Below are positions 1-64,000 of a DNA stretch of 64,000 nucleotides, one piece after another (position 1 is the stretch's first letter; each line of letters opens with the position of its first letter). The position numbers were made by a program, and so were the translations under genes. This stretch comes from Callorhinchus milii. Lineage: Eukaryota. The stretch covers positions 130,636,001-130,700,000 of the forward strand of contig NW_024704742.1 in the NCBI RefSeq assembly GCF_018977255.1, in the 5' to 3' direction. The notes under the pieces were generated by a model. The model saw only the letters and a program-made list of their open reading frames with translations. It was not told the DNA's origin and did no database searches.

Positions 1-200
1 AGTGACCAAATTATTATTTTGGAAGGAATTACCTCCAGAAAAATGACCCACCAATCGACTAACAACTGGGTTCCTATTTGCTGTTACGTAAACAGAGGCG
101 TGTGGAGTAAGGAAACTTACCCAACATTTCACCCGGCCGGGAATCTAACCCAGGTCTCTCGCTTGCGAGCGAGCGCTCTAATCACTGAGCTACAGACTAC
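1..200 (-). mobile_element. tRNA-derived Deu-core SINE, 5' part
   Basis: Reverse complement of the head gtagctcagtg..ttagagcgctcgctcgcaagcgagagacctgggtt. Confidence 0.85.
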
Positions 201-269
201 AGACTAATCCATGTAGAATAAATTGCTATCAACATCTACATTATTGTAGCATGCAACTAGCAGGATGGT

Positions 270-560
270 AATAATAATAATAACCCTCGCATTTGATATA
301 GATTTGAGACGTCTCAAAGCGCTTCACAGAATATGCTGTAAAGTGAATTGACTGTATATTTTGTGGGCGAACGCGGCAGCCAATTGCGCACAGCAATGTC
401 CCACAAAACAGTCGTGGCTTGAAAATGACCAATTTATTATGGTTTTTTTTTCGGAGGGATTATTATTAGGCTGTGTGTGGAGTAAGGAAACTGGCCCAAG
501 GTCTCGCCCTGACCTGCCCGGGATTGAACCCGGGTCTCTCGCTGGCAAAGCTACAGGACT
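270..560 (-). mobile_element. tRNA-derived Deu-core SINE
   Basis: Core tttgtgggacattgctgtgcgcaattggctgccgcg and (TTA)n tail on the minus strand. Confidence 0.88.
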
Positions 561-1134
561 CGAAGACGTGATAAGGCGCTCTATCAAATGCCAGGATTAT
601 TATTAGCATTAAATACAGTGCAGAGTGTTTTTTCCACATCCACAAAGGCCATCAGCACTTGGCCATCTTCCCCCCCTCCCCCTCCCGCCCCTGTCAATCA
701 AAGCCACGGTAACCACGGGCAACGGCGCACGAATCAACGTCACGGACGGCGGCGCGAACCCTTTCCCCGATCTCTTAAAACAAAAGCAAATTTTCTTCGG
801 TTTTTTTTTGATATATATATACATATACAAGTAAACTCATCACCAAAAAAAAAGAGATAAGATCGGAGCCGTCCGTCGCCGCAAAGTGTTTTACACCCTC
901 TTCGGAAATTAAAATAAACGTCCGTAGCCCAAAGCCCACCAAAAAGTAGCCCCAAAAGTAGCCCAAATCCAGTGCAGCGCCTCCTCACTGAGGTGGCGGA
1001 GTGGCTAATTTACGTTAGTGTTTTCGAAACCGTCCGAAAAGATCTTCCAATTCGGAGGGGAAATAAACCTTTTGCAGATTTAGGTCACAATTTTAAAAAA
1101 TTGGCCGTTTTTTTCCGAACGCGCCACAACAAAA

Positions 1135-1308
1135 CCCGCCCAATTGGGTGTGAAAACCCGCCCAACCCCCCGACGACGTTGGTCGGGGACCAGGGGCAGC
1201 CCGGCCCGGCCCGCGGCGTGACGTCAGCGAGACAAGATGGCGGCGCGGATTTGAAGGGGTCACGTGAGCGACCGCTTTGTCAGACAGTAAAAAAAAGAGA
1301 AGCTGCAG
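1135..1308 (+). promoter_or_regulatory. CpG-island promoter and probable non-coding exon 1 of UBAP2
   Basis: CCAAT ~1140, full CRE TGACGTCA 1219-1226, YY1 motif CAAGATGGCGGC 1233-1244, E-box GTCACGTGA 1259-1267, donor CAG|gtaacg at 1308/1309; CpG-rich sequence spans ~700-3300. Confidence 0.7.
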
Positions 1309-1325
1309 GTAACGGAGCGTCCGGG

Positions 1326-1824
1326 CCCGCGGCCCCGAGACACCCCCTACACACACCCCGCGGCCCCGAGACACCCCCTACACACACCCCGCGGCCCCGA
1401 GACACCCCCTACACACACCCCGCGGCCCCGAGACACCCCCTACACACACCCCGCGGCCCCGAGACACCCCCTACACACACCCCGCGGCCCCGAGACACCC
1501 CCTACACACACCCCGCGGCCCCGAGACACCCCCTACACACACCCCGCGGCCCCGAGACACCCCCTACACACACCCCGCGGCCCCGAGACACCCCCCTTCC
1601 CACACCCCGCGGCCCCGTGTACCCCCACACCCCGCGGCCCCGTGTACCCCCCACACCCCGCGGCCCCGTGTACCCCCCACACCCCGCGGCCCCGTGTACC
1701 CCCCACACCCCCGGCCCCGTGTACCCCCCACACCCCCGGCCCCGTGTACCCCCCACACCCCCGGCCCCGTGTACCCCCCACACCCGCGGCCCCGAGACAC
1801 CTCCCGGCCCCGTGTATCCCCCAC
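1326..1824 (+). repeat. GC-rich minisatellite: ~9 x 31-bp unit (cccgcggccccgagacaccccctacacacac) shifting to ~25-26-bp units (cccgcggccccgtgtaccccccacac)
   Basis: Tandem units read directly; explains the Pro/Gly-rich ORFs in the track. Confidence 0.95.
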
Positions 1825-2009
1825 AGACCAGCCCAGAGACACCGCAGGCGACCCCCAGGCCTCGTGTCTCTCTCTGACACGGACTCCCACCCCCTTCCGG
1901 AGCAACTGCTCCGGACACCGAGCCCGGATCCTCCCCCTCACACCCACCCCGGGCCAACAGCACCGCGCGGCCCCCGCGAACATCTCACACCGACGCCGTG
2001 TCCCACAGC

Positions 2010-2118
2010 CCCTCAGCAGCAGCAGCGGCGGCGGCGCGGCCAGACCTGTAAACCGAGCGGCCTACGGCTCGGCTTCAAACTAGCAGCGAACCCGGGGGAG
2101 GCGGGACAGTGAGTGAGT
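2010..2118 (+). other. Possible alternative non-coding first exon
   Basis: (CAG)n(CGG)n-rich segment in the CpG island ending at overlapping GTGAGT donor-like motifs (2109, 2113); no transcript evidence. Confidence 0.35.
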
Positions 2119-3497
2119 CCCCGGGGTAGTAGTGTTGGTGGTGAAGGACCTGGGGTCCTGGGCCCGCGAAGGTGGGGTCGACTGGGCCCTGAGTGAGAGG
2201 GGCTGCTCGGGTTCGGACGCCGCACGGTGGATATAACCCCGGGTTTGACCCGCTCCCCGGCCCCGCCGGCGAGAAGCCTCTCCTCAAGAGGTTAGATGTC
2301 ACCGAAAGGCCGAGCCGAGCGGGCGAGGCCTTTGCTGCTGAACTGCCGCCACGCGGGCGGCTACCGAGAGCGCGTGAGCCGAAGCCGACACGAGAGACGA
2401 GGCCTTCCCTCTCCCTCTCCCCCCCCATATCCAACCCCTTCCCTCGCTTTACTGTGCAGGGACCAGGCCGAGGTCTTGTTCGGGAGGGCGGGCGGGCGAA
2501 TAGCGCTTAATTTCTCGCCGTTTCCTTCCCCAACAGCGCCGACGAGGCCCCGGGAAGTCGCCCCCTTCCCCTCACCTCACCGGCACATTGCCTTATAACC
2601 CCCCAGACACAGGCCCGGAAAACCCGTCCTGTGTACTGTGTCGTTCGTACTTTTATTTTCTCTCTCTCTCTCTCGTTGGGAAGAGTTCGTTCGTATCCTT
2701 TCTCCCTCTCTCCCCTCTCCCCCCTCTCCCCCCACCACCACTACACAGAAATGCCGAGCGTTGCGTTGGGTTTCAAACCGTCTGGTTATTATTGTGCCTT
2801 CGTCTGGTTTTTGAGCGGCAAACGTGGGTGTTGTGAGGGGTGATTTAGTGAAGACATCCGCGGAGGGGTGAGGGAGGGGGGTGGGTGGTGGGGTGGAGGG
2901 GGTGGGTGGGGAGGAAGGCCCCCAGGACTGTGTCTGGGATTTTATTTTACCCATTGCCTCAAGGCTTCGCCCCCGTCTCTAACCTTCGGTTCCGTGAGGA
3001 AATAAAAATGGTAAATCGCAACGTCTTGATTTCCTCCGTTCGCGGTGGGGCTGTTGCTGGAGTAACATTTCGCTCTCTCTCTCCCTCCCCCCTCTCCCTC
3101 CCTATGTGGTGGGGCTGCGATTCGAGAGATTTTTTTTCGGGCCTCAGGAACGAACGAACAGCTGTTGTTTTTCCAAAGGGGAAGAGAGGAATTTTATTTG
3201 GGGAGGGCGGTGGGTTGGGGGGGAAACAAAGAGATTCGGTCGATAGAATATCTCGACACGTCCCTCCTTTTTGTTTACCAAAACCCCCCACTGTTTCTAA
3301 GCCTTTGAAAGTAGACCCTTTTTTTAAAAAAATAAAAATAAAGTCCTTCGATTCACTGTATCGGGATGTAAACACACTGCAGTGATTTTTTTTCACACAT
3401 GGCCGGTTGCTAAGGCATGTGGCTTCCAAGTGCAATTGTGGATCAGATTTCTGATGCTCGGAAGGACATCCTTTTAGGTGCACTGTTTTATAATAAT

Positions 3498-3680
3498 ACT
3501 AATAATAATAATAATCCTTGCATTTGATATAGCGCTTTTCACGTCGGGAGGACGTCCCAAAGCGCTTCACAGAACACACTGTAAAGTGAATTGACTGTAT
3601 ATTTGTGGGCGAACGCGGCAGCCAATTGCGCACAGCAATGTCCCACAAACAGTCGTAGATTGAAAATGACCCAATTTTTT
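3498..3680 (-). mobile_element. SINE 3' half
   Basis: Near-identical to 13349-13520. Confidence 0.88.
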
Positions 3681-6600
3681 TTTTAAGCGAAGTTTTTCTC
3701 TTGAGGCATTTCCCCTTCCTTCTAAAATGTTTGCTTCCTTGTTTGGGGTCCCCGCCGCTGCTTTCGTGAAGCACACCGAGGCATTCTTTTGTGTGAAAGG
3801 CTTTTTAAGTTTTGGTAACAGAAAATAGCCATTTATTCTTTCCCGCCTCTTCCACCAGAGACCATTCCGCGACCCATATACCACAAACCTTTCCAAACCA
3901 CGTTATGCCCTTTAATATTTTTATCCTCCCAAGTTAAGTCCCTCTCAATTGATTTCTTGTCTGTCTATTTTGGAGTATTAGATTCCAGATTTGTATTGCC
4001 CTCTCTATGAGAATATTTTTTTCCTCATCTTGTTTTATCCTAACCAGTTATAACTTCATTTTAAGGTTCTGTCTCCTTATAACTGATGGACCCCCATATA
4101 TATTTTGTAGAACTCTGTAAATGTTTTGTTAATTTCCATATTTTCTTTAATTTAAATACGTAAACCAAGCAGCCAATGTAAAACTACTGTGCTGTTAGCT
4201 GCGGTTTTTCTCTTTGTATTGCTATTGTTTCTGGCTGTAGCAATCGCTGGTCGAATCACGCAGCAAAGTTATTTTGCCATTATTCTATTCTGGTGATTGC
4301 CGAACACTTATATCGGTTTGTACAGACCACCCTGTTCGTGGCTGGTCTGGGTCCGTAACTTCAGATCCCTTCACCTCTCAACAAAGTGTGAACAAAGAGG
4401 CACCTTCCAGGTCATTGGATTGCCATTGCTGACCCTGTTGGTCACCATGTGAAGGAAGCGCTGCAGTGTCACTTCCTGTGCACCAAGTGAGATCAGCAAT
4501 GCTGCCTTTTTTTTTGGTGGCAACCTGATGTCCAGAAAAGTGGAAGCTGCATGGATCACAGGGAGTCCACAGTACACTGTTCTACACCAGGGCGCCTTAT
4601 AACTTGGTGGCCCTGTCCTGTGTGAGTTCAGCGCTCATTAGTAAAATAATCGAAAAATACATTTTTTTACAGATGTGTTTAATGTCAACCTGTCAGGATT
4701 GTAAATGTGATACTGTATTTCAGATGTATAACAATGCATTTCTTGTAGTATAGTGATACGTGCATTTAAAGGCTAAATAGGTTTCATAGCTGTCTTCATA
4801 TATTTAGTAGTTGGTTTATTGTAGGTGCATTTTCATGTTGAGATATCTACTAACTTTATATTAACTTTACACGATGGTTTTGGAGGGGTAATGGAAGTAT
4901 TTTAGTTTGTTGAGGAAATGACTATTGAGAAGAGGTGATTTCAGAATTATGAAGTTTGTAGTGGTGCATATTTGGAATGAGGTATGGGATGGCATTTACT
5001 GCATTTTAGTGTTGAAAATCCTATTAGTACTTTGTCAAAGATGTTGACTAAGTGATTAAATTTATGGTTTGACTCAGTTGATAACCCTCTTGCCACTCGG
5101 TCAGAATAGTGAGTTGTGGATGGTAGGCGGGTCAAGTTCCACATAGGTAGCTGAGCTCACACTGTGGGCTGATACCCCAGTGCAGTACTGGGGGAATACT
5201 GCTTTGTTATCATCCTTTGGTTAGATCAAAGTCCTACTTCCTTGTTCTTCAGGTTCACTTTAAAAATCCGTTGTCACTTTTGAAAAGAGGAATTTCTCCC
5301 AGTGTCCTGTTCAATAATCCTCCATTTAACTTAGTCAATTCACCAAATTGCTGTTGCTCATAAATCTTACTATGAACAAAATGGCTGCCGCATCAGTCAT
5401 TGTCCACAAAATCACTCCCTCAACTTGACGGTAATTATAAAAATGTTATTTTGTAATGTGCCCCCACCCCCCCACACGCACTTTTATCTGTGGTCCTTTG
5501 CTGAAAAACTTTCACTGCAGCAAAAAAATGTTGGAAGGGGTGGTGGAGAAATGCACGAATATGAAGGATCTTCAATCTGTAAATCACAGTCTAAAACCTG
5601 GTCTCTACTATTGCCTTCAATGCACCTTAAGGGGTTAATTACTGCAAGTAATATTTCCCAGCTGCCTCACTGCAGGAGTGAATGTATACCCATTCCAGCC
5701 AGTAATAATGTATTATTTTCCTTGGAGAATCTCCAGGAATTGTGAACAGAGTACAGAGCAGGGTGTATTAATGTTGAAAAGTATAAATCTGTGCCAGGTT
5801 TTGAAGCTTTAATATTTTAAGAAAAAAATTGACAATCTCATTTGTACTCTTTGAAATTGAAAATGTTTTTGGTATGAGGGTTTTTTAGTCTGAGAAGCTG
5901 TACAACTGCTAATTGACATTTTAGATCAAGAAAGTGAGAATAAAGCAGCAACAGATTATTTCAGTGAAGTTATTATTTTCAAACAAAAATTAACTGCCAA
6001 AATAATTTGTCTCTGTTCTCCTAGGCTGCACGTACACCATCAGAATATCTCCTCCAGCCAAGTCAATGGGGCCACTTAAATGTGCATCTGACCTTGTGCA
6101 GCTCTGGGACTAGCTGGGGAGGAAATGTAAAATATTTTTTAGGAAGGGAGGAGGTGAGATCTCATTGGAGCTTCCTCTTCCTGTTTCAACGCCTTGTATT
6201 CTGTTTTTAGATGAAGATGGATTGTCTGCAGGTTTGATTTGTTTAGTTAGGAACAACTAAATGCCACTAAAGTTCTTTGATTAACCTTAAAAGGCACATT
6301 TTGTCATTGTCATTCGTATGTTGAAAAAACAGACTTTATTAAAAAGGTGAATGTAGTGCACAGTGTAAAAAAAAATGTTAAAAAAAATGCAGAGTTGTCC
6401 AGAAAGACGAGGAAGAGTTGGGAGATGTGGAGCTTGGGTTTTAAGAGTTTCTATAGTTCTGTGGGAAGCAGCTAGGATATTGACATCCTGACGACTTAAG
6501 TTACAGTCAAGTTATCCAGAGTTTACTCTGTGTGCCAGTATTTCTGGAGACAGATTAGATTCTCAGATTAAATGGATTTGATAGTTTACGATTTGTTTTG

Positions 6601-7164
6601 TGGTAACTTAATGGACCCAATGTCCTTTTGTCCTTGCCTATATTTTATAAATAGTATTGTCCATGTCACTCATGGTGTGATTGGGCCAATTTCTTTAATG
6701 TAGAACTACAAACACACAATTATGGTACATGGAGGCAAAAGAGAATGTGCCCTTCATACTAAAGGTACTGTGTATATATATATATTTCAAACTCCAGATC
6801 TTCCAAGGAAAATGCAAATAACTGAATTGCTCAATAATTCTAGTTGATGTGAAAACCTAAATGCCATCATCTTACCTTTCTATGCAGTAAATAGTTAGAG
6901 GTGGTTGAGAAGCAGCCATTTTGTGCAGGAATGTGTGCTTCAGGCATCTGGCAGTGCATGCTTTATAATCACAGAATTCCCATTGGTGCATCCAAGGATG
7001 TATACTCCAGCTCACTGAGCCAGTCCAGAACCTTGGCGTTTTGTTTATAATAATATATAATCCTTGCATTTGATATAGCGCTTTTCATGTCTTCTCAACG
7101 TCTCAAAGCGCTTCATAGAATAGACTGTAAAGCGAATTGACCATATATTTGTGGGTGAACCCTC

Positions 7165-7790
7165 AACTGTCCTTTACCCCACTTCCATGCCATGCCTTCC
7201 ACTCAGCCTCTCCCCCCACCCTCCCACCACCTCCGCAACATCACCCGGCTCCGCCACTGCCTCACCCCTCAGGCTGCTGAAACCCTCATCCACGCATTCA
7301 TCACATCTAGACTGAACTACGCCAACTCCCTGCTTGATGGCCTTCCCAACTCTTTCTATCACAAGCTGCAGATCATCCAGAACTCTGCAGCTTGTGTCCT
7401 TTCCCACACCAGGCTCCGGCTCCACTGGCTCCCCATCCCCCAGAGGATAGAGTTCAAAATTCTCGTTGTCGCCTTCAAGAGCCATTCACGGCCTTGCTCC
7501 ATCCTACCTCTAACTTGCTAACCCCATATCAACTTGCCTCTTCCCCCCACTCTGAGGCGGTCAGGCCTTCAGCCTCTCTGCCTGCACTCTTTGGAACTCC
7601 TTCCTTCATTCCCCTTGCCTCCTTCAAGGCAAGTCTCAAGACCCTTCTCTTCGTAGTGCCTTCGGCTGACCTCCACCTCCCTGATCCCAACCTCCTGCTA
7701 GGGTCCAAATCCCTGACTGTCCAGCGCCTTGGGACGTCCTCCCTATGTGAATGGCACTATACAAATGTAATTTTGCTTTATTTTGGTGGC
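7165..7790 (+). mobile_element. L2-clade LINE 3' fragment
   Basis: ORF with [16 protein letters not shown] and LHWLPIPQRIEFK; L2-type tail. Confidence 0.88.
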
Positions 7791-8154
7791 TATTGCCAAA
7801 AGCGCTACATGTAACACTAACCTGAATTTTACCCCAATGTTGTTTCAGTAGAGTTTACTTCAGCTTTTAAACCATTTTTATATTAGTGCTCCGTTGTCTT
7901 GAATAATTAAATACTCAAGCAAGAGTTGTTGCTATGGAAATGCATTGCTTTCTGGGCTTCTTTGTTGGTGGTGTCTACTTCAGGAAGTGCAAAATGTCAC
8001 GACTTTGATCAACTTTGTGAGATGCGTGTAAACGTTTACAATTCACATACAACGTAAACTCACTAAAAAGGTTACAAATGGACAGGAAATTTGACCGAAT
8101 CAATGGGTTGAAAATATATATTTCACCTGCAAAATATACAGTCGATTCACTTTA

Positions 8155-8460
8155 GTGGAGTCCTGTAGCTCAGTGGTTAGAGGACTCGCCTTGCAAGCAA
8201 GAGACCTGGGTTCATTTCCCAGCAGGGCGAAACCTTGGGCAAGTTTCCTGACTCCACACACCTGATAATAATCCCTCAAGAAAAAAAACCAATAATAAAT
8301 TGGTCACTTCAATCCACGACTGTTTGTGGGATATTGCTGTGTGCTGCCACATTTCGCCCACTAATATACAGGCGATTCACTTTACAGTCTATTCGGTGAA
8401 GCGCTTTGAGACGTCTAGAAGACGTGACAAGTGCTATATCAAATGCAAGGATTATTAGTA
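8155..8460 (+). mobile_element. Full SINE inserted in an older SINE tail (8131-8154 and 8461-8545)
   Basis: Head gtggagtcctgtagctcagtggttagag; the interrupted tail resumes at 8461. Confidence 0.85.
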
Positions 8461-10904
8461 TTACAGTATATTTTGTGAAGTGCTTTGAGGCATCTCAAAG
8501 GCATGATAAGGCACTATATCAAATGCAAGGATTGTTATATTATTGTTGACCTCACAAGAGAGTTTACATTGTTATTCTGTAGTCTATTACATAATCTTGA
8601 TTGAGGCCACATTCATATTTTCGATTTAGTCCTCTTGCAGTCAGGCACACCATAACGTTAATCAAACCTTCTGAGTTTCGGGGCCTGTATTATAGACTTG
8701 GTCCCATTTGAATCATTTCTGTTGTGGAATGTTCTACAGAAACACAAAAATAATGCTTGCTAATCCATTCTCCTATTGGTGTGTTTAGGAGCTGTAGATG
8801 TGAAAGGCACTATATAAATGCAATTTGTTGTTTATGTGGTGTGTGGGTGGGGGTTGATCCTCCTTCAATTCTTGGAATAATGACTTCTGTATACTATGAG
8901 ACACCAGGACGCTATGGGTAATCCCTGTGCTGTGTCTGTAATGACGTACTTTATCATTTAGACTGTGACAGTCATGGAAATGGGTCACTTGGCCCAACTA
9001 GTTCATACACCATGTAAACCTCCAATTGTCCGCTACTATACCCAACTATTTTCTTCCCCTTATTTAACATCTTTTTAAATATTTTGGATGCTGACAGAAG
9101 CCATAGCTTCTGACAGTGAGTTCCACATTCTCCCACACCTTCTAAACGCCCTTTTAAATCTGTCACTGTTTATTTTATATTTGTGCCTCTTGTTAGACTC
9201 GACAGCAAGTGGAAATGGCTTATTAATATCCGCCTTATCAAATTCTTCAATAATGTTAAACGCATTATATACTGTGGAAAATAAACTGAGTGTGAGGGTC
9301 TGGTTGCCTCATCTGTATGCTGTGAGCCTGAGAACGATGTTGTGCTTCAATAATACCTGGTCCATACTTTCAAGGCCTTGTTTCAAGACAGGTTGGGATT
9401 TTTATGATCCCCAAAACTGAAGTATAATGGTGCTCCATGTAGAAATGAGATTGTAAGACCACACTGGTGAGTTGATTGCATTTTTGGGTGACCTTAAGTT
9501 GAGTTTGCACTATATATACTTTCAGGAGGTATGCGGGTCTGTTCTGTTAGTCACTCCAAATGTAACATACAGTTTGCGTTTAAAGTTAGATTGTTTGATA
9601 CTGGCAGAAAATGCCTTGGATTTCAAGAAACTACAGAGATGAGAAAATAGCTTCATGATTTTCTCAGGGTGATCCCTTTTGCTATAAGTTATTAAATATT
9701 TCAGTTGACTTAATAAACTGAGAAAAGACTAGCAGCTTTCATTCATCAGCGTACAAGTTGAAAGAACTTCAAAATTCAAGGTTTGGAAAATGTAAGGGAT
9801 GGGCTGCTTACAAATCTATGTAGGATTTGTTGTGTAAAAATAAATGATTTCAATTGAGGGTCAGACGTTTAGCCTAAAAGACCAGTTAGGGTTATTTTCA
9901 GAATAGTATGCAGTAATGCAATAGATTTAGAAAAAAGATTGCCTGGAGATGGGTGTATGCTTTTTGTAACTTTCTCCCCTTTACTTGGTCGGGCCATCAA
10001 AAGCAGGTTATTTGCCATCTTGAGCAGAATGATAGTGTCTTATGTTATACATTCAAGTGTACAGTTTATAACTGAAGTGGGGTAAAAGGCCAAGTTTGTT
10101 TCTAACAAAATGGTCTGGAAGGGAAACTTAAATCTAGGTAGGTAAGTTATCTGTAGTAAAAAAAAAAGTAATTTATGAAGTAGTTTTCTAGACGAGCTGT
10201 TGCTGGATACATGCCCAGAATTGCCATGACTGAAACAGTCATTGCATTGCATAGAATTACTGACCCAACAATAAAATGTTAGCCATTTGATGGTTATTAA
10301 TGTAGAACACTAAATATAGAAACTTTTCTGCTAAATTCACCAAGAAACAATAAAGCTTCATCATTTTGAAAGGTTTTGTGTCCAGATTACATTGTTATAA
10401 TAATAGCTTAGCATAAAAGTCTTGAAAATCTGGCTATTTCAACAGTTATTGAACTCCTGATTGAAACCTTTCTTCAGAAACTTGCCCTCTTGTCAGTTTT
10501 CAGTTGGTTACTTGCTTTAATGTAATCGTCAATGAATTTGGTAAGTTGTGAGTGATAATACGCAAGAACAGATGGCTAAACTTGCTCTGCCCCAAACAGT
10601 ATTGTAAAAAACAGTAGTGAGACAGTTATCCCCACCGATTGGGACCAGCCCCATCGCAGATAAGCAAACAGTGAGGATAATTGGATATCACGCAAAATAC
10701 AAATTGGCCACGGGTCTGACTTAAAATGTGTTCCAACTGGATTTATATTATTACTATAGTACCATTCCGCGCAAGAACGGCACTTTCGTGTTACTTTCTC
10801 CGTCTTTCCTTTTCACTCGACCCTTCTTTTGAGTAACTTGTCTTTTTGTCTCCTGCGCTCTCCCACGTTCTGTCGTCTGTGCAGTTAAACTGATATGAGG
10901 TTAA

Positions 10905-11672
10905 TTGGCGTTACCCTCCAGCTTACTAAGCCAGTCCGGAACCTTGGGGTCTTGTTTGACCCTCAACTAACCTTTTTACTTCACATCTGTGCCATGACCC
11001 GCTCTGCCTTCCCCCACCTCCGCGACATCGCCCGGCTCTGCCACTCTCTCACTCCACAGACCGCCAAAACCCTCGTACACACTTTCATTAAATCAAGGCT
11101 TGACTATTCAAACTCACTGCTTGTCGGCCTCCCCAACTCCTACCTCCATAGGCTGCAGATCATCCAGAACTCTGCAGCCCGTATCCTCTCCTGCACCAGG
11201 CTCCGTGACCCTATCACCCCATCCTTGCCCAACTCCACTGGCTTCCCCTCACACAGAGGATACAGTTCAAGATCCTGATTCTCACCTTCAAAGCCCTCCA
11301 TGGTCTTGTTCCCCCCCCCCACCTCTGCGACATCCTAACCCCCAACCATCCTGCTCACTCCCTCTGCTCAGCGGGCTCTGATATGCTTCACGTCTCCTGC
11401 CTCGCTCGCCCCACTATTGGCGGGCGGGCCTTCAGCCACTCTGCCCCCACCCTCTGGAACTACATCCTACAGTCCCTCCGCCTTGCCCCCTCCCTTGCCT
11501 CCTTCAAGACCCATCTCAAGACCCTCCTCTTCGACCGTGCTTTCGATCTCCCTGCTTCCAACCACCACCCTCCCTGATCCTAACACCCAGCTCGGGTCAG
11601 AAAATCTGCCTGTCCAGCACCTTGGGACGTCCTCCCAATGTGAAATGCGCTATACACATGTAATGTTGTTGT
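10905..11672 (+). mobile_element. L2-clade LINE 3' fragment
   Basis: [22 protein letters not shown], (TTG)n tail. Confidence 0.9.
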
Positions 11673-12299
11673 TTATTCTGCTGTATTCTTACAGTACAAG
11701 TTGCATATTTTAGGTTTGCATATGTCAGAAGGTGGATTAAAAGCTTTGCCAATACAACCTACGTTTTATTTTATCTGGCAACTTGCTGTAGTTTGGTGCA
11801 GAGTGGTCTAAAGATTGAAGAGTTTGTATTCTCTGTTTTTATTTTTATTTTCAGCTGACTGTCTTGATCCATGCAGAAATCCATCACTGTGCTTAAGCGT
11901 CTTGAGTCCCATGTATGCCATCTACACATGAAAATTCCTGTCTGGAATGGAATCCGCATTCTCCCTGGAGGGATGCACCCTGCTTACTTAATTCCAGACA
12001 GTATTGGGTGCAGGTTGGCCAGAGCTAGCCCTTGGGGACCCTAGAGCATGGAGTTCAACCATCTAAAACCGTACAGCTTGTCATTGAAAGCACTTTATGG
12101 AAAGCTTCAGACTCCTTTGTCCATCTTGGACCACCTTACCCGTTAGGGCTTTGGCTTGTCCTAGTGACTGGTCTGCCTCTCCAAGTTCTGCTGATGAAGC
12201 TAGGCTGGCTGGTCTGTCATTAGCAGTGCCCTGGAGTCCTGCAGACCCAACAAACTCAGGAATCTACCAAGACCACATTTTGAATCCTGGAGATCCCCA

Positions 12300-13022
12300 G
12301 TGGAGTCCTGTAGCTCAGTGGTTAGAGCATTCACCTCGCAACAACAAAATGACTTATGTATAGCGCCTCTCACGTCAGGAGGACGTCCCAAGATGCTAGA
12401 CATTCTGTGTTTCGGACTCGAGATGGGGTCGGGGAGGGTGGAGGGCAATGGGGGGGGAGGAGAGTGCTCAAAGGCATGATCAAAGAAGGGTCTTGAGACG
12501 GGTCTTGAAGGAGGGAAGGGACGAAGTGGAGGGAGTGTGCGATGGAGTTCCAAAAGGTGGGGGCAGAATGGCTGAAGGCCTACCCGCCAATGGTGGGATG
12601 GGCGAAGCAGGGGATGTGAAGCAAGTCAGAGCCTGCTAAGTGGATGGAGCGGGCAGGTTGATAAAGGATGGGGAGATCGCAGAGGTAGGGGGGAGCAAGC
12701 GAGAGACCTGGGTTAGATTCCTTGCAGGACGAAACTTTGGGCAAGTTTCCTTACTCCACATGCCTGTTTACCTAGCAGTAAGTAGGAACCCGAATGTTAG
12801 TCGATTGGCAGATTGCTTTTCCACAGGAAATAATTCCTTCAAAAAAATAATAAATTGGTCACTTCAATCCACGTTTGTGGGACACTGCTGTGCGCAATTG
12901 GCTGCCGCGTTTTGCCCACTAAATATTCAGTCAATTCACTTTACTCTATATTCTATGAAGTGCTTTGAGACGTCTCGAAGACGTGATGAGGCGCTATATC
13001 AAATGCAGGGATTATTATTATT
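12300..13022 (+). mobile_element. SINE with a minus-strand L2 3' fragment (12342-12694) nested in its tRNA head
   Basis: Head split at GCAA and resumes at 12695. Confidence 0.87.
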
Positions 13023-13348
13023 AAGGCTGCCTCGATTCCAACATTCCATTGCCAAGCGTGTCACCTTGGAGCCAGTTCAGCTCCAAGAAGTTTACCTTCC
13101 ATTCCCCCCCACCCCCCACGGAGGATAGTCAATGGTTGGATTTTGATGCTTGACAAGTACAGGTTTGAGCCATCACATGGTGAATGGAAGATACCAGAAA
13201 CTTTGTGAGCTTCTTGGTGAGCTGCACAACTGAGCATGAAATACCTGAGAATTTCCACCATTTTCCTGCCCGCAGCTCAGATCACATCTTGAACCATTGA
13301 GCGATGATTCCTTCAGTTGGAGTGGTGAAACTTAAGCAGCAGCTTCTT

Positions 13349-14105
13349 ATAATAATAATAATCCTTGCATTTGATATAGCACTCTTCACGTCGGGAGGAC
13401 GTCCCAAAGCGCTTCACAGAACACACTGTAAAGTGAATTGACTGTATATTTGTGGGCGAACGCGGCAGCCAATTGCGCACAGCAATGTCCCACAAACAGT
13501 CGTAGATTGAAACTGACCAATTTATTATTGTTTTTGGTTTTGGAGGGATTATTATTAGGCGTGTGGAGTAAGGAAACTTGCCCAAGGTTTCGCCCTCTGC
13601 CTGGAATTGAACTCAGGTCTCTCGCTTGCAAAGCGAGTGCTCTACAACAACAACAACAACAACAAGATTCCATTTATAAAGCGCCTTTCACGTCAGGAGG
13701 ACGTCCCAAGGCGCTGCACAGTTGGGTCATGACCCGAGCAGGGGGGAAATGGTCAGGGTGAGGGGAGGGAAGGGAGGAGCGAGGAGGGGAAGAGAGTCGA
13801 GAGGGAGCTGAAGGCACGGTCAAAGAGAAAGGTTTTGAGACCGGCCTTGAAGGAGGACAGGGAGGAAGCAAGGCGAAGGCACTGGGGGATGGAGTTCCAG
13901 AGCCTGGGGGCTGAGAGGCTGAAGGCCCGACCACCGATGGTAGGGCGGTTGGGGCGGGGGACGTGGAGCAGACCGGAGCCAGAGGAACGGAGGGTACGGG
14001 CAGGTAGGTAGGGGGATAGTAGGTTGGAGAGGTAGGAGGGAGCAAGGCCGTGAATGGCCTTGTAGGTGAGGATGAGATGCTCTAACCACTAAGCTACAGA
14101 CTCCA
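13349..14105 (-). mobile_element. SINE with an L2 3' fragment (13645-14077) nested in its tRNA head
   Basis: TGCTCTA repeated on both sides of the insert. Confidence 0.87.
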
Positions 14106-16142
14106 GCTTCTTACATCCCTGCTGACCAATTGAGGAGATTTCAAGTGCTGGATATATGCACGTGTGGTTCACAAACCCAGACTCTAGGGTCTTTCAGTAA
14201 TTTCGGCCCAGTATTCAGTGTTTCTTCCTCAGCTCTTTGATGGGACGTCTGCAATCAGCGATTCAGCAGAAGGACCTTTACGCTGCACAATAGTCTGGTT
14301 TACAAGGATGGGCGAGCCAGTTGAAAGCCATGAATAGATTTCAGTTATACACCTAGTGACTTGTTTCAGCAATACTCTGGAAACTAATTTTGTTTTTGTT
14401 TGGTCAATGAAGTACTGTAGGAAAAGGTATGCTGTTCTTAAAAATGATTAATTGTAATAAACTCAATATTCTTGAGCTCATCTTAAGGTGAAGCGCAGTT
14501 TGAAGTAATTACCATTTCTTCACCTGCTGCCTATGTAAATGTCTAAGCTTACAGTGGTTTTCAGAGCTGGCAGAATGGATGTTGGATTTGACAAATTTCT
14601 GCTGATTCTGCATTTAAAAATAACTTTTAACTTAGTTTTTTTTTGATGTTACCTGACATATTTTTGATTTTAAAGATCATGCCCACGTTGGTTTGATTCG
14701 GAAAGAAAAGGGAGTTCCTCCTAATATCCTGGCCATCAATTCTCCAGTTAAATTTTTCATTCACTTCATAGCTGTTTGTAGGACTTTGATGCACGCAAAA
14801 TGGCTATTTGTTTGCCTGCAAAAAAAGTCAGTACACATGAACCTAACTCAGTGAAGTCCTCGACAATTTTATGAAATAGTCCCTCTGTGGGTTTGTTCCC
14901 ATGCTGCCAAACGGCTAATAATTTAGTAGTTTTGTTAAGAGGCCAGGAGAACGTCTGGTGTTGTAAATGATTCAGGCTGATCTGTTCTTGGGTTCTCTTG
15001 CGAGAAGTTTATTGCTAAATATCTTGGTAGTTTGACTGTTACATACAAAATGTAAGGAGGATTTATTTTCCCTGAAGTTTAGATTTGTCACCTTAATGGA
15101 GAATGACATTTCATTGTGAAATTAATTTCATCAGTCTGTTACTGGGAAAACTTTTAGAACTTTAGATGTCATGGTGAATGCATGATACATCGTGCCCCTT
15201 TTGACCTGGAACTTGAGAGAAGGCCATTTCTGCTTTATTCGGGGTTTTATTTACTCCGAGAGTTACTGAACCCGAATGAATAATCCCTGGTGCCAGGCAA
15301 TACTGCATTTCTGGGAGAATGTTTAGAGTTCTGCAGGGATAGTAGATGAGTGCCAAACTTATTACTTCATTTTTGTTGCACTGCAGATTCTTTTGCTTGT
15401 TTTTGCCAAATAACTTGTGCAAGATCTTTACTGACGTCTTAAAATTCAGCTCTGTCTCAAACTGGCTTATCTGGCGAGTCTGGACTTTACTGCAGAGCAA
15501 ACATGACGGTGTAGACCTTCATGTATGCTAGACTGTTTTTTTTACCCATTATTTCAATATTGGCAGTGTAAATGGGTATCATTTCTCACATGAGTGGACC
15601 TGTACTTTCTGAGCTTTTTCCCACAATCAGGATCACCACCGAATGAGCTGTCATTGCCATTCAGGCTTCCTTGCTCTTAAGTGCGTGCTTGGGTTTAAGA
15701 TATGAAGTATGCAAAATAGTTCAAATGCTAGGCAGACTGACTGGTGTCAAGAGTGGAAACATGTTTGCCTAACATTGATTGTAGGTGTTTACAGATGCTA
15801 CAATTGTTATTATTTGTAAAACTGTTCTTTATTTGCAAATGTTTCAGACATTTTTTTAGTTTGTGGCGACATTGGAATGCCAGTTATATTATTCAAAAGC
15901 GACATTTTAAGATAGGAGACGAAGAATTTTGTATTGAATTGATATTACCTCACCTCTGGTCGTACTGGTCAAGTGCCTTTTGACAAAATGATAGCGATGC
16001 AGCCATTATAGTGCTGTACAAAAAAAACTTGGAAGTTTTTCACATTCAGATAATTAGAACTACGATTCTCCGTTTTTAAAATAACTGTCTTTCTCTTTCA
16101 GATTTTCTATTTTGTACATACATTGTTTTGTATATACTGTAT

Positions 16143-16232
16143 ATGATGACTTCGGTGGGCAGTGACCGATCTCGGGGAACTCGAGACAAGACACAGATTC
16201 AAACGCACACACAGTTACAGAAGCCAGTTCAG
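16143..16232 (+). CDS. UBAP2: UBAP2 coding exon 1 (exon starts 16102; [30 protein letters not shown])
   Basis: Acceptor ttctctttcag at 16101, ATGATG at 16143, donor CAG|gtacgt. Confidence 0.92.
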
Positions 16233-19200
16233 GTACGTTACTGAAAGCAGTAGTTCAGTTATTACCTCCTTTTCCTCCTGAAGACCTTCCTCTTCGACCG
16301 ACTAGTATGATGTTGAAACATCGCAAAAACGCTTCATGGTTAATTACTTTTGAGTGGTGTATTTGTAGGGAAACGCAGCAACCAATTTGTATACATCAAG
16401 ACCATGAAGCAGGAATTTACAGCACAGAAGGAATCTGCACCAGCTCTCTGACCACCTGCTCTTTAATCCCAGTGCTTGCCTTCTCCCCATACTCCTTCGC
16501 GCCTCTCACTATCGTGAATGACCAATATTTCTGGAGGATTGTTGTCTAAGTAACTGAGCAAAACTTCTTACTTGTTTTGAATAGTGCAGTGTGGTCTTCA
16601 ATGTCCAGCAGAATAAACAGACCGAACCTTGGTTTTAACATCAAATTTGAATGAAGATTCCTCAGACAATGCAGCATTCCCATAAGTCCTGCGCTGGAGT
16701 GCCAGTCTAGGCTTTGGTGGTTGAATCCTCAACTTGTGCTTGTAAACCTATAAACTAAGAGAAAACTAACAATTTTAGCGCAGCCTTTTCATGTGTTTCA
16801 CTTCCCATTCAGCAAATCCCTCTGGGGCCTAACCCCACCCTACCATTATGATTTCCTGCAAACCCTACTTCCACTTAGCTGACAGCAGAGCCGTTCATGT
16901 CAGCACTTGATCTGTCCCACCATTGGTGAGTGAACTTACACCCATTCTTACCCCACCTCCAGCTCTGATGCCCAATCAGCTGTGTGAAGTGTGTTGAGAT
17001 GTCCTGATGTGAGGTGTGCAATGTAAATTGTTATTGAAAGGCAAAGTAAGAACTCTGCAGAATGATTAATTTATCTTCTAAATACAACCATTTTGGACTA
17101 GCACTGGAAAAAAATATTGAAATGTGTTCGTTACTTGCAGGGACAGTTCCTGCCTGATTGGAACATTTTGATACAAGTCCATATATTGTAAATTACAACC
17201 TTGCAATTGTAGTGCTGACTCGTAGCTGTTCGGATTGTAACCGACGGGAAAGATGCCAACTTTATGAAGTCGAATCCTGACATGTGCCAATAAAACTAAT
17301 CTAAACCAGTGGTTCTCGGGAGAGCTGTTCCTGGGCAGAATACATTGCTGTGTGCACAGGAATTTGGTAACTGGGACCCCACCAGCAATTGATAACCTTT
17401 AATCTTCAAATGTTTGTGTAACCATGACATTTAATAGCAGCTTTTTTAAAGAGAGTTGTCAGGGCGAAACACTAGGCAAGTTTCCTTACTCTACAGGCCT
17501 CTGTTTACCAAGCAGTAAGTAGGAACCCAGTTGTTAATTGATTGGTGGATCGCTTTTCTGGGGGTAATAATCCCTTCAAAAATAAATGATAATTTTGTCA
17601 CTCAATCCTTGTCCGAAAGCTCGGCCAGAAGGATGCAGTCAATTACTGTGCTCAATCGGCTGCCGTGTTTCGTCCACAAAATATACAGTCAATACACTTT
17701 ACAGTATATTCTGTGAAGCACTTTGAGACTTGACGATGTGATAATAATACTAATGCTTGCATTTGATATAGTGCCTTATCACGCCTTATAGATAAGGTGC
17801 TATAACAAATTGTACGGATTATTATTACGTACAATACTTTGAATGGTGGTTCGTACTGAATCTGTGTAAGCTTTTAAGAGGGAGTTAAACGAAAATCTTT
17901 AAAGAAGAACTCTTATGAGGAAAAGGTAGCAGAATGTGACTAACCAGTTGTTTTTCAGAGAGCCAGCACAGGTACAATGGGCTGAATAGATTCCTTCCAT
18001 GCTACACATTTTTATGCTTCTATTGATGCATCAGGAAGGATTTTCTATGTTGCCTTTCTGCAAAATGTTTCATATACAACTGTTTTCCCCTAAGGGTTTT
18101 GGCCTATAGTGTTGTCCTCATCACTAAATGTCTATGACTCCAAATCTCATGGCCGAGTCAGGTGGCCAGTCACTGTCAGTAGTGTATTGGTTTATTGAGA
18201 CCTTTCTGTTTAACCTCACGGAGACTGAGATATTGTGCTTTTGTCCCTTTCCTTTTTCTGTCCATTTAAAATAAAATATAAAACCTTTTCCATTTTCTGG
18301 CTTCTACCCATACAATTTGAAAATGGGGCTAATTTTTAGAAGCCGTATATTTGGACTAGGTAACAACTAGATTTCATAGGCCCGACAGGGGTCAGACACT
18401 GCTGATATTGACTTGGCTGCATTGCAGATTGTCTTAGTAAAGTTACCTCAAATCCAATTTCTCCCTTTCAGTTAATATTGAAGTTGCGATGGGATTGGAT
18501 GCGGGTGAAAACAAGCAAGGGCAATGCATTAATTTTCTGATGAGCATAGGCCATTTCAATGGGGTCCCACTTCTGCACATTAGTGAAATTCCCTGGAATA
18601 GTTCCTGAATCGACTGATGAAACAAGGGACTCCTATTAGTTTGTAGCAGTCTTTGTAGATATCTGTATTTTTGGGTTTCCAAGTAGTGCAACTATTGACA
18701 TTAACCTGTGCACCATCATCCACTAGAACAGTTCCTTTTTAATGATTTTAAGCTGCTGAACCCCACAGAATCAAATGGACGTCAGTGAGTTAAAATCAAA
18801 TACCAATGCTTAAGATGGATTTCCTTCATTTTATTATGTATAGATATGGTACTATTTGCTAATCTTTGCACCTCGTTTCTGCAAGGGCAGGTATATTATT
18901 AAATGCAGACTTAACATTACAATAGTAACAGTAATCAGTATTCTGAAGGTGCTGACTTGTGCTTGGATATGATTCCACAGACATTGGTCAGGGAGCGTTG
19001 TCATGCCCAAATAACCTTCCATCTTTTGACAGAGTTTCAACAGCCTATTTGACCTTTGGTAACACACCAGGACAGAGCTTAATTCTGTTCAAAGATGCTT
19101 AAGGAAACCTGGATAATTTTACCCTCTCCCTCCCTTGCAAAATGTGTTGACCTTGAGACCAATTGTCACATCACTGGTCTACCCCAGCTGAGATCAGCAC

Positions 19201-22200
19201 AAAGAATGAAACTGGGATTTTCCTGGTTTGTGTGCCTCATTTTCACGTTGGAAAGTTACTTTATTAACTGAGCCAAATTGTAGCGATAGATTAGAAAAAT
19301 CCTTGATGGGCAGAATCAATTATGAATCACAATGAGCTCAGCACACATCATGTATATCAATAATGAGAAGAACAGATATTTTCAGGGCTCAAAGCAAAAT
19401 TGGGAGTGAGTGTTTCTCGGTTTTAAAAGGTTTTTGTTGGTTTCTAAAATCATTGTGAAATCCTGCATGAGCAATCCCAATGCCTAGCTAGGCTTTGTAA
19501 AAAGTTTCAACAATAAAATTACATTTATAAAGCGCCTTTCACGTCAGGAGGACATCCCAAGGTGCTGGACAGACAGCGTTACGGACCCAAGCTGGGGGTG
19601 GGGGCGAGTGGAGGGCAGGGGGGGGAAGCAGGGAGATTGAAAGCACGATCAAAGAGGAGGGTCTTGAAATGGGTCTTGAAGTTGGTGAGGGAGGAGGTGA
19701 GGTGGAGGGACTGTGGGATGGAGTTCCAAAGGGTGGGGGCAGAGTGGCGGAAGGCCCGCCCGCCAATAGTGAGGCGAGCAGGGCAGGGCACGTGAAGCAG
19801 GCCGGAGCCTGCTGAGCGGAGGGAGCGAACAGGATGGGGGGAGCAAGACTTTGAAGGTGAGGACCATTTTCTTGAACTGTATCCTCTGTGTGATGGGAAG
19901 CCAGCGGAGTTGGGCAAGGATGGGGGTGATAGGGTCGCGGAGTCTAGTGCGGGAGAGGACATGGGCTGCAGAGTTCTGGATGATCTGCAGCCTGGGGAGA
20001 GAGGAATTGGGGAGGCCGACAAGCAGTGAGTTTCCATAGTCGAGCCTCGATGTAATGAAAGCATGTATTAGGGTTTTGGCGGCCTGTGGTGTGAGACAGT
20101 GGCAGAGCTGGGTGACGTTGCGGGGGTGGGGGAAGGCAGAGAGGATCAGCCCTGTGCTGTAATAGACAATTAATATTTAATTAGCTCAGTGGTGGGCAAC
20201 ATGTGGCCCGTGGGCCAGAAGTGGTCCCCAGGGCAGTGGAGAAGCCTCTCCTCCCCCACCGAACATTTGCACGAGTAAGTGGGTCTGTGTTTGTTTGATC
20301 ATTAGTGTGTTTTCAGTTCACTTGATTGAGATTCATGGCTGACCATCAAGATTGGCCACCACTGATTTATGTTGGGAGGACATCTCAAAGCACCAGATGA
20401 TAGCTTGGGCACCACATTTCTTAAAACAAATACAATTTTTACTGTTTCTTTAGGCCACAGCTGAACAGATCCGTCTAGCCCAAATGATTTATGATAAGAA
20501 TGATACAGATTTTGAAGACAAGGTCAAACAAGTGAGTAAAACTTTTGGGGATATTTGCTATTTTCTAAAGCATAGTTTTTTTTACCTCTTGTTGAAACGT
20601 GAGTTTTTTTAAGACTATCGATTGTCCAGTGTTTTTTCAGTAGCTTAAACCTGTTTTGTTTTTACTTTTCTGTCTAGCTGATGGAAGTTACAGGAAAGAA
20701 CCAGGATGAAAGCATAGTGGCACTTCACGACTGCAATGGTGATGTGAACAGAGCCATCAATGTACTTCTAGAAGGAAACTCAGACACGGTATGGAACAAA
20801 GCATTTTGGTCTTTCAAAGCAGGTTAGGGTTGGGGGAATTTTTGCTTTTAAGGTCTTCTCAGTAAGAGGATGCTTTTTTTAAGCAGTAATGTGATTCTTA
20901 CCCTATAGGACTGATAAAATAATAACTTAATATGAGCATGTTACCATCATGCAATGTTTCCATTTCCTGGTTAAAAACTATAGCCATCACGTGTATTTAT
21001 CACTTTATCACCCTCCTTCGCCCCTACTTCGCACCAAATGTCTCTGAAACCGTCATGCATGATTTTGGCGACTTCTGCCTTGACTACTCAAATGCACTCC
21101 TTCCTGGTCTCACCAATTCCACCATCCACAAGGTCCACCTCATCCAAATTGCCATTGCCTACATCCTCACCTGCACCAAATGCACGCAGGCTCCATTGGC
21201 TCACTGTCGCTGAACAGATCAACTGTACGGTCCTAATCCTTGCATACCATTCCCCTCGCATCTTAGTACCTCCTTATCTCTGATCCGGTCTCTGATCATA
21301 GCCCACTCCTCTGCTTACCACCTACACTTAGCTGACATAGGCCTCCTGCACATCCATGCTACTGTTGGTGGCCAAGCCTTCAGTCATTACACCTCCCAAC
21401 CTCTGGAACTCTCTGCCTCGCCCTTTCTATCTTCAAATCCCAGTTTAAAACCTACCATGCAACTCTGCACCGTGAAGCGCTCTGAGACATTATCCTACAT
21501 GAAGGATGCTGCATAAACGCACGTTGTTGATCTGTTCAGTGTAACTACTTCTTTTGACACCTGGCACAAAATGGTTGGCAGATTACAGGAACTAATCTAG
21601 TGTTTTACGCAGACCTCCTGGGAGACTGTGGGCAAGAAGAAAAATCTTGGAACAGGGAAAGACAGCCTCTTGGAAAATAAGGAAAATCGAGAGAAGCGTG
21701 GTGATCGAGAAGCAAGCCGAGGTCGAGGCAGCTCCTCTAGGCGAGGGAAAGGGAATCGTGGCAAGGAATGTAAGTCGTCCTGTAGGAGGCCTGTTGCTCA
21801 GTGGTAAGAGCACTCAAGTGAGAGACCTGGGTTTGATTCCCAGCAGGGTAAAGCCTTGGCCAAGTTTCCTTACTCTCCATCCCTGACAATAATCCCTCAA
21901 GAAAAAGAAACAATAATAATTTGGTCACTCAATCCATGACTGTTTGTGGGCAATTGGCTGCCGCATTTCGCCCACCAAAATATACAGTCAATTCACTTTA
22001 CAGTATATTCTGTGAAGCACTTTGAGACGTCTAGAAGACATGAAAAGTGCGACATCAAATGCAAGGATTATTATATAAGTAAACAATTAGATATTTTTAA
22101 TACTAAGCTATTTTGTTCACTGAACTTTTCAACTTACCCAATGCAGCTGCCAAATACATTTGAGTAAACGTGTAGTGTCTAAGTCAATTTCTATATTTTA

Positions 22201-25200
22201 ATATGGAAGTGCCCAAGTTGAAAGCCTGATCTGGTTGAGTTTGCCAGTGTTGGCTGGTAGAGTGATGCCAATGGGTATAATTGGCTACAGCATCCCCTGA
22301 GATATGGTGGAAAAAAATCAGTTAGTTTCCACACCTGATATCCACCAGTGGCATCGCCTTCTTTCTTTTTTACACCTCTTTTAGCCCCCACTTCCCCAAA
22401 CCCCTGGTAAGTTTGTTCATGTGGATATCTGGCATGGATTTAGATTTGATTGTGTTACCCATTACAGTTGAATGGCTTGTGCACACTAACTGTTAAAGGT
22501 GTTCACGAAAGCCATCCATCCGTGTAAGGTGATTGTGAGCCACTAGCCTCTTTGGGTCTGTACCACACTGTTCCATGCCGTGGGGAGTGGAGTGGAGGTG
22601 GTTAGTGGCAAAAAATCATTTACTATTTTTTAATTGCAGTCCGGGCTGAGGAAAATGGAGTGGATGTTGGTCCAGGTGATCGACTTTTGGAACGAGGGAG
22701 ACGTGGACGAGGCAGAGGTGAGACTGGGAAGATCACAAGCAAAATGCTTATTTATTTTGCTGCAATGTTTTTGTATTTTGTATTTTTAAAATAGTCTATT
22801 TTTACAATAGTCATTTGTGAAAATGTAAATGCATTGAAAGATGATTTTCTCATGTTCTGAATTTATCATTATTCATTTGCATTGAACGCAATATGAAAAC
22901 TCGTGGGTGGAGTCTTGTGTAGGTTCATAACCAGGGGATGTTGAGTTTTGGAGAATTTAGATTTTTTTAAAAATAAGTAGCCATTTTAATATCTATTCCT
23001 GATTTATGCCTGTTTGGAGGGAGCAGAAAATGTAATTTACAACAACTTTCATTTATAGAGCTCCCTTCTCGTATGATAGTTTCACGAGCTGCTATATAGA
23101 GAAACCAAGCTGGGGAGGGGGAGATGACCATAGGCAGGGTCAACGAGGTAATTTAGTACTGTAGTTCATTAATTTGAAGCATCTCACACAAGGCTTGTAT
23201 AATTATGAACATTCTCATACCCTTTCCAAAAAGCCCAAATGTGTTTCCAATAGAATTTCCAATAGTAGATTTATAAAATGACCCTCCCAAGGCCCCTTAA
23301 TCGCAAATTTCGCTGCTATTCCTTAAAGTTGGCCAAATTCTGTTTGTCTAGTTGGGAATAATTGAAAGTCAATCAGAATGTCTGCTTTCAATTCACTTCA
23401 GCTTGTGCCTGTTATGGAGGCAAATTGCTTATTGTCTTTGTGTGCACCACCATTTGAGACATGAAGGTGAGTTTAGAGACTAGGTTAAGGTGAATGGGTG
23501 GACAGCCTGGGGAAGGGGATTGCTGAAGCTCTTGACAACAATAAATTCAATTATCTTTGTCGTCCAAAATCGAGCGGGAAGAGACCAGTTGAGTATTTAT
23601 TCTGAATTCTCTTGGATCTATCAGCGGATGTGCTGAATGAAAGAGAGAGCTATGGAGTAGAGTACAAAACGTCGTAAGCTGATGGTGTTTATTTCTAATT
23701 TTTGGAAGAGTACATTTTTGGGGTTATACCAAGATGAGTTTGAGTTTCTTCCCATTCTTGACTTTAGAAGCCTTTTCTGGGGAAGAGTAATGGAGACAAC
23801 AACAACTTACATTTGTCTCCCACCTTTCACCTCTGGAGGAGATCCCAAAGACGTGAGTGTAGGCGACAACTTACACTTATATAGCGTCCTCCACCCAGGG
23901 TAGCTGCTCAGAGAGCTTAACATTTATTTTTCCCATTTGCGCCTTGGGATGTCCTCCTGACGTGAAAGGCACAATACAAATGTAATCTTGTTGTTGTTAA
24001 CAATGGTACCATCCTGGTAAATCTCCTTTGCATCCTCTCCAATGCCTTGACATCCTTCCTAAAGTGTGGTGCCCAGAACTGAACACAGTCTCTCGCTGAG
24101 GCCTAACCAGTGGTTTATAAAGGTTCATCATAACTTCCTGACTTTTGTATTCTATGCCCCTATTTATAAAGCCTAGTATGCTTTTTTAAACAGCCTTATC
24201 TATCTGTCCAGCCACCTTCAAAGATTTACTTATATGAACCCCCAGGTCTCTCTGTTCTTCTCCCCCTTTAAGACTGTACCATCAGCTTATATTGCCTCTC
24301 CGCATTCTTCCTCCCAAAATGCATCACTTTGCATTTCTCCACATTAAACTTCATCTGCCACCTGTCCGCCCATTTCACCAGTCTGTGTCCATTTGCAGTG
24401 CTACTATCCTCCTCATTGTTTACGACTTTCCTAGCTTAATATCATCTGCAAACTTGGAAATTGTACTCCCTATACCCAAGTCCAGGTCATTTATATAGAT
24501 CCAAAACATTAGTGGTTTGAATACTGACCCGGAGGTCACCACTACACACTGTCTCCCAGCCAGTTCTGTATCCATGCTGCCACTGTCCTTGTGGAGTTCT
24601 GTAGCTCAGTGGTTAGAGCACTCGCTTTGTAAGTGAGAGACCAGAGTTCAATTCTAGGCAGAGGGCGAAACCTTGGGCAAGTTTCCTTACTCCACACAGA
24701 GCCTAATAATAATCCCTCCAAAAAACAAAACAATAAAAAATTGGTCATTTTCAATCCATGACTGTTTGTGGGACATTGCTGTGCGCAATTGGCTGCCGCG
24801 TTCGCCCACAAATATACAGTCAATTCACTTTACAGTATATTCTGTGAAGCGCTTTGGGACGTCTAGAAGACGTCAAAAGCGCTATATCAAATGCAAGGAT
24901 TATTATTATTAATACCATGGGCTTCCATTTTGCTTACAATCCTCTTATGTGGCACTTTAACAAACGCCTTTTGAAATTCCATATGAACTACATCAACTGC
25001 ACTACCTTCATCCACCCTCTCTGTTACTTCATCAAAAAACTCTTATCAAGTTTGTTAGACATGATTTGCCTTTAACAAATCTGTGTTGCCTGACCTTTAT
25101 TATCCCATGTTTTTCAAAAAAGCTTATTTTGTCCCGGATTATAGTCTCAAGAAGTTTCCCCACTTTTGACGTTAGGCTGAATGGCCTGTAGTTCCCGGGT

Positions 25201-28200
25201 TTATCCTTCTGCCCCTTTTTGTACAGGAGCGTAACGTTTTCAACTCTCCAGTCCTCTGGCACCACCTCTGTGTCCAAGGAGGATTGAAAAATTGTGGCCA
25301 GAGCATCTGTTATTTTCACCCTTACTTCCCTCAGTAACCTAGGATGCATTCCGTCTGTACCGGGTAAGTTATCTACCTTGAGCACTGGCAATCTTTTTCG
25401 TACCTCCTCTCAGTTTATTCTTATCTTATCCAATTTCTCTACCCTCTTCGCCCACAAATATACAGTCAATTCACTTTACAGTGTGTTCTGTGGAGCACTT
25501 TGGGACGTCCTCCCGACGTGAAAAGCGCTATATCAAATGCAAGGATTATTATTACTGTGGCATTGGCTGCATCCGCTTCTTTTGTGAAGACAGATGCAAA
25601 GTACTCATTCAGTACTTCAGCCATACCCTCTGCCTCCACAAGAAGATTTTCTCTTTGGTCCCTAATTGGGCCCACCCTACCTTTGGCTAACCATTTATTC
25701 TTTATATGCTTACAAAATACCTTAGGGTTCCTTGTTATGTTACCCGCTAATCCTTTCTCATACAATCTTTGTCCCTCTTATTTTCTTTTTCAATTCTCTT
25801 CTGTACTTTCTATATTCTATTTGATTATGTTCTGTGTTTTCGACCTGACATTTATCACAAGTCTTTTTTTCTGTTTTATTTTATTCCCAATTTCATTATT
25901 CATCCATGGAGGTTTGGATGCCCTACCTTTTCCCTTTGTGGGAATGTATTTGTTCTATCCCCGAACTATCTCCTACTTAACAGCTTCCCATTGCTCGTTA
26001 GCTATCTTATCTGCCAGTCTTTCTTTCCTGTCCACCTTGGCTAGGTCCCTTTTTAACTCACTGAAGTTAGCCCTCTTCCAGTTGAGTATCTTCACATTTG
26101 ATTTTTCCTTGTCCCTTTCCATAAGTACTCCAATCCTAATGATGTTGTGATCACTGTTGTCCAGAAGCTCTCTTACTGAAACCTGCTCCATTTGCCCCAC
26201 TCCATTCCACAGAACTCGATCCAGCACTGCTTCCTTCCTTGTTGGACTGAAAACGTACTGATCCAGAAAGTTATGCTGCACATATTTCAGGAATCCTTCC
26301 CCCTCCTTGCCCTTTACACTTATTTATCCAGTCTATGTTAGGATAATTGAAGTCCCCCATTATTACTTAGTTTTGCAACTTTCTGCAATCTGCTTGCAGG
26401 TTTTCCCGTCTGTCTCCTTCCCACTATTTGGTGGTCTATAGTATATGCCTAACAGAGTAACAGCTTCTTTTCTGATACTTAACTGTAACCAAATATTCTG
26501 TTTTTGGACCCTCTAGCACATTGTCCCTTTCCAGGGCTGTAACTGTGTCTTTAATCAATATTGCACCCCCATCCTTTTTTTCCCTCCCTATCCCTCCTGA
26601 ATACATTGTAGCCAGAAATATTCAGCTCCCATTCCTGCCCTTGTTTCATATGGAGAAGAATGAAAAACAATAAGCCACGGACTTCTGAACACAAGCCACA
26701 GACTTCCCCTGCAACTTGTGTTCCTCCAGTGCAAACATTCCTAGACTAATTTCAGAAGCTTTTTACATTTGCTCAGGCAGTGTATCCTAGATCTCAGTTT
26801 ATAACCTTGCAGTTGAAATCCAGCTGCACTGATGATGAAAATATTCTGATTGCTACAACACTTGTATTCATTCACTGGTAATCTTTAACAAATTTGCACA
26901 AACGTTCTTTTTAATTTGCATTTCAAGACCTTGCCCATTAAGAACTTGAACACTTCACAGCGATTCTGATTTGTATCCTGCAGGAGTTTTGAATTCAGCA
27001 GTGCTGCAAGAAACTGAGACTGAGTTTATTGTCCAAAGTGCAAACAGATGTTGAATTAATGTATGTTTTGGGGGTCAGCTGGGTATCTCATCACATAAAG
27101 CAACTCATCACATGCTTAAGAGTTTCCAAACCAGACAGAGTTCCACATATGTATTCCTACACATGGGAATTTTCCTATGTCTGAATTGGAATGCACTCTC
27201 TTTCTATGGAGGGACACACCACACCCTTGCTTAATTCTGAAGAGTGTTTGGTGCAGATTGGTTTGGGAACGTCATCCTGAACAGAATGAATCTATTTTAC
27301 TTATCACTTTTAAATCTACCTGACACCAATGTAATTCCAGCGCCTTGGGACGTCCTCCTGACGTGAAAGGCGCTTTATAAATGGAATCTTGTTGTTGTTG
27401 TGTTGTAATTTGCCAAAAGATAAAAGCCTAGTTCAGTTTAGGTTGCAAACGCTAACACACTTCTAGACTCTACCAAATATTACATTGTTCCACGATGAGG
27501 GATGTTTGGATTCAAGTCACTGTGTGTGTATGTGTATAGATGAGATGTTCTACTTTGAGACGAGAAACAATGAAAACCAGATAACAATGAGTTCAGTGAG
27601 AATAACATGGTGTGAGGGTCTAACAAACAAGCACAATATGCAGAACCTGGTGACAGTTAACCAAACTGTTTTTTGGGGGCTGGGGGGCAGGGTTACAAAG
27701 AACTTGCAGTTGTAAGAATTTTTAAAAAAATTCAGATTAAAATGGAGCCAGCTGTATATGCTTTTTCTTATCTGTTTTCTTAATGAACCTTGATTTTTCA
27801 CACCAAACACTGTAGAAATATCATCATTGTACAAAAAGTTGTGTTTATCTATTTCAAAGCAATTTTAACTTTGGTTAAAACGTTTTGTGCCAAAGTAAAC
27901 TGTGCGGTTCACTGTGGAAGGAATGGATCTGTGATATGAAGAATGGAAAATGTTAAATTTGCTTCAAGAACTGTTCATTCCAGTAAAGTGGCCGTTTTTA
28001 ACTTGCAATATATTTGCTTAATCATATGAATGTAATAAACACTGACCATCAAAATAGGGACCAAGACCATTTTCAAACCTCTATCATTTTCCTACATGTT
28101 TCAGCATGGTGAATTATATATAGATCACTACAAAATAAATAGTCATAAATTTTTGGAATTGTGTGCTTTAGGTTATTAATTTTAAAAAAATTGCAGTCCC

Positions 28201-31200
28201 ATAGCATAGTGGGACCTCGAAAGTGGAAGCACCTGGGTTTGATTCCCAGAGGGTAATTATCCCTCAAAAAATTAATACAATATATTCTGAAGCGCTTTGT
28301 GATAAGGCGCTACATCAAATGCAAGGATTATTATGTTTAAATATAAAAATGCCTAACATTACACACTTTCAAAATATTGCAGGCCTTGGTGGGCGGAGCC
28401 GAGGAAGAGGAGGAGGAAGATTTTCAGCACAAGGCATGGGGTAAGCATCTAAATGAGACTCTAATTTGAATTGTGTAGCTTAGGTAGCGAGGTTAGGTAC
28501 GTAGGTCGGTGCATTGGGATAAACTGCTGATCAATTGGCTTGTTAAAGATTTTTCAGTTGAATATTCAATTTACTGTGCTGCGTTAAAATTCTAATTCTA
28601 GGAGAGGAAAGGAATCTTGCCTTTTTCTATATGAATCAACACTGGTTTAATTTAATTGTGTGGGAAAAGATGATTGTGTCCTTATGCTTTTTGTTAAGAT
28701 AAAAGGTATCTGCTAACTTGCTAAAAGGAGATGACTTCAGGACTAATTATTGTAAAGTACTTGCCTTCCCATTTTCCCCCATCCTAGTTTATTTTAGGAA
28801 GAAAAATTCCTCAAGTTTATTTTATGCAGGAACAAATGAGACTTTCAGGGACAACATCCCAAAGTGGCTCATGCCCTACTGCAGATTGGGTTAAAGGAAA
28901 AACCACTCAAGTGGGCTTGATGGGTTAAATGGCTTCTTATGCTGTAACTTAAGGTGGATAAACTGGAAAATGTTAGCACCAGCTCAGTATAGTATGGCGG
29001 TAACCAAACAATTACTTTCTTGCATTGAGCGCCTTTGGGTTAACTGGACTACTTTCAAATAGTGTGGTCATTACTGCATGGAGTTCTGGTTAGCACATGA
29101 TCCACGCTGGGAAATCTTTGGAGTTGTGCCAGCACAAACTGAACCCTGAAAGGCTAGATCTCCACTTGTGGGGGAGGGGAGGAAGGAAATAAGACCTTAA
29201 TTAGTTTTGTCCTGAAAGTACTCAGTGATTTATTCTCCCCTTAAACATTTTAGCTTGGTTGGCACACTGCCGGTTTTAAACCCTGGTGCAATTTTGTAAC
29301 CGAGTCAGTATAAAGTGACAGCGCTTCAGAAGATTTGGGTTGTTTAACCTAATATAGTTTTAGGTTATTGCAACATTTTTATGACTGTTTCATAGAGTTG
29401 AAGTCTTCTGATCATTCCAGTTAGGGCTGTGTTCATCTTATAGTATTGTGGAATTACATCACTTTCAAAAATAAGATAACTTTCCCACACTAACTAAAAA
29501 TAAAGATTATGCCCATGAACTAGAAAAGAAAGTTTGTGCTTGTGAAGTATATATGGTCCTGACATGAAATTTGCTGCACATTTAGTGAATCTTTCCCCAT
29601 TCGGAAGTTTGTGATAATAAACTTGAGCAAGCCTGCCTGTGTCACAGGGAAGAAAACACATTTGTTTTGCACATTGCCAATAATGAAAAATTGGGCCTAA
29701 CAAAATGTGTAGCTAAGCACATTTTTAAACATAGGAGACTCATATCATATTTGCAGCGTATTCAACTCGGCATCAGAGTTGCAGCATGGATCATCTGACT
29801 TTTTGTAAAAAAATTAAATAATGTATGATATGCGAATAGTGAATCATTCTGAACTGGCAAGATTCTTAAACTGCAGTTGGAGCTAGCCGGAGAGCAAAGT
29901 TTTGGTCTCCTCCCTCCACCCCCCCCCCCACCCCCGAATGCATTCTACCACTTAACTTCAAAGTCTACTCTGAATGCAAGAGCGGTTTAGATATCAAGCC
30001 TATTGTTGTTTCAATGTGGCGTCAAGCCTTTTCAAGTTTGCTGGAATAAAGTTCCCTTTTATTTGTTGATTGCTTTAGATAAAATACTTGATGTCTGTCT
30101 TAAGCTTATCCTTCAAATTAAAAATATGTACTCTTTGTCCTGCTGTATTGAAATAATGTATTGTTCCAGGGTTTATTTTTTTGTTAAGTACCTTTATGAT
30201 CCCTTTGAGATGTCTCTTTTCAAGGTAGAAAAATCCTACCTTGTGGTAATGTTTCTTAACATATCCCTCTAAAACTGTGGATCAGCCAAATTGCACAAAG
30301 ATTCATGCACATCTTTACTACTTTTTTTAGTCAGTTAGGGGTTGAGATGTGTAGAAACTTCCTGGAGGGCCTCGCTGTGCTTACCTAATTCTGGAGAGTG
30401 TTAGGTGTAGGTTGGCGAAAGCCCCTTATGGCTTTGAGACCCCAGAGGGTGCTTGGGTCCTGCTGGCGTATAACATTTTTTTTAAAAAAAATGCATAGTT
30501 TGCCATTGAGAGTACTGTGGCTGAATCCCTGTCCCTAATGACTGGTTACCCTCCAAGTCCTGCCAAACAGCCAGTCTGTTCTGTCATCAGCAGTGCCTTG
30601 GAGTATTTGCTGCCTGGTTCAGCAACCAGATTACCGAGATCTCCACAAGGGTAGACTCAATCCCAGCCTTTCTTTGCTGAGCGCATAACTTGGAGCCATT
30701 TTGGCCACAAGGAACCCTTTTTGCTTTCTCTTTCTCACCCTCCCTCGCCAAAAAAGTATTAATGTTGTATATTTGCAGAGACTATATTGAATTAAATTGA
30801 ATTTGTGAGAATTGCTGCTCTTTATCACTATGCAAATATGTTTTTAGTATTGAAAATTCATTAAAACTAAATGTTTCAGTCTGTCGTGGAACACTTCAAT
30901 TTGCATCATTCCTTAAATACCTTTTGAATTCACTTAGTGTATCTCAACTGTACAGAACCTTCAACCCAGCAGACTACACAGATTCTACAACAAATGATGG
31001 TTATGGGACAAAGTCTGAAATGTGGGAGTCTGGTCAAAATGACTGTGATGGAACTGGTAGGAAAATATTAACTGAAAAAATTTATGCTTCTCAAAATTTG
31101 CAACATTTCACCCCAGTCATTTCTATTAATTTTATATCTTTGTGTGCTTATTTGTGTTTTCTAGGTGCCTGGAAGAATTCAATGGAAGATTGGGTAGCTG

Positions 31201-34200
31201 AAGACTGGAGTGAAGATGTAAGCATTTAATTTTATATAGTCTATTAATCAATTTCTGTACGACAAATTGTATGAGAATGCTGCAGGTACTTCTGAAAGAA
31301 GCACTGAACTAACTATAAAACTCATAATACCATAATTATCAAACTTGATTGAGCAGATCTACAATTGTCGAGTGTTATAGACTAACTAATATAGTGCATT
31401 AAGAGTAGTGCAAATTCAATTTGAATTTGGAACTTTAGTACCTTGTCTTCGCTTTCAAATCCCTTCCCTCGTCTCACCCTACCTTTGCATCCTCTTAAAA
31501 CAGTTACTGCCTCAGCTGCTCCCTCAGCAAAAAGCAGTCTGCTTCATGTTCCGCTGTAACTCCATCCTTGCCCCCTCCTTCCCTACTTTAAAAACTTGCC
31601 TCCTTTGGCCACCTGTTTCCCTTCTCTTTACCCCCCCCCACCAGCCTTGTGAATATCATAGATGCCTTCCCAATGTGATAGGTACTGTGTAAATTGTTTT
31701 GTTGCAGCTGACACAGAAGTATCAAATATTTGTTTAATCTTTTGTTCAACTTTTAAGTTGAATTCCTCTGTAACTGATGGTATACCATAAAGAGCATCAT
31801 TTTGCTTTTGTAATTTTTTTTAAAAAATTGTTCCAAGTACCCAACAGAGTTTTATTAAATACCTGGACAAAAACTTTTAAGTTCTCAGGGAGGTGGAAGT
31901 TAAATCCTGCAGAGAGACTAGGACGAGACAGTAAATGCAGTTCTGTTGAGAAATGTACTTGTTACTAGATCTGTAACAGCAGCTGCACTTGTCTTGTGAT
32001 CTTATGATGGCCTCAGTGTAATCCATATAGGGGGAGAAACATTCCCTCCAATCTACCCTCAGTTTATTGTATTAAATCATGTAACCCAAACAGCAAGGAC
32101 AATGGAGAACTTTCTTGGGGGGTGGCGGGTGGTAGAGAAAAGGCAAAGATTAAACTAACTTGCGTTCTAACAACATTTTGTATTCTGGACGTGTTCTCAC
32201 CTCCCCTAAGCTTGATTTTAAATCTGACTCCTGCACTCATAGTGATGTTAAGGAATGTTTGTGGTTTGATTTTATTTCCCTCTCTGTTGCAAGATTGAGC
32301 AGTACTCAGCAACTTTTGTGACTGAAAAATTGCCTTTGCCTGGAGAGGGACTGGGCAAGGTTCACTGAAATATTGAATTGTTTGAGTAAGAATGACAGCT
32401 CTAGTATCTTGCAGCACAGAAGCCTTCTGGAGAGATTGCATTACAACATCCTTTTTGGTTAATTGGAGAGTTGAAATCTGCAGACAATGCCCACAAGGGT
32501 TCTCGTAGCTTATTTGTCCCAATTGAATTCTGTAGGTGATACTCCTGACGTATATCCTGGCATCTAGTAACTGCAAAAGTGGCATAAATAGACACTCCTA
32601 ATATCAGGACTAATGGAATGTCTGGGGAAGAGGAAGCTGTAACTTAAGCAATGCAGCACATCAATGTTCTATTTATACTGCACATATGGCAGCGCTGCTT
32701 CAAACAGACGTGGCTCTGCAATAACAGAGCTGCCGGTGCAGTGGGCTCTCCCCACATACAGTGGTTGGGGAGTCCACAACAATAGGTGGTGCAATTTCTG
32801 AAGTCTGAATTTGCCTCATTTCTGAACACAAACGTATTACCCTTTTGAAGGGTACGATCCTTATCACAACTTGTTTTTATAAAAAGCCTTTCATTGTAAA
32901 GGGACACCTCAAAGCACTTGAATAGGCCACCAATAGGAAAACTGCCTCGGTGCCTTAATCAGATGAGAGTTCAGCCAGCTACAGGAAATTATGTTGATCG
33001 CTGCTGGAAATTTAAGGGGCCTCATTTAGCTTGCTGCTTTGAGACCAGGAAGAAAGTTTTTGGGCACGATTCCTTGTCCCTTCCCAGCTTTAAATCCTGC
33101 CTTAAGACATTTCTTTTGAACCGAGCTTTCAATTTTTACACTAAGCAACGGGTAAAAATTGTCTAACTTCAGGGTCATCAGTTTGCTGCTGATTTCAATT
33201 TTTGCGCGCATGTGTGTGTGAGTGTGTATGGTTTGTGCATCAGCCTGGCTCAGTTGGAAGCACACTCGCCTCTTGAGTCAGAAGGTTGGTGCCTGGAACT
33301 CATAGTCTAAGATGACATTCAAATGCAGTGCTCGGGGGTTGCTGCATTGATGGAAGTGCAGTCCTTTAGATGCAGCATTAAACTAAGGACATTGAAGATC
33401 CCACATCACAATTCAAAAAGAGAAAGGAGAAGAGTTTCTCCCGGTGTTCTGGCCAACAATCCTCTCTTTCCCACTCTCCCCACCCCCACCTCCCCAACAA
33501 AATTGATTATTAATTTCATGGCTATTTTGAGGCATTGCTGTGAGTAAATTGGCTGCCGTGTTTGTGTACAAATACAGTTACTATATTTTACAGTAAAGAT
33601 CCAGTGTTCAATAATCCTAGGGTGCCTTTGCTCTTATAGCAAAGATATTGCATGCAAATAATGCATTGGTGTGTTGATAAGAAGTGATTGTTGCTGGCTT
33701 AGTCATCTTAAACTGTTATGCTATTGGTTAGATATCACATTGACAAAATGAAGACGTGCATAACAATCGTTGAATTTAATTTTTTAAGCAGCTGACGGAA
33801 ACCAAGGTCTTCACTGCCTCCACTATTGGAGGAATGGACAACCGTATCACTGCAGGGCAAAGGTATGACCTGAGCTATATTCAACATCCTATTTCTGATC
33901 TTGGTAGCTAATAATTACGTATAATGTATGGATTTCAAAAAGGTATAAGGCGTTGTCTTTCTTTTTTAGAAAAACTAGATCCAGATTTTTCAGGTGTATT
34001 CTATTATTAAATTAGGTTGACTGTTGTTGATGTGACTAATAGTGTAAAGAGGAAAGTTTCCAAATTAACCATCAACTTTTGAAGAAGGAATTCTGGTGTT
34101 TGAAACAAACCCCAATATTCCTTTATCAGTTCAATTGGTTATATACATTTCTCTTGTCAAAAACATGTTTGTTGAGGAAATTATTTAAGTTACAAATTAT

Positions 34201-37200
34201 TTTTAAAAAATATATGCAATTAAACTCAATTTGCTAAATGTTGGAAGAAAAGAGGATTATTTAGGAATAGTTTAACACATTCTTCCACTTTTTTCTGCGT
34301 AGTGAGTGTTTATGGAGTTGATAGTGTACCTGAAACCATTGTGAATAATTTTAAATGAAAGGTCTTGTCATTTGCACCTTGGATGGATAGGATATGGAAT
34401 AGTATTGATGACTGCTCAACCTATTGCCTGTCTTCTGCTTTTAAGCAATCTGCGAAGGATTCAAAAATGTTCAAGATTTTAAAAAAAACTGAAGTCGCTT
34501 TTTTTTTGGGGGGGGGTTATATTATTTAACATATCGAAGCATCCAAAACGCATAAGATAAAGTGAACTCTCTCAGAGCATCTGATTTTTAGAAAAATGGA
34601 ATGCTAAATGGGATGATCTTAAAATAGGTTTTCGCTGCATCTTACAGCAATATTTCCAACTTTGGGATGTCTTATTTTATCCATTAAAGTTGAATGCATC
34701 TTTCCCATTTGCTACCTACATTTTTGCCATTTTCTGCAACCTTTTAATGAGTTAAACCTATTCCACAAATTTATTTCTCCCCATTTAACCTCAAAGGGTA
34801 TTACAAGAACAGTGGCTTTCTTAGAAATTCTTTAATTTGAGGGTGAGAGAGACTCTTATTTCTATTTCTCTTCCTCCACCCCCCCCCAATATTTATGGCC
34901 ACAATGGCATACTTTGTCCCAAGCCTCTTTCGCTGCTGTTGAGATCCAGCTACTAGAAAGGTGCCTTGGAGACGACTTCTTGACTCTTGCTATGACTTCC
35001 AATGACTTTGACCCTTTTCAAAGTTCTTGATAGTTCATTTAATGCGGTGAGGTTGATGAATCATCACATTTACTTTGTCCCACACCAGTTTTGATGTTAC
35101 CCTACAGTCTTTTCCGGTCTTGAATAATGAAACCAAGCTCATACTTTGGGTGCTCTTTCCCCTAATATCGCAGGGTGTTTAATGTTTAAAAGCATGTGAG
35201 GAAAGAGAGCTTTATAAATGGTCCTTGATAAATTAGAGAAGGTGAATTTGTCACAATTTCTGAACAATTTATTTCATTGGAAAATTGTTCATCTCGAGAG
35301 AAATTGACATTCTTTTTGGTGAGCCACAAAGCGTGGATAATTCAAGTCTATAAAGTTGATTGCTGTCTTTCTAAACAAAAAGCGCCTAAATATTGGGCTC
35401 TGAATTGTTGCAAATGCTTCCTGAAACCAGTTGCGATGGTTACAGAACCTGTTAAAAGGTCTGAAAATAACTTCTTTTTTTAAGCATTGATCTAGCAACA
35501 TTGCTTCAAAAACCCTCATCAACTGGTACTGTAACAGAAACCAACTCGTATGAAGCACCTCAGCAGGCCAACCTCACTCAGTCACTGGTGTTCACTAATT
35601 CCCGACATGATGATCCAATTCCATCGGTGGAAGGAAACTCCAATGCTGTGAATTCCTACTCTCAAAGTCTGGTAAACAAAAAAAAAGTTACTATACGTTT
35701 TGTAATGAGTTATTTTTGTTCCCCTTTGTAAATCAGAGCCTCTTAAAAATAAGAGTCCTTTAGACTCTAGGTTCTATTACAGTTGGTTTCTCCTTCAGAA
35801 CAGGTCTTCTGCAGTACTTGGGTTTTGACCTGTGTTCCACGATTGCGACATTTTCAAAGTGAAGCATGTACCCATTGTGTGGAATCTACAAACTGTGCCA
35901 CCAAATGAATACTTTCCCTCTCTTCAGTAGGTGCTGCCTTCTGTTTTGTTTTCTCTCCTCTCGGTTTCCTTGGTGTTATTGTCTCTTTATTCTGCTCCCT
36001 ACTTTCCTCCATTCTGGATACAGATTTTTTTTAAAAAAAGGCTTATAGTTCTGTGGTTACAAAAACATTTCTTATCTGTGTTTTTCTCTTCTAGTCTGTC
36101 TAAGAAGCTGGTGGGATTCAAGTGTTGCTGATCCTGTGATGTTAAGTTTCCAATGGTGGATAGCAGCAATGACTTTGTCCTGAGCCAGAGCCATCTTAGA
36201 GTGGACTGCTCCATCAGAGGATTTCTTGAAGTGGGCCTGGGACCAGAGGAGAGATTGTCCTTATCGGACACTTCCTTGAAGCCAGGTGCTGCACCCTCAG
36301 CAGAGAACCTTAGGATAATTGTCTGGCCCTTGTAATATTAGGGCTTCACCCTCAACTGCTGAGAAGGGGTGATTATTCACAGTCCATAGTTAAGACTTAT
36401 CCAAGTCCTCAATAAAGCAGGGGTTATGCTCACAGAGCATATTACATAGAAAAAGGGTTGAATAATCCTCCACCTCTTGGCTCCAAAAGGCATACTTCAT
36501 CCCTCTTCCAAGTTATTTAAATACGTTTCACCCACAAAATATATAGTCTACTCACTCTACAGTATAGTCTGAGAAATGCCTTGAGAGTCTTAAGACGTGA
36601 TAAGGCACTATATCAAAGCAAGTATTATTATTATTATTACCCGGAGCGTTAAAGGCCACCGAACCTTCAATTCCATTCCTTGTATGGAATAAGCAGACTC
36701 CAGCCTGCACCAGGTCTCCCTCCCAACCCGCCCTAACATCGGCTGCCGGGCTTTCAGCCTCTCTGTCCCCACTCTTTGGAATTCCATCCCACAATCCCTT
36801 CACCTTGCTCCCTCTCTTGCCTCTTTCAAGGCATGACTCAAGACCATCCTTTTTGACCGTGCCTTCAGCCACCCTCCTACTTCCTCTAACCTCACTCATC
36901 CCAACCCTGAACCCCTTGCTAGGGTCCAGATCCCTGACTGTTCAGTGCCTTGGGACGGCTTCCGACGTGTAAGGCGCTTTACAAATGTAATTTTGTTGGT
37001 GGTGTTAGATTGGGCTGTTAAAATGTCAGCAAAACAAAGATCTGGATGGGGATTTCACTGAAGAGTCTTATTGTGGTGGCAGCCAATACGTTTGGCCAAA
37101 AAGTATGCAAGGGGCTTAAATTTGCACAGATCAAAGTTTCTTTTGGTCGGGTGATTTTCAGTTTAGTCTTCATGAGCTTTTCGTTTTTTCTTTAAATAAG

Positions 37201-40200
37201 GAGCTTCAGTTTTTCCGCTTCTAGATTGAAGGCTTCCAAATCCCCTCTATTTATTCCTGATTTGATAGAAACAGCCTGCGCATAGAGGTCATTGTATCAG
37301 GATATTTTCATCTGGAGAAGTTTGTCTCACTGTCTCCAGGAAATTTATGTAAATTGGCCATCTGGTTATCTGCAATCTCTACAGACACAGCAGCTCTGAC
37401 TGTTTGCTTGCTTTTGTTGTTTGAGGTTCTGAGAAAGAAGGAAGAGTTAGAAAACATGTCAAATGATTTTGTTTGTACGTTAGGTGATTAGTAAATAAAG
37501 ATCGGATTGTGTGATCATTTAACATCTGTGACAATGTATAACAGCATCCATTTTGAAAGCTATTTCCGAATCCCTGCCATCGGCAAGCTTAGTTATCTTT
37601 TACGTAACGGTCTTCAGTGGTCCAGTTAAGAGTGTGAATAAGTTTGTTGAAACTTTGGTGCATCTTCAATGGAGCTAATGTTTGTATTCTCAAGAAATGT
37701 TTGAGCAATCATCTTTACAGTATAAATATCTTAAGATTTCAGCTTGTAAAAGCCTTCTGTTTGAAAATATTCCTCTATGCAATCCAGTATCACAACAGTA
37801 CACTTGTTTCAGCTTTTCTACTGGATACTCTAGCTTTTCATTTTCCCCCTCCAACCCAATGGGCTTGACCTCTTCATTGGGTTTGTGTGCATTTGACCCA
37901 ATCGAAAGCAGCCTAAAATTTTGGTACTCTTATTCCATACCCATTTGTCTCCCCCGTTTTCTAAACCCAGCCTTTGGTGAAATGTTTAGCTGAACAAAAC
38001 GATCGTTGACCCTTTGGCTGCTACTGATTTGCAGGATATTTATACTTCTTTTGGTGGGGGGGCAGTGGAGGCAGATGTTGAAGAAATTTTTTTCAAATTT
38101 CTCTGTGGTACACATGTCAAATCCAAGTGCATTTGGAATACCATTTTGGGGAGAAACAAAATTTCTAGTGACTTGCTAGTATGCGCATTTTTGGATTACT
38201 GTGCATTTTCTCAGCTGTTAATAATTAGCATCTGATTTTTTTTGTATGGGGCAACCACATTAAACACCCTGTTAGAGTGTGAGTTCGCTTACAACATTGT
38301 CTCTTGTGGATCCGCAGTTGCCATTTCCTGCTCCCAGAGCAGACTGGCTGGCATTCTGTGTACTCCATATATAATCGGGAATCCTATAGCTCAGTGGCTA
38401 GAGCACTCGCCTCGCAAGTGAGAGACCTGGGTGCGATTCCCAGCAGGGCGAAACTTTGGGCAAGTTTCCTTACTCCACACACCTGATAATAATCCCTCTA
38501 GAGAAAAAAACAATAATAAGAATGGTCACATCAATCCACGACTTTGTGGGACACTGCTGTGCGTAATTGGCTACTGCGTTTCGCCCACAAATCTACAGTC
38601 AATTCACTTTACAGTATATTCTGTGAAGCGCTTTGCGACGTCTAGAAGACATGAAAAGCACTATATCAAATGCAAGGATTACTATTACAATCCCTTTGCC
38701 TTGCTCCCTCCCTTGCCTTATTTAAGGCATGTCTCAAGAACCTTCTCTTTGACCATGCCTTCAGTCACCCACTTGCCGACACAGTCGATCACGCCGTCCC
38801 CCTCCACCGCCTTTCCTCCGTCATCCACCTCAGTGGGACCGCACTCGCCTGGTTCGAGTCGTACCTCACAAACCGCCAGCAGTACATCTGCACAAACGGC
38901 TTCTCCACCTGCTCTCACCTGGTTACCTGCTGGGTACCCCAAGGATCCAACCTTGGCCCCCTCCTCTTTCTGATCTACATGTTCCCTCTTGGGGATGTCA
39001 TCCACAGACATTTCCACATGTACGCGGACGACATCCAACTCTCACCTCCTCCACCTACTCGACCTCCCCCTAAAACTCTCCAAACCTGTACGCAACCTAG
39101 GTGTCCAGTTCGACCCCCAATTATCCTTCCTCCCCCACATCCGGTCCCTCACCAGCATCACCTTCTTGCACCTCCGACGCATTGCCCGTCTCCGCCAATA
39201 CCATACCTCTCTCCGAAAGCCTTTGAAACCCTAGCCCATGCCTTTGTCACCTCTCGGCTGGACTATTCTTAACGCCCTCCTCGCCGGCCTGCACTCCACT
39301 ACCATTCATATAATCCAGATTATTCAAAACTCTGCCGCCCGCATTGTCACCCGCTCCCTGATCACCCCAGTCCTTGCCAGACTGCACTGGCTGCCTGTTC
39401 CAGAGAAGATCGACTTCAAGGTCCTCACCCTTGTATTCAAATCCCTCCATTCCTCTGCACCCCCCACCTCTCTGACCTCTCTCCTCAAAACAGTACCCGT
39501 TGCCTTTGTTCCTCCGGTCTGGCCTCCCCCGAGTCCTGCGCTCCACCCTCGGCGGCCTTGCCTTCAGCCACTATGCCCCCAGGCTCTGGAATTCCCTTCC
39601 TCACTCCCATCAGCTCGCCTCCTCTCTTCCTATTTTCAGGTCTCTGAAGACCTTTCTTTTCAACCGTGCCTTTGGTGACCTTCCTCCCCCTCTGCCTGGC
39701 TCGGCCCCGGGACCCGTTACTGTGAAGCGCTCTGAGACGCCATCCGGCATCGAGGGCGCTATATAAATCCAAGTTGTTGTTGCCCCCAACCCTCCCTGCC
39801 CTCCAACCCTCCTGATCCTTGGTATGTTTTCCTGACATGAAAGGTGCTATACAAATGTATTCTGATGGTTTGATGGTTCCACACGTATGCAGGCAGCCAG
39901 CCAGTCTGCATCAGAAGCTGGAGGTAACATCAGAGACAGCCTAACAACCAGGAAGCTGGCCCGTTATTCAGATTATTATAGAACAAAGTCTAATTTTATG
40001 GACTCAAAATACCGCGCTATAATGCAGTTGCCCTATACAAACAGGTGCTTTTAGCCAGTAAAAGGGCAGTGCTGATAACACGTAGTAGGACCTAGAAAGT
40101 TTGTTTCTCAGCAATAGCTGAACTAGTGACCTGTATTGGTGTAAAATCTTAAGTAATTCAATGTGCTATGTTTATTTTGGGCATCTTTGTTCTATAATGC

Positions 40201-43200
40201 GATTTGTGCAAATTCCCATGAAGAGCAAAGTGTTTACTTATCTTATCTGTTCTACATTGATGCATTGAAGTAAATGTGCAACGTTGCGGGAGAAACTGGT
40301 TAAGAACTGTTTTAGTAGAACATCTATTATGTGAATATTAGATGTTCCATGACAAAATATTTTCATAAATAAAACTTGAGCTGTAATGTGTGCATGTAGA
40401 GTGATTGCAATGGAAAATCAGTATTTCAGGTTTACTGTTAAGTATCTTTGAATAGGATAGTCGAGTCTTCAGTGCTTTGATTTGGCTTTCCAGTTTTGAA
40501 ATCTTACATGTTTTCTATATTTTTGCAGTCGTCTGTACTTGGTTCTGGGTTTGGAGAACTTGGAACTACAAAGATGGCCAACTCTTCAGGGTCCCAATTA
40601 CTGGAGCAGTTGAAGTCCTCTGGTTTGGTGCCGCTTGCTGCCCAGAACAATCAACAAAGTAACACTCCTGCCTGGGAAACTAAGTCAACTTTACAGTCAA
40701 CTGTTCTAAGCCAGTTTGGTCAGTATCAGTAAAATTACTTGACGCTACCCGACGTGAAGGGCACTATATAAATGCAAGTTGTTGTATTATTCACGTGTTG
40801 ATCGTGGTCCGTAAAATATATGTTATAATTGCACCGGAATAACCCACTTCTATATTAATATGCCCCCATTTTTTAAACAAAATCGGATTCTAGTGCAAGG
40901 TAGAACATCCCTTTTCACATTAACTCTTTGAATTCAATAATAATAAGAATCTTTGCATTTGATACAGCACTCTATCATTACCTAAAATGCCAAGTATAGT
41001 CTTAGCAAAACCAAAATGTTATTCCTCAAATGTGGTCACAGTTTGCTGAAGGGTGGTGTTGACGAAGCTGTTCAGACCATAGTAATATGATTGGTTATTG
41101 CTGGAAAAACACTCTTATTTGTAAGGGAAGTAAACTTGTAGATTTTTTCAAATTGTATAAACTACTTCAAAAATGGTTTCAACTTAATTCAAATGACTCT
41201 TAAGGATCAGTGTTGTGTACTAGGCGGATATGAATTGTGTGCCATGAGCTACAGGGTGGGAAAGAAGTTACCAAACCGAATTAAATTGGGGAGTGAGAGA
41301 CACAAATGAAGATGAAGTGGAAAGGCGGTAATAATAGTACTAGCATTTGTTATGGCACCTTGTCACATTGTTGAGGAGTCTCAAAGTGCTTCACAGAATA
41401 TATCATAAAGTAGATTGACTTTGTATTTGAGGGCAAATAAATCTTTGAACAAAATTTTCAGATTTTCGCTCAAACCAAATGTTGTTATTCATTTCGATTC
41501 CCAGGGCGGTGTAAAACCTTAGACACATTTCCTTACTCCACACGCCTCAGTTTACCTCACAGTAAATTGGAACCCCGTTGTTAGTCGATTGGTGAATCGC
41601 TTTCTGGGGATAATAATCCCTCCCTAAAAATAATGATTTGGTCACTCAATCCACAACTATTTATGAGACACTGCTGCGCGCTATTGCTGTGCTTTGCCCA
41701 CAAAATACAGTCACTACACTTTACAATATTATGTGAGACGTCTCAACTACGCGATAAGGCACTATATCAAATGCAAGCATTATTATTTCTTCCCCGTTCC
41801 TAAAAAAAGTTTCATATATTTTCCCAATCTGCAGACTTCAAGACACAGCCTGAACCATCGCCTGTGCTGAGCCAACTGACCCAGAGACAGCAGCAGGCCT
41901 CTGTGCAGCCAGTGTTGGATTCCTTCTCCTCCCAAATCAAACTGCAAGACCCTTCTCCTGTTGAGAGCACTGTTACTAAAATGATTCAGCAGCCACCGGT
42001 CTCTGCAGACAATCAGATGGCCAATGTCCAACAATCACAGCAAAAACAAGTGAAACCCCAAAAACGGAAGATACCTCCATCTTCTAAAGTAAGTTGTGTT
42101 TTACTTAATGTTTGATTTTACCTGGATTCTTACAGAATTTTATCATAATTTTTAGACAGTTTTTCCAGATGTAATGAATGAGTTTAAATGATGGGCCAGC
42201 TGATTGCTGTGATGCACCACAGGGCAGAAGAGCAATGTTTTGGTTCACATGATGAGCTAATGATCAGGGGTGCAGAGAAGTGGCTTGTTACTCTGTTGGT
42301 TGGGAAATTTGATTCATCTTATCAGCTGCTTCTGCACAGATTATCTGCCTGGCTGGCTCAAGCTTTATTGGTTAAGGCTTGGGAGGGAGTCAGTAAAACC
42401 TGTCCACTCTTGGCCGGAGGAAAACAAGGCCTTCCACATACGGAGGATATCCAAAGTCTCTGGACAGTCAAGTACTTGCACCCATGCTCCAGGCTGCAGT
42501 CGAGGGGTTTAGAGGGTGAGATGGGTGGAGGAGGTGGGAAGATGACCGAAGACGTGGTCGAAGAGGAAGGTCTTAAGACGGGCCTTGGAGGAGGCAAGGC
42601 GGAGGGACTCTGGGATTGAGTTCCAGAGGAACTGTTTAGGACAGAGTAACCAGCGAAAATTGCTTTGGACAGGGGGACCAATGAGAAGAATTGCAGAATT
42701 AAAAGATGACAAAAGTAATGGTTGCTCCTAAAGCACTGTCTGGCTTGCTTAGAATACAGGCTGTCTACCCAGAGTGTATTGTAACTTGCAAAAGCCTGCC
42801 AATGTGATTTTAAATAGAGCTCAAACTGGCATTTGATCACTGTTGAGTATCCAGGAAACAATGATGTTTAATTCAAGCACATATCTGAACACTTTTATGT
42901 GGATAGTCCCATTGGCTGAGTTTCCTGGATAAATTGCAAAACCATTCAAATTGTCTTGTTGAATGATGTATTTTTATCTCTGCCGAGGTTACTTTGACAG
43001 TTTTCACCACAAATTCTTCATAGATTTCAATTTCCCTTTCAGATCCCTGCATCTGCTGTTGAAATGCCCGGATCAGCGGATGTCTCGGGATTGAATGTCC
43101 AATTTGGAGCCTTGGAATTTGGCTCTGAGCCTTCGCTGCCTGACTTTGGAACCGGAGGCAAAGAGACGATCAGCCAGACGCAAAACCATTTGTTCTCAAA

Positions 43201-46200
43201 CTCTGTGAGGCGAGTACCCAAATCAACAAGCTTTTTGTGCCAGAGTGGGAACCCTAAAGCATTATTGTTTCAATAATTTCCCATGTGTTACATAATACAT
43301 GAGTTTGTACCTGTAATTCTCGCATAAGTTCCTGATCTCCACTTTATTCTCAATGGATTGTGAATTAGATGCATTTGAGCACTATTGAGTATACAGGAAA
43401 CGATGATGTTTAAATTCACCCACATATCTGAACACCTTTGTGTGGACAGTCCATTTTCTGAGTTTCTTGATAAATTGCAAAACCATTCAAAGAGGGGGAA
43501 AGTGAAAGCACCATCCTCGTCCAGCTCTTTCCAGATCTCAGCAGCGTAACCCAGTGCCTCACGTTCCAGCAGCCAACCATTGACAGTTGATGTCAGTTTA
43601 CAGGAGGTGTTTTGCACCTGTCAGTAGTGCTCAAATATTCAGGGAGAAGTGTACCACTTCCCTATAGATTTCCAGCAATTGGGAAGCTGGTAATCAATCT
43701 CAGCCTAGCATGCCAGGTGCCCTGTGACAGCCTGGTTAGCAAGATTAACAAGTTACTGCCATCTAGCAACCACCCAATGGGGAGGAATTCCCTAAGGCTG
43801 GAGCACAGAGTGGTTGAACCCAACCAATAACAAGCAGATTATGTGAACCCAAGCATGCTCTGTTACCGTCACAAGCTGCCCAAGTCTTTTACCCTGCGTG
43901 TTGCCTCACAAGAATCTGCGTCTCAGCCTTTTCAATCTCCCTCATAGTAGCACTGAATTGTTTGAGATAGTTCAAAAACTGGAATGAGTTGTGCAGATGC
44001 TTTTCAAAATGGGTTATGTTCGTAAATTCGTTTGAACTCAGCATATTTCCTCTTTCTCTCCGCCCCTCCCCCCCAGCCCAGAATCCCGAGCAACTTCTCA
44101 ACTGGTGTCCCATGTGTGCAGAGGACCAGTTATTAATAGTAGCTTGGTTCGGAGGTGTTACTTCCTACATTGCGAAGGCTTCTCGGGGCCAGGTCTCAGT
44201 TGGAGTAAAGAGGCTCCTCTGTTCTAAGTTGAGAGAAAACTCTTGATGAGAAGAACTGCTTCGAGCTACACAGACTCTCCAGGGACTGATATTTATGGCT
44301 GGAAACAGCAATTGCTGGAACTTAAAGAATGATTCACTTAAAGAAACGGGTTCTCCATCCTACTGTCAAATTCACCAGGATGATTCCACGGAACTTAATG
44401 TGTAGCCTGTTAATGCTAATATCTTCTAGTTGTACATTAGCGCTGTTTTAAAGGCGTCAGAAAAGTGCAGTTTGAATGGGAAAATAACACTGCTCTGCAC
44501 CCCAACTGTTAATGAGGACACATTGTGGATTTTACTCTAAAATTGAGCATCTTTGCACAACACAAATTTTGTTCGGCATGTACTTTCATGAAATATGTCC
44601 TTCATTTCTCTCCCACACACACAATTGTTTTGTTTTGAATTATTTAATTGAGGGAGAATTGCTTGGAAATCATACCCTCTAAGGTTCTTGTTTCTGGTCA
44701 GGAAAATCTGTCGTGTAGAACAACTGAATAATGGAATAGAAAATATTGTTGGAGCAAAAAGAAAATCTAAAGCATGTTTTGTTTAATGTAGATTGTCACT
44801 TTAGTACAAATGTTTCTTATTCCCAGGGGCTTGGGGTTCAATTCTACTGCAGATAGTTGGCTGTTAAAGGTATCCAGTATAGTTTGGGAAAATTCATGCA
44901 TTTGCATTTTATATTTGATTATCACGTCGTTGAGATGTCTCAAAGCGATTCACAGAATATACTGTAAACTTAATTGACTGTAATGTTTTGTGGGCGAAAT
45001 GCTTAGAAATCTGTGCTTAGAAAACAAACGTGCCTAAGTTGTGATTACACCCAGAAGCATTCTTCTGTAAATTGGCTGAGTGAATTATTTGAAATCCATC
45101 TTTGTTTTTATCTGCAGTGACTCTTTGTCGCAGTCTTTATCAATATCCAATACAGTTCAAGAATCGACGCATTCTTCCTCTGTGATCAGCTCCTCCAGTT
45201 TGACAACTGCTCAGAGCACTGCTGTGACCCCAACATATGATCAGAATTCAGTGCATAGAATACCTTACCAGAACTCCTTGGTTACATCGCCTCAGAAGGA
45301 ACCACCTTTACAGGTGACTGTGAAAGTAAGCGCTTTAAACTTCAAACTGAGTTTGTCTTATTGGTCTTACAAGACCATTTCATTTATATACTGCGGTTCA
45401 TGTCGAGAGGGTATCTCACGCGCTTAGCAACCTTACTGGGGTCGGGGGGAATTGGTGTTTCGGAGGGACATAAGATAAACTGAAAGCACTGTCTGAGGCA
45501 GGCTTTGAAGTCGAGGCAGGCTTTGCAAGTGGGAGAAAGGAGGAATTCTGGAGGGAGTTCCAGGTAGTGGGGGCAGAACGGATGAAAAAACAGGAAGTAA
45601 AGGGGAAGTAAAGCTTTGTAAGTACAGACTTGGTTGGACTGATAGACAATTAAATTGGTCGAAAGATCTTTCATTTGTAGATTGACGATTGCTTAAAAAA
45701 TAGCAGATGTTTTCTTATGTCTTCATAATCCTAGACCCTCTTGGCAATCCACATGCAAGAACAGCTGCCATTTGGCAACCCACATCTTGAAGTCAGATTT
45801 GACAGGAATTGAGGTTCAGCCCCTATCTTTCACTGTGTCATTGCTGGAATTTTTAACATCAGACTTCCATAGATATCAGTGCCATGATATTCCATATGGA
45901 GGTTTCTGAGGTCATTTGGCTCTGGATTATTTGGAAGAAGGCAATAGAAGTGACCAGGGCTCTGTCTCTCTCCTTGTCCTCCTGAACTTCTCCGCCGCGT
46001 TCGACACAGTCGATCACGCCATCCTCCTCCACCGCCTTTCCTCCGTCATCCACCTCAGTGGGACCGAACTCGCCTGGTTCAAATCTAACCTCACAAACCG
46101 CCAGAAGTACATCTGCACAAACGGCTTTTCCTCCCGCTCTCACCCAGTCACCTGCAGGATACCCCAAGGATCCATCCTTGGCCCCCTTCTCTTTCTGATC

Positions 46201-49200
46201 TACATGCTCCCTCTTGGGGATGTCATCCGCAGACATGGGGTGCATTTCCACATGTATGCAGACGACACTCAACTCTATTTTTCCACCTCACTTTGCGACC
46301 CCCGTATCTCAGGAGCTGGATGAGTGCAAATTTCCTTCAGCTGAACGTTACCAAGACGGAAGCCATACTCTTTGACTCTCGTCAACGTCTAGAATCTCAC
46401 GGTTCTCACCTCCTCCACTTACCTGACCTCCCCCTAAAACTCTCCGAACCCATACGCAACTTAGGCGTCAGGTTCGACGCCCAATTATCCTTCCTCCCCC
46501 ACATCTGGTCCCTCACCAGCATCACTGTCTTACACCTCCAACACATCGCCCATCGCCCAATACCTCTCTCCGAAAGCCGCAGAAACCCTGGTCCATGTCT
46601 TTGTCACCTTTCGGCTGGACTATTCAAATGCCCTCCTCGCCGGCCTCCACTCCACTACCATCCATATAATCCAGATTATTCAAAACTCTGCCGCCCGCAT
46701 TCTCACCCGCACCACATTCTCACTCCGCTCCCTGGTCATCCCAATCCTTGCCAGACTGCACTGGTTGCCTGTTCCAGAGAGGATCGACTTCAAGATCCTC
46801 ACCCTTGTCTTCAAATCCCTCCACTCCTCTGCACCCCCCTACCTCTCTGACCTCTCTCCTCAAAACAATGCTCATTGTCTTCGTTCCTCCGGGTCTGGCT
46901 TCCTCCTTGTCCCCCGAGTCCTCCACTCCACCCTTGGTGGCCTTGCCTTCAGCGACTATGCCCTGAGGCTCTGGAATTCCCTTCCTCACTCCCTTCTCCT
47001 CGCCTCCTCTCTTCCCATTTTCAGGTCTCTGCTGAGGACCTTTCTTTTCGACCGCGTCTTTGGTGACCTTCCTCCCCATCCCCCTGGCTTGGTCCCGGGA
47101 TCCGTTACTGTGATGCGCTCTGAGACGCCGTCCGGCGTGGAGGGCGCTATATAAATCCACGTTGTTGTTGTACTGGAGTTTGTATACATTTGAACACAAG
47201 TAAACCAATTAATTCCAAATATTGGACCCTACTTTTAACTTGTGGCTGGTCATTTTGCTTTCCAGCTCTGCAGTATTTCCTTTATGTAACCATTTGCTAA
47301 ATATAAAATCCTCACAAATTGAATTAGTCTTTCTTGCAATTAGCGTGGGCAGGGTCTTTGACTGAAGCTGAAAACTAATTTGCCACTAAATTTATAGCTT
47401 AATTCTGAGGTCTGGGAAAATGAAATAAGTCATTGGAATAATTAAGCCGCCTTAATTGTTGGAAGAGAGCTGGGATCTTTAACCTGTGCGGTTTTAAATG
47501 TATATTTTGTTTTCAGAATGGCTACAATGGGCACAACAGGACACAACAGACTTTTGAAAGTAAGTAGATGTGTTCATCAAAAAACACATACTTTGATTGT
47601 GCCATGTAATTGAAATTCAAGCCGGGTAGATAAATTTATTGGGACACCGGAAGGAAGAAAAGATATCAAGAATTGTTGATGAACAAGCCCCTTCAGTCCA
47701 TTAGATCTCATCCTTCTAAAGTACTCTCCCTATAATCCTCCCATATCATCTGTTTCTTAAATATCTAATGTTTCGGCCTTTACTACCCTTCCTGGTAACC
47801 AATCCTGCCCTCTGTGTGAAGACAAGTTCTGGGGCTTATTTTAATATTGTCTTTCGAGGGCATCCACCATTTCTCCAAGGTTGAAGAGCTCTCAGTTATC
47901 TTACTGTGACTTACTGTAGTAACGAGAGTATAAATTTGAGGATTAGGATCAGAAGAAAAAAGGGAGAGATCAGCAATATGTTTAATTAGTGTTAGAAAAA
48001 TAATTGAGGGAAAAATCTTGCATGTTCTGGGGAGGGAATGTGATCTGAATAGATGGCTCCAGTGGAAGTTATCACCAGTCCAGGCACGTATGTATAACAT
48101 TGTGAAATGTTACCTTTTTTTCAGCTTCTACATGTCCACCAATAAAATCTGAGTCGCCACCTTTACCAAACGTGGCCTCATTGTCCAGTAGTGTGTCTGC
48201 TGCTTCCTCACTTCTGCCTTCAGTGTCCCAGCACTCTGCTGGCTTGTCCAGCTTGAATCAGACCAATGAATTGTCCAGCAGCGCTCTCTCACAACTCAGC
48301 AGGTACGTAACCAATGAAAGATGTACTAAATATTCAAAATTGTACCTCCTGTTCACTTTCCTTTTAGAGTATGCAGAACTCCTTGCACTGCTAAGTGGTG
48401 CAAGTTGAGCCAATCTACACAGCCTACTGTAGAATTCTGTCGCCTCTTGTTAAAATGGCAATAATGGCACAGTAAGCCAAAAGGTGACAAAACATGAATA
48501 ATTGCCACAATGACACAAATGATCAAGTATCCAGCCCAGCCTGTGGGCTAAAACTGGGGCTAAAACTTTTACCACTTATGCAGGAGTGGAGGAGTCATCC
48601 CGGGCTACCTTTGATCCTAACAGCTCACTTAATCACCATTATCAAAATCCTTGTTGCTTCATGTTGCTTGCTTGCTTCTCAGCCAGACTATGAAGCGACT
48701 TGAAGGCAATAATACTTACAAATGTATACAGATCTTGCATATGTGTTTGCCGTCAGTAAGGTTGTCCTTGTGCGATCAGATTTTCAGTCAGTATGGCACC
48801 ATATATGTTAACTAGGTTAAGCACAGTATTACAGTTTTAAAAGACTAGTTTTTCTTTGAGAAACACTTTAATTGGCAAAATTGAGCAAAACATCAGCATA
48901 TTTATTTTGTAAAAGATAATTATAGCAATTGAGTGCTTGCATTGGGGAGGGGAGTGTGACATATTTTCCTATTTGTTGATCAAATCCATGTAACCTTACA
49001 CTTTAAATAACAATGAAAGTTGCATTAGTCCTGTCAGAAAGGATATATTCTAATTAGACAATTTGTTTTGCTGGCAACATTGACTTCCTTGCCAATGCTG
49101 AAAGATTCAGCATTTACAACAAGAGTCCATGCAGCTAATAACTAATTAGTTTAAAGATAAATGTAGGGAAGACAAAGTCATAGTGAGCATAGAGGGAAAG

Positions 49201-52200
49201 CAGCTAAACAGTGGATAGATTAACCATTGCATATAAAAGCGCACTCATTATTTTTGCAGTTTATGTTCCTGGACTTGCCTGGGGTGTCTTTGGGGGAGGA
49301 GAGAGAGCAAAAAACGGGATATGCTGGAGAAGTATTATAAATAGTGGTTCAGTGCCTCCCCAGGGATAAGAAATTCATTGCCCTGGGCAACATTCTGCAT
49401 TCAGTCTTCCAAGTAGCTGTTATTGACGGATCTTAAAAGAAGGCTGGCTTTTTTTTTCCCCCAATTATTTGTTTGGGGGGCTGGAAATGGTTTATTGGGA
49501 GAGAGAGAATGCAATGTTTTTCAATTGTTTTTAAGAAAAAATCAGGGTTTATGAAATGGCTTAAGATGTTTTCTATATTGAGGCCCTCTGTGGTGCTGGT
49601 TTTATTACAGCTACGTAGTTTTGCCCACAAAATACAGTCAATCTACTTTACAGTATAACCTGTGAAGCGCTTTAAGACATCTCAAAGTTGTGATGATGTG
49701 CTATAATCAAATGCAAGGATTATTATAGTGATCAGGCATGGAAACAGGTCATTGGGTTTATTAACATGAGCCAGCCCCACTCTTCCTGTTCCCTTCTTCC
49801 TTATGTATCATATGAGGTGAATTTACAATCTAAGTGTAAATATTCTTTGCCAAGTTAGACCTCCTGTGCATCCTGACCCCACCACTTCATTAGCCACTAC
49901 TTTGCAAACCTCTAGAACTGCCTGCCTCAATCTCTCTGCCTTGCCCTTTCTTTACCAGTTTTCAGACGACACCGCACAACTTTCCGCCTGACCTGTGCCT
50001 GTGCCTTACACTTTAAATAATAAATGAAAGTTGTATAACATCTGCCAGAAAAGATGCAACAACAACAAGATTCCATTTATAGAGCGCCTTTCACATCGGG
50101 AGGACGTCCCAAGGCGCTGGGATACATCCTAATTAAACAACTTAATTTGTTTTGCTGATAACATTGACTTCCTTGCCAATGTTGAAATGAAGCCAGCCTT
50201 TCTCCCTGGCATGGCATCAAACTGCATCATTGTTCAACGCTCGTATAAATAGTGGTGATTATTGTGATTTAGTTTTAACCAATTTTGTCTTGCAACAAAT
50301 TTTTGTTTAGTTCCTTGTCCAATCATCAAAGCAGCAGCCTGTCCTCTGCCTCCTCCCTAACCTCAAGCACTTCACATGCAGTAAGTACGTTAATGTTTCA
50401 AGCTAAACTATGCCATTGATTAAAAGTGCTCTTCGGACATCATTTTCAACCTTATATTTTTCTTTGTTGGAATAAGGATGTTTAATGATTGATTTCTCTC
50501 ACGACATTTCACTGTTGATAACCTTAAAAAAAGTATTGATGCATAACGTGGCTTATAGGCATACATGCTGAAATACCTTTTTTTAATGACGTTGACACAC
50601 CACGATTACAATGTTTCATGCTAGCTATTTCACTTTGCCTATTAAGCTTTCAGTGAGTTTGTGTCACCGCTAATTCAGCACTGCAATGCTGTCCTGCTCC
50701 TGTGATTTTGTCTGACAGCACACAAGCGTCGACAGCAGTTTGCAGACTTCTCCAACCTTCTCGACCGCTTCGACATCTACTCCAGCGACCACATTGTCAG
50801 TTAATGTCTCCAACAGTCTACATACTGCAAACAGCCTCGGGCTGAGTGTGGCCAGTGTGTCTGTGCCAACTGCTACCACAAGGGCAACACCTCTTGTGTC
50901 TTCAGGTAGAAAACCATCTCCTTTCTAATTGTCTATAGAAGGAGGATTTTGTGAAAATGAAGATAATCCAGTTTATGAAATGCTTTAATACTTGGAAAAG
51001 TATAGTCAACCCTCACTATATTATTTGGATAAAGATGATAACGTTGTTACTTTGATCTGACCAAACTTGCAGTTGGAGAATCCCCTTAATACAGGCAATA
51101 TTTTAAGTGATTTACATTTGTTAAATTTCATAATAATTGCTCATTGGTACTTTTAAACCTATAATTAAAAATCTTTAGGTTGAACTAATGAGGCAGCTGT
51201 GGATAGGCTTAGTGTGTAAGCAGATGCTGTGGATTTAAATTGTACCAGTTGTTGTTCAGAAATTGTTTCTAAGCAGCAAGTCACTGCTTAGAAAGGAATG
51301 ATTCATATCATGCTTGGAGCACCAAAATTAATTCTGCAAAAGAAACTAAACCGTGTATAAATATCTTTTGCACTTTGAGGAAATGTTCGGGTGGGAGGTG
51401 TGTGTGTGGGGGGGAAAACAGCAACTTGCGTTTTAGACACCGTTGAATAATGCAGCTCATTTCTCATTGCAGGAAAGGCTCCACCAAATCTTCCTCAAGG
51501 TGTCCCCCCACTCTTACATAATCAGTACATTGTTGGACCAGGAGGACTGCTGCCTGCATACCCAGTAAGGGTGATGACGTTTCTTCAGTCACAGTCAAGT
51601 TATCAACACTAATTTGTGGATGGAAATTGTGTGATTAAATTTGTCGGCATTCATAAGCTTTGTGTTGCTTTACTTAGTAAACGCGTGTAACTTGTAGGGA
51701 TTGATGATAAATTGTAGTGCAGCCTTTTCAGTGGTTAAGTCCACCGCCAGAAGCGAGTACGAAATCTCCATCTTTTGTTTAACCATCACCTCTCTTTAAT
51801 ACCTTTAGAACTGTTACTGACCAAATCTGACCAGCTCTATGAAACTAAGGACTAGCTCCCAAATCCCTCCACCTCGCTCCCTCTCCATTTTCCAAATCTG
51901 TCTCTCATCTCAAGCTCCACTCTGTCTCTGTAAAGAGCTTTGAGATGTTCTGCTTGAAAGCCCCTATCGAAGCATGAATTGTTATTGTTCATTAGTCAGG
52001 TGCCCTCATTAGTTGTTTCAAATGGGGAGAGAGAGACTGAAAAATAGCCAGAATAGTAACTGGTTACTAAGGAGACCACAAAGTGAGGTTGAACTGCCTC
52101 TCTTTGGAGGGATTGTGATGTGGTTTCTTTTTTCCTTATTCAATAGATCTACGGATATGATGACCTCCAGATGCTTCAGTCCAGACTTCCTATGGTAGGT

Positions 52201-55200
52201 ACACTTATGAATGTTTCATTCATTAAGCAATTCACGTCTAGGCTGACATTCCAGTACAGTGCTGGAGATGTGCTGCTTTTGTTGGAGGTGCCGTCCTTCA
52301 GATGAGACATTAACAATAACAAGAAGATTACATTTGTATAGCGCCTTTCACGTCGTGAGGACGTCCCAAGGCGCTGGACAGAGTACAGCATTTCATATTC
52401 GAGCTGGGGTTGGGGGCGGAAGGGAGGGGAGGCGAAGAGGGGTGGCCGATGGCATGGTCGAAGAGGAGGGTCTTGAGGCGGGACTTGAAGGTGGCTAAGG
52501 AGGGAGTGAGGCGGAGTGACTGGGGGATATAATTCCAGAGGTTGGGGATAGAGTGGCTGAAGGCTCTCCCGCCTTTGGTGGGGTGGGTGGGCCGGGGGAC
52601 GTGGAGCAGCCAGAGCCGGCTGAGTGGAGGGAACGGGCGGGTTGGTAGGGGGTTAGGAGGTCGCAGAGGTAGGGTGGGGCGAGGCCATGGAGGGCTTTGT
52701 ATGTGAGGACCAGGATCTTGAACTGGATCCTCTGAAGGATAGGGAGCCAGTGGAGTCAGGGGAGATGGGGTCACGGAGTTTGGTGAGGGAGAGGACGGGG
52801 CTGCCGAGTTCTGGATTATCTGCAGCCTGTGGAGGGAGGAGTTGGGAAGGCTGACAAGCAGGGGGTTTGCATAGTCGAGCCTGGAGGTGATGAAGGCATG
52901 AACAAGAGTTTCAGGGACCTGAGGGGTGAGGTAGTGGCGGAGTCGGGTGATGTTACGGAGGTGAGGGAAGGCAGAGCGGGTCATGACTTGAAAGTGGGGG
53001 AGAAAAGACAGTTGAGGGTCGAACAAGACACCTGGGTTCCTGACTGGCTTGGTGAGATGTAGTGTGCAAGCATGGAGGTTGATGTTGCCAGAGCCTCAAT
53101 TGCAGAGGCGCTGGCGCGAGCCAATCAGGAGGGCCTCAGTCTTGTTCACATTCAACTGTAGGAAATTTGCCCTCATCCAGGACTTGATATCTGACAGGCA
53201 GTATGTCAGGACAGCAGTGGTCCTGGAGTTGAGGGTGGAGGCAGAAAGATAGATAGAGTTGGGTGTCATCTGCATACATATGCATGTACCCATGTCTGCG
53301 GATGATGTCACCATTAAACAAGCAACAACTGTCCTGCCTGTCTGTCCGGGTGGATGTTAAAGATTCCATAGTACTATTCAAAAAAACAAAGGGTATTTCT
53401 CCTAGTATCCTGGCCAGCAATCTGCCAAATAAAATTGGTCACTCACTCCATGCCTGTTAGTGGGAAATTGCTGTACACAAATTGGGTGCTTGCTGCACTT
53501 TCCCACAAAATATCTATGGCCACAACACTTTACAGTATATCTTGTGAAGCGCTTTGAGATGTCTCGATAAGGTGCTATATCAAATGCAAGAATTATTATT
53601 AATTTGGATAAGGCAGTAATGTTTACACGAATGAAGTTGCCCACTTTTTTATGTTAAAACTCTTGCGCATTTTCAACTAAACTATCAAAGAGAGAGAGAG
53701 TGTGTGCCTTACTGTGGATGTCTACCACGCCCTCAGAAACCTGTTTTCTAATTTTCGTCTCCAGATTTGATTGGCAATTAAGAACTTAATTGTACACGTT
53801 GTCTTTCGCCCCCATAGTAACAGTATGCATGGTTCTTACAATATAATTGCATTTCTGTTCATTTTCATTCAACCAATGCATTGAATCACAGATTTATTTT
53901 CTTATGCTGCATTTCCACTGCTTTCCATGTTTTGCTGCCTTGCTGCGGGCCACAGGATATGATGCCTTGGTGTTGCAAACCTCTCATTGGGGGTTTGCTC
54001 GTCATGTGGGGCTCTTCCAGGGCAGATTTCATTCAATCAATACTTAGATCTGAAGCCCTTGTAGCTCATTTATCACAACTTAACTAATCATTTCACTTTA
54101 TCAGTCGCTTTTATGGTTCACAGACTGATATCCAATATTAAGTGCCTATTATTTCTACATTTTAAAGAATGAGTTTTAAACTAACTTCAAACTGCACTAA
54201 CGATTTGTTTCTGGTTTACAAAGTCAGACTGTGTAATCTTAATTTTGAAGACTCAATGGTTTCTGTTTAACATCATTATTGACTCACAAACTCGCAAAAG
54301 CTGCACATCCATAGCTTGACCTGATTTCTTTCTCCCAATGTTTTCAGGATTATTATGGAATGGCATTTCCTGCTCCAGCTGCAACACTCGCAGGCAGAGA
54401 TGGGAGTCTGGCAAACAACCCCTACTCAGGTGTGTGAATGCTAGATTTGTAAGCGTCAACCTATTGTATATAAGTGAATATATGCCTTCAAAAGAACTGA
54501 AGCAGTTTGGCCCGTCTAGCTAGTGTCTTCCGCGTGTCCTGTACAAGCCTTTCTGCAGACCAGGTCCACCTAGCCAGTCGTGGACTCTAGCACCTAATTC
54601 TCAAAACATAAAGTTCTGCAGAAAGCACCTCTTTGATCCCAAAAGGATTCATTTTTCATTTGTTGTTTACCTGGTGTCACTTCAGAGTTAGATTGCTTTT
54701 GTTAAAACAAATCCTGCTAGCTTTTCTTAAACTATTGATCATTTGTTTGACTTAATGAAATCAAGGCCGTGTTTTATCAAACCCGACGCTGTTTCACTGC
54801 AGTTTAAGTGAGGTGCTGGGCAGATGAATACAATACATTTCACTTGTCAACATTTGTTAGACACCCGACTGACCAAATACAAAGCTTCAGACAACTTCCA
54901 GCTGTGAATTAGTCTGATCTCTGTAGCGTTGAACTTTAAACCATGTATGATCTTTGTTTCAGGTGATCTAACAAAGTTTGGGCGGGGTGACACTGCCTCA
55001 CCTGCTCCAGCTACAACCTTAGCCCAGCCTCAACAAAACCAGACCCAGGCTCATCACACCACACAACAGGCCTTCTTGAACCCAGCTTTGCCACCAGGCT
55101 ACAGTTACACAGGATTACCATACTACACTGGTGTGCCTGGAGTGCCCAGCACATTCCAGTATGGACCTGCCATGTTCGTAAGTAGTTTGTACTTTCTTCA

Positions 55201-58200
55201 GAAGAATGATCCATCACAGTAGAGATTGCAGTATTGATATAGATATCTTGTTCAGATTTGTCAGCTTGGACCAGTCAAGCCACACTCTCGCCTCGTGAGA
55301 AGGTTGTGAGTTCATGCCCCGTATGGAAGTCTTACAATCTAGAGGCTGACACTTCAAGTCTTTGGGGAAAAAAAGAGTTTTTCACCAGTGTCCTGGCTGA
55401 CAATTCCCCAAATAAAATTGGTGATTCACTTTATTGCTGTTTGTGGGACATTGCTGTGAGCAAATTGACTGCCACAAAACAGTCACTACACTTAACAGTA
55501 AACCCTGTGAAGCACTTTTGAGCTATCCTCTCGCTGTGAAAGGTGCTGCACCAAATTTAAGGATTTTTTCATTTATCTTGTACTAAGTTAAATGTTCCAA
55601 ATCAGCTAATTTCTTCCATGTTGAAATCAAAGGCAATGCAGCAGAATTTGTTTAAAATCTTGCTTTAATTTTGTTAAATGCTTTCAGCTTAAAGAAATGT
55701 GATCACATGTGTGACTCATTTTTCCCTGACGCGTTTCCTCTGCAAGATCTTCAATTGAATTGTCTGTTTAGAGATTTAAGTTTAATCTTAAAGATTGGTT
55801 TGTGCGTTCTCTGTCTCTGTGAAAGCAGCTCTGTGCGCAGGAAGCCTGGGGCTGGAAATGCTTTCACGGTCTTTAAGACCATTTTCTTAACATTTTAAAT
55901 CATGCCGAATTTGGGGAAATTCTTCGATGCAGAAATAGTAGCCGTAATTTGGAAGCTGAATTTCAACAGTACGCTTAAGCGCTCTGAGACGCTATATAAA
56001 TACTTGTTGTGGTACAAAAAACACTTGTAAATTAGCTTCCAAATTAAGACTGAATGATTGTATATTTGAAGGCAATTGTTCTGAGGCTAACTTAAGGCCA
56101 TGAGAAAACTCGGGCCTATAATCGTAAGTGAAGATATGCTAAATATTTTCTATGATTCAAAAAAAACTGTTTCTGCACTTTCTGCCGCTCTATTAAACAT
56201 CCTTTGGCGCTATATGAAAAAGTATTATTATTATTATCATCATTATTATTGTCCTGTTTTACCTAACTTTAATTCCCTTCTACAGGTTTTACCTAACTTT
56301 AATTCCCTTCTACAGGTGCCTCCAGCATCTGCCAAGCAGCATGGTGTGAACATGAACACAGCTTCAACCCCCTTTCAGCAGGCCGGTGGCTATGGACAAC
56401 ATGGCTACGGTACAGGTATTAAATTCCGCAGAGTAACATCTCAAAACTTGTCGAATCAGCAAAGAGCCATAAAGTTATTGCTTCTGTCTGGAATTCGAGA
56501 GTAATGTGTAGTCTGTTCAGAAATGTTGGTTTACACCTTGATAAGCTTGTCTGTCTGGATGTGATAGCTTTGTTCAGTTAGCTTAGATGTGGGTAAATAT
56601 TGCCTGTGTACACCTCTTCTATTTCTCCAAACATATTATAGAAATCTGCAGAAGCCATGTAGAATTATTGTACTGATGCCTTTTTAATTGATAGTAGGGA
56701 AATTGTTTCATTTCCCACTTTTCCTTTTTCTGCTTAATGATGGCCTAATGACTAGGAGGTAATGTCAGAGTAAACAGATCTGGACTGTTAATATTCCTTG
56801 AATTGTCTAATTGCATAGCTGTAAAACGAGGGTCTAAAGAGGTTTCATCTCCTCCCATCTCAGAGTGTGGACAGCTCAATGGGTAAATGAACTGTCAAGA
56901 TTAGGATTAGCAAAAGCCTAGATTCAGTTGCTTGTCTGAGCTCAGTTAGCTGATCACTCGTAGCGAAAGTTTGTTACTCCTGACCATATTACCCTGAGCT
57001 AGGAAAGGAAATTGATCAGATCCTTTGGGCAGAAACGAAGTCAGTCAGTGGACTGGTTCCTGCATTGATTAATTTCTAGTGACATCCCCACCCTCTCTGT
57101 TGGAAAGTACATGTCAAGTGAAGATTAGTTTATACTCAGCTGGGATAATTCGTTGGTCAGTCGTCAAACAGCCTGCTGACCCCCGCGCCCCCTTTGTCCA
57201 GGCTCATGACAAGGTACCGGAAAGTTGTTAGTGTTCATGGAATTCAGTTTGCCTTCAGAACTAGTGGGTGGGGAAGAGAGAGAGAAAGAACAGCGTGCTG
57301 CAGTAAAGATGAAGGGCTTGCCTCTGTTTTTGATCGGCAGGTTATGATGATTTAAACCAAGGAGGTGGAGCTGGTGATTACAGCAAAGGTGGCTATAGTG
57401 GGTCTACTCAAGCACAAACCAAATCAGCTGGGCCAGGGAAAGGTAAGGCTTCTGCACCTGTGCTGTTCAGGCTCCTTCTGGATCAGGAACGACCTGGTGC
57501 CACCCATTCTTTTGAGGCGAGGGGAGATGACTTGAGAAATCTAAATGATCATTAAACCGTGTTTTGAACAGCAGATTTTGCATTGGGGGTAATAATCACT
57601 TTAAATAAATGATAACAATAATTTGGTCACTCAATCCACAATTGTTTGTGGGACACTGTTGTGCGCAATTGGCCGCCGCGTTTCACCCACAAGATATATG
57701 GTCAATCCACTTTTATGGTATATTCTCTGAAGCGCTTTGAGACGTCTCGGAGACGTGATAAGGCGCTATGTCAAATGCAAGGATTATTATAGATTAGCTA
57801 GATATTTAAAGGGTGTGCTGTAAGAATGTTTGTAAAATCACTTTTTTTAAGATCTTAAATTGTTATTCTATTGATCTAAATCTAAACAGTCTAGAAAACT
57901 GTAGTGTAAAACATTATTGTTCCCAGGATATTGTAATACTGGCTTGCCTTGTGTCTTCCAATATCATTGCTTGCTGCTGTGAAAGCTGTTAAGAAAAGGA
58001 ATATATTTACACGTATTTCTTCCTTTTCCCCTGCCCCACCCTCTGATGGGTCTATGGTAAGTGTATTGTGTGTTTATCACTGAGCAACAAGGTTCAGTTT
58101 TGTGCTGAGTTAGCTAATCTCACTTGGGAGTTGCCAATAAGGATGGGAGCTACAATTTCTCTTGGCCTGTTTAGCCTAAGGAGGGAGCAGCTGCCTAATA

Positions 58201-60215
58201 TACTGTTCCTAATAGCTCTCCATCTACTCAAAGCTTGTGGGTGTGAGAATGTCTCCCCTTGGTCTCTGTTCTCATTAGTGGTGGTCATTTTAATACGTCC
58301 CTTTGAGACTTTTGCTGATTTCAAACAGTAAGGTGGGGTGGGAGGGGAGTAAAGAGACCATTAAAATACAAACAAAGATTTATGGCACTGAAATTTATTC
58401 TCTTACACCTCCATTTTTCCCATACCATTCACTAGCCAATAAATGGAGTGGGGCATTCTCACCAGGATCTAGCAGTCATGGTGTGTAACTCGATCCTGGA
58501 ATGGAATAAATGCTGCCTTGCCACCGCTTCCTCAAGTGAGGTTGTGGAGACCCTGTTCATAGATTATAGATTTATATAAGAATGTTGGCAGCTCCCATTT
58601 AATCTGCATTTTAATGGAACTATAGTAAGTGAGGGATCACAATGCAGAGGGTGGTGGTGCTGTGGAGGGGGTTGGGGGGGTCGGTGAGAGAAGAATTGTC
58701 CTGGCATAAAAATACCGAAATAGAAATGCTCAAAAAAATCCCATTCTTGTCTCCTTGCCCTGATTTTTAGGTATCATTGATTAATGTTTTTTTCATCACT
58801 GCAGTGATTTAATCCGTCTTTTATATTTCAGGTGTCTCGGTCACCTCCACAAACGCTGGTGTACCTGATATCACTGGCTCAGTCTACAACAAGGCTCAGG
58901 TGAATGGATTTTGAATTTAAATTCATGCAAGTAAATCTGTCAGTGATGTTGAGAGGGATAAGTCACATGGTTTTATTGTGCAATCATTTGACATAAATAT
59001 ATTTTTAAAAAAAGAAAAGATTATATCAAGTTTTATCAACCTAGATTTACTATGGTTAATAATGAAGAAAATAAAGAAGGTACATCAAGTTGCTTGTAGT
59101 TGTGTACATTTCTGTAATCGTTAGAAACAACAAATTACGTTTTCATAGTGCCTTTTATGACGGGAGGACATCCCAAGGCGCTGCACAGTCAAGGATTTGG
59201 ACCCGAGTTCGGGTTGGGAGTAGGAGGATGACTGAAGGTGCAGTCAAAGAGAAGGATCTTGAGATGGGATTTGAAGAAGGCAATGGAGGGTGTGAAGCAA
59301 AGGCACTGTGGGATGGAGTTCCAAAGGGCAGGGGCAGAGAGGCTGAAAGCCTGACCACCTATGGTGGGGCATGCAGGGCAGGGGGCCATGGAGCAGGCCA
59401 GAGCCTGCTGAGTGAGGGAAGCGGACAGGTCGGTATGGAATAGTCTTATCGCTACAGAATCTAAGACTAAATACAAAGATCAATGCAAATTGCCTTTTTC
59501 TGAACCATTATCGATGTGTGTAAAGTGCATCACTCTTTATTTGCTCTCTGTCTCCACAGTCCTTTGACAAGCAGGGATTTCATGCTGGGACACCGGCTGC
59601 GTTTAACCTGCCTTCGGCATTGGCCGGCACAGGCCCTCTGAACCCCGCTGCTGCCCCAGGCTACGCCCCAGCACCTTTCTTACACATTGTGCCAGCTCAC
59701 CAGCAACCTCACTCTCAGCTGCTGCATCATCACCTGCAGCAGGATGGACAGGTAAATACTATCCACTAACCATTGCAAAAAAAAATCTGAGAAACCGGAC
59801 AACGTCTTAATTTAGTCCAATCATGTTTACCTAAGTAGGAACTCCTCCAAAAACAATAGAGTAATAATAATAATAATTTGGTCCCTCAATCCACGACCCT
59901 TTGTGGGACACTGTTGTGCACAATTGGCTGCCAAGTTTCAACCACAAAATATACAGTCGATTCGCTTTAGAGCATATCGCTTTGAGACGTCTCAACGGCG
60001 TGTTAAGGCGCAATATTAAATGCAAGGGTTATTAATATATTCCAAAGGGGTCAAAGCATCATTTTTGTTTTTCACGTTGTCGCATTCTCGGTTGCTAACT
60101 GGTGCCCTTTGATTTTCAGGGCGGTTCTGGACAGCGTAATCAGCAGAGCAGCATACAGCAGAAGTCTCAGGCTAACAAACCCAACTATGGCAGCTCTCCT
60201 TACTGGGGGAATTAA
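16143..60215 (+). CDS. UBAP2: Ubiquitin-associated protein 2, spliced CDS of 27 coding exons (3276 nt, 1091 aa)
   Basis: Hand-spliced exons give [16 protein letters not shown]...[17 protein letters not shown]...(UBA-like [33 protein letters not shown])...RGG region...MGTFNPADY...[30 protein letters not shown]...[19 protein letters not shown]...YGSSPYWGN*. All intron phases are compatible. Recalled motifs fit UBAP2 better than UBAP2L, and intronic SNORD121 supports UBAP2. Confidence 0.93.
19508..20143 (-). mobile_element. L2-clade LINE 3' fragment
   Basis: Minus [23 protein letters not shown]2 tail. Confidence 0.9.
20187..20364. mobile_element. Non-autonomous hAT (Charlie-like) MITE
   Basis: TIRs CAGTGGTGGGCAA / TTGGCCACCACTG, subterminal near-palindrome ggcccgtgggcc; TSD degenerate. 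Confidence 0.65.
20454..20531 (+). CDS. UBAP2: UBAP2 coding exon 2 ([26 protein letters not shown])
   Basis: tttag acceptor, CAA|gtgagt donor, phase 0/0. Confidence 0.95.
20678..20788 (+). CDS. UBAP2: UBAP2 coding exon 3, UBA-like domain ([10 protein letters not shown]...LLEGNSDT)
   Basis: gtctag acceptor, ACG|gtatgg donor. Confidence 0.95.
20990..21530 (+). mobile_element. Older L2 3' fragment
   Basis: [16 protein letters not shown] motifs. Confidence 0.8.
21613..21769 (+). CDS. UBAP2: UBAP2 coding exon 4 ([10 protein letters not shown]...RGKGNRGKE)
   Basis: acgcag acceptor, T|gtaagt donor, phase 0/1. Confidence 0.93.
22640..22717 (+). CDS. UBAP2: UBAP2 coding exon 5 (FRAEENGVD...RGRRGRGR)
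   Basis: ttgcag acceptor, G|gtgaga donor, phase 1/1. Confidence 0.93.
24003..26645 (-). mobile_element. CR1-clade LINE ORF2 fragment, interrupted by SINEs at 24591-24910 and 25447-25553
   Basis: [53 protein letters not shown] motifs. Confidence 0.93.
28383..28440 (+). CDS. UBAP2: UBAP2 coding exon 6, RGG ([20 protein letters not shown])
   Basis: ttgcag acceptor, GG|gtaagc donor, phase 1/2. Confidence 0.93.
30956..31056 (+). CDS. UBAP2: UBAP2 coding exon 7 (TFNPADYTD...NDCDGT)
   Basis: gtacag acceptor, G|gtagga donor, phase 2/1. Confidence 0.92.
31165..31217 (+). CDS. UBAP2: UBAP2 coding exon 8 ([18 protein letters not shown])
   Basis: ttctag acceptor, GAT|gtaagc donor. Confidence 0.93.
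33792..33862 (+). CDS. UBAP2: UBAP2 coding exon 9 ([24 protein letters not shown])
   Basis: aagcag acceptor, AG|gtatga donor, phase 0/2. Confidence 0.92.
35485..35671 (+). CDS. UBAP2: UBAP2 coding exon 10 ([10 protein letters not shown]...QSLVFTNS...SYSQSL)
   Basis: poly-T AAG acceptor, CTG|gtaaac donor, phase 2/0. Confidence 0.9.
36690..37005 (+). mobile_element. L2 3' fragment (preceded by a SINE tail 36525-36640)
   Basis: Similar to the other L2 3' ends in the window. Confidence 0.8.
38378..38687 (+). mobile_element. SINE (short-internal subfamily)
   Basis: tRNA head, Deu core, tail. Confidence 0.87.
38690..39785 (+). mobile_element. L2 LINE RT 3' fragment, second family
   Basis: [26 protein letters not shown]; tail gagacgccatccggcatcgagggcgc. 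Confidence 0.92.
40529..40718 (+). CDS. UBAP2: UBAP2 coding exon 11 ([11 protein letters not shown]...VLSQF)
   Basis: ttgcag acceptor, G|gtcagt donor, phase 0/1. Confidence 0.92.
41835..42088 (+). CDS. UBAP2: UBAP2 coding exon 12 ([15 protein letters not shown]...KRKIPPSSK)
   Basis: ctgcag acceptor, AAA|gtaagt donor, phase 1/0. Confidence 0.93.
42848..42931 (+). ncRNA. SNORD121: C/D box snoRNA, SNORD121 family, copy 1 (intact guide)
   Basis: Perfect 12-bp terminal stem tatccaggaaac/gtttcctggata; C-like box ATGATGT 42861-42867; D' CTGA 42885-42888 preceded by CAAGCACATAT (antisense to recalled 28S UAUGUGCUUG); D CTGA 42916-42919. UBAP2 is the known SNORD121A/B host in human. Confidence 0.88.
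43043..43209 (+). CDS. UBAP2: UBAP2 coding exon 13, conserved Lingerer/DUF3697-type motif ([30 protein letters not shown]); ends at a GC donor
   Basis: tttcag acceptor; phase 2 of the next exon requires the donor AG|gcgagt at 43210. Confidence 0.88.
43394..43469 (+). ncRNA. SNORD121: C/D box snoRNA, SNORD121-like copy 2 (guide altered)
   Basis: Stem caggaaac/gtttcttg; C-like box 43403-43409; D' CTGA 43428-43431; D CTGA 43458-43461; paralog of 42848-42931. Confidence 0.75.
45118..45325 (+). CDS. UBAP2: UBAP2 coding exon 14 (SDSLSQSLS...PPLQVTVK)
   Basis: ctgcag acceptor, AAA|gtaagc donor, phase 2/0. Confidence 0.88.
45945..47170 (+). mobile_element. L2 LINE RT 3' fragment, same family as 38690-39785
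   Basis: [28 protein letters not shown]. Confidence 0.93.
47517..47559 (+). CDS. UBAP2: UBAP2 coding exon 15 ([14 protein letters not shown])
   Basis: ttttcag acceptor, A|gtaagt donor, phase 0/1. Confidence 0.87.
48125..48302 (+). CDS. UBAP2: UBAP2 coding exon 16 ([10 protein letters not shown]...ALSQLS)
   Basis: tttttcag acceptor, AG|gtacgt donor, phase 1/2. Confidence 0.88.
50311..50380 (+). CDS. UBAP2: UBAP2 coding exon 17 ([23 protein letters not shown])
   Basis: gtttag acceptor, GCA|gtaagt donor, phase 2/0. Confidence 0.88.
50719..50905 (+). CDS. UBAP2: UBAP2 coding exon 18 (HTSVDSSLQ...TRATPLVSS)
   Basis: tgacag acceptor, G|gtagaa donor, phase 0/1. Confidence 0.88.
51473..51564 (+). 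CDS. UBAP2: UBAP2 coding exon 19 ([31 protein letters not shown])
   Basis: ttgcag acceptor, CCA|gtaagg donor. Confidence 0.95.
52147..52194 (+). CDS. UBAP2: UBAP2 coding exon 20 ([16 protein letters not shown])
   Basis: caatag acceptor, ATG|gtaggt donor. Confidence 0.94.
52314..53311 (-). mobile_element. L2 LINE 3' fragment nested in an older Deu-type SINE (52225-52313 and 53312-53600)
   Basis: [25 protein letters not shown] flanks both ends. Confidence 0.9.
54348..54429 (+). CDS. UBAP2: UBAP2 coding exon 21 ([10 protein letters not shown]...LANNPYS)
   Basis: tttcag acceptor, G|gtgtgt donor. Confidence 0.94.
54963..55177 (+). CDS. UBAP2: UBAP2 coding exon 22 ([10 protein letters not shown]...FQYGPAMF)
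   Basis: tttcag acceptor, TTC|gtaagt donor. Confidence 0.95.
56316..56415 (+). CDS. UBAP2: UBAP2 coding exon 23 ([10 protein letters not shown]...GQHGYGT); alternative acceptor would start it at 56286
   Basis: Duplicated ctacag acceptor, G|gtatta donor. Confidence 0.9.
57341..57442 (+). CDS. UBAP2: UBAP2 coding exon 24 (GYDDLNQGG...SAGPGK)
   Basis: cggcag acceptor, G|gtaagg donor. Confidence 0.93.
57585..57790 (+). mobile_element. SINE 3' half (similar copies at ~17460-17740, 21777-22073, 41490-41785, 59832-60035, 60968-61275)
   Basis: Deu core and tail. Confidence 0.85.
58832..58899 (+). CDS. UBAP2: UBAP2 coding exon 25 ([23 protein letters not shown])
   Basis: tttcag acceptor, CAG|gtgaat donor. 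Confidence 0.93.
59127..59435 (-). mobile_element. L2 3' fragment
   Basis: [19 protein letters not shown]. Confidence 0.85.
59560..59751 (+). CDS. UBAP2: UBAP2 coding exon 26 ([12 protein letters not shown]...HHHLQQDGQ)
   Basis: ccacag acceptor, CAG|gtaaat donor. Confidence 0.95.
60120..60215 (+). CDS. UBAP2: UBAP2 last coding exon (GGSGQRNQQ...YGSSPYWGN*)
   Basis: tttcag acceptor, TAA at 60213-60215. Confidence 0.94.
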   Translation, partial: GGSGQRNQQSSIQQKSQANKPNYGSSPYWGN

Positions 60216-60437
60216 ACAATTTTGGGACCCACTGTTAGTAACAAGAAGAAAAAAGGATAACCGTGGTCAGCCAAATGTCTGTGTGGGGGGAAAAAATTAA
60301 CACATCTTAAATGTGACAGTGGCCCGCTTTTGATTTGCTGTCGTATGTAATATATTTATGTATGTATTTGTATATGTAATGGTAGAGCCTAGATGTGGTT
60401 TCTGCATTTGAAGCCTATTTCTTTGTAGGGGAAGATT

Positions 60438-60443
60438 AATAAA
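60438..60443 (+). terminator. Candidate polyadenylation signal AATAAA (another at 61341-61346)
   Basis: Hexamer 222 nt after the stop codon; usage not verifiable. Confidence 0.4.
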
Positions 60444-63179
60444 CTCTCCATCAGCAACAATTCATATTTGTTTGAGCTCTGTGGGCTTTACAATTGGACC
60501 GTGTTTGGCAGTATTGAAAGTGGAGGTTGGTTCCGTTTCAGGTTATTTTGTTTGTCATTGGGGTGACAGACCTGAGGAAAAGAAAGAAAAACTCTAGCAA
60601 TCCAGGTTCTGTAACTTTTTTTAAAAAAAATTCCAATGTTACAATTCATTTTTGCATCAAATACCAAATGTGGGACATTGTCATTTTCAAGCTATTCATT
60701 GAAGATTCTGCGAATGATTTGCAAAGAAATATGTTCTGGTCATAAACATAAACTGGTCAACTTTTGTTTAAAAAAAATCATTGTCCTGACGAGAGCCCTC
60801 TCTGTGTATTTATTTGTGACGGTCTTTTACAATTACAAAATGAATGCGTAGGAACCAATGCGTAGGGATTGGTGTAACTTTGATCTTGGTATGCTTCCTT
60901 CCTTGGCCTGTGGTAATAGAGAATTAGTGGGTGGGAGAATGTCACTGAGTTCTAGGTGATGATTTTATTGTAGTTCTATAGTGTATTCGTTAGAGCACTT
61001 GACTCGCAACCCAGAGGACCTGGGTTCAATTCCCCAGGTCAAAATCTTAGGCAAGTTTTTTTTTTACTTCCCACACCTCTGTTTAGTTGATTGGCAGATT
61101 GCTTTTCTGGGTGTAATGATCCCTTCAAAATAAAAAAATTTAAAATAATTTGGTCACTCAATCTACGACTGTTTGTGGGACACTGCTGGGTGCAATTGGC
61201 TGCCGCGTTTATCCCACAAAATAGTCATGTATTTGATACAATGATAAGGCGCTGTATCAAATGCAAGGATTATTGTTGACAGGAAGTATCTATTTAATAC
61301 CCTGCACCAGTATAGTTAATTTTTAGACGTTTTAATTTCCTTTGAACCTAGGCGTATCCCAATAAACATTCCAAGTGGTTGAACAGTGCTATAGGATGTG
61401 TGCGGGGATGTGGGTGTAGTTTACTTTAGATCCTGGTAGCCGTGGTTTGTTGTCCATTGGCATTCACTGAAGACATTTTTTCTCTGCTTTATTGCTTTGA
61501 AGTCCATTGTTTGGTACCATCACGCGACTGCTGCTTCCTCATCAGATTGTGTGTGACTGTGTATGAGTGAGATCATGTTCGGGGATCATGGGGTTTAAAG
61601 GTTCTGGGTTCAGATGACTATGACTGAGCCCACTGAACCCATCACTCTTTCAAGACCATTTAAAATCAGTACAATGCTTAATAGTATCCTGCTTTAGAGT
61701 TGAACTGGTTCTGAGGAGACATACCTGACAAAGATGGGCATATCTGCAGTAATCCACTCAGACTTTGAGAGATTGATGTATCAACCTTGTGAACCAAAGC
61801 TGCAGAGGTCAGGATAGAGCTTGCTGGATAAGCACTTTGCTATGCTCATTTATTGCCATTTATATAGTGTCTGCCAAGTGATGTTTTCTAATTGGTTTCA
61901 TCGTATCTTTAGAGATGGCTGGTGTATTTGTCTTGTCCAAGTCGAACTCAGTTTAGACCCCGTCCATTTAGATCTGTTTTAGAGTATTTTCCCACACACT
62001 CGGTCTCTTACAGAAGTTCTTTATCCCTGAAGATACTTTAGCCTTTTGGGCTGCAGTCGGTGTTTTAGTAAGAAAATAACAAACTTCCTATTTTATAGCA
62101 TGTGTCAAAGCCTTTAGAGTAATTACTATCATATGTAGTGACTGATTTTTGTTGGGAAAAGATAAGTTATTGTGATTCCAGAGCTACCTTTATTCACAGT
62201 TTGGAGAATGGTAGTGATGCTCCAAGTGTCCTGCAGTTTGTATCTTACATTCTCTACAGAACTCCATGGAGCCCTTCCAACAGTGGCTCCATGGATACCA
62301 GGAGCCGGTGATGCACAGGGGAAGTAAAGGGGTGTTTCCTTTACTTTCCTTTTTGATTGTGCTCTCCCCCTGGCTTGTTATCAGACTCTACCACTCTCAA
62401 GCGCTCTGACACGCTACCCTGTGTGAAGGGCACTATATAAATGCAAGTTGTTGTTGCTCAGTCTCCCCCGAATACCGATCAATTGACTGTTCCATGAGGA
62501 TGGATATCCTACTGAAAACCTACGGTATTGAGTCCATTAGGATATAAGAAATAGCCAACTCACTCCATGTGCGAGTGGAAAGTTCTACACAGATGCTCCC
62601 TGGATCCCAAACACTCCTCACAGCTCCATTATTCAAACCTGTCAATCACTACCCTTTTCAAACAAAACTTTGCCCCTGGCCACAGCAGCATGGGACATTG
62701 TCTTTTGTTTCTCTGTTTGGCTCTCCTATATGCACATATACTGTTCTCGCACTGATAACTTTTATTTTAACTAATTTTATTTGGTCAGGTAGGTATCTCA
62801 CATATGTGGAAATACATCACCATCCACCCAGGTAAGTAATAACCATACAAAAGTCTTCCAGATATGTGTGACACCCATGTATGGAAATGTCCCTACCTCT
62901 GAAATGGAAGTGCTTGCTCTATTGAGCAGAAGAACACATCCTGCTTACGTTAGTCTTGAAAATATAAGGCCCAAGCTGGAAATCCAAGTGGGTATTGGGG
63001 AATTGCTGGAAATTAACCAACTACAACCTTGCCACTACAAGCACAGTCTGGCAAACATTCTGCTGCTTTTTAAGCTAGGACCATCGTCTATGTTAGATTC
63101 TGGTAATTCTGAAAATTGAATGGAAAGAAACTCAAGTCCTGATGAGCTAAGTTGGCTGTTTGATCTGTAATATAATACA

Positions 63180-63460
63180 ATACAATATTACATTTGTATA
63201 CTGCCTTTCACATCAGGAGGACGTCCCAAAGCGCTGGACAGTCAGAAATTTGGACCCAAGCAGAGGGGTTGGGATCAGGGAGGGTAGGAATGTGGCTGAA
63301 GCCACGGTCGAATAGGAGCGTCTTGAGACCTTGAAGGAGGCAAGGGAGCAAGACGAAGGGAATGTGGTATGGAGTTCCAGAGAGTAGGAGCAGAGAGGTT
63401 GAAGGCCCAACTGCCGATGGTGGGTGGGGTGCAGCCTGTAATCAAGGTGGCCTGGAGTAC
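63180..63460 (-). mobile_element. L2 3' fragment
   Basis: [15 protein letters not shown]2 tail. Confidence 0.82.
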
Positions 63461-63584
63461 TATGGATCCACATGGCTCAGGAACCAAATTATCAAGCCCA
63501 TCACAGAGCGTTGGCTTGATTCTGAAATCCTGTTCCCAAGCATGTCACTTTGGAGCCAGCTCAGCCCCAGGAGACTCTCTCAAT

Positions 63585-64000
63585 CTCTATTGACAGACTG
63601 GTAAAATGGGCAGATAGGTGGCAGATGAAGTTTAATGTGGAGAAATGCAAAGTAATGCATTTTGAGAGGTAGAATTGCGGAGAGGCCATATAAGCTGATG
63701 TACAATCTTAAAGGGGGTGAAGGAACAGAGTCTGGGGGTTCATATAAGTAAATCTTTGAAGGTGTCAGGACAGGTAGATAAAGCTGTTAAAAAAGCATAC
63801 GGGATACCAGGCTTTATAAATAGGGGCATAGAACACAAAAGTCAGGAAGTTATGATGAACCTTTATAAACCACTGGTTAGGCCTCAGCGAGAGACCGTGT
63901 TCAGTTCTGGGCACCACACTTTAGGAAGGATGTCAAGGCATTGGAGAGGATGCAAAGGAGATTTACCAGAATGGTACCAGGATGGTACCAGGAATGAGGG
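63585..64000 (+). mobile_element. CR1 LINE ORF2 fragment (runs off the window)
   Basis: [19 protein letters not shown]; close match to the reverse complement of 24003-24400. Confidence 0.92.

Follow-up and report, generated by a model that had tools for sequence, protein, structure and literature searches.

Results

Paired SNORD121 genes in ubap2a

The window (the whole stretch of 64,000 nucleotides of Callorhinchus milii DNA that was analysed) contains two SNORD121 genes in adjacent introns of ubap2a, one on each side of coding exon 13. The host was identified from the exon-13 peptide, which showed 100% identity to Callorhinchus milii entries; the number 13 assumes that the pieces at 30957 and 31167 are counted as two exons. 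A spliced contig of run X5 spans 43043-43209, and its loose ends match exons 12 and 14. The locus is arranged as follows.

42829-42950, + strand: duplicated block 1, within the 954-nt coding intron 12 of ubap2a
42849-42930, + strand: SNORD121 copy 1, canonical box C/D snoRNA gene (RF01191, 72.8 bits, E=1.8e-12)
43043-43209, + strand: ubap2a coding exon 13, with UBAP2-Lig motif PF12478 and a GC donor at its end
43371-43491, + strand: duplicated block 2, in ubap2a coding intron 13 (1908 nt, GC-AG)
43391-43471, + strand: SNORD121 copy 2, divergent paralog (RF01191, 44.4 bits, E=3.6e-5)

Alignment of the two blocks gave 88% identity (E=4e-37), with 12 substitutions and 3 single-base indels. The shared flanking sequence reported in the initial annotation is present, although it reaches no further than about 20 nt to either side (2 of 40 bases differ); exon 13 is not part of the duplication. 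Both copies, spaced 542 nt apart, are intronic and in sense orientation to the UBAP2 host, as in the family, and both reached the RF01191 gathering cut-off (44 bits) over the full model length. The Rfam scores and the peptide identity thus bear out the initial description of SNORD121-like duplicates around exon 13 of a UBAP2 gene, and the lack of an Rfam match that it had considered was not observed for either copy.

In the 991.5-Mb genome, neither a DNA search nor a search with RF01191, each scoring only the best candidates, revealed a third SNORD121 copy. A search of the window for the flank of such a copy gave 2 matches, which is chance level; no other Rfam snoRNA scored above cut-off within the window, and a metagenome scan gave 0 SNORD121 genes. 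We found no published report of the SNORD121/ubap2a locus in Callorhinchus milii in a search outside which most subscription journals lay, and a term search of the available main text of PMC11880993 gave 0 occurrences of SNORD121 and ubap2.

Both copies have boxes C, D', C' and D plus a terminal stem, as expected of box C/D snoRNAs. Boxes C, D' and D are the same in both, and box C' is unlike only at its first purine.

Target pairing of copy 1

The elements of copy 1 are the following.

42848-42859, + strand: terminal stem 5' arm (12 bp with 42920-42931; -17.4 kcal/mol)
42861-42867, + strand: box C (AUGAUGU)
42873-42884, + strand: D' guide (12-bp duplex with type-A 28S)
42885-42888, + strand: box D' (CUGA)
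42897-42903, + strand: box C' (AUGUGGA)
42916-42919, + strand: box D (CUGA), 3' splice site 123 nt downstream

The D' guide of copy 1, TTCAAGCACATAT, pairs over 12 bp with type-A 28S, and the +5 rule places it on G3572, in agreement with the 28S G initially proposed as its target. G3572 is equivalent to human G4607: a T at -17 and a G at -14 reproduce the spacing of human U4590 and G4593. The energy of this canonical duplex was -16.3 kcal/mol (-15.1 kcal/mol in a separate comparison with copy 2), and the copy 1 fold had z=-3.2. Among the four guides of the two copies, only the D' guide of copy 1 had a strict target at +2 to +10; for the D-box guides of either copy, no such target was present in 14 rRNA/snRNA sequences. 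In a sequenced relative, the copy 1 guide was unchanged in runs X15 and X20 among the changes listed, and the second base of box D' was changed in X15 and not in X20.

Judged by its sequence, copy 1 is a working SNORD121 guide. The 28S pairing is evident from the sequences; by analogy with the family, copy 1 would be excised from ubap2a intron 12, assemble into a box C/D snoRNP, and direct fibrillarin to 2'-O-methylate G3572 of type-A 28S, the human Gm4607 site.

Divergence of copy 2

Copy 2 is composed of the following elements.

43394-43401, + strand: terminal stem 5' arm (pairs with 43462-43469 over 8 bp, including one G-U; -8.2 kcal/mol)
43403-43409, + strand: box C (AUGAUGU)
43416-43427, + strand: D' guide (AG>CC at 43419-43420, positions +9/+8)
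43428-43431, + strand: box D' (CUGA)
43440-43446, + strand: box C' (GUGUGGA)
43458-43461, + strand: box D (CUGA), 3' splice site 1656 nt downstream

The copy 2 D' guide reads TTCACCCACATAT; the initial annotation had given both guides and their AG to CC difference correctly. This change breaks the duplex with the 28S site at +8 and +9, mismatched in both rDNA types, so that the two 28S base pairs said to be lost are indeed lost. On the ancestral 28S site copy 2 kept 7 bp (+1 to +7, including the +5 pair) at -5.6 kcal/mol, versus -15.1 kcal/mol for copy 1, or -8.5 kcal/mol with a bulged extension. The copy 1 guide is complementary to the 28S G4607 site, whereas the copy 2 guide is not. Copy 2 is a SNORD121 homolog by descent and, going by its letters, is not a functional SNORD121 guide; we infer that guide function has been lost.

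Partial methylation of 28S G3572 by copy 2, acting as a weak backup through the seven pairs beside box D', appears quite unlikely. The +1 to +7 match with its +5 pair would permit it, and some weak antisense elements proved functional on testing in the cases described in the available text of PMC6984369. However, two adjacent mismatches lie within the +2 to +10 core, the energy is -5.6 kcal/mol (-8.5 kcal/mol with the bulge), and the pairing is far below the rule for zebrafish guides, which, in the available part of PMC7668251, have at least nine pairs at +2 to +10 with rare mismatches that then fall only at +2.

The claim that boxes and terminal stem are kept held for boxes C, D' and D; the stem is retained in copy 2 in weaker form (8 versus 12 bp). 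The whole external stem had -23.5 kcal/mol in copy 1 versus -11.8 kcal/mol in copy 2, a self-hairpin between guide and box C' was stronger in copy 2 (-8.1 versus -4.7 kcal/mol), and the copy 2 fold had z=-1.0. Internal changes in copy 2 amounted to 10 substitutions, or 13 events with indels, with 0 in the 21 core box bases. The post hoc probability of such box avoidance was P=0.04 for substitutions and 0.015 with indels included; at least two of 10-13 random changes would fall in the 10-nt guide core with P=0.35-0.50. For the similarity of the flanks, P ranged from 0.009 to 0.38 with the rate assumed, the rates being based on introns that differ by 8-20% between Callorhinchus milii and the relative carrying copy 2.

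Status of the CC change

An assembly error, a private allele or a compensating 28S change is a very improbable source of the CC dinucleotide. Runs X4 and X5, from two studies and labelled as the same species, cover 43419-43420 without C>A or C>G; CC is thus found in two further runs, and we rejected error and a private allele, the latter having been raised initially. Compensation, also raised there, was a real possibility given a second, divergent rDNA type with a different site. However, type-B 28S leaves the bases facing +8/+9 unchanged and differs elsewhere in the site, where copy 2 pairs at only -4.5 kcal/mol; a compensating change was thereby ruled out in both rDNA types.

The second rDNA type (type B) held by the assembly is divergent and homogenised and has lost the SNORD121 site. 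It is a more surprising item than a decaying snoRNA copy. No published report of two rDNA types in Callorhinchus milii was found in a search that had most subscription journals outside its reach.

Run X15 showed that the relative also carries copy 2, and the duplication is therefore old. One run of the relative has an extra C just after 43465, at the point where a stem base is missing from copy 2. A further 19 changes in X15 beyond those listed, two C>A and one C>G among them, fit either AG or CC. The likelihood ratio for AG over CC in the relative was 0.7-0.9 from per-site rates that over-predict the total and 1.8-4.7 when conditioned on the 19 changes; the two calculations disagree.

Candidate targets of copy 2

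The retarget site initially predicted for copy 2 was not recovered: a perfect complement of its guide is absent from the 14 rRNA/snRNA sequences (12,979 nt; U11, U12, U4atac, U6atac, tRNAs and 5S were left out), which also hold 0 sites with at least nine pairs at +2 to +10. The best predicted site was type-A 18S G1277 (approximately human G1318). The duplex contains a contiguous 9-bp helix at +4 to +12 (-15.1 kcal/mol, versus -16.3 kcal/mol for the canonical copy 1 duplex) and 9 of 10 Watson-Crick pairs at +2 to +11, with a U-C mismatch at +3. G1277 lies 8 nt upstream of the U (around U1285) targeted by the SNORD33-family RNAs of this genome. Zebrafish unassigned G1322 (18S-A 1281) was rejected as a copy 2 target, with only -4.2 kcal/mol.

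This match could mean that two adjacent transversions turned copy 2 from a 28S guide into an expressed, lineage-specific guide for a new methylation in the G1277 cluster of type-A 18S. Besides the helix and the intact boxes, such retargeting is favoured by the rank of CC, which among the 9 double changes that can occur at +8/+9 is the best for creating a new target, and by the setting of the site: the corresponding zebrafish 18S region is a methylation cluster containing U1326, G1328 and the unassigned G1322, as far as the available text of PMC7668251 describes it. Target switches through point mutation are documented in the available part of PMC6984369. On the other hand, the mismatch at +3 breaks the zebrafish +2 to +10 rule, G1318 is absent from the zebrafish site lists in the available part of PMC7668251, and type-B 18S adds a mismatch at +4. 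Our literature search yielded no paper on mismatch position. Control guides were as good as copy 2 at rates of 5% to 22% by criterion, and the scoring criteria were picked after the G1277 match had been seen. In a first null set, 100 of 495 double mutants were as good; in a second set, three criteria gave 46, 110 and 23 among 495 double mutants, and 51, 66 and 28 among 300 shuffles. Targets rivalling 18S G1277 arose in the 46 double mutants and 51 shuffles. In favour of retargeting, both criteria together were reached by only 23 double mutants (2 of 90 adjacent). The new 18S site has a core mismatch and its match is within reach of chance; we consider retargeting unlikely.

Alternatively, copy 2 may be expressed as a stable, non-methylating snoRNP that binds RNA, for example an mRNA or pre-18S 1276-1284 (overlapping the SNORD33/32 site), or it may act in cis on its GC-AG intron. 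Such an orphan role is consistent with the conserved boxes and flanks, with the overlap of the strong 9-bp helix and the SNORD33-family footprint around U1285, and with the GC donor of the host intron. An intron-13 contig is also present in run X5, at a depth of 7.6 versus 214 for the spliced exon, X5 being only guessed to be RNA. In the same run copy 1 was uncovered and copy 2 had flat cover, although contigs cannot reveal a mature snoRNA and the guess as to X5 applies here as well; the listed runs consist entirely of contigs, with none recorded as RNA. Helices of this strength are common by chance, however, and mRNA targets of a 12-mer are indistinguishable from chance in a 1-Gb genome, which leaves this role unlikely. 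That copy 2 is an orphan in the making, as initially suggested, is a possibility; redundant-paralog decay fits at least as well.

Discussion

We favour, with a probability of roughly 0.65, the reading that copy 2 is a redundant paralog losing its guide. Copy 2 would have originated in an old cis-duplication that predates the split from the sequenced relative and put a copy of about 122 nt in the following intron, and it would at first have served as a redundant second guide. In this lineage the two adjacent core mismatches would then have shortened the duplex with 28S, and erosion would have affected the terminal stem that copy 2 needs so far from the 3' splice site. Copy 2 may still be made at a low level and most likely methylates nothing; its partial 18S match would be a chance by-product of the gained C-rich run.

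Decay is supported by the fall in Rfam score from 72.8 to 44.4 and in stem energy from -17.4 to -8.2 kcal/mol. It is also favoured by the strict target that copy 1 alone has, the stronger self-hairpin of copy 2, the P of 0.35-0.50 for random hits in the guide core, the frequency of equally good targets among double mutants and shuffles, and the extra C after 43465 in the relative. The weak stem counts toward it because the 3' splice site is 1656 nt away from copy 2, and snoRNAs distal to that site need extended stems, according to the available text of PMC4150776. In zebrafish, G4607 is not a listed site, and SNORD121 has 0 occurrences in supplement files 4 and 16, within the available part of PMC7668251, which suggests that the modification is dispensable there. 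Against decay stand the untouched core box bases and the flanks with only 2 of 40 differences; together these suggest constraint on copy 2, or its conversion, over a large part of its history. For many snoRNAs, moreover, a stem of 8 bp still suffices. The rank of CC among the nine double changes and its presence in two further runs also speak against decay.

A decaying spare copy would be ordinary snoRNA birth and death. SNORD121 is now added to the cartilaginous fishes, whereas it seems to be missing from zebrafish. Methylation of 18S G1277 by copy 2, if real, would offer a compact natural example in which two mutations created a new rRNA modification. Such a ribose methylation is in neither the zebrafish nor the human-shared site lists, as far as these are available, and in this genome with its two rDNA systems it would be confined to the type-A rRNA.

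Two UBAP2-hosted SNORD121 copies (human, chicken) and target switching via point mutation have already been published. The zebrafish SNORD52/SNORD202 family in host FP101887, as described in the available text of PMC7668251, resembles the Callorhinchus milii pair in being intragenic copies of which one has a degenerated antisense element, and terminal-stem stability sets its expression; the zebrafish copies retain a second working guide, whereas the Callorhinchus milii D-box guides are without a strict target. In Xenopus and human SNORD19/SNORD69, SNORA16, SNORA58 and SNORA28, one or two antisense changes either destroy guiding or shift it to another target in an otherwise conserved RNA (PMC6984369, available part). 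Evidence for those switches came from mapped modifications or from activity tests, whereas a switch in copy 2 is suggested by pairing predictions with a core mismatch. Human SNORD121A and SNORD121B (RF01191) are likewise two intragenic copies in UBAP2, with a 12-nt 5' (D') antisense element and 28S-Gm4607 as target; both are listed as guides for this one site and are separated by about 18 kb, whereas the Callorhinchus milii copies are 542 nt apart in adjacent introns and one is mismatched (PMC1636440, available text). Chicken GGgCD72, which is SNORD121, has no guide divergence reported in the available text of PMC2653536, unlike Callorhinchus milii copy 2; it occupies UBAP2 introns 13 and 15, two copies in nearby introns that arose, as in Callorhinchus milii, through cis-duplication, a common route to such snoRNA copies.

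Duplicated SNORD121 copies in ubap2a

The two blocks flanking ubap2a coding exon 13, 42829-42950 and 43371-43491, lay where the initial annotation had placed them (88% identity, E=4e-37). Of the 12 substitutions between them, 2 fell in the 40 flanking bases and the remainder within the snoRNA; they also differed by 3 single-base indels. Both copies matched the Rfam SNORD121A model (cut-off 44 bits), in agreement with the proposed family.

42849-42930, copy 1, intron 12; Rfam SNORD121A, 72.8 bits
43043-43209, ubap2a coding exon 13, placed by protein mapping
43391-43471, copy 2, intron 13; Rfam SNORD121A, 44.4 bits

DNA and family searches of the genome, each scoring the best candidates, revealed no SNORD121 copy beyond these two. 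Cis-duplication is described as the usual route for snoRNAs in vertebrates. Exon 13 encodes the UBAP2-Lig motif, and its product matches Callorhinchus milii ubap2a entries at 100% identity. Both exon junctions were confirmed by a spliced contig in X5, a same-species run guessed to be RNA; this contig also confirms the GC donor (43210-43211) of intron 13, a GC-AG intron. An intron-13 contig was also present in X5 at low depth. At 30957-31217, isoform P0007 reads in frame through a short intron (31059-31166) that P0005 splices, possibly an intron retention or annotation artefact.

Predicted target of copy 1

Guides were compared with rRNA and snRNA sequences taken from the same genome (14 sequences, 12,979 nt). 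The copy-1 D′ guide had a single strong site, a 12-bp duplex with 28S (-15.1 kcal/mol) placing +5 on G3572, the counterpart of human G4607, as expected from the +5 rule; its second-best site in this set reached -6.3 kcal/mol. A T at -17 and a G at -14 from G3572 are spaced like human U4590 and G4593 relative to G4607. No change in this guide was among those listed for two runs from relatives. As an ordinary SNORD121, copy 1 would, judging by the activity of its family, methylate G3572. Human SNORD121A and B are hosted by UBAP2 and have 12-nt guides for 28S-Gm4607 (PMC1636440), and in chicken UBAP2 introns 13 and 15 each carry a copy (PMC2653536). The C. milii pair resembles the human one in its UBAP2 host and in the 28S site of copy 1. 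After Nopp140 knockdown in human cells, modification at this site is reported as variable (PMC8336889), and Gm4607 is absent from the listed zebrafish sites.

Loss of 28S pairing in copy 2

The AG to CC change in the copy-2 D′ guide (43419-43420, guide positions +9/+8) broke the 28S duplex, as initially proposed: 7 pairs remained (-5.6 kcal/mol). With so little pairing left, a role as a weak backup guide is very unlikely. The assembly contains two rDNA types, A and B (28S 86.6%, 18S 91.5% identical), so compensation in 28S needed testing twice. Type-A 28S matches copy 1 perfectly. Type-B 28S differs at the SNORD121 site, but the bases opposite +8/+9 are unchanged; here the copy-1 duplex, which has two mismatches, reaches -10.3 kcal/mol and the copy-2 duplex -4.5 kcal/mol. 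A compensating change was thus ruled out in both types.

The CC position was covered by X4 and X5, runs with the same species label from two studies (2 of 16 same-species entries). These had 2 and 1 other letters, respectively, none of them C>A or C>G. CC is therefore neither an assembly error nor private to the assembly, and an artefact is extremely unlikely.

Candidate target in 18S

Documented cases exist in which one or two mutations cost a snoRNA its target or switched it (PMC6984369), and retargeting had been suggested for copy 2. The zebrafish rule asks for nine or more pairs at +2..+10 (PMC7668251); under it, the copy-2 guide had no target among the 14 sequences, and 35/495 double mutants of the ancestral guide would gain one. 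The best site was a partial match at type-A 18S G1277, with pairs at +2 and +4..+12 and a U-C mismatch at +3. By offset from U1285 (human U1326), G1277 corresponds approximately to human G1318. U1285 is itself the target of four SNORD33-family RNAs, which form two separate pairs with one D-box guide common to all.

G000:C10:14053372-14054023, SNORD33-family pair L030, L031; D-box guide for 18S U1285
G000:C159, SNORD33-family pair L028, L029; D-box guide for 18S U1285

Scored from +2, copy 2 on G1277 reached -11.8 kcal/mol, equalled or bettered by 100/495 controls (matched by 65/495 without type-B rRNA). As a contiguous 9-bp helix it reached -15.1, versus -16.3 for copy 1 on 28S; 46/495 double mutants and 51/300 shuffles attained this score, and 23/495 and 28/300 did so with 9/10 Watson-Crick pairs. 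CC was the best of the nine possible double changes at +8/+9 for creating a new target. The match is suggestive, at p ~0.05-0.2 under criteria chosen post hoc, and non-significant. G1318 is not among the listed zebrafish methylation sites. We consider retargeting to G1277 improbable. Copy 2 was also rejected as a guide for the unassigned zebrafish site G1322 (pairing only -4.2 kcal/mol).

Biogenesis and age of copy 2

In copy 1, 123 nt separate the D box from the 3′ splice site, and the terminal stem has 12 bp (-17.4 kcal/mol; -23.5 with flanks). In copy 2 the distance is 1656 nt and the stem 8 bp (-8.2; -11.8 with flanks), and the guide-C′ hairpin strengthens from -4.7 to -8.1 kcal/mol. snoRNAs distant from the 3′ splice site are reported to require extended stems (PMC4150776). 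Weak stem, distance and hairpin favour a lower predicted output than that of copy 1, though output is possible.

In X15, a run from a relative, a single 736-nt contig extends from 42909 to 43496 and spans copy 2; copy 2 is therefore older than the split from this relative, whose introns differ at 31/157 bases in faster segments. An extra C lies behind 43465, where a stem base was lost from C. milii copy 2. The 19 X15 changes known by kind only include C>A twice and C>G once, compatible with an ancestral AG as well as with CC (likelihood ratios for AG over CC 0.7-4.7). None of the differences between the copies falls in the 21 core box bases (post hoc P=0.04 counting 10 substitutions, 0.015 counting 13 events), and 2/40 flanking bases differ (P=0.009-0.38, depending on rate). 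Copy 2 was so either long constrained or homogenised by conversion, which speaks against simple neutral decay, and its guide loss may be recent. A non-methylating or cis role would fit long constraint; we regard such a role as unlikely. We infer that copy 2 has lost its guide function and is a redundant paralog (probability about 0.65). The accessible text of PMC4914119, PMC7235390 and a bioRxiv dual-ribosome preprint contains nothing on the ubap2a SNORD121 locus.

Position 42904 is T/C within the species (X4); copy 2 and both relative runs have C, so part of the divergence between the copies arose in copy 1. The copy-1 D′ box is changed at 42886 in X15 and unchanged in X20. A separate X15 contig (record 3, at 42909-42948) carries the copy-1 3′ end and then runs into other sequence, weakly hinting at a third copy. 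The D′ box change and this contig together hint that which copy turns over differs by lineage.

Two rDNA types

Each type is internally homogeneous in the assembly.

Type A: contigs C835, C1375, C1330, C877, C708 (loci L005, L006, L011); 5 matches, 5 contigs
Type B: contigs C328, C248, C748, C1182, C1189, C218, C214 (loci L007-L010, L032-L038); at least 12 matches, 7 contigs; tandem, ~11 kb, in C328

The SNORD121 site is gone from type B, which keeps the SNORD33 site. Repeats in common with the window were present in C835 (type A) and absent from the examined parts of C328 (type B). The window itself contains:

129-199, 8159-8230, 21787-21851, 24598-24662, 38380-38451, tRNA-like matches, probably heads of tRNA-derived SINEs
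38777-39782 and 46002-47170, longer repeat, two copies, 87-94% identity

Phylogenetic papers reportedly describe two rRNA types in another chimaera; our literature search found no such report. The host origin of type B is putative. [quoted passage not shown]
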